This document shows, one piece after another, positions 1 through 64,000 of a stretch of 64,000 bases of DNA. The DNA comes from Naegleria gruberi (taxonomy: Eukaryota), in NCBI GenBank assembly GCA_000004985.1, contig GG738849.1; one strand, written 5' to 3'. Positions within the stretch are counted from its first letter, which is position 1; every line of letters begins with the position of its first letter. Position numbers and translations under genes: made by a program. The notes under the pieces are model-generated. The model saw only the letters and a list, made by a program, of their open reading frames with translations. It ran no database searches and was not told where the DNA came from.

Positions 1-1
1 T

Positions 2-73
2 GAATTTGCTCATGCCAAGGGATCAGAAAACCCTAGCTTGAAAAAGGAAGTTGAAAAGTTCTTGAAACTTTAG
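2..73 (+). CDS. C-terminal fragment (23 codons + stop) of an upstream gene running into the window
   Basis: Frame 2 is open from the window start to TAG at 71-73 (…EFAHAKGSENPSLKKEVEKFLKL*). It converges on, and overlaps by a few nt, the minus-strand gene 70..1425. No homology assessable. Confidence 0.2.
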   Translation, partial: EFAHAKGSENPSLKKEVEKFLKL

Positions 74-1425
74 AGTGTTGATAGTAAATTTTCAAATTGA
101 GTGCATATTGTTTGACACATTTCACACAAATCTGAACAATACTTGGAAATGTATTCGACTTCTTCCTTGAAAATCTGCTTTCTCAATAATGGTTCAATTA
201 AAATCTCATCTCTCAAGTGATTTTCAATTTCAGGCTTATAGTACATGTGATAGTTTTGATCTGTAAATGGATAAATCGTATCTAGTAATTCAATTAATTG
301 GTGCTGGGTGAGGCATTCCTCAATACATGTTTTGATTAGGTCTGAAGAGAATATCTTTTCCTCTTCTTGGTTATTGTTCAGTGAGAAGAGATTTGTAAAG
401 GGTTGTTTTGTATTTGAATCACTCCTTGCAGGTAATGTCGACTCTTTAAATAGCTTTCTGAAATATTCCTGAATGGATTCTTGTTCATAAAATTCTACAG
501 GTTCAGTTGATAGGATTCTTCTTATTTCTTCTTGTTTAAAACCTTTTGTTTCAATACTTTCCACTAATGGATCGAATAAGTGATTTGGATTTTCCTCACC
601 CACAGAAATAGTATGCAACAAGAAGAAAGTTTTCAATGGAGAATCTACTTGTCTTTCAAATATGAATTTTTGAAAAGAATGCAAGCTCACTTGTTCACTC
701 CAAATGATATTCTTGAAAAAATCATGAATTGCTTCTCGATAGCTCTCATATTGAATGAAGGAGAGCTTGAATGTCATATTATAATCAACATTTAACCAAT
801 CTGATTTGTAAATTTCACTCAAACCCTGATTCACAAATCCAGAGTTTAAATGCTCAACTAAATTGGTCACCCTCTCAAATATATTAAAATTCTCAATGCC
901 AAAGACTATTTCCAATTTCTTTTCAATCAATTTCATCAAAAAGCTAGATTGTTTCAATAAATTTTTAATTTGTGACAAGTAGAAAATTATACCTCTTCTC
1001 TTCTTTTGATGATTGAACTTTTTCAATGATCTCCACAATAAATCTAACCTCTTATCCAAATAAAAATCCAGTAAATCCAATCGCACTTCAGCAAGATTCA
1101 ACATTCTCGAATTATTTATAAATTTATACAATTTCTCGTCCATTTCTTCCAAATCTTCTCCTTCAGAGAGGTATTGTTCAACATTTTCCACTCTTGCAAA
1201 GCTATCCACAAATTCCGAAATGAACACTCTCTCGCTTTCCTTTACATTTTCCAAATATTTTCCCCTAGACAGATGCAAACACATATATTCAATTCCACGA
1301 CAAGTACCAAAAGGTACCAGCAACACACTGATATTTTTAATAATTTTTCTAACTTGTTCTCTCCTCCGAAATGAATGAATCTGCAAATAATCCACCAACA
1401 ATTTTGCCTTCTCATTTTTTTTCAT
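70..1425 (-). CDS. hypothetical protein (451 aa), mainly alpha-helical, acidic stretches; no family recognised
   Basis: Long uninterrupted ORF in the track with non-repetitive composition and local codon usage. Internal Cys/His-containing segments are present but no diagnostic motif was recognised. Confidence 0.55.
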   Translation of the reverse strand: MKKNEKAKLLVDYLQIHSFRRREQVRKIIKNISVLLVPFGTCRGIEYMCLHLSRGKYLENVKESERVFISEFVDSFARVENVEQYLSEGEDLEEMDEKLYKFINNSRMLNLAEVRLDLLDFYLDKRLDLLWRSLKKFNHQKKRRGIIFYLSQIKNLLKQSSFLMKLIEKKLEIVFGIENFNIFERVTNLVEHLNSGFVNQGLSEIYKSDWLNVDYNMTFKLSFIQYESYREAIHDFFKNIIWSEQVSLHSFQKFIFERQVDSPLKTFFLLHTISVGEENPNHLFDPLVESIETKGFKQEEIRRILSTEPVEFYEQESIQEYFRKLFKESTLPARSDSNTKQPFTNLFSLNNNQEEEKIFSSDLIKTCIEECLTQHQLIELLDTIYPFTDQNYHMYYKPEIENHLRDEILIEPLLRKQIFKEEVEYISKYCSDLCEMCQTICTQFENLLSTL

Positions 1426-1923
1426 TTTCTAATTCATTACAAAATGTTTGTCTTATGCAGCAATATATAATCAGAAATGCTATTTGGAGATGATTAAAAG
1501 AGACATGGACAAATTATTGTATTGAATACATTTCAGATTCATGAACTTGTCCAATTATTGAAGGTATCTAGTGAAACTGCCTTAATTTATTTTGGTGTGC
1601 GAAACCAAACTTGCTTTAAATTGCGTCTCTTATTGACAGCTTAAATTGGGTGGTTTGGTTATTAACTTAGAATAAAAACAAACACAAACATACTCTCTCT
1701 GAGAATCAAGATTGATGATTAATTATTGCAAGTTATCCATTGTAGAATTTACCAAACAGCAAGGCCATGTCGACCCATTGAAGTCAAAATCCACATATCC
1801 ACAAGAGAAACGGAGACTTATTAGGACCTCCATTTCAATAACAGTATTATTAAATTAATATCTTTATTTACACGACTGTATCCTTGCATTAAAAATCTAA
1901 GGATCAGTGGGAGAAGAGAGAAT

Positions 1924-2889
1924 TTAGAACACATAATTGAACAATCTCCAAAAAACAATCATGTACCACTTATCAACAATGACACTATCATAACTATTGG
2001 ATGAGAATATTTGTCTGTACATTTCCAGGGCAACATGATCTGGAGTAATGGCACTAGAAACAACCTTGAAATAGAGTGGCTTGGTGAGTAGATAGGCCTT
2101 ATAAAAGATTGATTCCTCATTGAATGGTTTGGAGGCAACAATTTGTGTCTTACTGAAACCTGGCTCAACACAACAAACTCTCACAAATGAATTGTCATTT
2201 CCAGAGGCTTTTAACAATTCCATTTCTCTACGGAGAGAATGAGAATAACCAACAATGGCATGCTTTGTAGATGGATACACAGAGAGGAATGGAAGGGCAT
2301 CTCTGCCAGAGATTGAGGCAACATTTAAAATGATGGAAGCATTGGAATCGAGTTGAGTGTTCTTATTTTCCATGAGTGGATACAATTCACGAACCATACG
2401 AATATGACCCAAGGTGTTAACATTGAAAACTTGTTGCATTTCGTCTTCATCAAATTCAACAACTCCACCTCTCTTGACACAATTTGGACTATTTCCAATA
2501 CCAGCATTATTAACCAATGCAAATAACCGATCCTTATTCCACTTTTTCAATAGCTCCTTAACTTGCTCAGCTGCTTGCACAACTTGTTCATTAGAAGCAA
2601 TGTCAACCTGGAGAAATTCCAACTTTTCACATTTCAATTTACCCAAAGACTTTTCCAAGAATTCCATCTTGACGTCAACAGCAATTACATTAGCACCCTT
2701 GTCGAGCAATTCTCTAACTAAATTGGATCCAAATCCACCAGCTGCACCAGTCAATAATACAACCCTTCCAGATGGATCAATATCTTGTTTCAACTTTTGG
2801 AATGGTGCCAATACTTTCTTTCCAATATGAATCAATACTTGAAGAGCTGTTAATAAGTAGGCAATAACTGCCTTGAGGAGTTCAATCAT
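1924..2889 (-). CDS. short-chain dehydrogenase/reductase (SDR), N-terminal membrane anchor
   Basis: Rossmann motif 'VVLLTGAAGGFGSNLV' (TGxxxGxG), catalytic 'YPSTKHA' (YxxxK) and an 'NNAG' motif. Hydrophobic N-terminus 'MIELLKAVIAYLLTALQVLIHIG'. Confidence 0.8.
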   Translation of the reverse strand: MIELLKAVIAYLLTALQVLIHIGKKVLAPFQKLKQDIDPSGRVVLLTGAAGGFGSNLVRELLDKGANVIAVDVKMEFLEKSLGKLKCEKLEFLQVDIASNEQVVQAAEQVKELLKKWNKDRLFALVNNAGIGNSPNCVKRGGVVEFDEDEMQQVFNVNTLGHIRMVRELYPLMENKNTQLDSNASIILNVASISGRDALPFLSVYPSTKHAIVGYSHSLRREMELLKASGNDNSFVRVCCVEPGFSKTQIVASKPFNEESIFYKAYLLTKPLYFKVVSSAITPDHVALEMYRQIFSSNSYDSVIVDKWYMIVFWRLFNYVF

Positions 2890-3508
2890 TTTTTAATGTT
2901 TGTTATATTTGTTAGACTGAAGAGAGAGACATGCATTTATAGTTCAGCATCAAATGGTGTTGATGATATAATACCCTGAAAGATAGGACATTAATTCGCA
3001 CCTCATTGTTGGCGACAAATTGTAAAAATTAGGTTCTGGAATAATAATGGGTTGCATAATTTTCCTTATCTCCATTGAGATGTTTGACTAGACACGAATA
3101 TCATTTTAAGAATATTTGTCATGACAGTTTTGTGAATTGTTTGGACACCAGCCATCAATATAAAACAATGGAAAACTGTAGTACTCTTGAATTGGATTAA
3201 CAAAACTTCTCTCTTAAATCTTAATAATTATTCAAAAATAAATAATTCCAATCAATAATTACTTGCAATCATCCAACCACCATAACCGTGTGCTGGTAAT
3301 TTGCAAATGGATGATGAAAAAAGAGCAAAGTTTTGTTGAATACTTAAAAACTGTTAAAATTGATAAAATTCAATCAAAAAAAATTTTGAAAAAAAGGCTT
3401 GCGGAATTTAACCCTTTTTCGCTTCTTACCATCATCATAACAACAAGAATAACAACAACTATTAATCGTCGGAAGGGAATATTATTTTACTACTAACAAA
3501 AAAAAAGA

Positions 3509-5518
3509 ATGAAAAAATTATTATTAAAAAGAGTTTCATCGGTGAGAGGAGTTTCATCATCGGGGAAGATTTTTCAACTCAATTCCAAATATATTACAGC
3601 TGCTAATTGTAATTGCAATAATAGTATAATTAAGAATCAGTTTTCAACAAGTACAAATACAAGAAAGAGTTCAAGTATTGACAATGATCCACTGTTAAAG
3701 ATTTTGGATTTTGCCAAACAAGAAAAACTCAAGGAGGATGGTTTTAAAAAGACAAAAGATGGTCGATTCTTTACAAAAACATACATTGATCCGGAAATGA
3801 TGACTGAGGATGAACGTGATGAATTTCAAAATAGAGGTATTGAATTTGAGGATGAAAATGAATTTGATAAGTGGATGAAGAATTTAGAAAAGGAAGAACG
3901 AGTTTTACAGAGAAAGGCCGATGAAGCTTTCTTACAAACTGATTTACCTTCCTCAATGAAAAGTTTTAGTTTTTCTGAACTTTTGGATGAAGCAGAACAG
4001 TACCTCATTCATGGTAAACCAATTCCACATTTTAACACATTGCCAAGTCACATTCCACTAGGTGAAAAGGAAGATTTACATCAAAGACCTGACTTTTCTC
4101 ACTTTAAATCACAACCACCAACACTTAAAGATATCAGAGAGACTGTACAATTTACAGAGTCTAATGAAGAGGAAGATAGTTCACCTTCTTCTGTAAAGCA
4201 AAGGAAAAAGGAAATGATTAGAAAGAGTGATGGTAAAATTGACCACGTACAATCAGAGAGAAACATGTACTATCAAGCTCCAAAAACACAATCTACAACA
4301 CAACCACAAGAGAAACAACAAACACCAGTGGAATATAGTACACCAGATGATTATGAAAGAATCAGAGTTCCAGAAGATGCTTACTCTGCATATTACTATT
4401 TTAGAAACGAGGTATACATAAGAGGATTGGATGTTCCACGAACAAAGGAGGAGGAGGATGAGGAAATTGCTGACTTTTTCATTGAGGCCTATTCGAACCA
4501 AAACTCTGTACAGCATTATTTAGATGATCCACTTGTTAAGCAACAGCTCTTGAAGCACTATGACAAGTTTGATAAGGTTGTTGACCAAATAACGGTAGAC
4601 CAAATGCCAACACCAGCTTCTGTTTTGACTAAGGCTCTAGATATTACAGAAGCATCTGATAATCAAAAACTGAAGAGAGAGAAAAATAATGACAAATTCT
4701 TCGATCATTTGAGTGAATTGAATAGAAAGTTACACGCCAAAGGAGAAGTAGTATACAAATTCCAATATAATCCAACAACTAAACGTATTGAGAGGACACG
4801 ATCTGTGATAGATGAAGACAAGTCATTGGAAGCTATTCAAGAAAAGGATTTGAATACTGAAGATGTTGAAAAGGAAGAACCAATAGTAGACTATGATAAG
4901 GAAGGTCTTAACCAACTTGAAATTGAAATGCTTGACCAATACTTTAAAGATATGGAAGCAGAACAGTCCAATAGATCATATAGAGACGAGGCATCAACTG
5001 AGGAAATTCTTTTGAGCAGACTTATGAAGCGAGTGAATCCAAAGAAGGATGATATTGAAGAGTTTAGTGAAACTGAATTGCTTGAATTGCAAAAGTTAGT
5101 GAAACAAAACAAGCATAAATTTGCAGAACTAGAAAGAAAGAGTGGCACTGTTAAAGAACCACTTCCACCATCTAAAAACATGTTCATGCCATCCCAAGAT
5201 GAACTTGAAAGGTCATTCAAGGAAGATTTTGGTGTTAATATCGGAGAATTCCAAGAATTGATTGAACAATATCCACAATTAGGAAATTTAATGGAAAATA
5301 TGCAAGGAGATTCTGAGTTTATTTTCAATTCCCTCTCTCAATATATTGTTGAAAATGGTGGTATTCAAAAATTGGAGCATGACTTTAACGACAAGAGTAA
5401 GGTCAACAGATCCTTTAAGGAATGGGTCAAGGTGAAGAGAGAAAGTTCTGGACTCACAGATCTCTCCACAGAAGAACTTGTCAAGGAATTAGAAAATAGG
5501 TATAAAAAGAATAAATAA
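3509..5518 (+). CDS. hypothetical acidic/coiled-coil protein (669 aa)
   Basis: Single long ORF, E/K/D-rich with heptad-like stretches. ATG at 3509 is preceded by an A-rich context. No recognised domain. Confidence 0.55.
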   Translation: MKKLLLKRVSSVRGVSSSGKIFQLNSKYITAANCNCNNSIIKNQFSTSTNTRKSSSIDNDPLLKILDFAKQEKLKEDGFKKTKDGRFFTKTYIDPEMMTEDERDEFQNRGIEFEDENEFDKWMKNLEKEERVLQRKADEAFLQTDLPSSMKSFSFSELLDEAEQYLIHGKPIPHFNTLPSHIPLGEKEDLHQRPDFSHFKSQPPTLKDIRETVQFTESNEEEDSSPSSVKQRKKEMIRKSDGKIDHVQSERNMYYQAPKTQSTTQPQEKQQTPVEYSTPDDYERIRVPEDAYSAYYYFRNEVYIRGLDVPRTKEEEDEEIADFFIEAYSNQNSVQHYLDDPLVKQQLLKHYDKFDKVVDQITVDQMPTPASVLTKALDITEASDNQKLKREKNNDKFFDHLSELNRKLHAKGEVVYKFQYNPTTKRIERTRSVIDEDKSLEAIQEKDLNTEDVEKEEPIVDYDKEGLNQLEIEMLDQYFKDMEAEQSNRSYRDEASTEEILLSRLMKRVNPKKDDIEEFSETELLELQKLVKQNKHKFAELERKSGTVKEPLPPSKNMFMPSQDELERSFKEDFGVNIGEFQELIEQYPQLGNLMENMQGDSEFIFNSLSQYIVENGGIQKLEHDFNDKSKVNRSFKEWVKVKRESSGLTDLSTEELVKELENRYKKNK

Positions 5519-5592
5519 CTACCTTGATTCAGTTTGATTAAATTTATTATTGCGCCAAAATTTAAATAATTTAATTATAATTACTTTAAAAA

Positions 5593-6306
5593 ATGTCAAC
5601 AATTCCACCAAGAGAAGGTGCACAAACACCAAGTGGTGTCGATGATTCCATTCTCCGATTTAATTTTACTAAACCCATCCCACGATCCCAGACATTTGCT
5701 GCAAATAATGAAAGCTTACAAGAGGCAATTTCTAGTGGGGAACATTCTTTTGCTCTTCCGACAAGAACCAATGAATATATTGCCATGGTGAAAAATCAAT
5801 TCAATTTTCTTGTTAATAATTCTAACCTCCCTGCATGTAAACAAATTAAATATGATTTAATTTCAAAAATTGAGAATGAAAAGGAATTATATCCGAATGA
5901 TAAGGAAAAAATTACAGAATTAAATAATTATTTAAAATCAGGAGAGGATGATTTACAATTTTTGGATTCCTTCACGGATAATATTTTGCAAAAATCTGAA
6001 CCTAGGTATCTATTCAAATCTAACAACCATACTTTTCAAGTTGGAGAAGACTTTTCAAAAGTAGAAAATCATAGTATTTATTCAATGTATGGAAATTACT
6101 ATAATTGTATGCATAATGGATTTATGAAAATTGTTACCATGCAAACAGTTTACAACTGTAGACATGAATTGGCAGAATTTAGATCCATTCCTCTTCATTG
6201 GATTCAGACTGAATGGAAACGACAAAGATATTGGAAAAAATATGAAGATTGCATTCGCAAGTCTGCCTTAAAAACCACACGTCTCACTATAAACTTGGAT
6301 TCGTAA
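5593..6306 (+). CDS. hypothetical protein (237 aa)
   Basis: Uninterrupted ORF with ordinary composition and a C-terminal basic region (WKRQRYWKKYEDCIRK). No family recognised. Confidence 0.45.
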   Translation: MSTIPPREGAQTPSGVDDSILRFNFTKPIPRSQTFAANNESLQEAISSGEHSFALPTRTNEYIAMVKNQFNFLVNNSNLPACKQIKYDLISKIENEKELYPNDKEKITELNNYLKSGEDDLQFLDSFTDNILQKSEPRYLFKSNNHTFQVGEDFSKVENHSIYSMYGNYYNCMHNGFMKIVTMQTVYNCRHELAEFRSIPLHWIQTEWKRQRYWKKYEDCIRKSALKTTRLTINLDS

Positions 6307-6319
6307 ATTATTAGAATCA

Positions 6320-8041
6320 TTATTGCTTGGATTCTGGAGTGCATTTGGTGGCATCGTCATTTGAGGAATTATTTTCGTGTTTGATTTTTACATTAGTATT
6401 TGGCTTTGTTGCTGATGGACTAGACATAAATTCCTTATCGACTGATTGAAGAATATCAGCATTGTCACTATCTTCTTCAATAGGAACGTTCATCATTTCC
6501 AAATCTTGACCACCAAGTTTGGAATATTTAGGTCCACTTTGAATGCTCTTTCCACAGAAACACATTGTGCAAGCAAAGGCAATAATTGACAATCCAATGA
6601 ATAAACCAATGGCAATAACTGCTGCTATCAAGATTTGAACAAGCTTGATGAATTGATCTATTCTTGAAGAGAATTCTGGTTTGTCAATGCCCTCAAGGGC
6701 CTTTTGAATATCTCTTTCCTCTTCACTGACATCATCATGGAAACATGTTGAAGTCATTACTTTTCTTGCACATCTGAAATAGGAATTTCTGTCAGCAAAA
6801 TCAGCATCATAGTCAGAGGCACTAGCTGAGCAACCATCACTGACACTATTAATGACAACATCATTATCACGAACAACTGTAACAGATCCTCCTCCATCCA
6901 AATTGATAGCATTTTCAACTCCTAATTCGATCATAAGGGTGGCCAACTCGTACAAGGTTGGACCCTTATTGTGATTTCCATCTCCATCAATAGAGACAAG
7001 AACGAGACGCCCCTCCTTGTCATGACCCAATGCAGATCTTGAGGCTCTAACAGTGATAAATCTTTTAGCATTGCCAGTTTCTTGTATGGACATATCCTCA
7101 ATTTTAGAGCTCTCATCAACATAGGATTCACCCTTACGAACAAGCCAAATTACTCCTGAAATCATTTGATCAAAATCCTCCAATTTAGTATTCTCATCAG
7201 TATATCCAATAAAGTATTTTCCATCCTTTGTAATTCCAAAATTTACATTGTGATTAGTGCTGACATGTGAAATTCTACCATCAGATACTACATTTCCCAA
7301 ACATGTATGTTTGTGAGTATTGAAAAATCCTGCATTTGTAGTATAATGGCAAAAATAACCATTAGCATGATACTTGGCAATATCTCTCACAGGTGCTGTG
7401 ACATTATAGTAACATCCTCCTCTTAAATCTCTTTTTCCTTCATAAGCCTCCCAGACTTTTGAAATTGGTGAAGTGTTTGCTTGTTTTGATGTTTTTGGTT
7501 GGGGAGAATTTGGTGGACCTGGTTCAACAATTGAAAAATGTTTCATCGGATTCTTTAAAATCAACATGTGACCATTCACATATTGACCTCCAAAGTCCAA
7601 TCCCAAGAATTTATATTCAATATCTGCTTTTTTATCCTTTCCAACAAGCTCTCTTCTTGCAACAGGAAACATTTCATACGGAATAAATTCACTTGCAGCA
7701 TCACCCTGAGTCTCTACCATTTCCTCAGTTCCTTCCTGTCTTTTATGAGGAGACCTTTTCATCATTCCCACTCGTTTCAAATGTTCTCGGAGAGGTTTCA
7801 ATTGATTATAATTTAATTGATCCTTTGAGTAGGGATTAGAGGCAATATCCTCCGTTATTGTGTGCTCGGTTATCATTTTCAAACTCTTACTCTCAACTAG
7901 TAAATTGTGAGTGTTGACAATTGTTATCATCAATATCATAAGAAGGAGCACGGAGAACAAAACGCTACAAAGAGACGAAGAGCGGGAGAGTCTCATTTTT
8001 TTAAAGATATTTCCAATACACTTTATTTGAAAACAAACCAA
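6320..8041 (-). CDS. type I membrane protein with NAGPA-like phosphodiester glycosidase ('uncovering enzyme') domain
   Basis: N-terminal signal/anchor (LLLMILMITIVNT). Lumenal domain has the '…LGHDKEGRLVLVSIDGDGN…LYELATLMIELGVENAINLDGGGSVTVV' signature typical of PF09992/NAGPA. TM helix near the C-terminus (LIAAVIAIGLFIGLSIIAFAC) followed by a cytoplasmic tail. Confidence 0.55.
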   Translation of the reverse strand: MVCFQIKCIGNIFKKMRLSRSSSLCSVLFSVLLLMILMITIVNTHNLLVESKSLKMITEHTITEDIASNPYSKDQLNYNQLKPLREHLKRVGMMKRSPHKRQEGTEEMVETQGDAASEFIPYEMFPVARRELVGKDKKADIEYKFLGLDFGGQYVNGHMLILKNPMKHFSIVEPGPPNSPQPKTSKQANTSPISKVWEAYEGKRDLRGGCYYNVTAPVRDIAKYHANGYFCHYTTNAGFFNTHKHTCLGNVVSDGRISHVSTNHNVNFGITKDGKYFIGYTDENTKLEDFDQMISGVIWLVRKGESYVDESSKIEDMSIQETGNAKRFITVRASRSALGHDKEGRLVLVSIDGDGNHNKGPTLYELATLMIELGVENAINLDGGGSVTVVRDNDVVINSVSDGCSASASDYDADFADRNSYFRCARKVMTSTCFHDDVSEEERDIQKALEGIDKPEFSSRIDQFIKLVQILIAAVIAIGLFIGLSIIAFACTMCFCGKSIQSGPKYSKLGGQDLEMMNVPIEEDSDNADILQSVDKEFMSSPSATKPNTNVKIKHENNSSNDDATKCTPESKQ

Positions 8042-8407
8042 GAGAGCCTTTACTTCTTATCTACCTTTCATGAATTGACATAATATTGAGATTAATTCAA
8101 AATTCATATACGGACTCAATATTTATAAAAATTTTAAAAATAATCAGAGAAAAACACTGAGGTGAAATATGGGTGTTGATAAATCAAGACACCCAAAAAT
8201 CTTATTCTAATTTTTTCACAAGTACCTTTTATTGTGGTACGAATTCCCAAACCATTATGAACTTTCTTTGTGAGATACCATTCCTTTTACAATGATGGAC
8301 TCTCTGGCCAATCACTTTTTTCAAAACAACATATTGGCTCTGAATTTGAAAGTAATTGTCTATTATTATTTCGTCCTCAATATGCTTAAAATTGGATTAA
8401 CACTCCT

Positions 8408-8674
8408 CTATACACCATCATCTGTTTCTTTTGACAATTTTTGGTTTGGTTTGTTTTCGTTTTGTTGTTGGCTTTTTAAATTTTGGATCGACTGGATAAT
8501 TTCTGCTCTCTGCCCTTCTATTTTTGCCTTACTCAAATTGTTAAGCGTATTCAATTCCTCTTCCGTTGGTTTGTAAGTAATGTTAGGTTTAACGTTAGCT
8601 TTGGGAAGACGAGGAAGGTTTTTTGTTTGTTGGTCGAAATGGGTGATTACTTCCTTAGCACTAGCGAAAGACAT
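8408..8674 (-). CDS. possible small protein (88 aa), hypothetical
   Basis: Non-repetitive ORF in an otherwise 870-bp intergenic gap: MSFASAKEVITHFDQQTKNLPRLP…. No homology recognised, and it competes with overlapping plus-strand ORFs. Confidence 0.3.
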   Translation of the reverse strand: MSFASAKEVITHFDQQTKNLPRLPKANVKPNITYKPTEEELNTLNNLSKAKIEGQRAEIIQSIQNLKSQQQNENKPNQKLSKETDDGV

Positions 8675-9010
8675 ATTTTTTTCGGTTTCTGTTGCTTTAT
8701 CTGATTTGAATTAGCGTAACACTCTCCAATAAATACTTAATGGAATGATGTATTTTTATACAAAATTACAATCAAATTTATTAAATATATTAAAAATGTA
8801 AAAAATAAAAATGGTTTTTGAAAATTTCTGTAGTTTGCAAAATGATCCACATTTGGTCCATCATCAGACTACCAAATTGTTCAAGACATTGATCAATTCA
8901 ATACATGAACCCAATAATTGACTCTTTCTAGCTCTTCACATCAAGTCACTCATCACATAATAAAAACCTTACCAACACAGAGTTTCGGAAATCAACAACA
9001 AACAAAAAAA

Positions 9011-10510
9011 ATGATCATCAATACAAAGACAGCATCAACCTTCCGAGGTGTTGGTGTTGTATTTTTAGTAGTTTCCTTGATTCTTCTCTCAACACTCATT
9101 GTTGTTACTACTGCTCAACAAGTTGAACAAAAATCGAGTATTGAAATGGGAAGTGAAGAGTTTACTCCTGATGGACAATTGAAGAGTAAACCATTCTATG
9201 GAGTTGAAGAGGATTTGGAGAATGAAAATATTTCTATTGAAGAGTTGATTAAACGTCTTTCATCTTCAAGTTCACTGGAACAACATGGTGATTTGTTTTT
9301 GAGAAAGATTCCATTCGATAATGTTGCTCAAGTTGAGAAATTGGGAGATTTTTTGGGTAGTCCAAAGGCAAACAAATTGAAGAGAATTGTTTTTAATAAG
9401 AATGGTGCTGAGAAGGATGATCCAAATGTTTTGGAAGCTTCCAAGTTGGCTATTTTACTTGAGAGAGGCTTTTTGAAACAAACTCAACCTACTTTGGAAG
9501 TTATTGGTGTCACTTCTAATAATATGACATTGGAAACTTGTATGGTTTTGTCTTACTTGCTCTTCCAAAAGGGATCTGTTGTGAAAAAGCTCTACTTGTA
9601 TAATAATAATATTGATAGTGCATGTTTGAAGGTTATTTTCAGTCCAATTTTACTTCCTACTGCTAGCAATACCTCCCCTGATAAGGTCACTATTCCACCA
9701 CTTACCAAGTTGGTGATTTTGGCTAATAATGTTGGTGATGAAGGTGCCAAGTATGTTGTCAAGATTGCTGAAGCTATTCCAACATTGAATGATATTGTTT
9801 TGAAGAAGACTGGTTTGAAGGAAGAAGGTGTATTGGCACTTGCTAATTTCATTGAAAGTCATCCAGACAGATTGACCCACATTGATATTAGTGAAAATAC
9901 TCAATTTGGATTGAAGGCTTTCACTGCTTTCTGTGCTGCTGTTGAGAAGAGTACCACTCTTAACTTATTGGATATGAATGAAATTGGAATGGATAGTTTG
10001 AATGCTGTTGAAGTTTTGGTGAAGCTCATTAGAAATAATAAGAGCCTTAGAAAGATTGATATCAGTGACAATAGAATTGCTGATAATGGTGTTAAAGCTA
10101 TTGCCACAGTTTTGTCTGAACAAAATGTTCATCTTGGAAAGATTGATATTTCCAATGTTGGTCTCACTGGTGAAGGTATCAGATATGTCATTGATGCTGT
10201 CAAGAAGAATAGTAATTTGAAGAAGGTATATATTTACAGAGTTGAATTCTTCTTTGAAGATAGTGGCATTGAAAAGGATTTGAAGGAATTGAAGAAGATT
10301 ATCAAGTCTGACTTTATTGATGAGGAAGTTATTACCAGCAATGAAATTAATACTGATCCAAATGATGAAGAAAATGTCGAAGAACCATCAGAGGAAGATA
10401 TCACAGAAGAAGATGATGAAGATGATAACATTACAGATGAAGAATTGAGTGCTCACCCACTGTTTGCCTCACTGATGGAATCTGCAACACCTAAAAAGGA
10501 CGAACTCTAA
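9011..10510 (+). CDS. leucine-rich-repeat protein of the ribonuclease-inhibitor (RNI/RanGAP-like) type with N-terminal signal anchor and acidic tail
   Basis: The likely real start is ATG at ~9011 (MIINTKTASTFRGVGVVFLVVSLILL…), in frame with track ORF 8918..10510. Repeated 28-29 aa LRR units follow (…LTHIDISENTQFGLKAF…LRKIDISDNRIADNGVKAIA…LGKIDISNVGLTGEGIRYV…). C-terminus is D/E-rich. Confidence 0.65.
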   Translation: MIINTKTASTFRGVGVVFLVVSLILLSTLIVVTTAQQVEQKSSIEMGSEEFTPDGQLKSKPFYGVEEDLENENISIEELIKRLSSSSSLEQHGDLFLRKIPFDNVAQVEKLGDFLGSPKANKLKRIVFNKNGAEKDDPNVLEASKLAILLERGFLKQTQPTLEVIGVTSNNMTLETCMVLSYLLFQKGSVVKKLYLYNNNIDSACLKVIFSPILLPTASNTSPDKVTIPPLTKLVILANNVGDEGAKYVVKIAEAIPTLNDIVLKKTGLKEEGVLALANFIESHPDRLTHIDISENTQFGLKAFTAFCAAVEKSTTLNLLDMNEIGMDSLNAVEVLVKLIRNNKSLRKIDISDNRIADNGVKAIATVLSEQNVHLGKIDISNVGLTGEGIRYVIDAVKKNSNLKKVYIYRVEFFFEDSGIEKDLKELKKIIKSDFIDEEVITSNEINTDPNDEENVEEPSEEDITEEDDEDDNITDEELSAHPLFASLMESATPKKDEL

Positions 10511-10671
10511 ATCCTGGAATCTAGTATTATTATTTATTGTTAATAAAATTTCTTAATGTAAATAAATTGTAAACAAATATTGAAATTCTTTTGGTCTATT
10601 TTCTACTTGATTCAAGATCTTTCAATAGTAACAACAACTGTAACTTTCACCTAATTAAATTATTCCACATA

Positions 10672-11748
10672 TTATTGTTCCTTTTTGGCAATATCTCTGA
10701 ATTGTGAAATAATCTTGTTTTCTCTTTGACTTCTTTCTTGCTTTTGTAAAAGATCCAATCTCTTCTTTTCTTCTTGCATATATACTTCGTTTTCCTTCAT
10801 GATACGAATAGCATTCATTCTGGCGTGTCTGCTACCAGACATGACATAGCCCAAATCTTCATAATTTGTAATTTGATCACTTGTCAAACCAACTTCACCT
10901 CTTCTAGGAATACGCTTATTTTGTTGAATGAATTCAGCAATAGCTGCACCTTCACCTGGTAAGAGAGGAACTTCGTATTTAGTACTTTGGTCATTCATCA
11001 AATCAGATAATAATTTAGGTCCTGCAATTTCATCATCTTGCTTGCTCGAAGATTTATCCTTCTTCTTGCTCTTTTCCTTCTTTTCCTTTTTGTTCTTTTT
11101 TTCTTTCTTTTCCTTCTTTTTTCTTTCGAATTCTTTAAATTTATTCTCACGTTCTTCCCTTCTCAAAATATGAATCTTGTTAATTTCAATTAATTGATCA
11201 ACTGATGTAGGTTTGAGAATAAAATCCTTTTCATCTGTCCAAATTTCTTTGGCAACATCCTCAAGTGAATAAACTCCATCAGCTTGTTGTTTTTCCTCCT
11301 TTTTATCATCCCCAAGATCTAAATAATCTTCATCCTCTGGTGATTTCTTTTGTCTTTTTTGTTCAGTTTGACGTTCCTCAAGTTTTCTTTTCAATGTTTC
11401 ATTCATATCCTTCTTATTATCGTTTGATGAGTTGATCCTTCTATCATTGTATTCTCTTCTTTCCGATTTATAATTGTCCCTATCGTCTCTACTATCCCTA
11501 CTATCTCTATTATCCCTATTATCGTCATACAAACGTCTTTCCCTTGATCCACCATAATTATTATCCCTTCTACTATCATTTCTATCATATCTTGAATCCG
11601 ATCGTCTGTTTGGTGAGTACCTTCTCGATGATGATCCTCTATCATTCCGATACGAAGAATTATAATTGTCGGTTTTTCTATTGTCTGATGATGAAGACAA
11701 CGACCTGGAGGATGCACTATTCGATGATTGGTTTTCAACTTTGCTCAT
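10672..11748 (-). CDS. NKAP (NF-kappaB-activating protein) family protein
   Basis: N-terminal RS/RD-rich low-complexity region, a KEKKEKK repeat, and the conserved C-terminal NKAP/DUF926 block '…DLGYVMSGSRHARMNAIRIMKENEVYMQEEKKRL…'. Confidence 0.75.
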   Translation of the reverse strand: MSKVENQSSNSASSRSLSSSSDNRKTDNYNSSYRNDRGSSSRRYSPNRRSDSRYDRNDSRRDNNYGGSRERRLYDDNRDNRDSRDSRDDRDNYKSERREYNDRRINSSNDNKKDMNETLKRKLEERQTEQKRQKKSPEDEDYLDLGDDKKEEKQQADGVYSLEDVAKEIWTDEKDFILKPTSVDQLIEINKIHILRREERENKFKEFERKKKEKKEKKNKKEKKEKSKKKDKSSSKQDDEIAGPKLLSDLMNDQSTKYEVPLLPGEGAAIAEFIQQNKRIPRRGEVGLTSDQITNYEDLGYVMSGSRHARMNAIRIMKENEVYMQEEKKRLDLLQKQERSQRENKIISQFRDIAKKEQ

Positions 11749-12534
11749 TTTTTTTTATTTATTGCTTCCTGTTCATTCAAGAAGTCAATTAATTAAGTTC
11801 TCACACGATCAATTTATTTACAATATTTACAGAATGATGTTAATTTCAAGTCTCACTAGATGACATATAAATTATTCGAATGAATAATTAAACATTTGAG
11901 GTTCTATTGATTGGAATTTCACTTCCTTTTTGTTTGATATCAGATTCCTTGGAAAGATTTTCAACATTCTCACCTTCTCTTAATTTCTCCTTGTCCTTAC
12001 TACCAAGATTTGTAATAACATCTTTCTTTTCACTGGTATACTCTCCTCCAAGATTCTTTCCTTGGAGATTTTCTTGCTTCCAATCCTTTTCCTTATTCCA
12101 GTCTGATGATTTGTTTTCCATTTCTTTTGTTTCAAGTTGTTGTTTTTTAATTGATTTATAAAATGGTGTGGGTTTTATAGCATTTCCAAGATGTTTAGAA
12201 ATGGTTCATGTGAATTATGGAATTTGACTTGTTTTAGTTCAGCTTAAAAAACAGTCAACTAATTAAAACAATTTCCTAATGTATCATCAATGATAATAAC
12301 AATTCAGCTTATTGTAAAGGGTAGTTGCTCGGTCGCTCCATTAAAAATATAATAGTCACTCGCTTACCATTTAATTCTTGATTACTTGTCTCTTATCGTG
12401 GTGGAACCGTTTTGTAAATTTTAAAAAACTAACCGTTATAAAAATTTAAATAAATTTCTTTAAATTACGGTAGTTGAAATGAAAACAAATCATAAAAAAA
12501 CACCTCCAATCACTCCATACCACACCCATACAAC

Positions 12535-13041
12535 ATGAGCTCATCAGCCATCGTGACCAGTCCATCAAAGGCTGCCTCTAAACAAGCACCATCAAATGCT
12601 CAATCTACCACCAAACGTTTGCAATCCGAGTTGATGAATTTAATGATGTCCAAGACAGCTGGTATTACAGCCTTTCCGGAAGAAGGTAATATGCTCAAAT
12701 GGACAGGTACATTGAAAGGATGCGAAGGTACATGTTATGATGGACAATCGTACAAACTCTCCCTCTCCTTCTCTAATGACTATCCATTCAAGGTTCCAGT
12801 TGTAAAGTTTATCACACCAATCTACCATCCAAATGTAGATCAATTCGGAAACATTTGTTTGGATATCTTGAAGGATAAGTGGTCTGCCACATATAATGTT
12901 AGAACTATTCTCATTTCTATACAATCATTGATGAATGATCCAAATATTGAAGATCCATTGAATGGTGAAGCTGCTCAAAATTATGCTGACCCTGTCGAAT
13001 TTAAGAGATTGGTTGATTTGACCTATCAAAAGAAACAATAA
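12535..13041 (+). CDS. UBE2C: ubiquitin-conjugating enzyme E2 C (UBE2C/UbcH10-like)
   Basis: UBC fold with active-site 'HPNVDQFGNICLDILKDKW' and a UBE2C-like N-terminal extension. High similarity along the whole length to UBE2C (KRLQSELMNLMMS…). Confidence 0.9.
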   Translation: MSSSAIVTSPSKAASKQAPSNAQSTTKRLQSELMNLMMSKTAGITAFPEEGNMLKWTGTLKGCEGTCYDGQSYKLSLSFSNDYPFKVPVVKFITPIYHPNVDQFGNICLDILKDKWSATYNVRTILISIQSLMNDPNIEDPLNGEAAQNYADPVEFKRLVDLTYQKKQ

Positions 13042-13238
13042 GAAACTGAGGTGTTTCACTTTCCATTTTTACAAACATTTGTTAAAAACAAAAGATGAGC
13101 GTAATAGCAATACTCTTTAATGTACAAAATAAATCTAACTGAACAATTTCATGAATTTCTTTCCTATTGTTTTATTGTGTGATGCTGAAATCTTATAAAT
13201 AATATTGAATAAATTATTAATTAATAAATTTGAAAAAA

Positions 13239-14567
13239 ATGTTACAAGGAGAAAATGGAGCTGGGCAGCAATCATTACACGAAAAGGAAAAACAACGATC
13301 CAGATTAACTACACTGCTCCGACATTTATCACCAAATGTTTTCAAGGTGAAGGAATCAATTAATAATTTACAACAATCATCAAACTCTTCTCTGAACACT
13401 TCCGAATCATCCGAACGTGATAATCCTCAAGAAAATATTCAAAATGAAGAAGATATCATGTTACCAGTGAAGGCTCTCTTCCACAGCATGAAAAATCCAT
13501 CCAATAGAAATTCTCAACAAAATTTTGAAGAGTCTTTTCGTTCTTCTATGAATTCAATGCCCAATAGTGGATTATCAAAAGAGGAAATTAATAAGAAACA
13601 GAACAAGTGGAATATTGGATTTCCTGCAACTGATGTCAAAGCAACCCTATTCTCTCGGGAAATGGAAAGAGTTTACACAAGTACAAAACCACTCAATCCG
13701 AGAAGTGCATTAGTTGAACAGCCAAAGGGTGAACCACCAGATATTGATAAGGTTTTTGGAAGTAAGAAGGGTCAGGGTGGTCACGTTTGCATTGTTGGAC
13801 CAACTGGTTCAGGAAAGTCAACCATTGTGAGAGGTATTCTATGTGAAATGTCTGCTGAAAAGGCATTGGCAATTTATTCATTGGAATATCCTGTTGAAGT
13901 GAATTTACAAACCCACGGCTTGTTTAATGTTTGTCAAATTGATATGTTTCAAGAAATTCAAGGAAAACAAAGATCCCTTGCAGAAACAGCCAATAATTTA
14001 CTCAAACATGATCCAGATATTATCTATTTTGGTGAATTGAGACATAAGGTGGATTTTGAAACAGCAACCTCAATAGCTCTCAGTGGTGTTCAAGTTATCA
14101 GTACAGGACATGCTTCTTCACCAATCGATTTGTTGGAAAGACTAAAGTCAATGAATATTGATTTGAAAACTCAATTCAGAGCTTTCAAATGCATTATGGG
14201 AGTTAAGCGTGTCCCTATTTTATGTCCACATTGTAAGAGAAATATGGTAATTTATGGTAGAACTGATAATAGAGCACTCAAATTGCTGACCATGTATAGA
14301 GTTGTCACCACAGAAAAAGTGAATAGAAGAAAGGAAGTACCCGTAGTTTGCATGCCACCTGAACCATCGAATAGTAAGGGTCAGACATGTCCTCACTGTG
14401 TAAATGGCTACATCAGTAATCATACCATTTATGAGTTTTTATACATTACACCTGAATCTGATATGGAAACACTTCGTAAGAAGCATACTTACACAACAGA
14501 AGAAACCCTTCTGTCCCTCATTATGCAAGGTCAAGTCAATCCAATGTATTTACAGAACAGTGTTTAA
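13239..14567 (+). CDS. GspE/PilB-family type II/IV secretion ATPase homolog (bacterial-type), intronless, with divergent low-complexity N-terminal ~190 aa
   Basis: Real ATG at ~13239 (track ORF starts at an upstream TTG at 13230). Walker A 'HVCIVGPTGSGKST', Asp box 'DPDIIYFGELRHKVDFETA', His box 'ALSGVQVISTGHASSPIDLLERL', and a tetracysteine zinc motif 'LCPHCKR…(x~60)…TCPHCVNGY' are all collinear with bacterial GspE C-terminal ATPase domains. Flanked by intron-containing eukaryotic genes (UBE2C, AP-4 mu). Confidence 0.85.
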   Translation: MLQGENGAGQQSLHEKEKQRSRLTTLLRHLSPNVFKVKESINNLQQSSNSSLNTSESSERDNPQENIQNEEDIMLPVKALFHSMKNPSNRNSQQNFEESFRSSMNSMPNSGLSKEEINKKQNKWNIGFPATDVKATLFSREMERVYTSTKPLNPRSALVEQPKGEPPDIDKVFGSKKGQGGHVCIVGPTGSGKSTIVRGILCEMSAEKALAIYSLEYPVEVNLQTHGLFNVCQIDMFQEIQGKQRSLAETANNLLKHDPDIIYFGELRHKVDFETATSIALSGVQVISTGHASSPIDLLERLKSMNIDLKTQFRAFKCIMGVKRVPILCPHCKRNMVIYGRTDNRALKLLTMYRVVTTEKVNRRKEVPVVCMPPEPSNSKGQTCPHCVNGYISNHTIYEFLYITPESDMETLRKKHTYTTEETLLSLIMQGQVNPMYLQNSV

Positions 14568-14787
14568 GAATCGTTTCAATTGAGTTTTAATTTTTGGATT
14601 GTAGTTTCGCCACCTAATTGATGATGTCATGTAAGGAATGCAGCAATCATCTATGAACGAGGAAGAGGAGGGCTAACAAAATACTTGACAAAACCAAATG
14701 TAAAGAAGTCTTACGTAGATTCTTTTTCTTCGTCGACTGTTACATGAGTCACGATGACATAAAAACATCAATCATCCAATTAAAAAA

Positions 14788-16297
14788 ATGACCACCATCA
14801 CACACTTCTTTGTTCTCTCATCAAGAGGTGATAAAATTATAGCACGTAACTGTATGTACACTCACCACTAATATATCACCAACAATTATACTAAACACCA
14901 AAAATCACAGATCGTTATGATATTTTCGATGAAGTAGAGGATTTATTCTTCCGTAATGTTCGTAACGAAAGTATGGAAAACTATGGAAAGCCAATTTTCA
15001 ATCAACTAGGAATTAATTTCTTCCATGTTCGTAAATCAGGATTATATATTGTGTGTACAAGTAGAGAAAATTGTTCACCAATAACAATTTTTGAATTATT
15101 GGAACGTGCTTGTATTTTAATTAGAGATTTTACTGGTCAATTGAGTGAAGATTCGATTAGAAAGAATTTTGTAATGGTTTATGAATTATTGGATGAATTA
15201 TTCGATTGGGGAAAGGTTCAAACAACTCAAACCAACATTTTAACATATTGTATTCACAACGAACCGATTGAAACTGTTGATGTTCCGACTACAGCTGGTT
15301 TATTGAATTTAAGTTTTATTGATCCAAAAACTGTCAAATCAACAGCAAGTATGTATTTAATTGTGTTTTTTAATTTAACATTCTAACGTTAATTAATTGC
15401 AATTAATAATAATTGATGATTATTTTAAAATTATTATTGGAAACTTGATTTTTAAACACAGCTTGTTTGCCAATTCAAAAGAAGAATGATCAAATTTTCG
15501 TTGATGTTTTGGAACGTATAAATTGTGAAATGAATGCAGAGGGATCAGTTTTGCGTTCGGAAATTATTGGATCGATTGTTGTGAAGAGTTACTTGATGGG
15601 ATCTCCACTGATTCGTATTGCATTGAATCAAGATTTAGCTATTGGAACAGATACAAACACACCATACTCTGCCATTAGAGTTGATGCTTTGAATTTTAAT
15701 GAAATTATCAATAGAGAGGAATTTGAAATGGGTCGTCAATTGTCATTCTATCCACAAGATGGTGAAACTACTCTTCTTTCATATAGAGTTACCAACAATC
15801 ATCACGTCATTATGCCATTTAGAGTTTCACCTTACATTTCCAAATTCAATGAATATAAGATTGAGGCATCATTCAAAGTGAGATCTGACTTCCCTGCTTC
15901 TACATCTGCCACAGGAGTTTTTGTTCGTATTCCAGTACCAAAGAATGCCACATCATGTGGTGTAGTTATTGGAAATGATAAGGAAACTCAGCAATCGTAC
16001 GAATATAAGGAAAAGGATAAGGTTGTCATTTGGGGTATTAAGAAATTCCCAGGAGCTTCTGAACAATTTATCAAATTGAGAATTACTCTTCCTGAACCAA
16101 ATCGTATTGATGAGAGGAAGCTTATTGGGCCAGTCTCTATGAAATTTGAAATTCCAATGCACAATATGAGTGGTCTCCAATTGAGATATTTGAAAATTGG
16201 AAATGACAGTCTCAATAACGATAACAAGAACAAACAAAAACGTTGGGTTAGATATGTTACTCAAGCAGGTTCATACTGTGGAAGAGTTTCCATGTAA
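14788..16297 (+). CDS. AP-4 adaptor complex mu subunit (AP4M1-like), 3 exons
   Basis: join(14788..14851,14911..15348,15462..16297). Exon 1 'MTTITHFFVLSSRGDKIIARN' has a GTATGT donor at 14852. Intron 2 runs GTATGT(15349)…ACAG(15461). Phases are consistent with track ORFs 14973.. and 15467... Strong similarity to AP-4 mu (…HVRKSGLYIVCTSRENCSPITIFELLER…VMVYELLDE…; C-terminal …KWVRYVTQAGSY…). Confidence 0.85.
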
Positions 16298-16345
16298 ATT
16301 TCTCATCCTTCTCCTGAACTCTTTCTTTCATTCCAACAAGTAAAG

Positions 16346-17086
16346 ATGATTGAAAATTTGAAAAATAAAAAAAATAAATTTTTACGATTAAAAAAATATT
16401 CAACAACAAACATGCCTGCTCTTCCAAAGAAATTGTTGCAACAAAATCTTGTTGAAAAGTGGAAATTAGTGAAAGGAGATTTAGTTCAAATCACTACCGG
16501 AAAGGATGCCGGAAAGAGAGGTGTTATTAAAAAGGTTTTACGTGATAAGAATAGAGTTGTAGTTGATGGTTGTAATTTGGTTAAAAAGAATATTAAAAGA
16601 ACTGAAGAAAGAGCCGGTTATTCAATTATGAAGGAATCTCCACTTCATTGTAGTAATGTTGCATTGGTTTGTCCAGAAACTGATAAAGCCACTAAAGTTG
16701 CTTGGCGTTATATGGAAGATGGTACCAAAGTAAGAATGGCCAAGGAAAGTGGTTCTGTTATTCCAAAGCCTGAACCAAAGAAACGTGTCAAGAGACCAAG
16801 CAATCCATACAAAGATACAGACTCTGATGAAGTTATTAGAAAAACTTGGACTGATGAGGAACAACAACAATTGGTGAATTATTATCTTATCAAATTTGAA
16901 AAACAACATTTGAACCATCTCAAACAAGTTTCTCAAAATACTGAAAAGGCCGAAATGAAGAAGGAATTGGACGAAAAATTATTCCAAATGAGAGCATTGA
17001 AGAGAGCCAAGGAAATTATTGGCGAAGAACAACTTGCATCATCCATGTCGGAATTGAATTTGGAAGAAAAACCAACGAATTTATAA
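16346..17086 (+). CDS. mitochondrial ribosomal protein uL24m (MRPL24-like, KOW domain)
   Basis: '…LVKGDLVQITTGKDAGKRGVIKKVLRDKNRVVVDGCNLVKKNIK…SPLHCSNVALVCPETDKATKVAWRYMEDGTKVR' closely parallels MRPL24. Basic N-terminal presequence-like region. Confidence 0.75.
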   Translation: MIENLKNKKNKFLRLKKYSTTNMPALPKKLLQQNLVEKWKLVKGDLVQITTGKDAGKRGVIKKVLRDKNRVVVDGCNLVKKNIKRTEERAGYSIMKESPLHCSNVALVCPETDKATKVAWRYMEDGTKVRMAKESGSVIPKPEPKKRVKRPSNPYKDTDSDEVIRKTWTDEEQQQLVNYYLIKFEKQHLNHLKQVSQNTEKAEMKKELDEKLFQMRALKRAKEIIGEEQLASSMSELNLEEKPTNL

Positions 17087-17237
17087 ATTAGGAATTATTT
17101 CTAGGATGAAACTGTAGGAATGATCATTTGTGTGAAATCAATTTCTAATGGTAAACATTCTTTTTTGGCGTAAATTAAATTCACTCAACATTAACCATTA
17201 AAATATAATAAAAAATAAAAACAATACATTTTCGGAT

Positions 17238-18887
17238 TTATCTTGAGAAACTGTTACCAAATAAGTCAGCCATGTTACCAGGTCCTGAACTATTTACATC
17301 CCTTATCAATTCCATTTGCTTTTCCAATTGTTCTTTCATTTGAGGATATTTCTTAATGGTTCTTTCTAACAATGAAAGAGCATCCTTAGTTCTAGATTGA
17401 TGGTGCAAGAATGAACTGTAGGCAATATAGTGTTGGAATTCTGTTGGTTCCAAAGAGATGACTCGCTTAAATAAAAGATCTGAAACTTGTGGACTCTTTT
17501 CTTGCATGTACAGAGCCATACAGGCAATAATTTGAGTATCTTTACCCTTTGTCATGTCGAAGGCTCTTTCTAAGAGACTGATACTTTCATCAACTTGACC
17601 CATTCCATTTGATAAAATTGCACAATTCATATAAAACTTGGCCTTCTCATTTACATCCATATCCTTAATGATTTTTTTGATTGCATCCTCTGAGAGTGCC
17701 ATGGAGGCTGAGAGTGTAGATGAGTCAACAATGTAGGCTTCTTTGGATGGGGAATCCTTTTCAATTACTTTAATCACTTGATCAAAGAGTGATTTGGCAT
17801 CACGCTCTCTCTTGAATTGTTTTAAAAGATAACAAATTGTGTTAATCACATCAGAACCAGTAACTGTTTCATTATCTTGAGCATGATATCTGTAAGAAAT
17901 ATCAGCAATTTCCAAACTTAATCCATTGCCATCATTCTCGTATGGAATGTTAATTGTAGCTCCAAATGCTGGATCCTGAAGCAGTAATTCTTGCTTGTCA
18001 CTATTTCTGAATCCTTTCATGTAGGCATCCAAATTAGAAATCAATTCTTGACTGTATTCTTGTGGAACTTTAACATCCATTTCCTTAAAATCCACAATAT
18101 AATTTGGTTCCTCCACAAGTTTTAGTAACAATTCATCCAAAATTTGGAAAGTCTTTTCTCTATATTCCTCCGAGTGGTCACCCTTTCTTGAATAAAGCAT
18201 TGCCAATTCAATCATTGCTCCCAAATGATTGTGTGTTTTATACAAGTCAGTGAATAAATATTCAGCAGCTTGAAATCTAGAACTTTCTTCAGTTTCATGA
18301 CTGGAAAATATACGAGCAAGGTGAACCTTTGCATCAACAAAATATGGGTCAATTCTAATGGCTCTCATATATAATTCAGCTGCCGAGTCTGGTCTCTTTC
18401 CTTCTCTCTCAAAAAGTGAAGCAGCATTAAACAAAATGATTGGATCATTATTATAATTGAATTGAATACTTTGTAAAAAGTAAAAGAGAGCCTCCTTTGG
18501 TTTGTTTAATTGTTGAAGACAATAATATCCCAAGTTATTGTAGCATGATGCAAGATCCTTTTGTTCACCTTCATTCAATTCTGTAAGAAAGGAAGCATTT
18601 GGCTTTTCATCCTTTGCTTGTTGAACACGTGAAGAATATTCTTGAACACGTTGATGAATGGAACGAATAGTTTCCGGATCAATTTCTGAAGGTCTCGATG
18701 TATCCAAATTTAAATAATTTTGACAAAAGTTTCTTCTTGTACTAGTAGTATAATTTGATGAAACTAGTTTAAAAATATTATTGTAATGACGATGATGGTG
18801 ATTAAATTTCCGAGAGGATGAAAACCCTCCATTTTTAAAGAGTTTGAGAAGGGTTGTGCTCGAGGAACGTAAAAACATTTTTTTCAA
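17238..18887 (-). CDS. TPR-repeat protein with presequence-like basic N-terminus (549 aa), function unknown
   Basis: Multiple TPR-like helical pairs (…AAELYMRAIRIDPYFVDAKVHLARIF…; …LLERAFDMTKGKDTQIIACMALYMQ…). N-terminus 'MKKMFLRSSSTTLLKLFKNGGFSSSRKF' resembles a mitochondrial targeting peptide. Confidence 0.6.
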   Translation of the reverse strand: MKKMFLRSSSTTLLKLFKNGGFSSSRKFNHHHRHYNNIFKLVSSNYTTSTRRNFCQNYLNLDTSRPSEIDPETIRSIHQRVQEYSSRVQQAKDEKPNASFLTELNEGEQKDLASCYNNLGYYCLQQLNKPKEALFYFLQSIQFNYNNDPIILFNAASLFEREGKRPDSAAELYMRAIRIDPYFVDAKVHLARIFSSHETEESSRFQAAEYLFTDLYKTHNHLGAMIELAMLYSRKGDHSEEYREKTFQILDELLLKLVEEPNYIVDFKEMDVKVPQEYSQELISNLDAYMKGFRNSDKQELLLQDPAFGATINIPYENDGNGLSLEIADISYRYHAQDNETVTGSDVINTICYLLKQFKRERDAKSLFDQVIKVIEKDSPSKEAYIVDSSTLSASMALSEDAIKKIIKDMDVNEKAKFYMNCAILSNGMGQVDESISLLERAFDMTKGKDTQIIACMALYMQEKSPQVSDLLFKRVISLEPTEFQHYIAYSSFLHHQSRTKDALSLLERTIKKYPQMKEQLEKQMELIRDVNSSGPGNMADLFGNSFSR

Positions 18888-19192
18888 ATTTTTATTGAAT
18901 TCAATTTTAATATCAAAATAATTAAAAAACTGATTTTTTTGTTTTTATTAAAATTCTAGAAATATTTACATATTATTCAATTTAAAGTTATTTGGATTTT
19001 ACAATGTTCAGCGTTATTTCTGTAATGAAGGACGAAGATAATTAGAATTGCTCAATCTCTTTCTAAATAACATTTTCGATCAAGAATGGACATTTTTCGA
19101 AATCCTCCCCGAGTCTTGAAACAATTTTATCAATTCACAAAATGCAGTCTAAATAAGGTCAAATACTCGCATGACCTTTTTCAAAAGTTAAA

Positions 19193-19474
19193 ATGGAAAA
19201 AATGCAACAACTCCAAATGCCAAAGGATCCACTTGTTCAACACGAAAAGCTAGAAGATTGTGTACTGCCCAATCTCTCCATACTGACACCCATCAATAGA
19301 GTTATAATATGTAAAGCTCTTCTAGAAGATAATGAGGCTGTTTTACAAATTTTAGAAAAGAAGAATGATTTATTTCAGAATATAAATCGATCAACAGTTT
19401 CAAAACTGAAAGAACGATTTGATTGTAATTCGATTCTGATACAGAATTTAATTCAGTCAATCATTAAAATGTAA
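19193..19474 (+). CDS. possible small protein (93 aa), hypothetical
   Basis: Non-repetitive ORF in a 750-bp gap between two genes. No homology recognised. Confidence 0.3.
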   Translation: MEKMQQLQMPKDPLVQHEKLEDCVLPNLSILTPINRVIICKALLEDNEAVLQILEKKNDLFQNINRSTVSKLKERFDCNSILIQNLIQSIIKM

Positions 19475-19637
19475 AAACAAACTCTAAACGTGTAAATAGT
19501 AATTTTGTAAAATAAAACTCTCGAGGTATTATCTAATCCAATCTATACATAACCTCTGTACTTTTCTTGTCCATTATCCTACTGTTGATCATTTCAACCA
19601 TGATAAATCTCACCTCTCAATATCCAAACACAAAAAA

Positions 19638-20951
19638 ATGAGAGAACAAGAACCATCACGGACGAAAATTGTCAATCGTTCGCTTGTTGGTGATGTTAAT
19701 ATTGTTCCAGCTGGAAGTGTTGGTGATGGATCAACATCACGATCATCATCAAATATTATAGGAAAATTCGGAATTGAAAATCGAGTGTATTGGAAACAAA
19801 ATATTCTATTTATTTTATTGATTTCTTTATTTATTATTTTACTAGTTGGTAATTCGCTAGTAGTGAATGCACAAATGCCACCCAATAGAGTGATTGAAAC
19901 AGATGATGGAGTTTATGAAGTTGGAGGTTCACATCAAAATGACAATTCAGAATTTCCAATGCAACCTGATCCTCTGCCTTCCGAATCAGTGGAAGAGGGA
20001 GCCTTCTCTTCTGCCATTCACTCTTATATTAAAGAGGTAGTTGATTTTGTCAATTATTATGATTCGGATAAGTGGTGGGAAGTTGTAGTGGTCGTCTTTA
20101 CCAATTCTTTTGCACTTCCTCTCATGTACTTGTGCTATAAAATCAATACACCACATGCTGTAGTTATTGCTATAGGAACATGTATCACAAGTACATTCTA
20201 TCATACAGGAGATACGTTACAAGTTTTAATTTTTGGAATGGATCACGGAAGATGGCATAGATTGGATAATATTTTCATTATTCTTAGTTTGCAACAATTA
20301 TTCTTCCATTTGTGTTCTGTCTGTCCACCAAATACTTTGTCATGGGCTGACACTCCAAATAGGAAACAAAATAATTATGAGAAACAAATATTCTATTCAT
20401 GGTGCTCTCCACAGGAAGCAGAATATGACATGGCAACCAATGGAGAAAGTGACAGTGACATTGAACAAGATCCAGAAATGAATTACAAACCATCTGCACA
20501 CAAATCTAAAAGAGTCAAGGATGAAGCAAGAAGAATTCTCTATAGAGAGAGTAAGCTTTATGAATGGATGCAGTGGTTCTCCCTCTTTTTTGCTTTAATT
20601 TGTCAAGAAAAGGCACCATGGGTTGAGTTTTACACCTTTCTTCCAATTATTTTACCTGCATCCATTGTTCTCATTAGAAGAGTTTTCTTTATGGATGCCT
20701 TCCTTAAGCCACGTTATCACACGAAATGGATTGTGACAGGTTTATTATTCTTAATGGCTGGTCTCTTTTGTTTCGTCAGAGGATTGGACGATAAGGCAGA
20801 CTATTTGAGAATGTTCCATGGATCTTGGCACTTGTTTGGTAGTTTAGGTTTCTATGCACTCTTCAAATCCAAGAAACCATTGGATTTAGTAGAATTCAGA
20901 AAGGGAGTACTCGACCACTTGAACAAACAAAATAAGAAGAAGGTGAAATAA
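19638..20951 (+). CDS. multi-pass membrane protein (about 7-8 TM segments), hypothetical
   Basis: Alternating hydrophobic helices with a hydrophilic acidic loop in the middle, conserved-looking His/Asp residues in helices (…YHTGDTLQVLIFGMDHGRWHRLDN…), and a KK-rich C-terminus. Confidence 0.55.
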   Translation: MREQEPSRTKIVNRSLVGDVNIVPAGSVGDGSTSRSSSNIIGKFGIENRVYWKQNILFILLISLFIILLVGNSLVVNAQMPPNRVIETDDGVYEVGGSHQNDNSEFPMQPDPLPSESVEEGAFSSAIHSYIKEVVDFVNYYDSDKWWEVVVVVFTNSFALPLMYLCYKINTPHAVVIAIGTCITSTFYHTGDTLQVLIFGMDHGRWHRLDNIFIILSLQQLFFHLCSVCPPNTLSWADTPNRKQNNYEKQIFYSWCSPQEAEYDMATNGESDSDIEQDPEMNYKPSAHKSKRVKDEARRILYRESKLYEWMQWFSLFFALICQEKAPWVEFYTFLPIILPASIVLIRRVFFMDAFLKPRYHTKWIVTGLLFLMAGLFCFVRGLDDKADYLRMFHGSWHLFGSLGFYALFKSKKPLDLVEFRKGVLDHLNKQNKKKVK

Positions 20952-21039
20952 ACTTTGTTTTCTATTCAGTTGAGAGGTTTGTTGTTTCCCGCCAATTGGT
21001 TACAGTCAGTAATTTTCAAAAATACTACAAACAAAAAAA

Positions 21040-22501
21040 ATGTCTTTCAGAGAATTAAGGAGTATGTATTTTATATAGGAGGTGACAATTAATATATATA
21101 CTGATGATGAGTATAGACTTTACCGAGATCATGAGGTCTCTTGGTTATTCGAGAAAGATTTCTGTTGAAAATTTTAGAACACCAAACTATTTGTTAGTCT
21201 CCGAAATTTTGTATTGGCTAGTTCAGAGGTAAGCACTATTTCTTGAAACGTTACTGAATGCAACTCATGTTGACCAATTATAGATACGATCCAAACGTTG
21301 ATATTGTGGAAGGAACAGATACTGTTGAGGAAAGATTAACTTTTTTAAAATCTATTTGTGAAGTTGTAGTATGTTTATTGATTTTGGACTATTTTATTGA
21401 ACATGAAATAATTGTGCTTAGTATTATAAAGCTAGAGTGAAATTAAATATAAAGAGGCTGTATCAAGCAGACGGGTATGCCGTTAAGGAACTGCTCAAAC
21501 TTGCCAAGCTTTTAAATGATGCTACAATTCTTGCTAAATCTGTGGAGGAAAGTGACGATTATGAAACAGCATCTCTCCAACAATTAAATAGCTCCAAGTT
21601 TCAATTAAACGTGAAACAAATCAGAAGCATTGCTACCGAGTTAACTGAACTGGGAGCTGAATTGCACGAACTTTTAGGAAAGGAACTTGAGTTGAAACAA
21701 GAAAGATTGGAAGCAATTTCATTCCCTCACAATATTGAAACAATTAAGGAACATATTGAAAAGAAGAATATTGAAGCCATTGACATGATTTCTGAATTAC
21801 AAAAAAGTATCAATGATCTTAAAAAGGATGAAGACAGTCTCAAAGATAAAAAGAAGAGAAAGGAAACCGAGTTGGAGAGAGCAAAGAAGAGATTGTCTCG
21901 AGTTTCAAACTTCAGACCTGCATTTATGGATGAATATGAACAAAAGGAAACAGATCTCCAAGAATTGTACAGAAAATACGTTGAAAAATATAGAAATATT
22001 GAATATTTGGAGCACGAATTGGAGAAACATAGAAAGGCTGAAGCCGAAATAATTGAGGAAAATAAGCGACGACTCAAATTACTGAGAAAGAAATTGAGAG
22101 CTGATGAAATCAAATATCTCAGCGGTGAAAATCAAGCCACTTATGGTGATGGAGAGGATGATGACGACGACGATGATGATGACGAAGACGATGAGGAAGG
22201 TGATGGAGAGGATGACGATGATGAATCATCAGAAGAAGAACAAGACGAAAGAGAAGTAAAGAGTAGTGCAAGGCCAAGAGCTGCCAGTGGAAGAAGACCA
22301 GAAGGTAGAACAACCACAACAGCTACTGCCAGTAAACCAAATTTAAACGTAGCTCCTTCGAATCAAAAACCACAGATAGCCTCAAGAGAAACACCTGATG
22401 GATATGATTCAGATGAATATGGAGAATCAGAAGAGGAGAGTTCAAATGAAGATAACGAAGAAGAAATGGTTATGGACTCTGAAAATGATGACTCATTCTA
22501 A
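21040..22501 (+). CDS. CLUAP1: intraflagellar transport protein IFT38 / CLUAP1 (qilin), 4 exons
   Basis: join(21040..21061,21117..21228,21284..21368,21431..22501). Introns are GTATGT…TATAG (55 nt), GTAAGC…TATAG (55 nt) and GTATGT…AAAG (62 nt), with consistent phases. Spliced N-terminus '[51 protein letters not shown]…[25 protein letters not shown]' matches CLUAP1 almost residue for residue. Acidic poly-D/E C-terminus. Confidence 0.85.
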
Positions 22502-22503
22502 AT

Positions 22504-22924
22504 TTATTCATAAAATAAACCAAATACCATTGCAACACAAGTTAAAGAGCTCTGTAAAGTTGTGTGTAAATAACAATATTTAAAAAAACATACATTTCTA
22601 AAAAATCCAGAAGCATAATTATCTGTCGAAGGATCCCATAAAAACCTAGAGGCAACTCTAATACCTTGGCCAGTTGAGCTAGTAATGACCACTTGAACAA
22701 TAAATTTATATCTTGGGTATCCACTCTTTTTCAAAAGATCCAAAATTTTAGTACTCAATTCCTTAGATCTAGTCACACTGTGATTAGCATCATATTCCTC
22801 ATTTTCCAATTCGGTTTTTAAGAAATCTGAAATCTTTTCCTCAACATCCAATTTTACAAACCTAAATAATTTAATTATTCATCTTATCGGAATCAACTTA
22901 CTTTTGACCTTCTTTTGGTTTCAT
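22504..22924 (-). CDS. dynein light chain Tctex-type (DYNLT/Tctex1 family), 3 exons
   Basis: complement(join(22504..22551,22594..22861,22902..22924)). Exon 1 'MKPKEGQK' has a GTAAGT donor; the internal exon is the track ORF. The last intron (22552..22593) is 42 nt, GTATGT…TTTACAG, in-frame and stop-free. C-terminus '…RFLWDPSTDNYASGFFRN|SSLTCVAMVFGLFYE' fits Tctex1. Confidence 0.8.
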
Positions 22925-23147
22925 GTGGAACGACTGGACGGGATGAGCATTAAGAATAAAACACTTACGTTTGGAAAGATTTCCTCTTGTATACCATTTT
23001 CTGTATGGGTTTGGATATGAATGCTGTCCATCTTGATTTATTTACAGGGTGCTATGTATTCTCAATTTTTTTAATTTGTTTGCCGCCAAAATTGTTACTG
23101 ATACGTACAACAACAAAAAACAGTCCAAAGTTGTATTTTTATTGTAT

Positions 23148-24143
23148 TTACATGAATTTAGGATTGATATATCGTCCATATCGATTATCTTCTGAGAAAC
23201 TACTCGGTGAGGGTGAACTATTATTGTAAGTGTCCATTTCAGAAATTGGTTTGAATGAGGATGAAGAAGGAGCATTCCTATCATAATAATGTCTGCTACT
23301 TTCCGTTTGAAATCTGACACCATTAGTGGAGTATTCTGATGGAGGAAAATGTCCTCGAGGTGGAGGTGGATAATGTTTGTATTGATGAGATTGTTGTTGA
23401 TCGTGGTAGTATGTAGGTGATTGAGGACCAACTGGTTTAAATGATGAGCTACCACTATACGAGTAAGGATCTCTTCTAGAAGATGGTGGTACTTGGTATG
23501 AATCTTGGTGGTGATATTGACCTCTCGATCCTTGTTGGTCAAACATTGGAGGATAAGGTGAAGAAACTGGCTTGTAAATAGGTTGTTGATAAGGTGGAAT
23601 TTGAGGGCTACCGTATCTTGCGTTTCTCGAATTATCAGGAGCAAGAAGTATTCGTTTGGCTTGATTGAGTAATTCGTCTCTTCTTTGTGAACTTGTTGAT
23701 GCTTGATAGAGAGCTTCCGAGAGTGGAGGGAAAAACATATTATAGTCTGTTTGAGTCATGGCTGTTGATGTCTCTATCGGAGGTTGTTGATTTGAGGGTG
23801 ATGATGAATTTTCCTTCTTTTGTTTTTCCTCAACTTTTGATGAGATTACTTTTCCATTTTCCTTATCAATTGTAAGGGAAATATTTAAAAGTCCATCTCC
23901 ATCATTATTACTCTTCTTTGATTTCTTTTTTGATGATCGGGGAGTTTCGTCCTCTTCCTCTTCACTTTCCTCATCACTTCCTTCCTCCGAGCCTTCATCA
24001 CTATCTTCCTCTTCACTACCATCTTCCTCCTCACTACCCTCCTCACTATCATCGGATCCTTCATCATCGTCACTACCAGATTCCTCTTCTTCTGATTCTT
24101 CCTCTTCTGATTCATCAGATTCCTCTTCCTTCCTTCTTGGCAT
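23148..24143 (-). CDS. low-complexity protein: N-terminal poly-acidic (E/D/S) block then P/Q/Y/S-rich region; hypothetical
   Basis: Long ORF; the probable ATG is 'MPRRKEEESDESEEEE…' at ~24143. Composition-biased with no recognised domain, so it could be intrinsically disordered. Confidence 0.45.
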   Translation of the reverse strand: MPRRKEEESDESEEEESEEEESGSDDDEGSDDSEEGSEEEDGSEEEDSDEGSEEGSDEESEEEEDETPRSSKKKSKKSNNDGDGLLNISLTIDKENGKVISSKVEEKQKKENSSSPSNQQPPIETSTAMTQTDYNMFFPPLSEALYQASTSSQRRDELLNQAKRILLAPDNSRNARYGSPQIPPYQQPIYKPVSSPYPPMFDQQGSRGQYHHQDSYQVPPSSRRDPYSYSGSSSFKPVGPQSPTYYHDQQQSHQYKHYPPPPRGHFPPSEYSTNGVRFQTESSRHYYDRNAPSSSSFKPISEMDTYNNSSPSPSSFSEDNRYGRYINPKFM

Positions 24144-24266
24144 TTTTTTGTAGTTGAATTTTGGCGCCACCAATCCAAGTAATTCACAATATTTCCATAC
24201 AATGAATTCAAGACTGAATAATAATAATTGAAAATGTTGAGTTAAAATAATGATAAAATAAATAAT

Positions 24267-25136
24267 TTAATCTGTGAAAAACCCTTGTTTTGTAGTGACC
24301 TTTTCTTCCTTTTCCAATAACTTGTCCAATTCTTCCAAAAGTGTAGAACCAATCTTTCTAGCTGTTTGAAGCATTTTAGTCAATTCACTTGGATTAACAC
24401 CAGAATCTTTGCCACTCTTTTTAATTGAACAAATGTGGCCCTTCTTATTTACAGAAACAGTCATACGATTTGAAATACATTCTTCTTCTTCCAAGGATGG
24501 ATCAACAATGAATTTAGAACCAATCTTTCCCAAAGTAACAGAAATTGGTATATTACTACAATCAATTCTTGAATATTCATGTGGGTCATCACTCACTTCA
24601 AATTCTGTTTCTGTTGGGGAAATTTCCATAACCTCAATTTTAGGTATTCTAGTATTATAGAGAGCAGCTCTTGTAGCAATAGCAAGAGCATCGAATAAAT
24701 TACCAGCAGAATCTAACACAATACAATCTACATATAAAATCCAACATTGCTTTCCTTTCACTATACATAATTTAGTCCAATCCACAGCAAATGAATTTTT
24801 TAATTGATTTCTGAGAGTGGAAATTAATTCTGCATTGATTTCTTCAGCTCCTCTTCCTTCAAATTCATTATTTGCACTCGGAGAACATTCAACATGAACC
24901 TCTAATCTTCCTTGGTCAGGGAAATCTTGATCAACCTCTCCAATTTCAACTTTAACTCCAACAAGAACATCTGTATGATTAGCAAGTTTAACCCGAGCAC
25001 TTCCGTTTGTTTGCGAAACAATTCCTGTCTCTAAAGAAAAGTCTCTATAGTCCAATCGGGCTCTGCCGTCATTTCTCATATTTTGTTCCACACCATCAAT
25101 AATAAAATGTTTTTCTGTTTGCGATAATTTGAGCAT
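24267..25136 (-). CDS. exosome complex RNase PH-like subunit (Rrp42/Rrp45 family)
   Basis: RNase PH domain 1 signature '…RNDGRARLDYRDFSLETGIVSQTNGSARVKLANHTDVLVGVKVEIGEV…' and domain 2 '…WILYVDCIVLDSAGNLFDALAIATRAALYNTRIPK…'. Confidence 0.75.
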   Translation of the reverse strand: MLKLSQTEKHFIIDGVEQNMRNDGRARLDYRDFSLETGIVSQTNGSARVKLANHTDVLVGVKVEIGEVDQDFPDQGRLEVHVECSPSANNEFEGRGAEEINAELISTLRNQLKNSFAVDWTKLCIVKGKQCWILYVDCIVLDSAGNLFDALAIATRAALYNTRIPKIEVMEISPTETEFEVSDDPHEYSRIDCSNIPISVTLGKIGSKFIVDPSLEEEECISNRMTVSVNKKGHICSIKKSGKDSGVNPSELTKMLQTARKIGSTLLEELDKLLEKEEKVTTKQGFFTD

Positions 25137-25350
25137 TTTTTTTGAAGTTATTTGCCATCATGGAATTGTTGTGATGATGAATATTTCATTCACTATTATT
25201 CTTTAACATCACTATTTGATGATTATTATTAAATAATGAAGAATTATTCGCACATGTTCAACTTTTCAACATTTATTGCTTTTAAAGTGTTTTGAAGTTG
25301 ATACGATAAAAAAGAATGGTGAAGTCCAACAATACACCTCAACTAAATAA

Positions 25351-26922
25351 TTGAAAAAAATGAGCAGCAAACTTGACCTGAATTTATTAACCAAGAAGAG
25401 AAAGGTTGAAAAACCATCGTCGGCAGCAGCCAACTCACAAGATGGAGAAAGGAAGAAACAATTATTACAAAAACTTGCACAAAAATATAACAAGAAAGAT
25501 ATAGATCCGGAGAATGATACTGAATTTGAAGATCAAGATGAAAAAGCTAAAATGGATTATGATGATGATTTTGAGGATGGAAATAGAGTATCAATGTTAC
25601 GTTCTCTTGATGAATCACTCACAAAAGGAGCTTATAAGGGTCATACTATTAGAAAGGAAGATTTGTTTGATGATGTAGATGATATGAGTGCACTCAAAGA
25701 TGAAGATTATTTGGCAGAAATTAAGAGACTTAAACAAATTGATTCCGATGAGGAGGAAGGTGACGATGATGAAGTGGATGAGGAAGATGAAATCATGGGA
25801 CAAATCAAGGATATTGTTGAAGAAGATTTATATGATTCCACTGATTTGGAAACTTTAAAGAAAACTCAACAATTAGAAAAACAAAAAGCAAAGAGTGTAT
25901 TGAACCAAAAGTTAATTTACGACCACTTGTTAAAGTTGAGAATTTTACTTCAAAAACCACTTTCGAATTGTAATAGATTGCCTCAAAATGAAATGTTTTG
26001 GGATTTTGTTGAAATGACCGACGATATTTTACCAAAGGAAGATAAACCTCAAGCTGTAGAAAAACAAGATGGTGAAACACCATCTGAACCAGAAAATATT
26101 CCAACACGTCTTGCAGAATTGAGAAAGGATACATTCCATCTTATTGCAGATATGCTTTCACTGCAATCTTCTCTTTTCAAGAAGGGAATGGTTGAAGAGA
26201 AGGAAATTGATGGTCATTATCTTCAAAATGTTGTCAGCTCTGAAGAAGGTGACTTGACAGAAAAAGTTTGGAAAGTTTTGGATGAATCATACAAGAGCTA
26301 TGAAACCTTTAGAAATGAATCTGTTGATAGATGGGCAACCAAAACAAAGATTCAATCAAGTGTGAGTGGAGGTTCAAAACTCAATCTTAGAAATATCAAT
26401 GCTGGTGTAATTGACCAAGTGCGTAACGTTCTCAAAAACGAAAAGGAAAGGAAAAAATTAATTGGAAGAACTCAAGTTAAACAATTTGAACCTTCCATTC
26501 TAGGTAAACGAGAAAGAGATACAAAAGTTGATGAAAATGGATTTGAATTTGATACTGAGATTTACGATGATAAGGACTTTTATCAAGTTTTACTTAAGGA
26601 TTTAATTTCAGAAGTTGGTTCTGGAACTGAAGTTTCATTCAGAAAGGCCATAACAAAGAAGAATACTAAAGGTAAATATGATGGTAAGACAAAGGGAAAA
26701 GCTATCAAATATACAGTCCACAATGAATTGGTCAACTTTATGGCTCCAAATTTCGATAATGAAATACCTGAATCAGCACAAACACTTTTTGGTAACTTAT
26801 TTGGTGGAGATACTGTTGAATTTGAGGAGGAAGAGGAAGAAGTTGATGATGCCACTACCACTCTTACTGAAGATCAAGATGAAGACAATGAATCTTCCTC
26901 TGCTTCATCAGATGAGGAATAA
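25351..26922 (+). CDS. AATF/Che-1 (yeast Bfr2) family protein with TRAUB domain
   Basis: Acidic N-terminus with the AATF-N-like block '…LIYDHLLKLRILLQKPL…'. C-terminal TRAUB-like '…FDTEIYDDKDFYQVLLKDLISEVGSG…'. Confidence 0.7.
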   Translation: MKKMSSKLDLNLLTKKRKVEKPSSAAANSQDGERKKQLLQKLAQKYNKKDIDPENDTEFEDQDEKAKMDYDDDFEDGNRVSMLRSLDESLTKGAYKGHTIRKEDLFDDVDDMSALKDEDYLAEIKRLKQIDSDEEEGDDDEVDEEDEIMGQIKDIVEEDLYDSTDLETLKKTQQLEKQKAKSVLNQKLIYDHLLKLRILLQKPLSNCNRLPQNEMFWDFVEMTDDILPKEDKPQAVEKQDGETPSEPENIPTRLAELRKDTFHLIADMLSLQSSLFKKGMVEEKEIDGHYLQNVVSSEEGDLTEKVWKVLDESYKSYETFRNESVDRWATKTKIQSSVSGGSKLNLRNINAGVIDQVRNVLKNEKERKKLIGRTQVKQFEPSILGKRERDTKVDENGFEFDTEIYDDKDFYQVLLKDLISEVGSGTEVSFRKAITKKNTKGKYDGKTKGKAIKYTVHNELVNFMAPNFDNEIPESAQTLFGNLFGGDTVEFEEEEEEVDDATTTLTEDQDEDNESSSASSDEE

Positions 26923-27432
26923 ATCTCTTTTATTTATTAACAAATCTCTTTCAATTAGACTTCATGACTATCAAACAATCAAATACCATTTACTTTGATA
27001 AGTTTGATTCAGTAATGGTCAATCCAATGTCCAAATACTTTCTCTAATTCCTTACTCAAATCTTGTCAATTTTCTTGTCAAAATATTACCAAACTACAAG
27101 ACAGTAACTTTAATAAAGGAGATTTAATTATTTATTAGTTTGAATGACCATCTTTGAAACAACACGGTAATTAACATTGAATTCACTTAAGGAAGTACAA
27201 TAACCGTTTTATCAAAAAGGACGTAATATTAAATTTAAACTATTTAAAAATAGATTAAAAAAATACAAGCAAACAACAAGTAATTGGCGCCTTTACTTTG
27301 AAAATAGGCAGTTGATTGTAGACTAGACATCAAAAAAACATCATCACACACAACTACCACCTCTCGGATAGTTTTTGTATTAAAGAGAAGAGGAATTTTT
27401 GATAGGATTTGTAAATATATTGTCATCTTTGA

Positions 27433-28304
27433 ATGAATCTTCTATCACACGACATACAGGAGCTGAATATACAGCTTCCTTTGGTTTCACCATCACACAC
27501 CAATTATCATTCTAAAAAACACTCCTTTAATGAACAATCTACCATCATCAAGGACTGTATTAAATCACTCTTGTACACAATCACGTTCCATAGGGCTCTA
27601 GGAGAAGTGCCTCCAATTGGAATGGATTGTGAGGTTCTGGATGGTATCAGCTTTGTAAGTATTATTATTATATCATCTCGAATATTAATGATCTTTTATT
27701 AGCCAAGTAATTAAACCAACTGATATTACAACAATCACAAGATATTACAGCAAAATTTCAAAATTATTTACGTGAGGAAATGAAGCTCGGAGAAAACTTC
27801 TTTATCAAACCAAACTTGAAACAACCAGCACAAAAAACTGCAACTATAATTAAATTAGACGAGAGCATATTATCGAGAAGATTCTTAATTGAAATCAAGT
27901 ATTATACAGTGAAGGTTTCGGCTTCATTTTCTATTTTTGGAGGAAAGCGAGAGGAAAGAGTTTACTTTGAAACTTGGAGAATACCTATCAAAATTCATTG
28001 GAATACACAGTGGAATCATTTATTTGAAGGAATGCCTCTAGTTAAAGTTGAAAATACATCCGAAGATAATATATCAAACAAACTGGGAAAAGAAACCCCT
28101 CCTGATTCCACAAAATTACAAGAAGACCTCAGGAAGAGATTGGTGAAGATTATCAAATCAGCACACGAAGACGTTCCACATTTACCTAACGTCTCTGACA
28201 ATCTCACCTTTTTAAATGGAAAGAGTTTCTCATTTGAAGTTGAGGTAAAGAGTGACACTAAGGATGATTCCAAGAAGCCATCAGGGTGGTTTTCAATTTG
28301 GTAA
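27433..28304 (+). CDS. hypothetical protein, probably 2 exons; weak resemblance to HORMA-domain Atg101
   Basis: Track ORFs 27433..27702 and 27780..28304 are on the same strand. GTAAGT follows '…DGISF' at ~27655, but no phase-consistent acceptor was found by hand. 'LLYTITFHRALGEV…DCEVLDGISFV' loosely parallels Atg101 '…LHTVLLHRSTG…DCDFIDFTYV'. Assignment is tentative. Confidence 0.35.
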
Positions 28305-28482
28305 GCTACTGGACAAATTATTATTCGTGTACATATATAAATTTTGAATTTTTGCTTTTTAACAATCACGTTTCATGTTATTTTATTCCTCATACCTACT
28401 GAAACTACTATTTAATGTGATTATTATTTGAAAGTGAATGAATGTCCCCTTCCTAAAATCTCTTTACATTTGACTCAATTTA

Positions 28483-30504
28483 TTATTGGAAAGATCTTCT
28501 AATTCTATTTTGGAGAGCCTTTCTTTCATTCTCTTCTATTTCTTCTTTCTGTACCAAATTTTCGTATTGAATCAAATCTAAATATCTGAAACCTCTTAAA
28601 ATAAAATTGGAAGAATTCTTTACCTCCCATTCTGATACAACCTTACTAACATCAGTGTTCAACTTTTTCAACAATGAAGTAAGCTCTGAAAACTCTGAAA
28701 CTGGTGGCTTTTCCATTTGTTTCAAAGAATCCAATCTCATTTTGGTTTGTTCTCTTTCCCCAATAAGTTTATAGATCGACCCATTTTGTTGTACCATACC
28801 GCTCAGACGATTGTATTCATTGATGAATGCTCCAGAAATATTAGCAATGTACTCTTCGTTCATAACCCATCTACTATCTGATTTTTTACCTGCTTGACTG
28901 ATTGGTTTGAGAACGTGTTCATCCATAAACCTTTCTCTATCAGTGAAAGCAATATTTAAATTGTTCCACATTTGATAGGTATGGAGAACGATATTTCTCA
29001 ATCTCTCACAAGAACTGGTTCCTTTCATTTTGGAATTGAAATAGATTTCCAACAATTCTTGTTGATTTGTGAACTTTTCTTCCTTTTCCTTTTCTTCCTT
29101 CTTCCATTGTTGTACTCTTTCCTTAAGAGACAATTGTGGAGGATTAGATTTCTTCTTTGAAGCTTCCTTCTTTGTATTGTTGTTAGTGTTGGTGGTTTTT
29201 TTTACATTCGGTTTGGCAGGTTCAGTCTTCTTGTCAGATTTGAGATTTAATTGTTGAAGGATTGTTGTGTATTGGTAAATTCCCTTCACTTCCTTATAGT
29301 CCTTCTTTTTCTTTGCTTCAACAGATTCAGTGTTGACTATTGGTTTAGATTCAACTTCCTCTCTGAGTGGTGAGGCCAATTCTCTTTCAAAGTAATTATC
29401 CCCTGATAAGGATAGAGGTGGGCGAACTGGATCAACCATCACATTTTCCTCATTGTAGGTAAATTGATGATGTTGAGATTGAGGTTGAAGTGAAACTGAT
29501 TGAGGAAGTGACATTGCATTATTGAATGGATATTGTTGCATTGTTGGTGGATAGAATGGATTATTAATTTGAAAATCCATTGAGGATGCAGGAACTGGCA
29601 TGAATTGATTTGGTAATTGATTGAATGGTGGTTGATTTTGATACGATTGTGGAATCATCGTTGGTGGCATAAATTGATTATTTGTGAACATGTTATGCAT
29701 ATTTGGAGCTCCATATAGATTATTATTGAAGGAAGGTAATTGATTTGTTTCCTCATAGTGTGACGTTCCTTCATTGGTTTCTTCATCATCCTCTTCATTA
29801 TCTTCATAGTGTGGAGGTTGAACCTCTTGGTGATAGTATTCATATTGATTAGTATTATTTACATTCTCTTCATCCTCATCATCAACACTGTTATCGGTTG
29901 ATGGTTGTCTTGTTGGTTCCTTAATTTGAATGGCTGGCGTTTCTTGAAGCCATTGCATTTCTCTGGCTTGTTTGATGAGTTCTTGGGCTAATTCATCAGC
30001 AGAGGTCTCCTTTGAAGAGGCTAAGGATTTTAACCTATTTTCGAGTGCTTCACACTTGGCTTCGAGTTCTCTCTTTTCAAATCGTTCCTTCTCCAACTCT
30101 TTTTCATTCTTTAGAAACTGTTCCTTGATGATTTGTAATTCTTGTTGATATTCGGATTTCATTTGTTCCAATCTCTTCTCGACTTCTCTCTTGATTTCAT
30201 CCTTGATTCTTTCAAGCTTTTGATTAATAAGTTGAATATCAATGGTTGGATGCATCTGAAGTCGTTTAGAGTCCTTCACTTGTGGAGTCTCTAGGATGGA
30301 ATTATTTTCATCAAAATATTCGGATTGTGATGAGTTGGGTGGTTCATTGGAAATGTCCCTTAATGGTGTTCTGTATGGAGAGTCTTTTCCTGGTGTGCTG
30401 ACAACCTCTGAATCCTCATCCCCGAACATGTATCTATTAAACATTTTTTTTAAAATGATAACGTTCATCTTTTCAAAAAACAGCCTTAATGGCGGGAGCT
30501 TCAA
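28483..30504 (-). CDS. coiled-coil protein with central Q/P/N-rich low-complexity region and a conserved-looking C-terminal domain; hypothetical
   Basis: 673-aa ORF. Heptad-rich region (…KERFEKRELEAKCEALENRLKSL…), a proline/glutamine linker, and a C-terminal ~200-aa block (…FTDRERFMDEHVLKPISQAGKKSDSRW…) of unknown identity. MAP65/PRC1-like is possible but not established. Confidence 0.55.
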   Translation of the reverse strand: MKLPPLRLFFEKMNVIILKKMFNRYMFGDEDSEVVSTPGKDSPYRTPLRDISNEPPNSSQSEYFDENNSILETPQVKDSKRLQMHPTIDIQLINQKLERIKDEIKREVEKRLEQMKSEYQQELQIIKEQFLKNEKELEKERFEKRELEAKCEALENRLKSLASSKETSADELAQELIKQAREMQWLQETPAIQIKEPTRQPSTDNSVDDEDEENVNNTNQYEYYHQEVQPPHYEDNEEDDEETNEGTSHYEETNQLPSFNNNLYGAPNMHNMFTNNQFMPPTMIPQSYQNQPPFNQLPNQFMPVPASSMDFQINNPFYPPTMQQYPFNNAMSLPQSVSLQPQSQHHQFTYNEENVMVDPVRPPLSLSGDNYFERELASPLREEVESKPIVNTESVEAKKKKDYKEVKGIYQYTTILQQLNLKSDKKTEPAKPNVKKTTNTNNNTKKEASKKKSNPPQLSLKERVQQWKKEEKEKEEKFTNQQELLEIYFNSKMKGTSSCERLRNIVLHTYQMWNNLNIAFTDRERFMDEHVLKPISQAGKKSDSRWVMNEEYIANISGAFINEYNRLSGMVQQNGSIYKLIGEREQTKMRLDSLKQMEKPPVSEFSELTSLLKKLNTDVSKVVSEWEVKNSSNFILRGFRYLDLIQYENLVQKEEIEENERKALQNRIRRSFQ

Positions 30505-30586
30505 GTAACGACTGACTGAATAAATCCGTAAAACACTGTATACACATTATGAAATGGAAGAATTTGAAGGGAAATCAGGAATTTCT

Positions 30587-31606
30587 TTAATTCATCAAAC
30601 TGGTTATCCATAAGAGAGGATGGGAAGTTTCAATTGTGACCTTATCACCAAGCATGTTATTACTCGTACTCACTAAACCTCCAAACTCTAAACGATCTCC
30701 ATTCAAATTCCATTCCAATCCTGTTGTGGTTACCTTTTCGCATGGAATACCCAAAGGAATGAGTGCACATGTTGTCTTTTCCCATTTGGCATTTCTGTGA
30801 ATTTCATGTTTTCCCGGAACCAGAACATGAATCAAACTGTATGGTGTTATCATGATGAATTGAAAATTGTGATTCAATTCAGAAGTTTTCAACATGGCTT
30901 CAATATATAAAGTATTAAGGTCACACATTTCTTGATCCAATCTACCACCTCCTCCAATTATGAAAATTCTATGAAATGTTGTATCTTTGGAGTTTGATTC
31001 TTTAATCAAGTCATTGATAATTTCCTCCTTCATTGTTCTGACACATTTTTGTAAATCATTTGAATCTTGTTCTGTAATTTTGATAATGTTGGTGCCTTGC
31101 TTTTCATAGAAGTTTCCAATATTTTTATCAAGAGAATCCAAATCTCCACAAATCACATTCGGTATTAAAACATTTTCCTGGTGATTCATGGCACTGACAT
31201 AGGTATATAAACGATTTGCACCTCCATCAGCACAATATTTAAATTCACACGAATTCCACAAATCCACAAACAAATCCTTTGGAAAATTATCAATTGTAAA
31301 ATAGGGAGTGTTTGAAACGATTAAATAATTATTGTGCCTAGATGTTGATGGCTGTTGTTTATCATCACCAAGAGAAAAGTGAAAAATATTATTGATATTA
31401 GAATTTGAGAATTTTGTTGTTTGATGATTTAAAAGAGCTTCCTGTTGTTGATGATGATAAATATGGCATTTGTTTAATTGACGAGAAAAACCTCTCTCGG
31501 AATTAATCACCACTTTCCGAAGCGCTAAAAACTTTCCCCTACTGCTACACATCCTTTGGACTGAACGTATTGTTTGTTGCATTTTTTTTAAGTTGGCTTT
31601 GGTCAA
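30587..31606 (-). CDS. TPK1: thiamine pyrophosphokinase (TPK1)
   Basis: '…FKYCADGGANRLY…' and the C-terminal '…GLIPLGIPCEKVTTTGLEWNLNGDRLEFGGLVSTSN…HPLLW' are collinear with TPK1. N-terminal ~120-aa extension. Confidence 0.9.
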   Translation of the reverse strand: MTKANLKKMQQTIRSVQRMCSSRGKFLALRKVVINSERGFSRQLNKCHIYHHQQQEALLNHQTTKFSNSNINNIFHFSLGDDKQQPSTSRHNNYLIVSNTPYFTIDNFPKDLFVDLWNSCEFKYCADGGANRLYTYVSAMNHQENVLIPNVICGDLDSLDKNIGNFYEKQGTNIIKITEQDSNDLQKCVRTMKEEIINDLIKESNSKDTTFHRIFIIGGGGRLDQEMCDLNTLYIEAMLKTSELNHNFQFIMITPYSLIHVLVPGKHEIHRNAKWEKTTCALIPLGIPCEKVTTTGLEWNLNGDRLEFGGLVSTSNNMLGDKVTIETSHPLLWITSLMN

Positions 31607-31657
31607 TCAATTACGATTCAACTAAAGGAAAGAGATTTGATTAAAATTTACAGAAAT

Positions 31658-33054
31658 TTATATGCCTGATGGAGTGAGACCAGTCCAACCGAAGAGTCTA
31701 CCAAGAATTGATGAACCTCTAGTGGCAGAAACAGTTGATGGGGATCGTCCATATAATGTATAGTAAACCAAAGCACTAACCACTGAAACAAGTCCAAAAC
31801 CGCTGGAAATCTTGAGTCCATTCTTCATGGTCTTTTCTCCAGCCTTCTTTTGAATATTATCCAAAGCTTGTTTAGTTTGTTGGGCAGATGGGTCGTCCAA
31901 ATTCTTTTCGAGTTTGACTCTCAAATCAGCAGCAAACTTTGAGAACCACTTTTGTACATCTCCCAAAGTCTTGGTTTCCATGAAAATTCTGGCAGTGAGA
32001 CCCTTTCTAATCTTTACATTCTTCACAAAAACGTTTGGATTATTATAAATTTCAACAAGAGTGGCAATAGCCATAACTTGTGGGATGGCACAGAAACTGA
32101 AAACTTTTGGATCCTTAATGCTTGACATGTATTCGAGACAATCTGGAGCATGTGAGAGGGCATCAGTGACGAGGTAGTTCAATGTTTTAAGAGCTTGTGG
32201 TAAATTCTTTGGATCCTTCAAGTCGGTAACTTGAGTGAGACCAAATTGTTGGAAAGCAGATGATGGATAGAAAGTTCTTCCTTCCTCAATATCTTCAGCA
32301 TAGTCACGAATAATATTAACCTTTTGTAAGAAGAGACCCATGAGATTGGAAAGTGATTTCTTGAGTGGATCTTCCGATGAACCACTGAGGCCAACCTTGA
32401 AGAGAGCTTGTTTATCTTCACCAAAGGCAGTAAACATATCTGAGAGACCAATACCAACCAAACCAGCAACATAGTGACAATATTCATCATAGTCCTTGAC
32501 AGTATCAACACCAGTCATTCCCAAATAATCAACCATACCACAACCCATCTTCATTGTGACATCTTCAATAACAGCTTGATACTTTTGGTCAAGGCTGAGG
32601 AAAATCTTACAAACGTGATCAAAGTGTAACATTAAATCAGCATAGTGAGCAGTAGCATTGAGACTACCACCACAATTTTCCAAATGGAAATTAGGATTAC
32701 GAATCTTTTGATAGAAGGTTCTGAGCAATTCATGTTTAGCTTCAGGATTTTCCTTCAAGTATTCAGTATCGTCTTCAACAGTGTCCAAACCTCTCAAGAC
32801 AAGATAAAAGATGGCAACCTAAAGAGTTCGGAATTAACATTGATTTTAACCATCATATTAATACTTACTGGATGTTTGAGTTCGTCTGGCAATTCTTGAA
32901 TGACCATGGCAAAGGATCTGGATACTTGGTTCAACTTGTCATAACAAAACTTCAAGGATACATCATTTCTATCAATGGCTGGTAACTTGTGGAAATACTT
33001 GAGTTGGATCAAGGCTCCAAACTCGCTAAAGGTTTCAAAAGGAAGAAGACCCAT
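31658..33054 (-). CDS. FDFT1: squalene synthase (farnesyl-diphosphate farnesyltransferase), 2 exons
   Basis: complement(join(31658..32818,32869..33054)). Exon 1 '…CYDKLNQVSRSFAMVIQELPDELKHP' has a GTAAGT donor with a 50-nt intron. Exon 2 'VAIFYLVLRGLDTVEDD…YCHYVAGLVGIGLS…FCAIPQVMAIATL' carries the hallmark SQS motifs. Confidence 0.9.
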
Positions 33055-33217
33055 TTTCTATATATAAATTAAATATTAAATTCACAAATCGTGAGTGATG
33101 GTTGTTGTTGTTGAAAAGCCGATAGGGAGCGAGTGATAGTGTTGTTGAAAGAAATTGTTAACAACAACGGCAAAAGTAATCACAGGCAGGGACAAAATTA
33201 AGAAATTTTTTTCAAAT

Positions 33218-33772
33218 TCAATTTTTAGAATGTAACGGAAAGCGAATCGCAAGTGGTGAAGGAATTAATACAAGGTGGAAAGTCAAAAAATCAATGTGTT
33301 GAAAAGCGACACTTACCTTTGAGAATAAATTCTCCAAAACTTTTTGGTTATGTTCAATGGTTTTTTGAGGTAAAGCAGAATGTAAGTCATCTAGAGTGAG
33401 TCCATTAGTTTGACTCAATGAATGGTTATTATTTACAAGGTTTGAATGATTGGTTGTGTTGGCAGCTGATGGAATGTAGAGTGTTGAATGTTCCAGAGCT
33501 ACGAGGTTATGAGTGGTTTTTCTGTGGAATTCTGCTTTTTGAGAATGGGAACTAGCAACACCTGTTGATGAGGATTTTCTTTTTACAAGCAGAATATTAT
33601 GTTCAGCGGTTTGTAAGGAATTTGTGTGAACGAAATGGTTATTATTGAGAATTGAGGAGGGGGATGGATGAACTGATTTCAACTTATTTGCACTTAAACA
33701 TTCCGATTGACTAGATGTTATCACATTTTCAAATTCCAAATTATTGGATGACACTGGTCCCAAAGAGGTCAA
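33218..33772 (-). CDS. S/N-rich hypothetical protein (184 aa)
   Basis: ORF from the track with low-complexity Ser/Asn/His content and no domain. Boundaries uncertain. Confidence 0.3.
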   Translation of the reverse strand: MTSLGPVSSNNLEFENVITSSQSECLSANKLKSVHPSPSSILNNNHFVHTNSLQTAEHNILLVKRKSSSTGVASSHSQKAEFHRKTTHNLVALEHSTLYIPSAANTTNHSNLVNNNHSLSQTNGLTLDDLHSALPQKTIEHNQKVLENLFSKVSVAFQHIDFLTFHLVLIPSPLAIRFPLHSKN

Positions 33773-34305
33773 TGATTGGTTCCTATTGCTAAATGTTCCA
33801 ATACAATTGTTGGTTATTAAAAAGTGATGATTCCAACAAGGAAACTTGTCTGGTACAACAAGAATTTAGTGTCATCATTAAATTACTTCTGCTTTTAACC
33901 ATTCCACAAGTCTTTTTCATCATCTTTATGTTATTTATGAAGTAGAAAAATAGATGTTTTTAATGCTTATTATAATGATGAAATACACTGAAGAGGTAGT
34001 GTTTGATGGGTAGTATTGTGGTGGGACTTTTTCTTTTGTATCTTTGCTGGATCAAACAATGCCTTGTGCAGAGATTCATCTGAGTCTCGAGATTGGACCA
34101 GATTAAAGTGTGGCGCATTCAATTATAGACTTACAAAGCTTGGAATCGCATGTTAACTGCACAATTGCTACGCTTCAAGGATAGATGAAATAAATTCAAC
34201 TCCAACAAAGAGATTCTTAGTTGTAAGTACATCCAAATCAGAAAAATAATGGATATTTGGCAGTATGGTATTGTCAAACCTTATGACAGTCAATTAGAAT
34301 TTATA

Positions 34306-35640
34306 TTACAAAATCTGTACATTATTTTCTAGTTTCATCTTTTCTCGGTAAGAACTCAGGCAGCATTCAGCCCGACAAAGAAAAGTGAAAGAATCAAGGG
34401 TTGGAGTTATGTTCTCCCTTGATAGAGACAGTACATCTCTCAATAAATTACAATCTTCCTGGAGTTTTTGCCAACCATTTTTCATTTCCATATTTTCTTC
34501 AACTTGTTTTAACTTGAGTGATGACGAATCGTTAGAGTTTAAAATCTCAATCATTTTGGAATTCAAGCTCTCTATACTCTTTTCACATTCATAAATTAGG
34601 TCATTAAGGAGTTGAGAGTGATTTGCTCTGATAAATTCTAATTTTTTCTCATATTCCTCTTCTATTCTTTGGGGAGACCATAACTTGATAGAGTCTAGGT
34701 CAACTATGTAAGTTTGTGAGCTCGCTGGCAAGTTAGTTAAATCGAGAGAATTTTCAGATTCCTCCATTTCTTGATCCTCCATATCATCGCTGTTCTCCGT
34801 TTTAATTTTCTTGTTAGAGGGGGATTGCATGTTGGATTTCCTCTTTGTTTTCGAAGAATCAGTTGTCACCGATTGAGTATCTGAATTATCTTCAATAACT
34901 TTAACTAAATTTCTAGTATCAAGACTTTTCATTCTATTATCCTTATTCTTTTTTATAAGAGCCTCAATCTCTTGATCGCTCATTGCCTCTAATCTTTCTT
35001 TCAGTTCTGATCGTTTACAAACATTTTTGTATCTGTTAGAAAGTTGAATGTCAGGAAAGAACCCCTCGTACTCTTTCGAGGCTATCAATGACCATTTCTT
35101 ATCATGTTTTGTGCAATAGTGCAATAACTCTAAATCTTCTTCATCACTCCATCGATGCTTTTTGGCATTTAATGTTCTGTGATACCTCTGATATAAAAAG
35201 TTTGAGGAATATTGACTATTGAATAATTTACGGTTGATCTCTTTCCATTGTATTGGATTATTACTTTCAGTGTATTGTCTAACTGCATCAATTAACATCA
35301 AATCTTGTTCTTTTGAAAGAGTCATTTTCTTCTTTTTCTTTTTATCATCATCCTCTTGTTTTTTACTGTTTTTCTTCTTTCTGGTAGAGGGCTTTTTCCC
35401 AGGATCTTCTGGAGTTGTGTGACTTCCATCATCAGAAGGCGACGAAGGAGGTTGTTGTGATGTTCGAGGAGGAGTTGAGATGAGTCCATTATTATTATTT
35501 ACAATATTTGAAGTAGAGGCATTGTTATTCATCATCACCATTGGAGAAAATTTGTCAACCAATTGGTGACTAAAACCATTGAATTGATTGCCCGTAATCA
35601 TTCCAATCTTCAATTTGTCTTTTTTTACAAAGTACTTCAA
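34306..35640 (-). CDS. Myb/SANT-domain DNA-binding protein
   Basis: Two Myb-like repeats with spaced Trp/aromatic residues (…LSKEQDLMLIDAVRQYTESNNPIQWKEINRKL… and …RWSDEEDLELLHYCTKHDKKWSLIASK…), preceded by a basic KKKKKK stretch. Confidence 0.6.
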   Translation of the reverse strand: MKYFVKKDKLKIGMITGNQFNGFSHQLVDKFSPMVMMNNNASTSNIVNNNNGLISTPPRTSQQPPSSPSDDGSHTTPEDPGKKPSTRKKKNSKKQEDDDKKKKKKMTLSKEQDLMLIDAVRQYTESNNPIQWKEINRKLFNSQYSSNFLYQRYHRTLNAKKHRWSDEEDLELLHYCTKHDKKWSLIASKEYEGFFPDIQLSNRYKNVCKRSELKERLEAMSDQEIEALIKKNKDNRMKSLDTRNLVKVIEDNSDTQSVTTDSSKTKRKSNMQSPSNKKIKTENSDDMEDQEMEESENSLDLTNLPASSQTYIVDLDSIKLWSPQRIEEEYEKKLEFIRANHSQLLNDLIYECEKSIESLNSKMIEILNSNDSSSLKLKQVEENMEMKNGWQKLQEDCNLLRDVLSLSRENITPTLDSFTFLCRAECCLSSYREKMKLENNVQIL

Positions 35641-36020
35641 ACAACTTTCCGAATCGAAAAAGTACGTGACTTCACAACCAGTCTCTCTTTTTCAAAAACT
35701 ATAAGTAATTGATGTGTCTTGAAGCGGCGATCACCACCATTGTCTCTATCAAAATAAATATTCTTAAACACAGTGCTCCAAGCCTATAATGCTGATGCTT
35801 TGAGAATTAAAATTTGATAGCGAGCAAGTTTGAAGAAAGAAAGGGTCTGTTTTTTTTGATCAAATTCAATCTCCCGCCAACTCATCATACGGTTTGCAAA
35901 ACCGCTTAAAAAAAATCAAACAGTCTTCTTGGACAATTGCTGAGAGAGATTTTCATCATCATTCATCATCAAATTGGTGGAAACTAATCAGTGTTAGAGT
36001 AGTAAAAGAATAGTGTAAAT

Positions 36021-37197
36021 ATGAAGAAAACAAGTATAGGGGGTTCTACCTTAAAACAATTTAATATGGATTCAATAGGATCGATTAAATCAACAAATGG
36101 GACAGTGCCGGTCAGCACAGGAACATTAAAAAAGACACCAAGTTCTTCAGGTAGTGCAACTAAACCAAAAGTTTCAAAACCATCATCAGCCTCCTCTCAG
36201 GCATCATCTTCCTCTACAAGGAGTAACAATTCAACTATCGGAAAGAAAGTTGCACCAAAAGCTCTCGAAGATTTATATGAACAATCCAAAAAGAATCCAG
36301 TTGTTGCAAAGGCAAAGCAGAAAGCAATTGAGGCAGGTGAACCTGTTGACAAGCTTGCCTTTGAAACTGTGGTTTTGGAGGAAGAGTTGAAAAAACTCAA
36401 AATGAATATAATGAAAGATAAGGAGGTGAGAAGTACTATGCCGTAGGTTTTCATATTTAAAATTGTTGACTAAATTTCAAATTAGAAAGCAAGGATTTTG
36501 GAAAAGTTCACAAAAAATTAGGGAAGAATTGACACAAACAACGTCTCCAACAATGAGTAATAGACCCCCTTCATCCACAACAATGAGAAATTCTTTCAGT
36601 AGAGATGGTGAGCAGGGAAAGGTCATTAAAATTAGATCATCTATAACGAGCTTAACAAACAGTAGACCAAGCAGCTCTGCTGGTTTAAATAGTAGTACAC
36701 TTTCTGTAAAAACTAAACCTATTCCAGGAACACAATACGAGGAAATTATAGAGTTTGCTGGCCACAAAGCAAGTGCAGTATCGACGGAAACAAGTACAGC
36801 AAATGGAGGGGGCGTATTCTTGAATGGAGAATATAATGAGGCTGAACAAAGCAGGCTATTCCAGGAGGCCCTTAGAAATTGGAGGGGTGATAACAAATTG
36901 GAATCTAAAATTTATGAAGAGGATAACTCTGCAACCATGCAACGAGGAAAATTGAAGGAAGGCAATTATGATGAGCATTTGCAACAAAAACTATTCAAAG
37001 ATGCTGTAATGTCTTGGAGAAATGGAGGAGCATCAGATAGCAAACGAGAGAAATGCAATGCAGAAACAGAGTCAGATCAAAACATGACCAATACTGAAAG
37101 AAAAATGAATGGAATGGCACTGTTTCAGAATGAGTTTTTGGAGCATTTAAGAAATGCAACAAGGCATACTTATTTTGACTTACATTTCAGGAAATAA
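36021..37197 (+). CDS. hypothetical S/T-rich protein, probably 2 exons (36021..~36430 and ~36481..37197), with an internal tandem repeat
   Basis: Two same-strand ORFs separated by 'aaggag|gtgaga…tttcaaattag'. Second half has a duplicated block '…QEALRNWRGDNKLESKIYEEDNSATMQRGKLKEGNYDEHLQQKLFKDAVMSWRNGGASDSKREK…'. Confidence 0.4.
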
Positions 37198-37224
37198 CTT
37201 TGTAAATAATGGATAAATAATTTA

Positions 37225-39636
37225 TTACTTTTTCGACAAAACTTTTTCGACAACACCTGCAGCAACAGTCTCGCCATTCACTCTAGCTGTTAAACGACCA
37301 AACTTGGCAAAATCAGCATACTTTTCAATTGAGATAGTATTATCAGTAACTATGGTTACAATAGCATTCGAATACTTTGGAATACATTTTGGTTTCTTTT
37401 CAAGTATTTCTAATTGCTTGTTTAAGGTACAAGTGAGTTTGGTAATTACAGCTGGAACATCAATGTTGTGCAAATGGAGAACAACATGAGCACCCTTAAT
37501 GATTGGTATCTTCATATCAAAGGTAGCAATTCTAGCCTTGAATCTATTTGTTACCTTAATTTCATTTCCAATAGGGCATAGAATTTGACCAACCATAAGC
37601 TTTTCTATATCAATAGATCCCAAACCAATTTCAACATTGTCACCAGCATAACCATGCTTGACAGGACTCTTATGACGAAGAATGGATTTAACTGTACAAA
37701 CTTCTCTAATTGGCATAATAACCAATTCGTCTCCTTCTGAGATAGTACCTGTTTCAATCTTACCAGCAACAGTAATACCAGTTGCCAATGATTTATAAAC
37801 ATCAGAAACCGACATTCTCAAGGCCTTTTCAATATCACGAGGTTTAGGTTCGAACTTGTCAATTCTTTCAACAACTGAAAGACCATCATACCATGAAATA
37901 GATCCTGATTTTGTGATCAAATTTTCTCCTTGAAGACCACTAGCAGGAATATAAAAAACATGACTACCGTCTTGAGTTTGGAATCCTATTTGTCTCATAA
38001 AGTCGTCCAATTGAGCTACAATACTATCATAACGTTCCTTTGACCATCCGATTGAGTCCAACTTGTTTACGACAACAATTACTTGTTCAACTCCCAAACT
38101 TCTAGCTAAAATCAAGTGTTCCTTAGTTTGACCTCCATTGGCAAATCCTGTTTCAAAACCACCAGGAGTTGAATCAATAACTAGAATAGCAAAGTCAGCT
38201 TGAGCAGCACCAGTAATCATTTTTGGAATAAAATCCTTGTGACCTGGGGCATCCAAAATGGTAACATGACGATTTGGTGTTTCGAAATATCGTACACCAA
38301 CATCCATTGTGACACCACGTTGTCTTTCCTCTTCATGTTCATCCATTACCCAAGCAAAGTGGAATGATGATTTACCAATTTCAACTGACTCCTTCTTGAA
38401 TTTACGTAAAGTATTCTCAGAAACATTTCCCAATTTGTAAAGTAAATGTCCCATCAAGGTTGATTTACCAGCATCAACGTGACCAATAATAACAACATTA
38501 ATACGCTTCTTTTCCTTATCCTCAGGAGCCTTGTGTTTAATACCAGAGGATTTAATTGGTTTTGGTGATTGTGGTTCCTTCTTTTCTGATTCATCAATAT
38601 CCATATCTAAAATTGTGGTATTCTTAGACTTATTCTTTTGAGGAGTTTGTTTCTTTTCAATTGGTTTAAAGTCCTCAAGAGGTTTGTGACTAGCTTTTTG
38701 TTGAGATCTAGCAGAACTAATGAGATCATCTGGAGATGGTGTGTCAAATTTAAAAAAATCAATTATAGGGGAAGAATTGGTGTTTGAATTATTAACATGT
38801 TTTTTGTTGTGGAGTATTTCATAATAGGGAGACAATCGTTCTGGAGAGTTTGCAAAAAATGACTTTACAAAGGATTCATTGGTGAGAGAGGTTGTAAGGC
38901 AACGACCAAAAGCTGATGCAACTGCTTGACCTGTTTCTTGATTCTTTTGATTTGACGAATCAGAGAGTGAGCTTTGTGAAAGCTTTTTGATAATTTCTCT
39001 TTCATCTTCACTCAAATCAGAATCATTATTGTCTAAATCTGTCTTGTTGGATTTTCTCATATTCTTCTTCTTGTTAGAAGAAACAGATCTGAGGTATTCT
39101 TCATCAGAGGACACTTCTTCCTCCGATGAGCTGATTGACTGTTGCACTTTTGGTGTTGATTTTACATCGCTTGGTGGTTGAGTGGAATTGGAAATTTTGG
39201 AACCTCTTCCTGCCGAGAGAGGAGTTGTGTTGTTATTATTATTACTGGAAGATGATGGTGTAGTGGTAGTAGAGTTATTATCTGATGTTGTTGGTGGTAT
39301 TGTAGAGGTTTCACTCTTTACGGTTATCACAGGCCCTGAATTATTCGTTCGCATCAATCCACCCCGTCCAGCACTTACTATTGGAGTTGATGATGATGTT
39401 GTTGTTGTTGTAGTTGTGGGTATATTACCACCACTCAACAGTGATGAACCTCTTCCGGCCGAATTATTGCTACTATTGTTTGCTATTGTGGAAACAACAA
39501 CTGGAGCACTGGAAATAACATTTCCTCTACCGATGCCAGCTACACTACTAACACTTGTTGGTTGTTGTTGATTGATGGTTGGTGAAGAATTGGCGTTTCC
39601 AAGAAGGAGCCCACCTCTTCCTCTACCAGCAGACAT
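37225..39636 (-). CDS. HBS1L: HBS1-like translational GTPase with long low-complexity N-terminal extension
   Basis: G domain 'VVIIGHVDAGKSTLMGHLLYKLGNV…DEHEEERQRGVTMDVGVRYFETPNRHVTILDAPGHKDFIPKMITGAAQADFAILVID…NKLD', then beta-barrel domains II/III matching HBS1L better than eRF3 or eEF1A. Confidence 0.9.
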   Translation of the reverse strand: MSAGRGRGGLLLGNANSSPTINQQQPTSVSSVAGIGRGNVISSAPVVVSTIANNSSNNSAGRGSSLLSGGNIPTTTTTTTSSSTPIVSAGRGGLMRTNNSGPVITVKSETSTIPPTTSDNNSTTTTPSSSSNNNNNTTPLSAGRGSKISNSTQPPSDVKSTPKVQQSISSSEEEVSSDEEYLRSVSSNKKKNMRKSNKTDLDNNDSDLSEDEREIIKKLSQSSLSDSSNQKNQETGQAVASAFGRCLTTSLTNESFVKSFFANSPERLSPYYEILHNKKHVNNSNTNSSPIIDFFKFDTPSPDDLISSARSQQKASHKPLEDFKPIEKKQTPQKNKSKNTTILDMDIDESEKKEPQSPKPIKSSGIKHKAPEDKEKKRINVVIIGHVDAGKSTLMGHLLYKLGNVSENTLRKFKKESVEIGKSSFHFAWVMDEHEEERQRGVTMDVGVRYFETPNRHVTILDAPGHKDFIPKMITGAAQADFAILVIDSTPGGFETGFANGGQTKEHLILARSLGVEQVIVVVNKLDSIGWSKERYDSIVAQLDDFMRQIGFQTQDGSHVFYIPASGLQGENLITKSGSISWYDGLSVVERIDKFEPKPRDIEKALRMSVSDVYKSLATGITVAGKIETGTISEGDELVIMPIREVCTVKSILRHKSPVKHGYAGDNVEIGLGSIDIEKLMVGQILCPIGNEIKVTNRFKARIATFDMKIPIIKGAHVVLHLHNIDVPAVITKLTCTLNKQLEILEKKPKCIPKYSNAIVTIVTDNTISIEKYADFAKFGRLTARVNGETVAAGVVEKVLSKK

Positions 39637-39772
39637 TTTTTTCTATTTGATTAACAACACAAGCTCTCTCAACATTAACAGTCATTATTGCAAACCAATT
39701 CCCAGAACAATGTGTCCACTCCTATCATGTCATACTCAACACTCGTTCATGTTTTGAAAATAAACATAGAAT

Positions 39773-40560
39773 TCACACGATCAAAATGAAATTAAACATA
39801 CCAGTAAAGATATTTTCAGAAACTTCACTTGTTGGTGTTGGAGTGCCAGAAATCTCGGTAAAATTATCCAATTCTGAAACTAGAATGATATTATTCCTAT
39901 TATCCTTCTTTTTGCTTGATTGTTTCTTATTGTCATTCTTCTTTTGAGAATTGGAAGATGTGGCAGCAGGTTGTTGTTGTGTGGCTTTAGTTGTATTGGC
40001 AGCCTTATTTGAGTTATTCTTATTTCCAGTAGTTTTAGAATTATTTGATTTTACAACAATATTGACTGCTGACTTTTTCTTTCTCTCCTCTTCTTTTTGA
40101 GCCATTTCATAAATTTCATTAATGCAAGCTTCAAAATCTCCATCACATCTTTCCAAAATATCAACTAGGAATGGTTCACCTTCTGGTTTCTTAATCAATG
40201 GGAAAATTGAAAGAATATATTGTGATGATTCAGCATCAATTCCGTGAATTATAAAATCCGCAAGCTGATGAACTGGATCATCAGATTCTATTAATTATCA
40301 AATAATATTCCAAAAATCATATTGATGATAAAACATTTAAAAAGCCTTTTAAATACCACACATTGAATTTATCACACATACCATTTTGTCCATTTTCATC
40401 CTCATCATATTCATACTCATCATCGAGGTCTTATCCGATATAGAATACATAATTAGTGGCAACAGTATTAGAACACATTCAAATAATTTTAAATTCTCTC
40501 TCCAAACACCACAACTAGCAACCTACCTTCATCATCGTAAAAGTTGGAGTGTCTAGGCAT
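39773..40560 (-). CDS. CUE-domain protein, 3 exons
   Basis: complement(join(39773..40287,40382..40429,40527..40560)). Exon 1 'MPRHSNFYDDE' has a GTAGGT donor; exon 2 'DLDDEYEYDEDENGQN' has a GTATGT donor; both introns are ~95 nt and all phase-1. CUE-like '…SQYILSIFPLIKKPEGEPFLVDILERCDGDFEACINEIYEM', then a K/N/S-rich tail. Confidence 0.6.
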
Positions 40561-40964
40561 TTTTCTTTAAATATTCTAAAAACTTAAGGTGGCACTATTG
40601 TTCATTGTTCACCAAAATTTAAAAAAAAATAACAAGTCGAAACAGTTTATATCTTGTTTGTCCTTTGTGACAATCATTGCCACACAATACACGAGCTGAT
40701 TTACAAGGACAACTTTTGCAGTACATGAACATGAAACACCATGATCTATTTTCTTCTTCTTTCTTTTTCGGAAATTAATTTCTGTTGATTGTGTTTCTGA
40801 AACTATGCACTTCTTTCGTCAATTTTACAACAAGCATCTTGTTTTTTCTCCATAGCACTTGTCATAATTTCCACACCAGTGATCTACATACACATTCAGT
40901 ATTGTTCTTAGAATATTCTCTTTTGCATGCTACAGAAACAGTTGAATCCTATCTGATGGTTGAG

Positions 40965-40990
40965 AACTTCGTGATGCAACTTCGTGATGC
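40965..40990. repeat. tandem 13-mer 'aacttcgtgatgc' x2 inside a 1.2-kb divergent intergenic region
   Basis: Direct reading of the sequence: aacttcgtgatgc aacttcgtgatgc. Confidence 0.7.
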
Positions 40991-41742
40991 GATTTCATTT
41001 AAAATTTGTAGAAACATCCGAAAATAAAATTAATTGGTTTTGATAGTACTTTTAGTTGCTTATTTTCAATACGGAAACACAATAAGAAGGCAAAGTAAAG
41101 TTGGTACAAACATAACAACACATCTAGACCATATCTTGTTTTTTGCAATGTTTAATTTTGTTACTGGAGTGTAGGAGAAGATTAAAACTTTAATTTTTTT
41201 ACCGTTACGATGATGAAGAACAATCGGATCATGTTGGGATTTCATTATTTATTCTAAAGAGAGTGAAAAGTAAAGCAAAGTAAAGTAGGGATAAACTATT
41301 CACATATAAGAGAAGATGCTGTCTTCTAACCAAGTCTCCAAATTTGTAGGAGAGTGTAGGAGAACCTCTCAAACTTTAATAAATTACTTCGTCATTCAGC
41401 AAGAATTGTAAAAAATAATTAACCAAAAATTTTTACCGAATTTCCTTTTATTGTCAGCTACAGTGCCACCTTAAAAATAGAAATTGTTCAATTTTAAATA
41501 GTACCTCAGAGATTTTGAGTTACCATTATCAATGAAAGTTTATACTACTTGCAAAGATGAATGGATGAATGGAAAATCTTGTTGTTACTAATTAAATATG
41601 AAGATGAGAAAAAGTGAATAATAAAAAACGAATAATTCTATTTTTCAACAACTTGTTTGAAATTCTGTAAATTTTTTGTTGATTAAAAAAAAATTCGTCA
41701 TCATCGAATCAAACAATACCACAAACAATAACCATCATCAAA

Positions 41743-43071
41743 ATGGTCGAAAGATTCCGTAACAAGAAGAAGCACACTACCAAGTCTGTGGATACAGTTG
41801 GAAAGTTGAGAAAGTTAAAAAAACATTATCCAGAATTAACCGGACCATTTAAACCAACAGCTGGTTTTACTAAACAACCTGAAGTAGTACAATCAAATAT
41901 TTCTAATGAAGAGGAATTGAGGTTACAAAGAGTATTGGCTGAAAATCCACTCTCATATGATGCCCGTACAAAACTTAAAAGAGAAACTTCCAAAAGAGAA
42001 TTCCGTGATGATTTGAGCCGATTAACTAAACAAGATGAAGCTAAATTTCAATTATCATTCACTCCAAAAGCAATTGAATCCGAAGTAAAAGCAAAGGAAG
42101 AAAAATATGCAAATACATCATGTGAAAAAGCTGACAAGAATAATCAACAGAGAGATATGTTCAGAGTGAAAAAACATGAAAAGAAACCAGTCACATTCTC
42201 TACAGGAAATGTTAAAAAGAGATTGATTGGACAAGTAGAAGGTGATCCATTGATTGGATTCTGGCAAGGAACTGATTTAACCAAGAGAAGAAAGCCATCT
42301 GAACCACAACAAGATATTGTTGAACAAGTTAAGAATGCTGTCTATAATCCGACTACTGGTCAATCATACAATCCAACTCTTAAAGAATATAAGAAGGCTT
42401 TGGAAATGGCTTCTAAGGGTGAATCAAAGATTTTCAATAGATTGGATAATATTTTGGATCAACTTACAAATAGAGATGATGATGCCGCAAATATTTCCAT
42501 AAAATCTATACGTATGGAAGACTTTTTAGCTAAAACACCAATTGAGAATAATGAAGAACCAACCGAGGAAAATAATGAAACAAAGGAAAAACAAAAGCCA
42601 AAATTCTTGAAAAAGAAAAAGATTCTTTCACTCACAAAGAGAAAGGGTCTGAGAAAACATAAGGGTGATTTGATTAGATCCCTCGTTAAAAAGAAGAGAG
42701 CTGCTGAAGAAACTGTCAATGTTACAAAATTGGGTAAAAAATTATTGCGACACAGAATGGACTATGAAAAGAGTATTCCAAAGATTCAAGAAAGACGTTT
42801 GAAGGAGCATTTGAAAAAGATCAGAAAAGTTCCAGTTCAAAGATCTGACGATGTCATGATTAATGATGATAAGGATATTGAAGAAGCCTTCCATACTCAA
42901 CCAAAAGATGAATCTCAAACACTCTCTTCTGTTTCCTCATTCAGAACAATGCAAAGTGGTAATTCACTTTCACTTTGGTCATCCATGACAAGAAGATTCC
43001 ACGATACAAAGACTGTTCACATTCAACCATATTCTAAAGGTCACATGAAAGTTGGCAATTACACAATATAA
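41743..43071 (+). CDS. ribosome-biogenesis protein, probably Nop53/GLTSCR2 family
   Basis: Basic K/R-rich protein with the family-typical 'SYNP' motif (…TGQSYNPTLKEYKKALE…) and a C-terminal basic coiled region. Overall architecture matches Nop53. Confidence 0.5.
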   Translation: MVERFRNKKKHTTKSVDTVGKLRKLKKHYPELTGPFKPTAGFTKQPEVVQSNISNEEELRLQRVLAENPLSYDARTKLKRETSKREFRDDLSRLTKQDEAKFQLSFTPKAIESEVKAKEEKYANTSCEKADKNNQQRDMFRVKKHEKKPVTFSTGNVKKRLIGQVEGDPLIGFWQGTDLTKRRKPSEPQQDIVEQVKNAVYNPTTGQSYNPTLKEYKKALEMASKGESKIFNRLDNILDQLTNRDDDAANISIKSIRMEDFLAKTPIENNEEPTEENNETKEKQKPKFLKKKKILSLTKRKGLRKHKGDLIRSLVKKKRAAEETVNVTKLGKKLLRHRMDYEKSIPKIQERRLKEHLKKIRKVPVQRSDDVMINDDKDIEEAFHTQPKDESQTLSSVSSFRTMQSGNSLSLWSSMTRRFHDTKTVHIQPYSKGHMKVGNYTI

Positions 43072-43325
43072 AATATTTAAATTATTTAAAAAACTAAATT
43101 GTAAATTTTAACTTTTAAACTTTTTTTAAATAGAAAAATCATCTTTTTTCACATTGTCAAATTTGGAAAATAATTTAAAAATCCAATAAAAATTATTTAA
43201 AACATCCTCTAAGATTTCCTGAGATGAAATATTACATTGAACTATTTGAAATTTAAATTAAATAATTATATTTTTATTACAACAATATCGTTTTGAAAAT
43301 TTGAAAAAACTCTAGTACATTCAAC

Positions 43326-44093
43326 TTAGTCCTTCTTGGCCAACTTGAGATGCTTTCTGTGTTCTTGTGGAATAAAGTCCAAATTAATAGTATTCTTATT
43401 CTTGTCAGTGACAATATTTTCAGTGGAGGTAGTGGTGGAAGAAGCAGAGGAAGCACCAAAGACCTTCTTGTATTGTGGAGTACCCTTGAACAAGTACCAA
43501 GCACCGAAAGCCATCAAACCCAACATACCGAAGAGGGAAATGTAGGAGAAGACAGTTTCAAAATCAGCAGATTCAGCAGCTTCAACAAATTGAATAGTTT
43601 GATTGAAGAAAGTGGTGGAGAAGGTATCGTTTTCAACATTCAAATAAAAGACATCAACCATGACGGTATATTCACGGGAATCCAACATCTTTTCTGGAGT
43701 GAACTTGTAGGAGAAGGTAGCAGTTTCTTCTGGACCAACAGTAACGTTTTGGAGAGCACCAGTAAAGTTTTGAACAATGTAAGGTTGATCTTGATTCATG
43801 AGGAGGTAACCACGGATGAATTGGACGCTGAATGGAAGATCACCAGTGTTCAAGAAACCCAAAACGACTTCAGTTTCCTTGCCTAATTCAACAGTCTTTT
43901 GATCTTGATTTAACAATGCATATGGAACAACATCAGGTGAGGAAATGTATCCTTGTGTATCTTGTTCTTCAAGAATAGGTTCATCTTTAATTTCTTCCTC
44001 TTCTTGAGCTCTAATTCCTACGAAAAATAAAGTTGAGATGAGCAAAGCTCCTATCAAGAACAACACGGTGCGTTTTGTGTTGAAATACTTCAT
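43326..44093 (-). CDS. SSR1: translocon-associated protein alpha subunit (TRAP-alpha/SSR1)
   Basis: Signal peptide and acidic N-terminal stretch. Lumenal domain '…FIRGYLLMNQDQPYIVQNFTGALQNVTVGPEETATFSYKFTP…FNQTIQFVE' parallels SSR1. Single TM helix 'VFSYISLFGMLGLMAFGAWYLF' and a cytoplasmic tail. Confidence 0.85.
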   Translation of the reverse strand: MKYFNTKRTVLFLIGALLISTLFFVGIRAQEEEEIKDEPILEEQDTQGYISSPDVVPYALLNQDQKTVELGKETEVVLGFLNTGDLPFSVQFIRGYLLMNQDQPYIVQNFTGALQNVTVGPEETATFSYKFTPEKMLDSREYTVMVDVFYLNVENDTFSTTFFNQTIQFVEAAESADFETVFSYISLFGMLGLMAFGAWYLFKGTPQYKKVFGASSASSTTTSTENIVTDKNKNTINLDFIPQEHRKHLKLAKKD

Positions 44094-44408
44094 GATGATA
44101 TTGATGTATTTTTTTGTGTGTTATTACAATTTTTTTTTAAAGTGATGACGAGAAGAGAGTGCAAGCCAAAAAATGACTCTCTCTTCCTGCCTTCACAAGT
44201 ACACGTCATTTTATCACTTCCATGAGTGAGCTGCAATAAGCTGTGGTCACTTCAATTATTGGCAAAGCTTTGATATGGACTTGGAGAGTGATTGGTGGCA
44301 TTAAGAGGTTTTTCAAACTGTACTCACATGGAAAGTGCATTGGATTATAATTGTGTTAATATAAAGAGAAGGTTAGGAGATTTTGAAACATTACTTTATT
44401 GAAAGAAT

Positions 44409-45857
44409 TTACAATTCCAAATCATCATCTGGATCATCTTCTTCATATTCATCATCAGAATCAATGATAATGAATCCTTGATTTTGTTTTCTTTGCTCTT
44501 GTGGTGTCAAATTTGAATGGTTAGTGAGACCTTCCTTCATAAATGGCAGTTCAAGAGTTTCTCTAGCTCTCTTTTCCTTTTCTGTGAGGCCAATCTTGAA
44601 AGTTACTTGGTTTTCAATGTCTTCTTTTGTCATTGGTCTATCCATACGATTTTGTCTGGCCTTTTCCTTCTCTCTTTCATCAAAGGTATCCAAAAGTGAA
44701 AGTCCACTCTTTCTAACTCCTCCACTCATTGAGCTACCACTAGTATTATTGTGAGAACAATTTGGACCATGTACATGCTCCTCTCCAATAGTAATGTGTC
44801 TCTTTTCTCCAACATGTCTTTTAACTCCAGATTGTTGAGTGGTTGTCACATTTTGTTGTTGAGGCTTTTCCTCTTCTTCATCGTGATGCTTTTCACTCTT
44901 GACCTTCTTTTGTCTCTTGGCAATGAATGGATGCTTGACATGAGTCATTGCACCTTCATCATCACTAGTTGCACTGATTTTATAATATTCCTCATTGAAA
45001 AGTAATTTTCCTCCAAGTCTCAAACTATGAATGTCACATTTGAAATCAATTGCTGCAATGTTGAGTATTTTTTCTTCCAATTCTTCTTCGTCTTGATTTG
45101 ATCCTTCAACAGGGAAATAAAAAGTTTCATCTTGATCCATATCCTCTGAGGCAATAATTGAAATTATACCCTGAGCATGGAGTTTGTATTGTTCAACTAC
45201 ATTCTTTGGATGTGTATCTGTATGAACTACACTCACTACAGAACAAACTCTACTATCTTGAGAATTACTCAATTGAAGAAGTTTTTGTACAAGTTGGAAT
45301 GCTGGACTATCTCCAAACCAAAATGCAAGAGCACTCAATGAATTAATAACTACTATAACCTTCTTTTTCTTACTAGAATCCGATGATGACCATTGTGATG
45401 TCAAAATTGAATTAATATATTTGTACAAATCATTAGCCTTTTCAAAATCTGTTGAATCAACACGAATGACCAACTTGTCACTCTCATCAGTGGATTTTTT
45501 AAAAGTTGCATGATATCTATTCATATCCTGTTGAAGTCTTTTAGGAATTGCTTGTTTATAATCTCCAGCATCAATAATTAATAATCGTAAATCTTGTTTT
45601 TGATTTTTCAAAATATCATCCTCCGAGAGTTTGTTTGATTTAGAATTATTCTTTTGTGGTTGTTCATTTTCATCATCACTGTGATTATCATTCAACATTA
45701 AATCCTCTTCCAAACTGGCATTTGAAGTTGCTGATGAAATCACTCTCTTTACAATCTTATTCAATAGGAATGGAACATGTGATTTACTGTTGCAATTTCC
45801 AAGAATCAATAGGTTTGGATATTGTTCCGAGTGTAACAATAATTGTTGAAGAAACAT
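44409..45857 (-). CDS. ELP5: Elongator complex protein 5 (ELP5/Iki1-like)
   Basis: RecA-like N-terminal half (…LLILGNC…LLIIDAG…VVINSLSALAFWFG…). C-terminal tail 'TEKEKRARETLELPF…IIIDSDDEYEEDDPDDDLEL' closely mirrors the ELP5 C-terminus. Confidence 0.7.
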   Translation of the reverse strand: MFLQQLLLHSEQYPNLLILGNCNSKSHVPFLLNKIVKRVISSATSNASLEEDLMLNDNHSDDENEQPQKNNSKSNKLSEDDILKNQKQDLRLLIIDAGDYKQAIPKRLQQDMNRYHATFKKSTDESDKLVIRVDSTDFEKANDLYKYINSILTSQWSSSDSSKKKKVIVVINSLSALAFWFGDSPAFQLVQKLLQLSNSQDSRVCSVVSVVHTDTHPKNVVEQYKLHAQGIISIIASEDMDQDETFYFPVEGSNQDEEELEEKILNIAAIDFKCDIHSLRLGGKLLFNEEYYKISATSDDEGAMTHVKHPFIAKRQKKVKSEKHHDEEEEKPQQQNVTTTQQSGVKRHVGEKRHITIGEEHVHGPNCSHNNTSGSSMSGGVRKSGLSLLDTFDEREKEKARQNRMDRPMTKEDIENQVTFKIGLTEKEKRARETLELPFMKEGLTNHSNLTPQEQRKQNQGFIIIDSDDEYEEDDPDDDLEL

Positions 45858-46154
45858 TTTTTTAATTCTTAAAATTTATTAATAATTTTCTTAGAACGTT
45901 CGTTACTAGAAGAAAAGTGCATTATTGAATTGTAAGAATGTTTGTTATTCAACTGTTATTACTGAGTAAGCTTGAACAATAGCATGAGTAATTTAGTATT
46001 TTAATATATTTTTCTCTTTATTCAATCATGTTAAAAAACACCCCATGATGAAGAATCTTTGAGTTTTTAATAATAATTTAGGTTAAAATTGTGTCGAAAA
46101 TTTAGAGTCATTCGAAAATGTATTGTTGTGTGGTAGATTAACTTGTTGGGTTAT

Positions 46155-46800
46155 TTACTTTTGGGAGAGCTTTGAACCAACATAAGTGTACCACCATGAG
46201 AAACAAATGGCAACTATTAGAAGTGAGTCAATCAATTAAGTGAAAAATATTCAGCAGAATAAGCAAAAAAGTTTCAATATCAAACATTAAAGATAATTTC
46301 AAAACATACCTGGAGTACCAATCATGAAAGTCATCCAAGCAGCAACAGCAGCCTTCTTTGGTGGACCATCTGTATTTGAAAAAAGTAGTAATCATTTAAT
46401 GGTATCCAAGAAAAATAAAGTGTTGAGAATCCCAAGTAAATGTGGCAGGTTTGTCCATTGACATACATTAGAAAGATAAACATGAATAATAACACATTAA
46501 ACAGAGCATTAGAAGCACGAATAAACAAATGAAAGTTATTATTAATGTACTTACTGGTAAACATGACCAACTAATTATTGTCATCCACATGGAATTTAAA
46601 TGCACAAAAGAGGGTAGTAGTATAAAAAGAATCCCGTAAAGAAAGCGAGTTTTTGAAAGGTTTAGTCAATTGTTTATCCATAAGCAGCATGAATATTAAA
46701 GATATAAAGATAAGAAACATACTTCGTGGTGGTGGTCATGGGCATCATGTCCTCTTCTTGGCAAGTTTCTGGCAGCACTTCTAATAAATCTGTTGAGCAT
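46155..46800 (-). CDS. small single-pass mitochondrial-membrane-type protein (70 aa), 4 exons; COX7C-like is a guess
   Basis: complement(join(46155..46213,46310..46369,46555..46570,46723..46800)). Not in the ORF track because exons are 16-78 nt. Donors are GTATGT, GTAAGT and GTATGT, acceptors TTAG, ACAG and ATAG, with consistent phases. Product: MLNRFIRSAARNLPRRGHDAHDHHHE LVMFT N GPPKKAAVAAWMTFMIGTP VAICFSWWYTYVGSKLSQK. Confidence 0.5.
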
Positions 46801-47491
46801 CTTTTTTTTAAATGTTTTACAAAATGCAGAATAGGACGAAAACACTTTTGAAGCGGAATACTTTGAGAATCCTCTGTAGTTTTGCTTCTATGGTTGAGTT
46901 GAAGCTGTGTTTGATTGTGTGATTACCCGTTCAAACAAGGAGCCGAAATTATTGCCAATAACCACAAAAATTGGATTGATTTGGAATGAAAAACCGTAAG
47001 GCAACTAATTTCAATTGAAAAATGTATTAAGGATTCTCAAAATGTTTGTTATTATCTTTGTGTTGGTGTGATTCTTTCTCAAATTGCTTAATATTTAAGG
47101 AGAAATGACTTCTTAATTGAGAATTTTGATTGAGTCGTATCGTCCCTCCTTATTGATGGAGACTTATTAATTTATCACCGAATTGAGAACAAATTTTGAG
47201 GCAAACAATTGAGACACTTCTTTTCTTTCAGTTATTGAATGTTCTAATTGTTGAAAGTTTACAAAGATTTAATTTCTTCTTGTAAATAATAAGATAGTTT
47301 TTGGAATTTTCTATACTCTTGATAGAGTTGACATATTATCTATTGTTGAGCGAGTAATTGAAAAGCATGTGGCTATGAAAAATGTTCATAACTAATATAG
47401 AGATTAAAAATTAATTTAAAAATTAAATTAAAAAAATACCGTTACTTCGTGTCCTATTGAAGAACTGACAATATAACAACAAGAATAAAAA

Positions 47492-48259
47492 ATGGGTAAG
47501 AGAAGAAGAAAGAATAACAAAAAATCTAACGAAGATGAATCCCTTGATCAAAAATTGGAGGAAAGACTTTCAAAAACATGGTGTTATTATTGTGATAGAG
47601 AATTTGATGATGAAGCCATTCTTATTCAACATCAAAAAACAAAACATTTTAAATGCCCATACTGTCCAAAGAAACTTGTCAGTGTAAAGGGAATGAAAAC
47701 TCACGTACTTCAGGTACACAAGGAGAATATTAATTTTATTCCAAATGCTAAACCTGAAAGAAATACATTTGATTTTGAAATTCAAGGTATGCAAGGAATA
47801 CCAGATTATATTATTTTGGAAAGACAAAAGAAGTTGGAAATTGAAATTTTCGGACAATCAGACATTCAAACTGAAGGAGAACATTTACCTGGTTCAATCT
47901 TCTCCTCAGCAACAGATGAAACCGTAACTAGTAATAATAATTTAATTAATAATTCTCACCAAGATTCTGAACAAGAAGAAGATGCAGAAGAAGGTTCTTC
48001 AAATAATCAAGAATTTGAACCTGAAAATAAGAAGTTGAAATTAACTTCCGATGATAATGCCCAACAGCAACAACCATCATCTGTGTCCTTCTCCTTACAA
48101 AAGAAGTCTAAAATTTCAGCACCACCAACAATTTATAGTGCTGCTCCTGTTATTCACAAAAACTTACAAAGTGATATTTCCGCTACTATTAATGATATTT
48201 CTAAGGAATCAGGAGTTAATAATGAGGAAAGTAAGTTAAACGACAACACACAAATATAA
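47492..48259 (+). CDS. ZNF207: BuGZ/ZNF207 (plant SUF4-like) C2H2 zinc-finger protein
   Basis: N-terminus '[11 protein letters not shown]…[51 protein letters not shown]…PNAKPERN…[10 protein letters not shown]' is nearly identical in pattern to ZNF207/SUF4. Confidence 0.85.
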
Positions 48260-48545
48260 TCAAAAAAGTCACTTCATCATCCTATCTTGTTTACAATGAT
48301 TCTCTTTCCATGGAAGAGAGAAGAGCATTAGACATGAATAATGACAGAAACTATTAGGCAATTCCGTAAGTTTTACTGAAAATTGATTCAATAAAGGATT
48401 GATGAATATGTGTACTTGCTCAATTTAATTGTCTTGCTTTTATTTTCACTATTCTTGTTTAATTTACTAATAAATAAATATACTAATTTCAAAATTAAAT
48501 TTTAATTAAATCCGATATGTTTTTTTTAATAATAAATTAATTTAT

Positions 48546-49098
48546 TTAAGCAATAGTAAAATTGAAAGAAACACAAGCAATTTCCTTGGTCTTGGAAGCG
48601 TCAGCATAGGCAGATGCAACAGTATTATAGGTTCCTGGGAAGGCGAATGATGGAATGGAATTTTGAATAGTGATGGCCTTGGTTCCTGGAGTGATTGGAC
48701 AACCACCAGAGACAGACTATTATTGTTTAAACTTTAATACACGAATCATGATGAAATACAAACCTTGCACAAATCATAAGTAAATTCAAACAATCTGACA
48801 CCTGATAAGTAAATATCAGCATACAAAATACCTGATGGAACAGTAGCAGATACGGTACCCTAGTTATGTGTCAATCAATGATTTTTTGATCATTAAATAT
48901 GATGATAATCAATTTACTTACGGTAGCAACAGCAACTAAAGTGTCACCAGCCTTTGGTTTGGCTGGAGTAATATCCAATGATTGTGGGAAGAAAACACCA
49001 TTACTCATACATTGTTTGAAAGGAGCTGGGTCTGCGCTAACCATCATTACAGTGGCAATCAAACAGACTAAGAGAATTGAGAGGATAATTTTGGCCAT
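48546..49098 (-). CDS. secreted ML-domain (MD-2-related lipid-recognition, NPC2/Der p 2-like) protein, 4 exons including a 28-nt and a 38-nt exon
   Basis: complement(join(48546..48716,48764..48801,48832..48859,48922..49098)). Signal peptide MAKIILSILLVCLIATVMMVSA. Introns are 62, 30 and 47 nt (GTAAGT…CTAG, GTATTT…ATCAG, GTTTGT…ATAG). Spliced product '…LVAVATGTVSATVPSGVRLFEFTYDLCKSVSGGCPITPGTK…IACVSFNFTIA' has the ML-domain CxxxxxxCP and C-terminal ACxxF pattern. A 2-exon alternative (one 205-nt intron) also keeps frame but gives a truncated domain. Confidence 0.55.
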
Positions 49099-49306
49099 TT
49101 TTTAAAGGGTTGTGAGGTGAAAAATCTATGCAAAATCCTTATCCTGACTTTTCTACTTTAAAAATAGAAGCAGAAATGGAAGAGCAAAGATTCTATTTCT
49201 ATTAAGAATTCTCCTTATGTGAACTAACCTAATTTTCAATTCTAATAAGTTTCCTAATCTTAGGATGGTTGTTTGATACACATGATTTTGAGAGTAATGA
49301 GTGTAA

Positions 49307-49377
49307 GCATTAGTAGTGTAACGGTATCATACCAGCCTTCCAAGCTGGTGACCCGGGTTCGACTCCCGGCTAATGCA
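49307..49377 (+). tRNA. tRNA-Gly (anticodon UCC)
   Basis: GCATTAG…CTAATGC acceptor stem with discriminator A. Anticodon stem-loop CCAGC-CTTCCAA-GCTGG. T arm GACCCGGGTTCGACTCCCGGC. 71 nt, close match to eukaryotic cytosolic tRNA-Gly-TCC. Confidence 0.9.
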
Positions 49378-49588
49378 ATAATTTTGTTTTTAAACGATGC
49401 TGGTTTGGATTTGTTCAAAATCGAAAATTTTTTGGCCAAGAATGCCACAAGTTGAATTAGAAGACCATTTCCCGTTTTTCGCCTGCGCCGATACTGAAGG
49501 GTCTGAGAATCGGGTGGAAGGGATATTGTAAACAGACTAGAGTTCTGATCAAGTTCTGTAACTTTTAGTTAAATTTATCTTCAAAAAA

Positions 49589-51308
49589 ATGGGTCAATCT
49601 CAAGAGAAAAGTACAAACACATTTTCAAACACTGATTCAAACAATAATATTGATGAAGTGGATGAATTGGAAGAATTAGATAAAATGATTAAATTGGACG
49701 GCTACACTCGAGACACTCCAACACCAGTAATGGATCCAACACTTTCAAAATTATTCCTCGGAGCAAGTAAAGGTAATTTTGATGAAATTCTCAAAATGGA
49801 TCACTCAGAATTGGAGCAATATGTGAATACAACAAACGATGGGGGTGTTACATTGTTATATCTGGCTTGTGAAAATGGAAGGGAAGATGTGATTAAATAC
49901 TTGTTGGCTGTGAAGGGATTGGATGTCAATTTTTTAGTGAGTTTGTTTTTGATAAGCAGTATTTAATGTTTGAATTTTGTCATTCAATTGAAGGAAGTAT
50001 GTAATTTTATATATTTGAATGGTTTCGAATAATGAAAAAGGGAGTAAGTAGTTGAATTACAAGAAAGTTTTAATTTTGTTTAAATACAGTTTGTAAGTAT
50101 ACATTTCTATGTGTTGTTCAGTAATTGAAAAATGAATAGTATGAGGTTGGTTTTTAATTTTCTATTTTTGGTAATTATTATAAAAGAAAAAAACAGTAAG
50201 TTGTAAACAATCAATTATTCTGATCCAACGAATATCTCTCTTTAGAAAAGAGATGGTGTAAGTTACATTTATCGAATCAATTCTTTTCTGAATACATTCA
50301 TATAGCTTGTAAGTATTTCATTTAAAGTTTAATTGGTTGTGAATAACTATTGTTAGGGAGTAAGTATACTTTTCAGTTATTGATATTTATTGTTATAACA
50401 ATATTGTAGAGTGTAAGTTAATAATATTAAACAAATTGTTGTAAAAATTCCAAATATAGAGTGTAAGTCAATCCTAAATTGTATAATTTTTTGATTAAAC
50501 TCTATTAATTCAGACACCTCTATTTGTTTCATGTAAACTTGGGAAAGTAAATATTGTAAAGTTATTGCTTCAAATGCCAGGAATTCAGGTAAATGAGGGC
50601 TTAACATTCAGTTCAGTATACTTGGACTCGTGTGGTCATGTTACAACCAGTCCACTCTATGCTGCATGTCAAGAAGGTCATTTGGAAATTGTAAAATTAT
50701 TATTGGACACTAAATCTATTGATCCTTATCGTGGAGAAGTTCATGATGCTGAAAATGCAATGTCATGTCTTGGAATTTCTATTTACAATGGAAAATGGGA
50801 AATTGCTTCCTTAATACTGAAAAGTATGACGTGTTGTGGTAGAAAGAAATCAGTTTTAATATTTAATAGGGATCCAATATCTGAAATTCTACTTGTATGC
50901 ATGAAAGGAAATGTTCAATTTCTGAAAGATTTATTGGAATCTAAATTGTTTGACCTTGATCACTGCGTAAGTTTCCCCATATTCCATGGAAATTATTCAA
51001 ATATGAATTAGTTTCCTTTGCATTTCTGTATTAAAAATAATGACAAGATTATGGCTAGCTTATTAATTGAGAATGGAGCTTCAACAAGTTTGAAATTTGA
51101 AAGATCAAAAGGATGTGGATATCTATTGTACAGTTTTTGTGGAAGAACATTTGATGATTTTGTAAAAATTAAGGATGGCAAGACTCCAATTGAACTGGCA
51201 AAGGAATTGAGATTTGATATTGGATCCTTGATGGGTGGAAGGTTGAAGAATAATTTGGGTAAATCATTTGACGCATTAAATGATGTCACTATTCAATTTA
51301 AAGAGTAA
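49589..51308 (+). CDS. ankyrin-repeat protein, multi-exon
   Basis: Exon 1 is 49589..49936 (…TLLYLACENGREDVIKYLLAVKGLDVNFL, GTGAGT donor). A 577-nt intron region (49937..50513) contains candidate micro-exons such as 50246..50257 'KRDG'. Then 50514..50966 (TPLFVSCKLGKVNIVKLLL…, ends DLDHC|GTAAGT) and 51012..51308 (FPLHFCIKNNDKIMASLLIENGAS…*). Phases are 0 throughout, and ANK repeat periodicity is restored if KRDG plus one Ser codon are included. Confidence 0.7.
50044..50513 (+). repeat. tandem array of eight ~50-nt intron-like units (GTAAGT…[T]AG + 3-12 nt) inside the ankyrin-gene intron
   Basis: GTAAGT occurs at 50044, 50094, 50196, 50258, 50309, 50360, 50413 and 50463, with spacings of 50, 102, 62, 51, 51, 53 and 50. 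Each unit ends …(t)ag followed by 3-12 nt (tttg, aaaagagatggt, ctt, gga, agt, agt). Confidence 0.6.
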
Positions 51309-51383
51309 ACTTTGGATCTTTACAAAATTTCATTTTATTTCAATTAAATGTACATTATTTACAATATTTATTTACAATTCAAT

Positions 51384-52568
51384 TTACCAAATATTTGGAT
51401 CAGTGTTAGTTTCTAAATCTTTCAATTTGGAAAGTATTGTAATAATTTGGTTACTGACGTATTGATGGAAGGAAATGGCTTTGGTAATTTCAATATCAAA
51501 TGGTTCACCTAGTTGGGATTTGACTTGTTCAAGTTTAGTCAGTTTTTCAATGGATGGCTTGCAATTATTTAACTGATCGATAGCATTGGAAAGGGTTTCA
51601 ATGGATGGATTCTTCAAATCTTTGCATACATTTGAAAAAATTGGGCTAATACTAAAGATGGCATTAAAGAATTCTAATTTTTTAAGATTCTTGGAAGTAT
51701 TATCAACGTGCCTAGAATGAATATCTCTTGTGGATCTTGTATCACGGTACTTGCTCAATAATTGATGAGAAATTTCCAATGAGTTAATAAGTGATTGACA
51801 TGTTTGTGAGAAGGTTTCATTGTTTGAATATGTAGAACTGCCAATAATTGAAAATTTGTGACTACCAGAATTGATTAATTGTTCAATTTGAGAGATAAAC
51901 TTTTGAGCATCTTGATTATGTTGAATGATTGTTGGCAATTCTCTCTTCATTGGTTCGTAGACGGTGGCAACGTGAACTGCTAGACTAAACAATTTTCCAA
52001 TGAGATTAATGATGTTATCGTGATCAACTTTCATATCCTTTGAGATTGGTTTAAATAATGTCAAAGGTTGTCTGTATCCATGAATTTGTTGTGACACAAG
52101 TCTGTGATCAACTGAAGCCAAAGTATTAAATAATTCATATTTCTTCAGGAATGGAATATCAAAATTCTCTGTCAATTCCATCAAATCAATAAATGATTTG
52201 CAACTTGTATGAAATTCATTCAAATTATTCTTGAAATTTTCTACACTTTTTGGATATCTATCAAATTGAGAAATTACTTCTTGTAACTTCTTTATCAAAT
52301 CCTTTCTTTCTTGTCTCAACTCTGGATATTCAGAAAGATCAAATACATCCATCTGCTCCACCTTTTTAAATAACATTTCTCCCATCACTATAATTTCCTT
52401 CAAATTATTAAAATCACATTCATTGGTCTTTTTAATGGCTTGTTGAAGGAGAGCATTTGTTTCGGTTTTGTGTTTTTCAAATTTTTCTTTCACTGTCATC
52501 ACAACTCTTGTTGCCGATGATGATGATGGTGCTGATGGCGAAGGTTGCTGTTTGTAAGTAAAATTCAT
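51384..52568 (-). CDS. hypothetical alpha-helical protein (394 aa)
   Basis: Long ORF with ordinary composition and a Ser-rich N-terminus. No recognised domain. Confidence 0.5.
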   Translation of the reverse strand: MNFTYKQQPSPSAPSSSSATRVVMTVKEKFEKHKTETNALLQQAIKKTNECDFNNLKEIIVMGEMLFKKVEQMDVFDLSEYPELRQERKDLIKKLQEVISQFDRYPKSVENFKNNLNEFHTSCKSFIDLMELTENFDIPFLKKYELFNTLASVDHRLVSQQIHGYRQPLTLFKPISKDMKVDHDNIINLIGKLFSLAVHVATVYEPMKRELPTIIQHNQDAQKFISQIEQLINSGSHKFSIIGSSTYSNNETFSQTCQSLINSLEISHQLLSKYRDTRSTRDIHSRHVDNTSKNLKKLEFFNAIFSISPIFSNVCKDLKNPSIETLSNAIDQLNNCKPSIEKLTKLEQVKSQLGEPFDIEITKAISFHQYVSNQIITILSKLKDLETNTDPNIW

Positions 52569-53040
52569 CTCTTATTTTCTTTGTTCTTATTTTTTTCAAT
52601 TTTGTTATTTTTAGATTGAAATTCTTTCGTGTTGTTCTTTGTGTGTTTTAAATCAAAAATTTGTGCTGTTGGGAATTGTCCATTTCTCTTATTATTGTTG
52701 AAGATGAAAGGAAAAGTGTTATTATTAAACTTGAGAGCTACGGAAGGGATTCCGTGTGAGTGAGGATGAACTTGTTTGAAAATGCTCAATGAGTTTGAAA
52801 GTGGAATAATCCTTTGCACAGTCAACAGAACTTGTTTACAAATGTTCATTAGTCTGGTGTGAATTGGAGAACGCAAGATAATGGTACAGGCAGAGGTTTC
52901 CAAAACAGGAAATACAAAAAAAATTAAAAAATGAACATCATCTCACATATCTTAAATATCAAATTATGCAAAATATAGGGAAAATAATGAATGTTGAGCT
53001 AGAAAATACAAAAATTTTTACTCGAGTGCCGGGAATTGAA

Positions 53041-53111
53041 CCCGGGTCGCCAGAGTGACAGTCTGGAATGCTACCACTATACCACACCCGATTTTACATT
53101 ACATACACATT
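53041..53111 (-). tRNA. tRNA-Asp (anticodon GUC)
   Basis: Reverse complement reads TCGGGTG TGGTATAGTGGTAGCATT CCAGA CTGTCAC TCTGG CGACCCGGGTTCAATTCCCGGCACTCGAG. Anticodon loop CTGTCAC gives GTC. Close to eukaryotic tRNA-Asp-GTC. Confidence 0.9.
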
Positions 53112-53282
53112 GAGTAATGAAACTAGTCTTATTACCTTAGTACCATTTATATTATGTTCTGTTATCTTCAATATTTACACCATTAACCAAGAAGGTGTTA
53201 TCGGGATAACATCCAATAAGCATTGTTTTTCTTCAATCAACCTTCTTGCTTGCATGAGAAAGGAATTGATGATTAGTTGAAA

Positions 53283-54674
53283 TCAAATCAAATTTCCTTC
53301 ATTCTGTAACTCTGTTTCAATAAATATTTGATCACTCAAAGAGAATAAGTCTTGGTGAGGCAAATAAACATGTTGATAATAGCTTTTGAAAAAGTGAATG
53401 GCTGAACAAGCTATATTTCCAAAATATGCTCCTCCACTATGCAAACCCATTATTCTTGTTGAAATGTAACTCTTCTGGAACAAGTTTTTTAGTTCGGTTT
53501 CATTGATTGTTATTTGATCATATTTCACAATCTCTCCTAACCGGTCGACATTGATTCTACACTTAAATAAAGGCCCTCCAGAGCAACAGATAGTGGTTCC
53601 ACAATTGTAAACAGGGTTGTTCCCTGGCTTACAAGATGTAGTCCATCCAAAAGACAGGGCCATATCGAAGGGAATAATTTTCCAAACATCTTCAATTTCA
53701 AATCCAATCTCTCTTAATCTTTTAAATTCTCTACAGTCATTATCAAAGGTGCCTTTTGTGAAATAGCCAATAAGCAAAGTTGAATAAATGCACGGATATC
53801 CTTCTGTTTCTGTAAAATGGTTTAATGCTCTTGATTCTGATGGAGAAGGAATTAATGTTAACGAATCTTCTAAAAGGTCGTTCGTCATCCCAGAGGTAAC
53901 CTTCAAAAGTGCCCAGTCAGAGGAGTGGTCTTTTTTCGTTTTAAAATCTCCTGTTTCCACTAGACTACCATCACACTCCTTAAATTGCCCACCATTACTC
54001 AAGACAATGAAAATTCCCTTAATAATTGGATTATTCATCTCTTTAGGATAAAATATATGAGCACTTGTTAAAGCCATCATATAGTCCAAAGATTTATCTT
54101 TCAAGACAATAACACCACTTCCAATGAAGGAACGGGTTTCGTATCCTTCTTGTAGAATGACTGTTATTTTGCATGAGTGAGCATATATGGACTTTAAAGC
54201 ACAATCTTGAGAAGCAAAACTCCACTCTTTTTCAAGAAACTTTGGAGTGATAAGGTTGTGGTAATTAATTTTTCTCTTTGCATCTGTCTTGAGGAGTGCA
54301 ACAGAGTTTCCTTTGAAATGTTTTTGCTCAGTTTCTGTTAGTTCTTCATTGGAAATCAACTTATCCTTATTAATTACATTAAAGAACACAGTTTCCCAAA
54401 CAATATCTTCATCATTGGTCTCGAATGAAAATTCAGGAATGTTATTACTAACGGCAAAACATTCATCAGGGCTATCGAGTTGAACTTCTGGTTCTGGTTC
54501 TAACATACTAAGGCTATTATTTTTTTTTGATTTTAAAATTATTCCTAATAGTGTTTGATGAATGTTTGGTAGTGAAATTGGAGAACTCAAGATAATGATG
54601 GAAAACCATCCTCGACGAATAATAACTTTAATGGAAATAGTTTGGCATGTTGCATTGTAAATTGATCCTATCAA
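53283..54674 (-). CDS. trypsin-like (PA clan / S1-fold) serine peptidase domain protein
   Basis: Catalytic-triad contexts are recognisable: His '…GSGVIV…ALTSAHIF', Asp '…DWALLKV', Ser '…TICCSGGPLF' (canonical GDSGGP). A C-terminal 'GLHSGG' is also present. Large N-terminal non-protease region. Confidence 0.6.
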   Translation of the reverse strand: MIGSIYNATCQTISIKVIIRRGWFSIIILSSPISLPNIHQTLLGIILKSKKNNSLSMLEPEPEVQLDSPDECFAVSNNIPEFSFETNDEDIVWETVFFNVINKDKLISNEELTETEQKHFKGNSVALLKTDAKRKINYHNLITPKFLEKEWSFASQDCALKSIYAHSCKITVILQEGYETRSFIGSGVIVLKDKSLDYMMALTSAHIFYPKEMNNPIIKGIFIVLSNGGQFKECDGSLVETGDFKTKKDHSSDWALLKVTSGMTNDLLEDSLTLIPSPSESRALNHFTETEGYPCIYSTLLIGYFTKGTFDNDCREFKRLREIGFEIEDVWKIIPFDMALSFGWTTSCKPGNNPVYNCGTTICCSGGPLFKCRINVDRLGEIVKYDQITINETELKNLFQKSYISTRIMGLHSGGAYFGNIACSAIHFFKSYYQHVYLPHQDLFSLSDQIFIETELQNEGNLI

Positions 54675-54686
54675 AAGTTAAAAAAA

Positions 54687-55391
54687 ATGTCAAAAGATAA
54701 TTTGTTATTTCTTGTTGTTATCATTGTTGGTGTATTGACTCATCTCTCTACACAAACATCATATCCACTATCCGAATCCATCACAACAATGATCAAACAA
54801 TCTCGCCAACAATATTCTGAAGCAAGTCGTTTCGAATACATGAAGAAACTTTCCGAAACTAAAAATCAACGTTCAGTTCTTGCCACTTCAGGTGTAGAAT
54901 CTGGTACATGGTTACTAGGTGATATGACACTGTTTGATAAGAATTGCGATCAATCAGTTCTTCCATTCACTCAAATGCAGTCAACTGGAAATGACATTAC
55001 AATTTCACATATCATTGGCAACTTTAAAATGTCAATTGGAACCATCATTCAAAGACCATTAAGTAATTTATATAATGCCATTCTTTCCTATGATGGGGAT
55101 AGTATTCCAATTTGTTTTAATTTTAAAGATGGACAACTGGCATTTACTTCTGATTTCTTACTTTGTTCCTCAGTTGACAATTTCACACCAACTTGCCAAG
55201 CATCAAATGGAAATATTTACAATATTGCAATTGTTTACAAATCACCTGGTTCAATTTCTGGAGGAGTAACTGCAGCATTAGTTATTGGAATTGTTTTGGT
55301 ATGTTTACTGATTTTGTGTTGTTTCATTTGTTGTATTGTTTGCATGGTAAGAAGTGGAAGATCTCAAACAAATTATGGAAGATTAAATTAA
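54687..55391 (+). CDS. type I membrane/surface protein (signal peptide, C-terminal TM with Cys-rich juxtamembrane), hypothetical
   Basis: N-terminal 'MSKDNLLFLVVIIVGVLTHLSTQ' and C-terminal 'AALVIGIVLVCLLILCCFICCIVCMVRSGR'. Confidence 0.5.
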   Translation: MSKDNLLFLVVIIVGVLTHLSTQTSYPLSESITTMIKQSRQQYSEASRFEYMKKLSETKNQRSVLATSGVESGTWLLGDMTLFDKNCDQSVLPFTQMQSTGNDITISHIIGNFKMSIGTIIQRPLSNLYNAILSYDGDSIPICFNFKDGQLAFTSDFLLCSSVDNFTPTCQASNGNIYNIAIVYKSPGSISGGVTAALVIGIVLVCLLILCCFICCIVCMVRSGRSQTNYGRLN

Positions 55392-55560
55392 AGTCATCTG
55401 CAAATGCAAACCATCTTTCATTCAAATTATTTGGTGTAAATAAATCTCTTTTTCAGATTCTAATTCGTGAACAGTCAAAGAACTTTGCAAAGTATTCATG
55501 CATGAATAAAATTTAATATTTTGTTTTATTATTGTATGAACTTGTTAAATTCAATACCAT

Positions 55561-55927
55561 TTAAACTTCAGGAACCAATTTTGCAGGACCTATTCATTGG
55601 AATTAATGAGGAATAAATCATCATATGATGAAGTGTTTCATGTAAGGAAAACAAACAATAATTCTACATACCAGTCGATCTCTTATAAATTAAAATACCC
55701 CACAAAATACTCCAAACCCATCCGACAACAAACCATGAAGTAAACATTTGCAAAAGACCGAATATTATGCAATAAGTCTTCTTCTTATCCTTCTTAGTCA
55801 AAAAGGCAGCAATAAAGGTACCCAAACCTGGCCAGATAATATTCAAAATCAACAAAATAATTGGCCAGTTATCCTCCACCTTTGGAATATACTTTAACAA
55901 TGATTTTAAGAGACCTGCTTCAGACAT
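55561..55927 (-). CDS. small two-pass membrane protein (TM2-domain-like), 2 exons
   Basis: complement(join(55561..55589,55672..55927)), with a GTATGT donor and 82-nt intron. Product '…NWPIILLILNIIWPGLGTFIAAFL…FGLLQMFTSWFVVGWVWSILWGILIYKRSTG|GPAKLVPEV*'. Confidence 0.45.
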
Positions 55928-56479
55928 TTTGTGTTGAGTTTTTTTTATGTTGTTGTGGCTATTAAAATGGCGCCAAATTGTAATTTAAGGTTTTGGAGCC
56001 TTCCTAAAAGGGATGATGAGAAAGTGATGGCCGAAAGGTGTGACCTGAATGGCTGTGGATTGGCTACAAGTGGAAAGGATGGTAGACAATTAGTCTATGC
56101 TGAGAAGTTGTGGAAAAGGACATGGCTTTAACCAATTCCAAATTGTTGCAAGTCAAGGAAATTCAAACAATTTCATGAACTATCTCAATTGTACTTCAAA
56201 TTTTCAAACTATTCCAGTAGCACAGTTCAGTTGTGAAATCAGAACCTCAATCTCCTTAAACATCTCAAAAACCCCTCCATCAACATTCAAAGCGATCAGT
56301 CACCACGGATAATAGCAAACATAGTTTAGGAACTGTCTTCATTTTCATTGGACTGAAAATAAGAAAAAAAATAGCAACCTTAACCTTGAAATTAACCCCC
56401 AAACAATTCAAAATTAATAAAACAACTCTCCGTTAGGTCAAATTCAATTAAGAATTTTTGATTGAAAAGTTGAAAAAAA

Positions 56480-57787
56480 ATGAACGTGCAACACATAAAG
56501 ACCATTTCATCTTCCTCCTCAGAGGATGAACGAATTTCCATTATCAAATCAGAGAAAGCCTCTTCATCATCAGCATCACGTAGAAAAGTAATTTTAGGAA
56601 TTTCCATCACAATGATTATTCTGGTGATTTGTTTGATTGTTTTGGGAGTAATTGTGATGGCTATTTGTTTTGGAGTTGGTTCATATGTGTGGGATTTAGC
56701 ATTTGGAACTGATAAAGCAGAGGATTGTCCGAATAGTGTGAGACAGAACAGACCTTGGAATTTTACTGTGGCCGATGCTGATTATTGTCCTCCCTTGGTT
56801 GATTCCTATAATTATTCATTGTTGAAGAATGTTTATTTGAATTATGATGAAATTAAACCATATTTTGAGGAGGTTACATTTAAATCGAGAGATACTGAGT
56901 GGGTTGCAAGTGGAAGTGGAAATATTGTTGGAAATTTGGTGTTACAACCAGTTGTGAATGAAACGAGTCGTTTTGTGATTGTTGTGCACGGATATCAATG
57001 TTGTAGATTTACGTATGCAAGTGTTGAGCCAGCTGCCATGCTCTATAGAAATGGATTCAATGTCTTGTATATTGATTTGAGAAATTATGGAGATTCTGAT
57101 ATTTATGCTCCAAATCCATACGCTTCATATGGTTATTATGAACATCGTGATGTTTTGGGAGCTTTGGATTATTTGGAGAGTAGATTTAAATTCCTAAAGA
57201 ATGCTTCACAACCAAGAGTGGCTGTTTTTGGAACTTCAATGGTAAGTCTTTCAGGAAATAATTATTGAAACTAAACTGTTCAGGGAGCTGCAACCTCATT
57301 GATTGCCTTCTCACAAGAGAAGAGATTCAAAATGGTATTTGCCGATTCACCACCTTGTAACGTGTACGAAACAATAATGTTTGGAGCTGAACAAATTGCT
57401 CCTGGCATGTCGGGTGCCCTTTTTAATTTAGCCAAATCAGTAGTTGCAATTAAGGGAACTCAAGGATTTCCACCATTCCCTCTCGATCCTCAAACATGCA
57501 TGAAAACTGTTGACCTATCAGGAGAGAGAAGAATATTCTTCTTCCAAGGTTCATCAGATTATGTAGTTCCAGAATTCAATTATTATCAATGTATTGAAGC
57601 AGCTACCGCCAGTGCCAAATCTCAGAACGTAAACATTACAGAAAAGATCAATTCACACTTGTTTGAAGTGGATTATTCCAAGATTAGTGGAAGAGGAGTT
57701 GATTTTTGTGATGGACACCTGGTGCCAATGTATGTCGATCCTGCAGGATATGAAAAGATAATGATTGGATTTTTCAAAGATTTGTAG
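56480..57787 (+). CDS. membrane-anchored alpha/beta-hydrolase fold enzyme, 2 exons
   Basis: join(56480..57241,57284..57787), 42-nt GTAAGT…TTCAG intron. The nucleophile elbow 'VAVFGTSM|GAATS' (GxSxG) spans the splice junction. TM anchor near the N-terminus. 'VIVVHGY' oxyanion region. Confidence 0.7.
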
Positions 57788-58151
57788 AAATACATTAATT
57801 TATTCTTATACTTTGATTGGAGCCACTTGATACTCTAGGTGGTGTTTCAATATTGCTTTTTCTACAATTTCATGAACCAATGATACTTTGATCTACTTTG
57901 GTTGAAAGATTCAAATCCTTGAGGACCAGGAACTCCATGTTAACAAGTATCCCTTCTTAGCGACCTTATTCTTGAGCTCCACTGAAGAACAAATATACGA
58001 ATTGAATTTAAAGCAAAACTTAAGATGAAAAAGATTATAACACTTCTTAAAATTTTTAAATAGTAATTCTGCAAACTCAAACCTTGAATATTGAATTTCC
58101 ACCTTATGTTTTTGAATTCTTGCACCTTTACAAAATTTCCACTAATAAAAA

Positions 58152-58682
58152 ATGTTGAAACACATCCGATCATCATCCGTTCTGATGAACACAAAGAGAT
58201 TCTACACAACAACAATTATTAACAAATTCATGAATAATTCATCATTATTATCATCATCATCAGCACCAACAACAACCACTACTGAACATACACCACTTGG
58301 TGATTTTCCCTTCACTCAAACTCAATACATCGGAGCAATCAATAGAACTGTCGATAGAATTACAGAAGTATTGGATAAATTCTATGATTCGGAGGTGGAT
58401 AACTTGGAAGAGAAGGGTATGGATTTGGAGGTTGAAGGAGGACATGATGGAGTTGTAAATATTAAAGTCACAACAAGTGAAGATAAGCTGATGGTTTTTG
58501 TAGTTTCGAGACAAACCCCTGCTAGAGAGTTGTGGCTTTCGAGTGCCATCAGTGGACCTTGGCATTATAGATATGATCATGTCAATGATGATTGGATTTG
58601 CACACGAGAGGGACATTTGAAATTTTGGCAAAGAATGGAAAAGGAATTATCACAAGTTTTAGAACAGGAAATTAAATTTTAA
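58152..58682 (+). CDS. FXN: frataxin (mitochondrial)
   Basis: '…DSEVDNLEEKGMDLEVEGG…VNIKV…LMVFVVSRQTPARELWLSSAISGPWHYRYD…W' matches the frataxin/CyaY core. N-terminal presequence-like region. Confidence 0.9.
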   Translation: MLKHIRSSSVLMNTKRFYTTTIINKFMNNSSLLSSSSAPTTTTTEHTPLGDFPFTQTQYIGAINRTVDRITEVLDKFYDSEVDNLEEKGMDLEVEGGHDGVVNIKVTTSEDKLMVFVVSRQTPARELWLSSAISGPWHYRYDHVNDDWICTREGHLKFWQRMEKELSQVLEQEIKF

Positions 58683-58883
58683 ATATTCATGATATCATGC
58701 TTTTTAAATTATTATTATTTGATTCCGAATTGATGAATTGTAATTGTTTTAACTATATTTAAAAAGGACAAGATTGTAAAAAAATAAAATATTATTGTAA
58801 TAATACATATATAAATAATTTTATTTTTCCTTAGGGCTCTATTACAAGCACTGTAGTTGTCTCTTATCTACAAATTTACACAT

Positions 58884-59840
58884 TTAAATGAATGGAATGT
58901 CAACACCCAATCTCCATTGTGCCAAAGTGAGAGCAATACCACTCATAATTGGAATTGACAAGTTATCATTAATCTGATCGAGGAAAAGTTCAGTAAGTGT
59001 GGCAGTAATTGCACCAACAAGTGAAATATATTCATAGAGATGAACATGATAAAAGATTGAAAATCCAACAAGGAGACAAACTAAAAAGTTTGCAATGCAT
59101 CCTTCCAATGATTTGCTCTTGTAAACTCTAACTCTACCAAATGAAATACCAACCAATGCAGCAGACAAGTCACCCAAATCCAAGAATAAAAGAGAAGCAA
59201 TAGCAATTGTTGGTTGGAAAAGAATCATTGTCAAGAGTGAACCAATCAAATAATAAGTAGAACCGTTGATATCATTAATTTCCTTCTTTCTCATAATTCT
59301 ACCAGCTGGTGAATCTTGGAAAAACTTGTTGAATTTGTCAGAATTTAATCTCAAAATCTAATTTACATGACATTATGATAATTGACAAGATTCATAAAAC
59401 ATCATAAATCATCAAATAACAAATTGTCATTATTTAAATAATATTATGATCAAATAGTCATCACAACAAGATATTTAAATAATAATAAACGTAATTGTTA
59501 TCACCAACAGTATCGGATCATCATGATGACAAATAAAATTCAACCACTATAAACTTACATCAACTGCAAGTGAAAGACCAGCAAATCCAGCAACAATAGA
59601 ACAAGCATAGAATTGAGACAAGAATTCAAACTTCAATCCAAAATAATAAATACCAGGAACCAACAAACCAATCAAGTGGAATGTCTTTCTCTTAAATTCA
59701 CTCATAAATTTAGCAGCTCTTTGTTTGGATGTTCCTAAAAATTCTCGTACTTGTTGTTGAACACCTTTTCCTTTGAGAAACACTGACACTACCAGGGCAC
59801 TGATAGTCATGACCGTTAAGAGAATCCACAAGAGGTTCAT
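58884..59840 (-). CDS. CTP-dependent polyprenol kinase family protein (dolichol kinase / phytol kinase-like), 2 exons
   Basis: complement(join(58884..59357,59559..59840)), 201-nt GTAAGT…TTAG intron. Multi-TM protein with the family C-terminal motif '…DLGDLSAALVGISFGRVRVYKSKSLEGCIANFLVCLLV…'. Confidence 0.6.
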
Positions 59841-60198
59841 GGTGTTGTTGAATTTTTTTTAAAATTAGTGGTGGAGTTTTATTTGAGTGCCATTGATGTT
59901 CAATGTTCGAAGTTTCTCAAGTGAATCAATTCACAAAATAAAATTAGATGGGAATCAAAAAATTGTAATAGAAGAAATGAAATAAAGAATAAAAGAAGAG
60001 ATGTGTTGGCCATCTTTCTTTGAAAATCTTTAACGAAAATCTTTAGCGAAAAGGATATCCTAAACAGTTCCCTTATAATTTCTTCTTACAAATTGTAACA
60101 CCATTGGAGAATATGAAAGAATTTCCAAATTATGATAAATAGTTTTTTGTTTTTTAATGATTCGATTCCAAAATTGTTCAGTTACTGAACTAGTTAAT

Positions 60199-61626
60199 TT
60201 ACAAATTCTTAAAGATTGAAACAACAGATGTCTTGTCGTTACCACCCATGTTAGCACAGACACCGACTTCCAAACTTCCATTCAATTGGTAATCACCTGC
60301 CTTACCCTTCATTTGCTTGAAAACTTCGTTAATTTGTTTAACACCAGTAGCCTTAATAAAAGAGTAAATAAATTATTATACTAAATACTTACACCAACAG
60401 GGTGACCGAATGAGATCAAACCACCACCAGTATTGACCATAGGCTTTGTCAAGTGGAGGAAAGCACCTTCACCTGGCTTGGAGAAGCCCAAAGCTTCATT
60501 CATACCAACTTCAGCAATAGCAAAACAGTCGTGAACTTCAGCAATGGAAACATCAGATGGTGAAACACCAGCCTTCTTGTAAGCTCTCTTAGCAGCAGCA
60601 TAAGTGGTCAACAAGTCAGAGAATGTTTCTGGAGTATCTTGATACAAGTTACCAATGGCAACTTCGGAGGCCAAAACTTCAATAGCATCAGAGTGCTTCA
60701 AGCCCAATTTTTGCAAACCTTCTTCACTGAGAACCAAAAGACCAGCACCACCATCGGAAACTTGAGAACATTCACACATCTTCAAAAAGTCCTTAATTTC
60801 TGGGTTAGAAAGGAATTTTGGTGAATCAATAATACCTTGATGATCGAGTTTAGAAGTGAACATTTGAGCCAATGGATTCTTATTACCAGCTTGATAGGCC
60901 TTGAAAGCAACCTTTTCGACATCTTCAGATTTAACAATTGAACCATACTTCTTCAAGTAGTGCATCTTACGAGTAGCATACCTATTTCATGATCAATTTC
61001 ATTTGTTCGGAATGAATATTTCATTTCGGAATTTGGTAATAATTCATCACACAATTAAAAAATCATTAAATAATTAAAAACATACAAAGCTGGGAATGTA
61101 AATTCATCGAGAACACGTTGTCTATTGAAATCGGCAGCCTTTGCCAAGTGAGCAGCACCTTCACGAGCACTGACAGTATTTTGTTCTTCGGCACCGACAA
61201 CCAAAGCAACATCACTGGTACCAGCCAAAATAGAGTCAACAGCAGCATTGAAAGCAACTAAAATTCATGAATAAATTAATCATGAAAATTAAACTTACCA
61301 CCACCAGAAGCACAAGCAGCTTCCAATCTATAAGATGGCTTGTACAACAAACCAGCATCGGCTTCAGAAATACCTGAACCAATGTGACCTTGTTGAGAGA
61401 AGCATTCACCAGCAAAGTTACCAACGAAAACTTTATCAACTTGTTTACCAGTACACTTATTCATCTTGAGGGTTTCTTGGATAGCTTGGACCAAATAAGT
61501 CTTCAAATCTGGATTGACTTGCTTGCCAAAGAGTGGGTGCTTCTTGTGAATAAAATCTGGATGACCCTTGCCAATAAACTTGGAGGTATAACCACCCAAA
61601 ACGTAGACCTTTCTGAGAGAGCTCAT
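60199..61626 (-). CDS. SCP2-type (SCPx-like) 3-ketoacyl-CoA thiolase, 4 exons
   Basis: complement(join(60199..60351,60393..60981,61086..61257,61299..61626)). Donors are GTAAGT, GTATGT and GTAAGT; introns are 41, 104 and 41 nt with consistent phases. Product 'MSSLRKVYVLGGYTSKFIGKG…AACASGG|VAFNAAVDSILAG…FTFPAL|YATRKMHYLKKYG…LISFGHPVG|ATGVKQINEVFKQMKGKAGDYQL…*' parallels the thiolase domain of SCPx (Cys active site, GHP(L/V)GATG C-terminal box). Confidence 0.85.
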
Positions 61627-62232
61627 TGTATGTATTGTTAGTGTTTTGATATTTTTTTTTGCTTGAAATTCTGCGCATTCATGCAAAGTGCGTCCCACCT
61701 TGGAAAATAAAGCGAGAAAATTTTGTAAAACCTCGCGTTTTGATCTGTTAAAATGTGTAAAAAAGAACCCAACAATATTTAGCGAGATTTAGGTCACTAC
61801 TCAATTCATTGTTCACCACCTTTGTTGTTTTTTCAATGTGAATGAACCAACTTTTTAAGGTTCAAATAAGGTAGGTTTTGGATTTTGATGATTTGCCTTA
61901 AAGATTTCCAAATGGCGAATTACATAACATCCTATAATAGTTATGGATTGTTGACTTTTCAAATTTATTTTCTGGCATGTGAAATATGTCATTATCTCTC
62001 ATGTGAAAGAATTTCTGGTTTAAGTATTTAACTAAGATGAAATTACCTTTACCTGATTGAATAAATAGTTAAATGTCCTTGATATTCTTAAAATTAATAG
62101 GAACAAACTCACAAAATTAATATTAAATTAATAAGAATGAAAAAGATAATATGATGTACATCCATTATATTAAGCAGAGAAAACAATTTATATATTGAAT
62201 TAATTTTAAATGAATAAATATTTTTTAAAAAA

Positions 62233-62436
62233 ATGTTCACCACATCCCTTGTTTGCCAAATGTCGGCAAGATTCACCAAGGCTCAAATTCGTCGTCTCCG
62301 TGAAACTAGAAACTTGCAAAAGCTCCGTGAAGAACAAAAGCAAACTCTCAACAAGCGTTATTATCCTGCTTTGGAACCAACTTGGCACAAGAAGGCTTCT
62401 TGGAAGAAGCTTGTTGAATCAGTGCAACAACAATAA
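62233..62436 (+). CDS. small basic protein (67 aa), hypothetical
   Basis: ORF 'MFTTSLVCQMSARFTKAQIRRLRETRNLQKLREEQKQTLNKRYYPALEPTWHKKASWKKLVESVQQQ', ATG in an A-rich context. Small basic proteins of this type are often mitochondrial, but no family recognised. Confidence 0.35.
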   Translation: MFTTSLVCQMSARFTKAQIRRLRETRNLQKLREEQKQTLNKRYYPALEPTWHKKASWKKLVESVQQQ

Positions 62437-62951
62437 TTTAACTAATAACAATAACCTAATTTTTGGAACGAGTTTATAGTATCATAGTATCGGAACATCA
62501 GAAAATAAAACATTAAAAAACATTCGCAAATTCTCCAACAATTATCTTTCAATCATTATCTTATTTCCCAACAAAACAAATTAGAAATAATTTTAAAAAA
62601 CTATTTCTTGCCTCCAACTCTGCTCACCTGGACAATGTGTGAATAGGTTTAATATGGTCAAGGAATCTATCAACCCCCGTATAGACTACATCTAGTGGAA
62701 GCCAGAAAATAGCTTTTAAGAGGTTTTAAATTGGGTAAAGATTTACGCAATGTATTTTCCTTCTGGATTATTGTATTTGACAAAAATGAGATTTACTTTT
62801 GGTTTTTTAATTTTAAAATATTATTTAATTGTTTTAAAAGATTCTAAACAATTTAGATTTCATTATTCTATAAAATTGAACATAACTAAAAGATAATATA
62901 TTAAACTGGGCAGATAAAGAAACATTCAATTATTAATAACATTAAAAAAAA

Positions 62952-64000
62952 ATGAGTTCATCCCAAACACCATCATCACAACAAGGAGGTGAGTCATCCA
63001 ATCCACCTTCAAGTAGCAGCAGCAGTGGTATCAATCAATACAATACTTCTCAAGCTACAGGAGGTTCCTCGTCATCTTATTATGGTCGGGGTAGTGGTAG
63101 TAGCGGTGGTGGTGGAAATACTTCAGCCTCTTCTCATCATTCATATAATAATAATTATAATTATTATTCTAGGTCTTCCGGTGGTAGTAGTAGTGGAGGT
63201 TATAATTATAATCGCTCTGGAAATTATTACAATAATAGTGGACATTATTCACAAAGTCAACAACCTTCTTCGACATCATCATCGTCATCGACGAGTGGTA
63301 ATACCAACCCAAATTCTGCAAATCCACAACCACCTCCACCTACAAGTGGTAGTGATAATTCTACAATGTCTACATCGGCAACAAATGTGACTGCCGCAAC
63401 AGGAGCCTCTTCATCATCTATGAGTCAGGATGGAGGAAATTCTCAATCATCCTATCATCAGTATGGTAATTATAGAAGATTTGGAAATGATCAACAACAA
63501 ATGTATTCGGGAAGAGATTATTATTATAGAAGAGATGCAGGATATGATCAATATAGAACAGATGACATGTCATATAATAGATCCTACTATCAACAAAACT
63601 ATCAAAGAAAGAATTTTTCCTCTCCAAGTGGTTACAATAACAAGTATTATTACAATACCACAAGTCCATATACAAGCTATCATGCAAGTAGCAATCCAAC
63701 TGCAGCAGCTGCTGCATTAGCTTCTAGGCAATCCAGCGAACAGTCCAAGTCACAAACCAACACTTCAACATCAACTACTACCAGTAACGAGACTACCCCA
63801 AGCAAAAATTCAACAGTATCAAATGCAACAAATGTAACAACAACAACAGTGGATTCTACCAATCCTCCCCAACAAACCACAACAACACCTCCACCACCAA
63901 CTGTTAGCAATAGTAATGCTATGAGTAGTGGCAACACTTCAGTGCCATCCACACCAACCAAGTCTGTCACAAATGCAACAGACCAGCAGCCAGTTACACC
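62952..64000 (+). CDS. 5' part of a gene encoding a prion-like S/G/N/Y/T-rich low-complexity protein; runs off the window end
   Basis: ATG at 62952 opens a frame with no stop through 64000, about 349 codons (MSSSQTPSSQQGGESSNPPSSSSSSGINQYNTSQATGGSSSSYYGRGSGSSGGGGN…YNYYSRSSGGSSSGGYNYNRSGNYYNN…). Absent from the ORF track because no stop occurs inside the window. Confidence 0.5.
   Translation, partial: MSSSQTPSSQQGGESSNPPSSSSSSGINQYNTSQATGGSSSSYYGRGSGSSGGGGNTSASSHHSYNNNYNYYSRSSGGSSSGGYNYNRSGNYYNNSGHYSQSQQPSSTSSSSSTSGNTNPNSANPQPPPPTSGSDNSTMSTSATNVTAATGASSSSMSQDGGNSQSSYHQYGNYRRFGNDQQQMYSGRDYYYRRDAGYDQYRTDDMSYNRSYYQQNYQRKNFSSPSGYNNKYYYNTTSPYTSYHASSNPTAAAAALASRQSSEQSKSQTNTSTSTTTSNETTPSKNSTVSNATNVTTTTVDSTNPPQQTTTTPPPPTVSNSNAMSSGNTSVPSTPTKSVTNATDQQPVT

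What the first reader, a model, noticed from the sequence alone, without database searches (positions are those of the whole stretch)
13239..14567. Bacterial-type GspE/PilB secretion ATPase gene embedded between intron-containing eukaryotic genes
The ORF carries every hallmark of the T2SS/T4P assembly ATPase C-terminal domain in the right order. These are Walker A GPTGSGKST, Asp box DPDIIYFGELR…ETA, His box ISTGHAS…LLERL, and the tetracysteine CPHC…CPHC zinc motif. It lacks the bacterial N1E/N2E domains and instead has a ~190-aa low-complexity N-terminal extension. It sits 190 bp downstream of UBE2C and 220 bp upstream of a spliced AP-4 mu gene, so it is nuclear and not contamination. In eukaryotes such a gene is known only from a few protist lineages (Naegleria, jakobids, malawimonads and hemimastigotes), where it belongs to a mitochondrial T2SS-derived system of unknown function, with GspD/F/G partners elsewhere. 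The same window also carries cilium genes (IFT38, Tctex1) and AT-rich short-intron genes, which fits such an organism. The N-terminal extension may hold a targeting signal.
Basis: partly seen in the sequence, partly recalled or inferred. Interest (0 to 1): 0.85.

Follow-up and report, generated by a model that had tools for sequence, protein, structure and literature searches.

The report
Known Naegleria mitochondrial GspE ATPase gene
This is the already published nuclear gene of the amoeba Naegleria gruberi for GspE, the ATP-driven motor of a bacterial-type secretion machine kept in its mitochondria; the gene call is correct but not new, although its N-terminus carries a peroxisome-type address tag, shared with its partner subunits, that I could not find described anywhere.

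Summary
Window 13239-14567 (+) is an intron-less 442-codon ORF with a significant PF00437 (T2SSE) hit. It has Walker A, Walker B, a His box and an invariant tetracysteine motif, and it lacks the bacterial N1E/N2E domains.

It is not new. The first 399 residues are 100% identical to Naegleria gruberi NEG-M XP_002681638.1, the NgGspE of Horvathova et al. 2021 (PMC8134430). That paper's NgGspE cloning primer matches 13239-13259 exactly. [quoted passage not shown] Its 'Asp box' is the Walker B. The 'AP-4 mu' neighbour is closer to AP-1/AP-2 mu. The N-terminal extension is not uniformly low-complexity.

One thing appears unreported. Residues 22-30 (RLTTLLRHL) are a canonical PTS2 nonapeptide. A relaxed version of the same motif sits near the N-terminus of 56 of 59 GspE, GspEL, GspEN2A, GspEN2B, GspF and GspG proteins from ten species, against 0 of 49 outer-membrane-type or other partner proteins. 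These organisms also carry Pex7-like (PTS2-receptor-like) Gcp1-3 proteins. This suggests a testable signal-receptor pair.

The parts
13239..14567 (+). Complete intron-less coding sequence of NgGspE (442 aa plus stop), the ATPase of the mitochondrial T2SS-derived system
   Evidence: ORF. PF00437 E 2.4e-25. 100% identity over aa 1-399 to the published XP_002681638.1. Primer match.
13302..13334 (+). RLTTLLRHL-SP (aa 22-32): a nonapeptide fitting the canonical PTS2 consensus, followed by x-Pro. It is conserved in eukaryotic GspE and in five (partly seven) partner families.
   Evidence: Coordinates. Conservation. Statistics.
13344..13592 (+). S/N/E/Q-rich variable insert (aa 36-118). It is long in Naegleria and Willaertia, shorter in Acrasis and in the unnamed P0005, and absent from Neovahlkampfia, jakobid and malawimonad orthologues.
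   Evidence: Alignment A1. Composition S17 N14 E10 of 83. AF2 pLDDT below 50 over aa 40-77.
13593..13778 (+). Conserved pre-ATPase segment (aa 119-180, KWNIGFP...EQPKGEPPD). It is conserved among eukaryotic GspE but lies outside the Pfam match.
   Evidence: Invariant columns P129, F138, S139, E143, Y146, P162, G164, P166, P167. The Pfam match starts at aa 181.
13797..13823 (+). Walker A / P-loop, GPTGSGKST (aa 187-195)
13881..13919 (+). Asp-box region LEYPVEVNLQTHG (aa 215-227). E216 and E220 are invariant; the family's Asp is replaced by Tyr.
   Evidence: Aligned to EpsE VEDPIEFDIDG. Conservation. Coordinates.
14010..14045 (+). Walker B with the presumed catalytic Glu, DPDIIYFGELRH (aa 258-269).
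   Evidence: Aligned to EpsE DPDVVMVGEIRD. Invariant D258, P259, D260, G265, E266, R268.
14097..14123 (+). His box, ISTGHASSP (aa 287-295)
   Evidence: Aligned to EpsE MSTLHTNTA. Invariant S288, T289, G290, H291.
14223..14402 (+). Tetracysteine (zinc-type) subdomain: CPHC aa 329-332 ... CPHC aa 384-387
   Evidence: All four Cys are invariant in 11 orthologues. They align with the CPHC...CPRC of the bacterial GspE/PilB-type P0027. Coordinates.
12535..13041 (+). Upstream neighbour: ubiquitin-conjugating enzyme gene (context only)
   Evidence: PF00179 E 1.8e-45.
14789..16297 (+). Downstream neighbour: spliced adaptor-complex mu subunit gene. The first exon starts at ATG 14789 and there is a GT..AG intron at about 14853-14910 (context only).
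   Evidence: Sequence. PF00928 E 6e-61. Closest to AP-1/AP-2 mu in PDB.

Best explanation
The ORF is NgGspE, the nuclear gene of Naegleria gruberi for the ATPase of the mitochondrial type II secretion-derived system (miT2SS).

The protein is made in the cytosol and delivered to mitochondria by information in its eukaryote-specific N-terminal extension. At the matrix face of the inner membrane its GspE/PilB-type C-terminal ATPase domain is expected to form a hexamer on the GspF platform. The domain has a RecA-like core with Walker A, Walker B and a His box, plus a tetracysteine subdomain. The hexamer probably completes itself in trans with the separate N2E-like protein GspEN2A. It would use ATP hydrolysis to polymerise GspG pseudopilins, which push a still unknown substrate through the GspD pore in the outer membrane.

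Shown here: the identity with NgGspE, the domain, the motifs, the fold class and the nuclear context.
Inferred: ATPase activity, hexamer formation, pairing with GspEN2A, and the secretion function.

The confidence given (0.8) is for the whole statement. The identity with NgGspE alone is close to certain.
For: - Identity: 100% over 399 aa to the published NgGspE sequence. The published primer matches 13239-13259.
- Family: PF00437 at 89.4 bits. The best NCBIfam models are GspE PRK10436 (E 3.1e-24), then TfpB, ComGA, GspE TIGR02533, PilB and PilT. The best PDB sequence hit is V. cholerae EpsE.
- Fold: the AF2 model matches the PilF/PilB/GspE extension ATPases at E 3.5e-19 to 1e-15, ahead of the PilT retraction ATPases at about 1e-11.
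- Conservation: all catalytic motifs and the four Cys are invariant across heterolobosean, jakobid and malawimonad orthologues.
- Orthologues: they share 45-80% identity, whereas bacterial proteins share at most about 39% and only over the P-loop core.
- Nuclear origin: GC3 is 0.28, against 0.25-0.36 for the neighbouring genes. The flanking genes are eukaryotic. Orthologues sit in 0.8-1.0 Mb eukaryotic contigs, and the N. fowleri copy is spliced.
- Literature (PMC8134430): FISH, yeast mitochondrial localisation, the proteome flag 'M', GoGspE self-interaction and the proposed GspE-GspEN2A pairing.
Against: - No ATPase activity, hexamer or secretion substrate has been shown for any eukaryotic GspE.
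- The scores against the curated bacterial GspE equivalog models are far below their cut-offs (85.5 vs 617; 67.9 vs 630).
- Structure search cannot separate GspE from T4P PilB/PilF. The authors themselves say some eukaryotic Gsp proteins cannot be assigned unambiguously to the T2SS rather than to other T4P-superfamily machines.
- Targeting predictors do not see a mitochondrial presequence in NgGspE. Its N-terminus carries a canonical PTS2-type motif instead.
- Localisation of NgGspE itself rests on heterologous expression and fractionation. There is no antibody data for it in N. gruberi.
- The Asp of the Asp box is replaced.
Confidence: 0.8

Rival explanations
1. The conserved N-terminal nonapeptide is a working PTS2. 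On this reading NgGspE is partly or wholly a Pex7 cargo imported into peroxisomes, or is dually targeted, rather than being a purely mitochondrial protein.
For: - RLTTLLRHL at aa 22-30 meets the canonical PTS2 definition and lies within the first 40 residues, as PTS2 signals do.
- The paralogue NgGspEL carries RLTSLLSHL and was found in the putative peroxisomal cluster of the N. gruberi proteome.
- Several Gcp partners have PTS1 signals or fractionate with peroxisomes.
- Overlapping PTS2/MTS signals with dual targeting are known in another discoban, T. brucei alpha-KDE1.
Against: - NgGspE-GFP went to mitochondria in yeast, which has a working Pex7 pathway.
- NgGspE is flagged M (mitochondrial) in the proteome.
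- The N-terminal 160 aa of NgGspG1, which include its version of the motif, deliver a reporter to T. brucei mitochondria.
- A PTS2-looking nonapeptide (RLx5HL) of a Nannochloropsis protein also targeted mitochondria.
Confidence: 0.12
2. The protein is the motor of a T4P-like fibre or another PilB-type machine in the organelle, and not of a secretion system in the T2SS sense.
For: - The top structural matches are the PilF/PilB type IV pilus extension ATPases.
- NCBIfam scores for TfpB, ComGA and PilB are close behind GspE, and all are far below their cut-offs.
- The authors note that classification is ambiguous.
- No substrate is known.
Against: - The partner set published for the same genomes is GspD (a secretin), GspF and GspG. 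It has pseudopilin features, and the NgGspD pore has been demonstrated.
- The best sequence model and the best PDB sequence hit are GspE.
Confidence: 0.12
3. The ORF is bacterial contamination, a chimeric assembly join or a very recent horizontal transfer.
For: The domain is otherwise bacterial, and this copy has no intron.
Against: - GC, GC3 and the AT-rich short intergenic spacers are the same as in the rest of the window.
- The ORF lies 197 and 221 bp from eukaryotic genes, one of them spliced.
- Orthologues sit in large eukaryotic contigs of N. fowleri (spliced) and Willaertia.
- Eukaryotic orthologues are far closer to each other than to any bacterium.
- Published FISH places the gene in the nucleus.
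Confidence: 0.01
4. The gene is a decaying, catalytically dead relic.
For: The Asp-box Asp is lost. A dead paralogue, GspEL, exists in the same genomes.
Against: - Walker A, Walker B, the His box and the four Cys are invariant over lineages that may span the eukaryote root.
- Identity is 75-80% among Naegleria-type sequences.
- The reading frame is intact.
- The protein is detected by mass spectrometry.
Confidence: 0.03

Closest known systems
NgGspE, Naegleria gruberi NEG-M XP_002681638.1 (Horvathova et al. 2021, PMC8134430)
   Same: Identical over all 399 residues that the stored supplement shows. The start codon is the same as in the published cloning primer. [quoted passage not shown]
   Different: Nothing detected. 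The last 43 residues could not be compared because the stored table cell is truncated, but they are conserved in the orthologues.
Bacterial T2SS ATPase GspE/EpsE (V. cholerae 1P9R, 4KSR; V. vulnificus 4PHT)
   Same: C-terminal ATPase domain with Walker A, Walker B, His box and the CxxC...CxxC subdomain. It is the best PDB sequence hit and a strong structural match.
   Different: - About 19-30% identity.
- No N1E (GspL-binding) domain and no N2E domain detected in cis.
- The Asp-box Asp is replaced by Tyr.
- There is a eukaryote-specific N-terminal extension carrying a PTS2-type motif.
- It fails the NCBIfam equivalog cut-offs by a wide margin.
Type IV pilus extension ATPases PilB/PilF (5TSH, 5OIU, 5IT5)
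   Same: These are the top Foldseek matches (E 3.5e-19 to 1e-16). They share the motor architecture and the zinc-type motif.
   Different: There are no N-terminal GSPII domains here. The published partner set is T2SS-like. The NCBIfam PilB score is lower than the GspE scores.
PilT/PilU retraction ATPases
   Same: The P-loop core is shared.
   Different: The matches are weaker (Foldseek about 1e-11). The sequence alignments with PilT stop at about aa 305, before the tetracysteine region. The apparently best prokaryotic hits (P0021-P0026) score high only because they hold two tandem PilT-like domains.
GspEL, the inactive paralogue in the same organisms
   Same: It is derived from the same nucleotide-binding domain and carries the same N-terminal R-phi-x-x-phi-phi-x-H/Q-phi motif.
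   Different: GspEL has lost Walker A, the Asp box and Walker B, and it fractionates with peroxisomes. The window protein keeps all the catalytic motifs.
PTS2 cargo proteins recognised by Pex7 (for example peroxisomal thiolases)
   Same: - The nonapeptide has the same constrained positions: 1, 2, 5, 6, 8 and 9.
- It lies in the first 40 residues.
- It is predicted to be helical.
- It sits in an N-terminal stretch that, for GspG, is absent from the peptides detected in the proteome.
   Different: - The carriers are found in mitochondria.
- Positions 6 and 9 accept more hydrophobic residues.
- A Pro at +11 is frequent (36 of 56).
- Recognition by any Pex7-family protein is untested.

Membership tests
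T2SSE secretion-ATPase superfamily (Pfam PF00437: GspE/PilB/PilT/VirB11) | Profile match above the curated gathering score | tested here: met
   89.4 bits against 24.9, E 2.4e-25.
T2SSE secretion-ATPase superfamily (Pfam PF00437: GspE/PilB/PilT/VirB11) | Walker A, Walker B with the catalytic Glu, and His box, in order | tested here: met
   GPTGSGKST at 187-195, DPDIIYFGELR at 258-268 and STGHAS at 288-293. They align to the EpsE motifs and are invariant in the orthologues.
T2SSE secretion-ATPase superfamily (Pfam PF00437: GspE/PilB/PilT/VirB11) | Asp box (E-D-P-h-E) | tested here: inconclusive
   The sequence is E216-Y-P-V-E220. Both Glu are kept, but the Asp is replaced by Tyr, and by Phe or Ser in other eukaryotes.
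T2SSE secretion-ATPase superfamily (Pfam PF00437: GspE/PilB/PilT/VirB11) | Fold of the solved family members | tested here: met
   Foldseek against PDB gives PilF, PilB and GspE at E 3.5e-19 to 1e-15 with probability 1.00. The model core has pLDDT 75-88, but the overall mean is only 63.5.
Extension-type ATPases GspE/PilB (as opposed to PilT) | Tetracysteine CxxC...CxxC subdomain after the His box | tested here: met
   C329, C332, C384 and C387 are invariant and align with the CPHC...CPRC of a bacterial GspE/PilB-type protein.
Bacterial GspE proper (NCBIfam TIGR02533 / PRK10436 equivalogs) | Score above the equivalog cut-off | tested here: not met
   85.5 against 617, and 67.9 against 630.25.
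Bacterial GspE proper (NCBIfam TIGR02533 / PRK10436 equivalogs) | N1E (GspL-binding) and N2E domains in the same polypeptide | tested here: not met
   There is no PF05157 hit, and the PF00437 match starts at profile position 143. The bacterial hits carry PF05157. The paper reaches the same conclusion.
Bacterial GspE proper (NCBIfam TIGR02533 / PRK10436 equivalogs) | Encoded next to gspD/F/G and the rest of the operon | tested here: not met
   None of nine other N. gruberi miT2SS proteins maps to the window by tblastn: GspG1, GspG2, GspF, GspDN2, GspDL, GspEN2A, Gcp1, Gcp5 and Gcp6. GspD itself was not among the queries. The genes are dispersed, as expected for nuclear genes.
Eukaryotic miT2SS GspE (Horvathova et al. 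2021) | Orthology or identity with the described eukaryotic GspE clade | tested here: met
   100% identity to NgGspE. Identity is 57-80% to the N. fowleri, N. lovaniensis, Willaertia, Acrasis, Malawimonas, Andalucia and Gefionella GspE, against at most about 39% to bacterial hits.
Eukaryotic miT2SS GspE (Horvathova et al. 2021) | Nuclear gene | tested here: met
   Composition and neighbours. FISH in the paper.
Eukaryotic miT2SS GspE (Horvathova et al. 2021) | Mitochondrial localisation | not testable with these tools
   Published: GFP fusion in yeast mitochondria and the proteome flag M. No presequence is predicted.
Eukaryotic miT2SS GspE (Horvathova et al. 2021) | Co-occurrence with GspD, GspF, GspG and the Gcp set in the same genome | not testable with these tools
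   Only 64 kb of the genome is available here. The co-occurrence is published for N. gruberi.
PTS2-bearing proteins (Pex7 cargo) | Nonapeptide [RK]-[LVI]-x5-[HQ]-[LAF], with a hydrophobic position 5, within about the first 40 residues | tested here: met
   RLTTLLRHL at aa 22-30. The definition is taken from PMC7710942. It is the only such hit in the first 120 aa of 48 ORFs in the window.
PTS2-bearing proteins (Pex7 cargo) | Conservation of the nonapeptide in orthologues | tested here: met
   The relaxed pattern is present in 8 of 8 published GspE sequences, and the motif is visible at the N-termini of further database orthologues with complete N-termini.
PTS2-bearing proteins (Pex7 cargo) | Binding by Pex7 and import into peroxisomes | not testable with these tools
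   The published yeast localisation is mitochondrial, which argues against classical PTS2 function.

The most novel reading that the evidence does not exclude
The N-terminal nonapeptide of NgGspE (RLTTLLRHL, window 13302-13328) may be one instance of a dedicated PTS2-type signal.

- The signal is shared by the predicted inner-membrane and matrix-side parts of the mitochondrial T2SS: GspE, GspEL, GspEN2A, GspEN2B, GspF, GspG and, in several species, the putative peptidase Gcp16.
- It is absent from the outer-membrane-type parts (GspD, GspDL, GspDN1, GspDN3).
- Its reader would be one or more of the Pex7-like WD40 proteins Gcp1-3, which occur only in organisms that have the system.
- Gcp1-3 could act as cytosolic targeting receptors or as assembly or hand-over factors at or in the mitochondrion. 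They might stand in for the missing GspL/GspM/GspC tethers.

If true, this would give Gcp1-3 a function, explain why predictors see no presequence in the heterolobosean Gsp proteins, and explain the recurrent 'peroxisome' hints around the system. It would also yield a search pattern for further clients, including the unknown substrate.
Probability: 0.35. Interest if true: 0.75.

Novelty: already known. Interest (0 to 1): 0.33.

Why it matters
The gene itself adds nothing to what was published in 2021. It is the reference eukaryotic GspE, and the value of this check is to file it correctly and remove it from the list of surprises.

What could matter is the motif found on the way. The function of the miT2SS, the role of the Pex7-like Gcp1-3 proteins and the repeated links to peroxisomes are open questions in the two papers on the system (PMC8134430, PMC10128026). 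A conserved PTS2-type tag on exactly the inner-membrane and matrix subunits turns 'what do Gcp1-3 bind?' into a direct binding or co-folding experiment. It also gives a sequence pattern for finding further clients.

Tried and rejected
- The exact-sequence look-up of the window protein in the large collection found nothing. So the species was not identifiable from the homologue search alone (best hits 75-80%). Identity came from the paper's supplements.
- tblastn of nine other N. gruberi miT2SS proteins against the window found no second component.
- The best-scoring prokaryotic hits are alphaproteobacterial 'PilT/PilU' proteins of 700-770 aa. I examined them as a possible clue to origin and rejected them. 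In the one I examined (P0022) the score is the sum of two tandem ATPase domains, each about 30% identical over about 120 aa.
- I tried to test the Pex7 affinity of Gcp1 by sequence search of PDB. WDR24 and other generic WD40 proteins outrank Pex7 (3W15 at 4e-13). The Pex7 link therefore rests on the authors' tree.
- I looked for a canonical PTS2 thiolase of N. gruberi for comparison. Only an SCP2-type thiolase without PTS2 is in the stored table.
- The AF2 model is too uncertain over aa 1-180 (pLDDT 35-66). It cannot show whether aa 119-180 mimic part of N2E or how the motif helix packs.
- Synteny does not help. In N. fowleri and Willaertia the gene lies next to Noc2 and an Arf-family gene, not next to the UQ_con and adaptor-mu genes seen here.
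- I considered the motifs in Gcp9/Gcp12 ('FPRV') and Gcp13 ('LPKPNKGLWEP') as further instances and did not count them, because their register differs.
Full report
**What is at the coordinates**

Window 13239-14567 (+) is one uninterrupted ORF of 442 codons. Its ATG is the first start after an in-frame TAA at 13218. It scores 89.4 bits (E 2.4e-25) against Pfam PF00437 T2SSE, whose gathering score is 24.9. The match covers residues 181-414 and starts only at profile position 143 of 370. The N-terminal family PF05157, which the bacterial homologues carry, does not match.

The best solved relative by sequence is V. cholerae EpsE/GspE (1P9R, E 1.3e-12), followed by PilT, PilB and PilF. The alignment with EpsE fixes the motifs:
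- Walker A, GPTGSGKST: aa 187-195.
- Asp-box region, LEYPVEV (aa 215-221), opposite EpsE VEDPIEF.
- Walker B, DPDIIYFGELR (aa 258-268), opposite DPDVVMVGEIRD.
- His box, STGHAS: aa 288-293.
- Two CPHC pairs: aa 329-332 and aa 384-387.

The four cysteines are invariant in eleven eukaryotic sequences. They align with the CxxC...CxxC of a bacterial GspE/PilB-type protein.

**What it is**

The protein is Naegleria gruberi GspE. Supplementary Data 1 and 2 of Horvathova et al. [quoted passage not shown] The paper's NgGspE forward primer core, ATGTTACAAGGAGAAAATGGA, occurs once in the window, at 13239-13259.

The large protein collection does not hold this exact sequence. That is why the homologue search only returned relatives at 57-80% identity: N. 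fowleri, N. lovaniensis, Willaertia magna, Acrasis kona, Malawimonas, Andalucia, Gefionella and several unnamed environmental sequences.

**Nuclear, not contaminant**

- GC (0.37) and GC3 (0.28) of the ORF match the neighbouring genes, whose GC3 is 0.25-0.36.
- It lies 197 bp downstream of a ubiquitin-conjugating enzyme gene. It lies 221 bp upstream of the ATG of an adaptor-complex mu gene whose first exon ends in a GT..AG intron.
- A mitochondrial-type ribosomal L24 gene, NKAP, Cluap1/IFT38, squalene synthase and other eukaryotic genes fill the rest of the window.
- The orthologues lie in contigs of 0.8 Mb (N. fowleri) and 1.0 Mb (Willaertia) among eukaryotic genes. The N. fowleri copy is spliced. 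The neighbours there (Noc2 and an Arf-family gene) differ from those here.
- The paper adds FISH of NgGspE to nuclei.

**Family placement**

The protein is a member of the T2SSE superfamily by profile, motifs and fold. The AF2 model has a mean pLDDT of 63.5 and 75-88 in the ATPase core. It finds the extension ATPases PilF, PilB and GspE at E 3.5e-19 to 1e-15, and the retraction ATPases PilT and PilU only at about 1e-11. The tetracysteine motif also points to the extension type.

It is not a bacterial GspE in the strict sense. The NCBIfam equivalog models rank GspE first, but at 85.5 and 67.9 bits against cut-offs of 617 and 630. The N1E and N2E domains are missing. The authors likewise state that eukaryotic GspE corresponds only to the CTE domain, and that some Gsp proteins cannot be assigned unambiguously to T2SS versus other T4P-superfamily machines.

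The apparently closest prokaryotes are alphaproteobacterial 'PilT/PilU' proteins. The one examined is an artefact of two tandem domains adding their scores.

**How it most likely works**

Following the published model, the cytosol-made protein reaches the mitochondrial matrix side of the inner membrane. There it assembles as a hexameric motor on GspF, probably paired with the separate N2E-like GspEN2A. It drives GspG pseudopilus assembly towards the GspD pore.

The literature shows:
- NgGspE-GFP in yeast mitochondria.
- Self-interaction of the Gefionella orthologue.

ATP hydrolysis, the hexamer, the pairing with GspEN2A and any secreted substrate are inferred.

**An apparently undescribed feature: where the motif occurs**

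The N-terminal region is not one low-complexity stretch. Residues 22-32, RLTTLLRHL-SP, are conserved in every eukaryotic GspE with a complete N-terminus. Between them and the conserved segment at aa 119-180 lies an S/N/E-rich insert that is long only in Naegleria and Willaertia.

RLTTLLRHL fits the canonical PTS2 nonapeptide. The definition used is [RK]-[LVI]-x5-[HQ]-[LAF], with a hydrophobic position 5, within the first 40 residues (PMC7710942).

Reading the paper's Supplementary Data 1, I found the same element near the N-terminus of the following families:

| Family | Sequences with the motif |
|---|---|
| GspE | 8 of 8 |
| GspF | 8 of 8 |
| GspG | 15 of 16 |
| GspEL | 10 of 10 |
| GspEN2A | 10 of 10 |
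| GspEN2B | 5 of 7 |

It is also present in Gcp16 of Reclinomonas, both malawimonads and Spironema, and in the Gcp6 of the two Naegleria species. It was absent from all 49 control N-termini scanned: GspD, GspDL, GspDN1, GspDN3, Gcp7 and Gcp8. By eye I also saw none at the N-termini of GspDN2, Gcp5, Gcp10, Gcp11, Gcp14 and Gcp15.

**How far this exceeds chance**

- The strict literature pattern, fixed beforehand, hits 18 of 59 inner-platform N-termini. It hits 0 of 49 controls, and shuffles give 0.27 expected (maximum 3 in 2000).
- A relaxed pattern, fitted after the fact, hits 56 of 59 against 0 of 49, with 0.75 expected.
- 45 of the 56 instances depart from the canonical PTS2 at no more than one position, always by a hydrophobic swap.
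- The constrained positions are 1, 2, 5, 6, 8 and 9, as in PTS2. This is partly imposed by the search pattern, but L is 43 of 56 at position 5 and H is 43 of 56 at position 8.
- Pro at +11, which was not in the pattern, occurs in 36 of 56.
- In the window itself, GspE is the only one of 48 M-start ORFs of at least 100 aa with the motif in its first 120 residues.

**Why the motif may matter, and why caution is needed**

The same organisms, and only they, have three paralogues of the PTS2 receptor Pex7 (Gcp1-3) in addition to Pex7 itself. NgGcp1 is in the mitochondrial set and NgGcp2 in the peroxisomal set. NgGspEL, with a strict PTS2-type motif, fractionates with peroxisomes.

The paper mentions PTS2 once, only as the ligand of Pex7. 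Neither its text nor its supplements describe an N-terminal motif. The 2023 review does not mention PTS2 or Pex7. No other paper in the held library connects PTS2 with the miT2SS or with these Naegleria proteins. A signal-receptor relation between this motif and Gcp1-3 is therefore a new, testable hypothesis, not a result.

Against a classical PTS2 role:
- NgGspE-GFP went to yeast mitochondria, and the NgGspG1 extension works in T. brucei mitochondria. Neither organism is among those reported to carry Gcp1-3.
- The motif contains the phi-x-x-phi-phi pattern typical of presequence helices (my own knowledge).
- PTS2-like nonapeptides are known to behave as mitochondrial signals or to overlap them.
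- My sequence test of Gcp1 against PDB did not single out Pex7.

For GspG, all detected peptides lie downstream of the prepilin-type processing site. The motif-bearing extension is therefore probably removed from the mature protein, which fits a targeting or hand-over signal better than a permanent tether.

**Verdict**

The feature is already known: it is the published reference gene for eukaryotic GspE. The overall interest is low to moderate, and it is carried only by the PTS2-type motif lead.

Noticed in passing
window 13302-13334 (aa 22-32 of GspE); the same element occurs in the published GspEL, GspEN2A, GspEN2B, GspF, GspG and some Gcp16/Gcp6 sequences: A canonical PTS2-type nonapeptide (RLTTLLRHL) followed by x-Pro. 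It is shared by 56 of 59 predicted inner-membrane and matrix-side miT2SS proteins of ten species and by 0 of 49 outer-membrane-type or other partners. The same organisms carry Pex7-like Gcp1-3. I found no description of it in the held literature.
   Followed up: partly
window 13881-13901 (aa 215-221): The Asp-box Asp of bacterial GspE (V-E-D-P-I-E) is replaced by Tyr (L-E-Y-P-V-E) here, and by Phe or Ser in other eukaryotic GspE, while both Glu are invariant. The consequence for catalysis is unknown.
   Followed up: partly
window 14789-16297: The adaptor mu-subunit gene downstream of GspE is more similar to AP-1 mu (2e-43) and AP-2 mu (1e-41) than to AP-4 mu (6e-31) in PDB. The first intron is at about 14853-14910.
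   Followed up: partly
window 16346-17086: A mitochondrial-type ribosomal protein L24 gene (KOW plus ribosomal_L24 domains) lies about 1.8 kb downstream of GspE. So two nuclear genes for mitochondrial proteins of bacterial ancestry are near neighbours. This is probably coincidence.
   Followed up: no
L001 6001-7642 (N. fowleri) and L002 6001-7341 (Willaertia magna): The GspE locus is not syntenic with the window. In both relatives the gene lies beside Noc2 and an Arf-family GTPase gene. The N. fowleri copy has about 109 nt of intron, while the N. gruberi and Willaertia copies have none.
   Followed up: partly
The Tctex1 claim was not checked.
   Followed up: partly
published sequences of GspDN2, Gcp9, Gcp12 and Gcp13 (Suppl. 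Data 1 of PMC8134430): - GspDN2 proteins end in PTS1-like tripeptides (SRL, PRL, ANL) and hold an internal R-L-x-x-F-L-x-H-F element.
- Gcp9 and Gcp12 share a conserved '[FL]-F-P-[RHK]-V' element that resembles the second half of the GspE motif.
- Gcp13 has an internal LPKPNKGLWEP and a C-terminal SKL or SRL.
- None of these was counted as an instance of the motif.
   Followed up: no
proteins P0021-P0026: The best-scoring prokaryotic hits are 700-770 aa proteins, several labelled 'PilT/PilU' from alphaproteobacterial and other metagenome-assembled genomes. In the one examined (P0022) two tandem ATPase domains add up to the score, so the rank does not indicate closer relationship.
   Followed up: yes
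protein P0019 (Andalucia godoyi, 263 aa): This is a second database entry for A. godoyi GspE. It is identical to the full-length protein up to the first CPHC and then diverges into unrelated residues. It is probably an alternative or erroneous gene model, not a paralogue.
   Followed up: no
protein P0003 (466 aa, ENA contig of 3.4 kb): An unnamed environmental sequence is the closest relative of NgGspE in the collection, at 80% identity. It carries the same RLTTLLRHL motif and is presumably from an unsequenced Naegleria-like amoeba.
   Followed up: no

What the first reader, a model, noticed from the sequence alone, without database searches (positions are those of the whole stretch)
49937..50513. 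Tandem array of eight ~50-nt intron-like units, separated by in-frame 3-nt and 12-nt micro-exon candidates, inside an ankyrin-repeat gene
GTAAGT is repeated at near-constant ~51-nt spacing at 50044, 50094, 50196, 50258, 50309, 50360, 50413 and 50463. Each unit ends in (T)AG followed by 3-12 nt before the next GTAAGT. All these inter-intron spacers except the first ('tttg', 4 nt) are multiples of 3: aaaagagatggt=KRDG, ctt=L, gga=G, agt=S, agt=S. The flanking exons end and start in phase 0. Including KRDG plus one Ser restores the canonical 33-residue ANK periodicity (…DVNFL-KRDG-S-TPLF…), while any subset keeps the frame. Two readings are possible. One is a single large intron carrying tandemly duplicated intron copies with decoy splice sites, possibly spliced recursively. 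The other is a chain of real micro-exons each flanked by ~48-nt introns, which would be a highly unusual gene architecture and a substrate for combinatorial alternative splicing.
Basis: seen in the sequence. Interest (0 to 1): 0.6.

Follow-up and report, generated by a model that had tools for sequence, protein, structure and literature searches.

The report
Codon-sized micro-exon chain in Naegleria ankyrin gene
Inside an ankyrin-repeat gene of the amoeba Naegleria, a 577-base stretch is most likely a chain of 8 to 11 tiny introns separated by exons only 3 to 12 bases long, a rare gene layout so far reported only in truffle immune-receptor-like genes.

Summary
Eight perfect GTAAGT donors lie within 420 bp (P~5e-12). 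Each is followed 46-51 nt later by YAG, then by 3 nt (once 12 nt) before the next donor.

The unit interiors share no sequence, and TRF finds no repeat. Only the splice signals and the unit length are kept, which argues that each unit is a working intron. Retaining any unit gives a premature stop. The interval is 23% GC and the exons are 33%.

The 12-nt spacer KRDG fits the ankyrin hairpin motif. With all 16 spacer codons included, the loop is 18 residues long, the same as the intron-free loop of the next repeat.

The host is a Naegleria species. No transcript or ortholog of this gene could be found, so splicing at this locus is inferred, not shown.

A pattern scan found the same layout elsewhere: another ankyrin gene (L126), and Agaricomycete G-domain genes with 14 to about 62 one-codon exons, where RNA-derived contigs show the codons joined.

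There is a published precedent: 'dozens of 3 bp mini-exons' under alternative splicing in Tuber melanosporum NACHT-ANK genes (Iotti et al. 2012, known here only through citing papers).

Verdict: a probable real micro-exon chain, and a new variant of a known but obscure kind.

The parts
49589..49936 (+). Exon 1 (ATG, 116 codons): N-terminal region (MGQS...) and ankyrin repeat 1, ending ...GLDVNFL
   Evidence: Open frame of 348 nt in phase 0; Pfam ankyrin hits
49937..49993 (+). Unit A, candidate mini-intron, 57 nt, GTGAGT...AAG (weak acceptor)
   Evidence: Parse; an in-frame stop follows if it is retained; weaker signals, so lower confidence
49994..49996 (+). Candidate 3-nt micro-exon GAA (E)
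49997..50040 (+). Unit B, candidate mini-intron, 44 nt, GTATGT...AAG (weak acceptor)
50041..50043 (+). Candidate 3-nt micro-exon GGA (G)
50044..50089 (+). Unit C, mini-intron, 46 nt, GTAAGT...CAG
50090..50092 (+).
50093..50139 (+). Unit D, mini-intron, 47 nt, GTAAGT...TAG
50140..50145 (+). Candidate 6-nt micro-exon TATGAG (YE)
   Evidence: valid only if unit E is spliced
50146..50186 (+). Unit E, candidate degenerate mini-intron, 41 nt, GTTGGT...AAG
   Evidence: this is the only parse that removes the TAA stop if unit D's acceptor is used
50187..50195 (+). Candidate 9-nt micro-exon AAAAAAACA (KKT)
50196..50245 (+). Unit F, mini-intron, 50 nt, GTAAGT...TAG
50246..50257 (+). 12-nt micro-exon AAAAGAGATGGT (KRDG), matching the ankyrin hairpin motif D-x-x-G
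   Evidence: Including it raises Pfam Ank_2 from 65.9 to 69.0 bits, and to 73.5 bits with one more residue
50258..50305 (+). Unit G, mini-intron, 48 nt, GTAAGT...TAG
   Evidence: its length is a multiple of 3, but it contains an in-frame stop
50306..50308 (+). 3-nt micro-exon CTT (L)
50309..50356 (+). Unit H, mini-intron, 48 nt, GTAAGT...TAG
50357..50359 (+). 3-nt micro-exon GGA (G)
50360..50409 (+). Unit I, mini-intron, 50 nt, GTAAGT...TAG
50410..50412 (+). 3-nt micro-exon AGT (S)
50413..50459 (+). Unit J, mini-intron, 47 nt, GTAAGT...TAG
50460..50462 (+). 3-nt micro-exon AGT (S)
50463..50513 (+). Unit K, mini-intron, 51 nt, GTAAGT...CAG
50514..50966 (+). Exon of 151 codons starting TPLFVSCKLG...: ankyrin repeats 2 and 3, including the intron-free 18-residue loop EGLTFSSVYLDSCGHVTT
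50967..51011 (+). Ordinary 45-nt intron (GTAAGT...TAG) at the same ankyrin-repeat position (x|FPLH) as the last chain unit (S|TPLF)
51012..51308 (+). Last exon, 98 codons plus TAA

Best explanation
The interval 49937-50513 is not one plain intron. It is a chain of short spliceosomal introns separated by in-frame micro-exons. Eight introns have perfect GTAAGT...YAG signals and are 46-51 nt long; up to eleven can be counted if three degenerate units are included. The micro-exons are one 12-nt exon (KRDG), several codon-sized 3-nt exons and possibly a 6-nt and a 9-nt exon.

The chain lies in the hairpin loop between ankyrin repeats 1 and 2 of a 366-382-residue, ankyrin-only protein of a Naegleria species.

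How it most likely works (inferred): each unit falls in this genome's short-intron size class and is recognised across the intron (intron definition). The units are removed one after another. Removing one neighbour first lengthens the exon context for the next, so a 3-nt exon poses no steric problem. The micro-exons are ligated and supply the loop residues. Every donor and acceptor lies in phase 0, so any combination of donor and downstream acceptor stays in frame. Skipping micro-exons could therefore give loop-length isoforms, as reported for Tuber NACHT-ANK genes.

Likely origin (inferred): local amplification of modules of one mini-intron plus a multiple of 3 nt, followed by divergence of the interiors while selection keeps every splice site, because any unspliced unit destroys the reading frame. 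The near-identical units in L126, L090 and the Agaricomycete arrays would be the young stage of this process, and the window locus an old stage.
For: Shown:
- The signals are clustered and geometrically regular far beyond chance.
- There is no unit-to-unit similarity (TRF; alignment versus shuffles P=0.68 and 0.84) and no similarity elsewhere in the window, yet 8 of 8 donors and 8 of 8 acceptors are perfect. Only selection on use as splice sites explains that.
- Unit lengths (46-51 nt) match the short ORF-bridging introns of this window (41, 42, 45 and 64 nt).
- The interval is 23.4% GC and the exons are 33.2%.
- Retaining any single unit gives a stop within 5-45 codons.
- KRDG improves the ankyrin profile fit.
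- Full inclusion gives the loop FLEGFYEKKTKRDGLGSS, 18 residues with Gly at position 14. The intron-free loop of the next repeat, EGLTFSSVYLDSCGHVTT, has the same length and the same Gly position.
- The intron at 50967-51011 lies at the equivalent repeat position.

Analogs:
- L126 is an ankyrin gene 37% identical and collinear with this one (E=2e-17). It has chains of 46-nt introns with 3-nt spacers at the same repeat position.
- Agaricomycete G-domain genes carry 14 to about 62 one-codon exons. RNA-derived contigs L185 and L186 show these codons joined, and their codon usage matches the genomic spacers.

Precedent: Tuber melanosporum NACHT-ANK genes with dozens of 3-bp mini-exons under alternative splicing.
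Against: - No transcript, cDNA-derived protein or ortholog of this gene could be found, so no junction has been observed.
- Introns of 113-359 nt exist in the window, so a 577-nt intron is mechanistically possible.
- The generic ankyrin profile prefers KRDG plus one residue over inclusion of all spacers: 73.5 versus 66.5 and 64.5 bits.
- In L126 the profile does not need the spacers: 59.5 bits with them, 61.0 without.
- Units A, B and E have weak signals (AAG acceptors, a GTTGGT donor), and their parse involved free choices.
- The 3-nt spacing could be a by-product of how the modules arise rather than evidence of selection on the frame.
Confidence: 0.65

Rival explanations
1. Only part of the chain contributes exons. 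KRDG, with perhaps one codon, is a real micro-exon, and the other 3-nt spacers are normally skipped. Donors then pair with more distant acceptors, for example 49937 to 50245 and 50258 to 50459 or 50513. The internal sites act as alternative or nested sites, and the main product is ...DVNFL-KRDG(S)-TPLF...
For: The Pfam ankyrin profiles score highest for KRDG+S: Ank_2 73.5 bits with three recognised repeats. The L126 profile also prefers about one residue. Longer introns are spliced in this genome. All such routes stay in frame.
Against: If internal sites were routinely skipped, selection would not need to keep all of them perfect. In short-intron organisms the nearest acceptor after the branch point is normally used (general knowledge, not tested here). 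The protein's own next loop is 18 residues long, with 4 residues between Gly and SPLY, which matches full inclusion. In the fungal analogs the one-codon exons are included.
Confidence: 0.2
2. This is one plain 577-nt intron (49937-50513). Its interior is the decayed remnant of a tandem duplication of an intron end, and the internal splice-like sites are unused decoys.
For: The outer sites GTGAGT and CAG join two long open frames in phase 0. Introns of several hundred nt are plausible in this window.
Against: There is no repeat signal, while all 8 GTAAGT and all 8 YAG sites are perfectly kept at 46-51-nt spacing (P~5e-12 and ~3e-9). Neutral decay cannot erase the interiors and spare 72 signal positions. 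This reading drops KRDG and shortens the ankyrin hairpin, giving the lowest Ank_2 score bar one (65.9 bits). Eight perfect U1 sites inside an intron would compete with the weaker GTGAGT donor.
Confidence: 0.1
3. The locus is non-functional: a decaying ankyrin pseudogene or an assembly artefact. The pattern then has no bearing on expression.
For: No homolog above 36% identity and no record of any ORF fragment of this gene exist in public protein collections.
Against: The three exons are intact and in frame, with an ATG and a TAA, giving up to 381 residues plus the stop that score 85 bits on Ank_2. The neighbouring genes are normal. The same organism's DNA was recovered independently (100% identity over an 802-residue protein in an ENA metagenome contig). 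The region is not repetitive, so mis-assembly is unlikely.
Confidence: 0.05

Closest known systems
Codon-sized (3-bp) mini-exons of the Tuber melanosporum NACHT-ANK ('nank') gene superfamily (Iotti et al. 2012, Fungal Biol 116:261, PMID 22289772; known here only through citing papers PMC4986451, PMC3689799, PMC9815663, PMC10197012, PMC13449251)
   Same: It is an ankyrin-repeat-coding gene with multiple consecutive 3-nt exons, all in frame. Alternative inclusion has been proposed to diversify the ankyrin recognition surface.
   Different: The host is a heterolobosean amoeba, not a pezizomycete fungus. There is no NACHT or other N-terminal domain. There are about 10 micro-exons in one loop rather than 'dozens' or 'tens'. 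There is no transcript evidence here. The primary paper could not be read, so intron sizes and positions within the repeat could not be compared.
Agaricomycete G-domain genes with a linker built from one-codon exons
   Same: Mini-introns of ~50 nt with GTAAGT...YAG are separated by exactly 3 nt, all in phase 0. The arrays end in unique, diverged mini-introns that resemble the window's units. Gene predictors miss them.
   Different: There are 14 to about 62 units, and most belong to one 53-nt sequence family. They encode a low-complexity W/E/L/K linker rather than an ankyrin loop. RNA-derived contigs support splicing there, whereas none exists for the window.
Micro-exons of animals and plants (3-30 nt; e.g. 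PMC8042270, PMC8831610, PMC8378409)
   Same: They are very short, usually frame-preserving exons, some only 3 nt long.
   Different: They are isolated exons flanked by long introns and depend on dedicated factors (SRRM4, PRP-40). They are not chains separated by ~48-nt introns.
Recursive splicing at zero-length exons (ratchet points)
   Same: An interval is removed in several successive splicing steps.
   Different: Recursive sites have AG|GT juxtaposed and leave nothing behind. Here 3-12 nt remain at every junction.
Introners / introner-like elements, and intron gain by tandem genomic duplication (PMC9860276, PMC12130899, PMC4457414, PMC4974935)
   Same: They offer a possible origin for locally multiplied introns. 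The young analogs (L126, L090, L096) have near-identical intron copies.
   Different: The window's units share no sequence with each other or with the rest of the 64 kb. No target-site duplications flank them; only unit J lies between identical triplets. The introner papers searched mention neither tandem arrays nor Naegleria.

Membership tests
Codon-sized micro-exon arrays of ankyrin genes (Tuber nank type) | The gene encodes ankyrin repeats | tested here: met
   Pfam Ank_2 85 bits, Ank_3 77, Ank 75
Codon-sized micro-exon arrays of ankyrin genes (Tuber nank type) | Several consecutive 3-bp exons bounded by canonical splice signals and preserving the frame | tested here: met
   TTT, CTT, GGA, AGT and AGT lie between perfect GTAAGT...YAG units; GAA and GGA lie next to weaker units. 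This is sequence-level evidence only.
Codon-sized micro-exon arrays of ankyrin genes (Tuber nank type) | Tens to dozens of such exons per gene | tested here: not met
   At most 10 micro-exons, of which 7 are codon-sized, all in one loop
Codon-sized micro-exon arrays of ankyrin genes (Tuber nank type) | NACHT (NOD) domain N-terminal to the ankyrin repeats | tested here: not met
   Only ankyrin families are found. The N-terminal non-ankyrin part is about 60-85 residues.
Codon-sized micro-exon arrays of ankyrin genes (Tuber nank type) | Alternative splicing of the micro-exons seen in transcripts | not testable with these tools
   No RNA-derived sequence of this gene exists in any collection searched
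Ordinary short spliceosomal introns | GT...AG boundaries, a length in the genome's short-intron class, lower GC than exons, and a reading frame broken if retained | tested here: met
   46-51 nt versus 41-64 nt for ORF-bridging short introns; 23.4% versus 33.2% GC; a premature stop for each unit
Tandem repeat / minisatellite | Sequence similarity between successive units | tested here: not met
   TRF finds no ~50-nt period. Interior alignment scores equal those of shuffles. Self-BLAST finds only splice-site words.
Introner / introner-like element | Many near-identical copies in different genes; terminal repeats or target-site duplications | tested here: not met
   No copy elsewhere in the 64 kb (best E=0.11), and no flanking duplications except AGT/AGT around unit J. 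The whole genome could not be searched.
Recursive splice sites | A 3' and a 5' splice site directly juxtaposed (zero-length exon) | tested here: not met
   All junctions carry 3-12 nt

The most novel reading that the evidence does not exclude
Modules of one codon plus one ~50-nt intron may be a general and largely overlooked way of building and varying protein loops and linkers. Such modules behave like a minisatellite that can expand inside a coding region without breaking the frame. They would have arisen independently in Discoba (this Naegleria gene), Pezizomycetes (Tuber nank), Agaricomycetes (G-domain genes with up to about 62 consecutive one-codon exons) and other eukaryotes (L126, L090). 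In all of these, gene predictors would silently truncate or mis-model the genes.
Probability: 0.35. Interest if true: 0.85.

Novelty: new variant of a known kind. Interest (0 to 1): 0.6.

Why it matters
If the chain is spliced as predicted, it extends codon-sized exons from one truffle gene family to a distantly related protist and to a non-NLR ankyrin protein. That would point to convergent evolution of the same solution at the ankyrin recognition loop.

It would also give splicing biology a natural test case for how a spliceosome handles 3-nt exons between ~48-nt introns.

The practical consequence is already visible. Standard gene models miss such exons. The NCBI models of the Agaricomycete homologs end in '...IV-VC', which is simply a translated GTATGT donor. 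Affected proteins are therefore truncated in the databases.

Tried and rejected
- **Duplication origin:** Tandem Repeats Finder and alignment of units against shuffles found no duplication signal. Self-BLAST and window-wide BLAST of the chain found no related sequence.
- **Homolog and transcript searches:** The protein search with the spliced ankyrin protein gave a best hit of 36% identity, with no transcript or ortholog. Exact look-ups of the exon-1 ORF, the neighbouring 394-aa ORF and the 803-aa ORF found nothing.
- **RNA features:** Rfam and tRNA scans found only tRNA-Gly and tRNA-Asp. RNA folding of the interval gave z=-2.3, which is unremarkable.
- **First intron scan:** My first scan for introns in the window was far too permissive. 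I replaced it with a stricter ORF-bridging scan.
- **Pattern scans:** Most hits were microsatellites, ordinary tandem repeats or repeats in prokaryote contigs. My first two filters were miscalibrated and I replaced them.
- **Withdrawn claim on L126:** I first stated that the L126 spacers are needed to keep the ankyrin repeat length. Profile scoring does not support this, so the claim is withdrawn.
- **L096 virtual protein:** My 'virtual protein' of L096 found no database protein spanning the array peptide. For a time I therefore treated the array as non-coding. Later evidence reversed that.
- **Target-site duplications:** The model does not fit, because neighbouring spacers are not enriched for identity.
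- **Primary paper:** Iotti et al. 2012 is not held.
Full report
**What the window is**

The window is 33.6% GC and densely packed with long ORFs on both strands. These encode eukaryotic housekeeping proteins: an HBS1-like GTPase, Elongator Iki1, AATF/Bfr2 and Nop53. The HBS1-like ORF is 100% identical to a protein on an ENA metagenome contig. It is 61-65% identical to proteins of Naegleria lovaniensis, N. fowleri and an unnamed relative, with Willaertia magna next. The source is therefore a Naegleria species. From memory, N. gruberi has about 33% GC; I could not verify the species.

**The observation**

The gene starts at ATG 49589. Exon 1 (49589-49936, 116 codons) ends with ankyrin repeat 1 (...GLDVNFL). 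The next long exon (50514-50966, 151 codons) begins TPLFVSCKLG... A 45-nt intron (50967-51011) and a last exon (51012-51308) complete the gene.

Between 49937 and 50513, GTAAGT occurs eight times: at 50044, 50093, 50196, 50258, 50309, 50360, 50413 and 50463. That is 8 of the 20 plus-strand copies in 64 kb, within 420 bp (Poisson P=4.6e-12). Each is followed by a YAG that closes a unit of 46-51 nt. The next donor follows after exactly 3 nt (TTT, CTT, GGA, AGT, AGT) or 12 nt (AAAAGAGATGGT).

A pattern requiring two such units plus a third donor matches three times here and never in 100 shuffles. Only 1 of the 28 other GTAAGT sites in the window has a YAG ending 3 nt upstream.

The rest of the interval can be parsed into three weaker units (GTGAGT..AAG, GTATGT..AAG, GTTGGT..AAG). 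The whole 577 nt then becomes 11 units plus 10 spacers of 3, 3, 3, 6, 9, 12, 3, 3, 3 and 3 nt. Together the spacers make 16 codons, EGFYEKKTKRDGLGSS, with no stop. That part of the parse involved choices and is weaker evidence.

**It is not a tandem repeat**

- TRF finds no ~50-nt period.
- Local alignment scores between unit interiors equal those of shuffled interiors: mean 13.2 versus 13.5±0.5 (P=0.68), and maximum 19 versus 21±2.7 (P=0.84).
- BLAST of the chain against itself and against the rest of the window finds only splice-site words.

The units therefore share only GTAAGT, YAG and their length. If the interior sites were never used, nothing would keep 48 donor positions and 24 acceptor positions perfect while everything between them is unrelated. 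This is the main argument that each unit is a working intron.

**Other intron properties**

- The unit lengths fall in the short class of ORF-bridging introns in this window (41, 42, 45 and 64 nt). Longer introns of 113-359 nt also exist.
- The interval is 23.4% GC, against 33.2% in the exons.
- Retaining any single unit leads to a premature stop. This includes the four units whose length is a multiple of three.
- RNA folding is unremarkable.

**Protein-level evidence**

KRDG followed by one residue and then TPLF matches the ankyrin hairpin motif D-x-x-G-x-TPLH. The Pfam Ank_2 scores for the six variants tested are:

| Variant | Ank_2 bits |
|---|---|
| no micro-exon | 65.9 |
| KRDG | 69.0 |
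| KRDG+S | 73.5 |
| KRDG+LGSS | 66.5 |
| LGSS only | 66.6 |
| all 16 codons | 64.5 |

So KRDG is very probably coding, and the generic profile mildly prefers a short loop.

Against that preference, the protein's own next inter-repeat loop has no intron and is long: after the conserved Asn it reads EGLTFSSVYLDSCGHVTT, 18 residues. Full inclusion of the chain gives FLEGFYEKKTKRDGLGSS, also 18 residues. Gly is at position 14 in both, and four residues precede [T/S]PL[F/Y] in both.

The ordinary intron at 50967 lies at the same repeat position (x|FPLH) as the last chain unit (S|TPLF). The complete protein has only ankyrin domains.

**What could not be obtained**

- No protein above 36% identity exists in the 5.8-billion-cluster collection.
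- No exact record exists of ORFs from this gene or its neighbour.

Splicing at this locus is therefore inferred.

**The same architecture elsewhere**

I scanned public contigs with the chain pattern. About half of the loci were microsatellite-like, and most of the rest were ordinary repeats with one repeated spacer. A few loci have many different 3-nt spacers, like the window.

1. **L126.** This 750-nt contig, mis-binned into a bacterial MAG, encodes an ankyrin protein collinear with the window protein (37% identity, E=2e-17). Its structure is MSGY...NNK|intron|TPLF...NKG|intron|F|intron|R|intron|I|intron|SPLF...NNG|intron|S|intron|D|intron.... The chains lie at the same place in the repeat as in the window. 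Here the 46-nt introns are nearly identical to each other, while the spacers all differ. Profile scoring does not show that these spacers are needed.
2. **L090.** Five nearly identical 53-nt units are separated by gaa, ttg, tca, tat and cgt.
3. **L096, L044 and L053** (one soil-metagenome series) and **L184** (Phlegmacium glaucopus GCA_015039465.1, scaffold MU129998.1). These are G-domain genes in which ...YFP[QN]IV is followed by a GTATGT intron. Then come about 62, about 14 and about 30 units in L096, L044 and L184; L053 (29 junctions detected) shows only the array. The units belong to one 53-nt intron family, each separated by a variable triplet. A few unique mini-introns with single codons follow, then DSISKI... 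and a C-terminal domain.

Further detail on the Agaricomycete arrays:

- Unit positions have about 0.5 bit of entropy, and spacer positions 1.5-1.7 bits.
- Among 131 spacers there is no stop codon, although GAG, AAG and CAG occur 18 times and TAT 7 times.
- The annotated homologs (about 304 aa) end in ...IV-VC, which is a translated GTATGT. They are therefore truncated models.

**Transcript-level support in the fungi**

Homologs on contigs barely longer than their ORFs run in one ORF from the G domain, through a W/E/L/K/Y/H-rich linker, into the conserved C-terminal domain. These contigs lack the six G-domain introns seen in the genomic copies, so they derive from RNA.

- L185 shows the linker as contiguous codons, with one retained 61-nt mini-intron (aga|GTAAGT...GCAG|agt).
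- L186 shows tat att gaa ggt cag cat contiguous, between a retained first intron and an unspliced family unit. In the genomic loci the equivalent codons are each separated by an intron.
- Linker codon usage matches the genomic spacers:

| Feature | Linker in RNA-derived contig L185 | Rest of the same ORF | Genomic spacers |
|---|---|---|---|
| Leu encoded by CTT | 11/11 | 8/35 | 20/22 |
| Arg encoded by AGA | 12/12 | 4/23 | not comparable (1 AGA, 1 CGT) |
| C-ending codons | 1% | 18% | 2% |

I have no genome-transcript pair for the same gene. This is therefore strong but indirect evidence that one-codon exons are really spliced there.

**Literature**

Searches for tandem introns, 3-nt exons and introners found nothing comparable. 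However, Dyrka et al. 2014 and four other papers cite Iotti et al. 2012 for Tuber melanosporum NACHT-ANK genes. [quoted passage not shown] The primary paper is not held. The layout therefore has a precedent, and the precedent is also in ankyrin genes.

**Conclusion**

The most likely reading (0.65) is a chain of real short introns with micro-exons. KRDG is almost certainly included. The codon-sized exons are probably included at least in some isoforms.

- The main rival (0.2) is that only KRDG, with perhaps one codon, is used.
- A single plain intron (0.1) cannot explain the conserved internal signals.
- A dead locus (0.05) is unlikely, given the intact frames.

The origin by amplification of intron-plus-3n modules is an inference. 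It rests on the young analogs, whose units are still nearly identical. Why their spacers differ while their introns do not remains unexplained. Possibilities are gene conversion confined to the intron bodies, selection on the codons, or a mechanism that adds untemplated triplets.

The locus fails two defining features of the Tuber nank family: it has no NACHT domain, and it has about 10 micro-exons rather than dozens. I therefore file it as working like that system without being a member of that family. It is a new variant of a known but obscure kind.

Noticed in passing
L096:2839-6360; L044:7194-8313; L053 (minus strand) 247-1982; L184:8075-9731 (= Phlegmacium glaucopus MU129998.1, about 199,291-200,947): Agaricomycete G-domain genes carry arrays of about 14 to about 62 intron-like units of one 53-nt family (GTAAGTGCAAGACCATCTTGATCTGCCTTGACTCYAGCTTACTCTTTTGACAG), each separated by a variable triplet. 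The arrays lie between the G domain and a conserved C-terminal domain. No stop codon occurs among 131 spacers. I found no description of this for these genes.
   Followed up: yes
L185:1215-1560 and L186:960-1117: RNA-derived contigs of the same gene family show the linker as contiguous codons with the spacer codon vocabulary (Leu always CTT, Arg always AGA, almost no C-ending codons). Single mini-introns are still retained, so these are partly spliced transcripts of one-codon-exon arrays.
   Followed up: yes
Proteins P0241, P0242, P0244 (C-termini); L184:6001-7977: The annotated or called homologs end in ...IV-VCI, ...LV-VCV and ...IV-VCNWSD. 'VC' is a translated GTATGT donor, so these public gene models are truncated by read-through at the first unrecognised mini-intron.
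   Followed up: yes
L126 (minus strand) 122-750: A 750-nt eukaryotic contig binned into a 'Neptuniibacter' MAG encodes an ankyrin protein. It has a 32-nt intron, then chains of nearly identical 46-nt introns separated by ttt, aga, att and by tct, gat, at the same repeat position as the window chain. The organism is unknown.
   Followed up: partly
L090 (minus strand) 220-560: A contig of 25% GC (JACKZZ010005374.1) carries five nearly identical 53-nt GTAAGT...AATAG units separated by gaa, ttg, tca, tat and cgt. They follow an exon of a probable membrane or secreted protein, and the next in-frame triplet is TGA.
   Followed up: partly
L034:56-700 and L108:5-520: Two further soil-metagenome contigs consist of pyrimidine-rich 55-70-nt GT...AG units separated by varied triplets. 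The units belong to a different family from the 53-nt one. The exon after the L108 chain (KVLTKMWSFIDNVLSL...) may be related to the DSISKIMSFI... exon of the G-domain genes; this was not tested.
   Followed up: no
L096 minus strand, e.g. 3448-4010: The reverse complement of the 53-nt fungal unit is also intron-like (GTAAGC...AAAAG, 55 nt, followed by 1 nt). The unit therefore carries splice-like signals on both strands.
   Followed up: no
L126, L090, L096, L044, L184: In all the young arrays the intron bodies are nearly identical while the 3-nt spacers are unrelated to each other and to the flanks. Simple tandem duplication, insertion with target-site duplication and point mutation each fail to explain this.
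   Followed up: partly
window 49307-49377 (+) and 53021-53091 (-): tRNA-Gly(TCC) lies about 210 nt upstream of the ankyrin gene's ATG, and tRNA-Asp(GTC) lies about 1.7 kb downstream of its stop codon. No link to the chain is evident.
   Followed up: no
window 37225-39636 (-) and L001: The HBS1-like ORF and its neighbours are present at 100% protein identity on a 7.6-kb contig of an environmental metagenome (ENA ERZ929261, PRJEB11402). The same Naegleria therefore occurs in that sample.
   Followed up: partly
window 49589-49600: The ankyrin protein starts MGQS..., a pattern compatible with N-myristoylation. This rests on general knowledge and was not tested.
   Followed up: no
L002-L121, many Ga0209628/Ga0209629/Ga012335x/Ga0268261 contigs: A large share of the pattern hits in one group of metagenomes are tetranucleotide-type microsatellites that contain GTAAGT every 4 nt. 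They are false positives for this pattern.
   Followed up: yes
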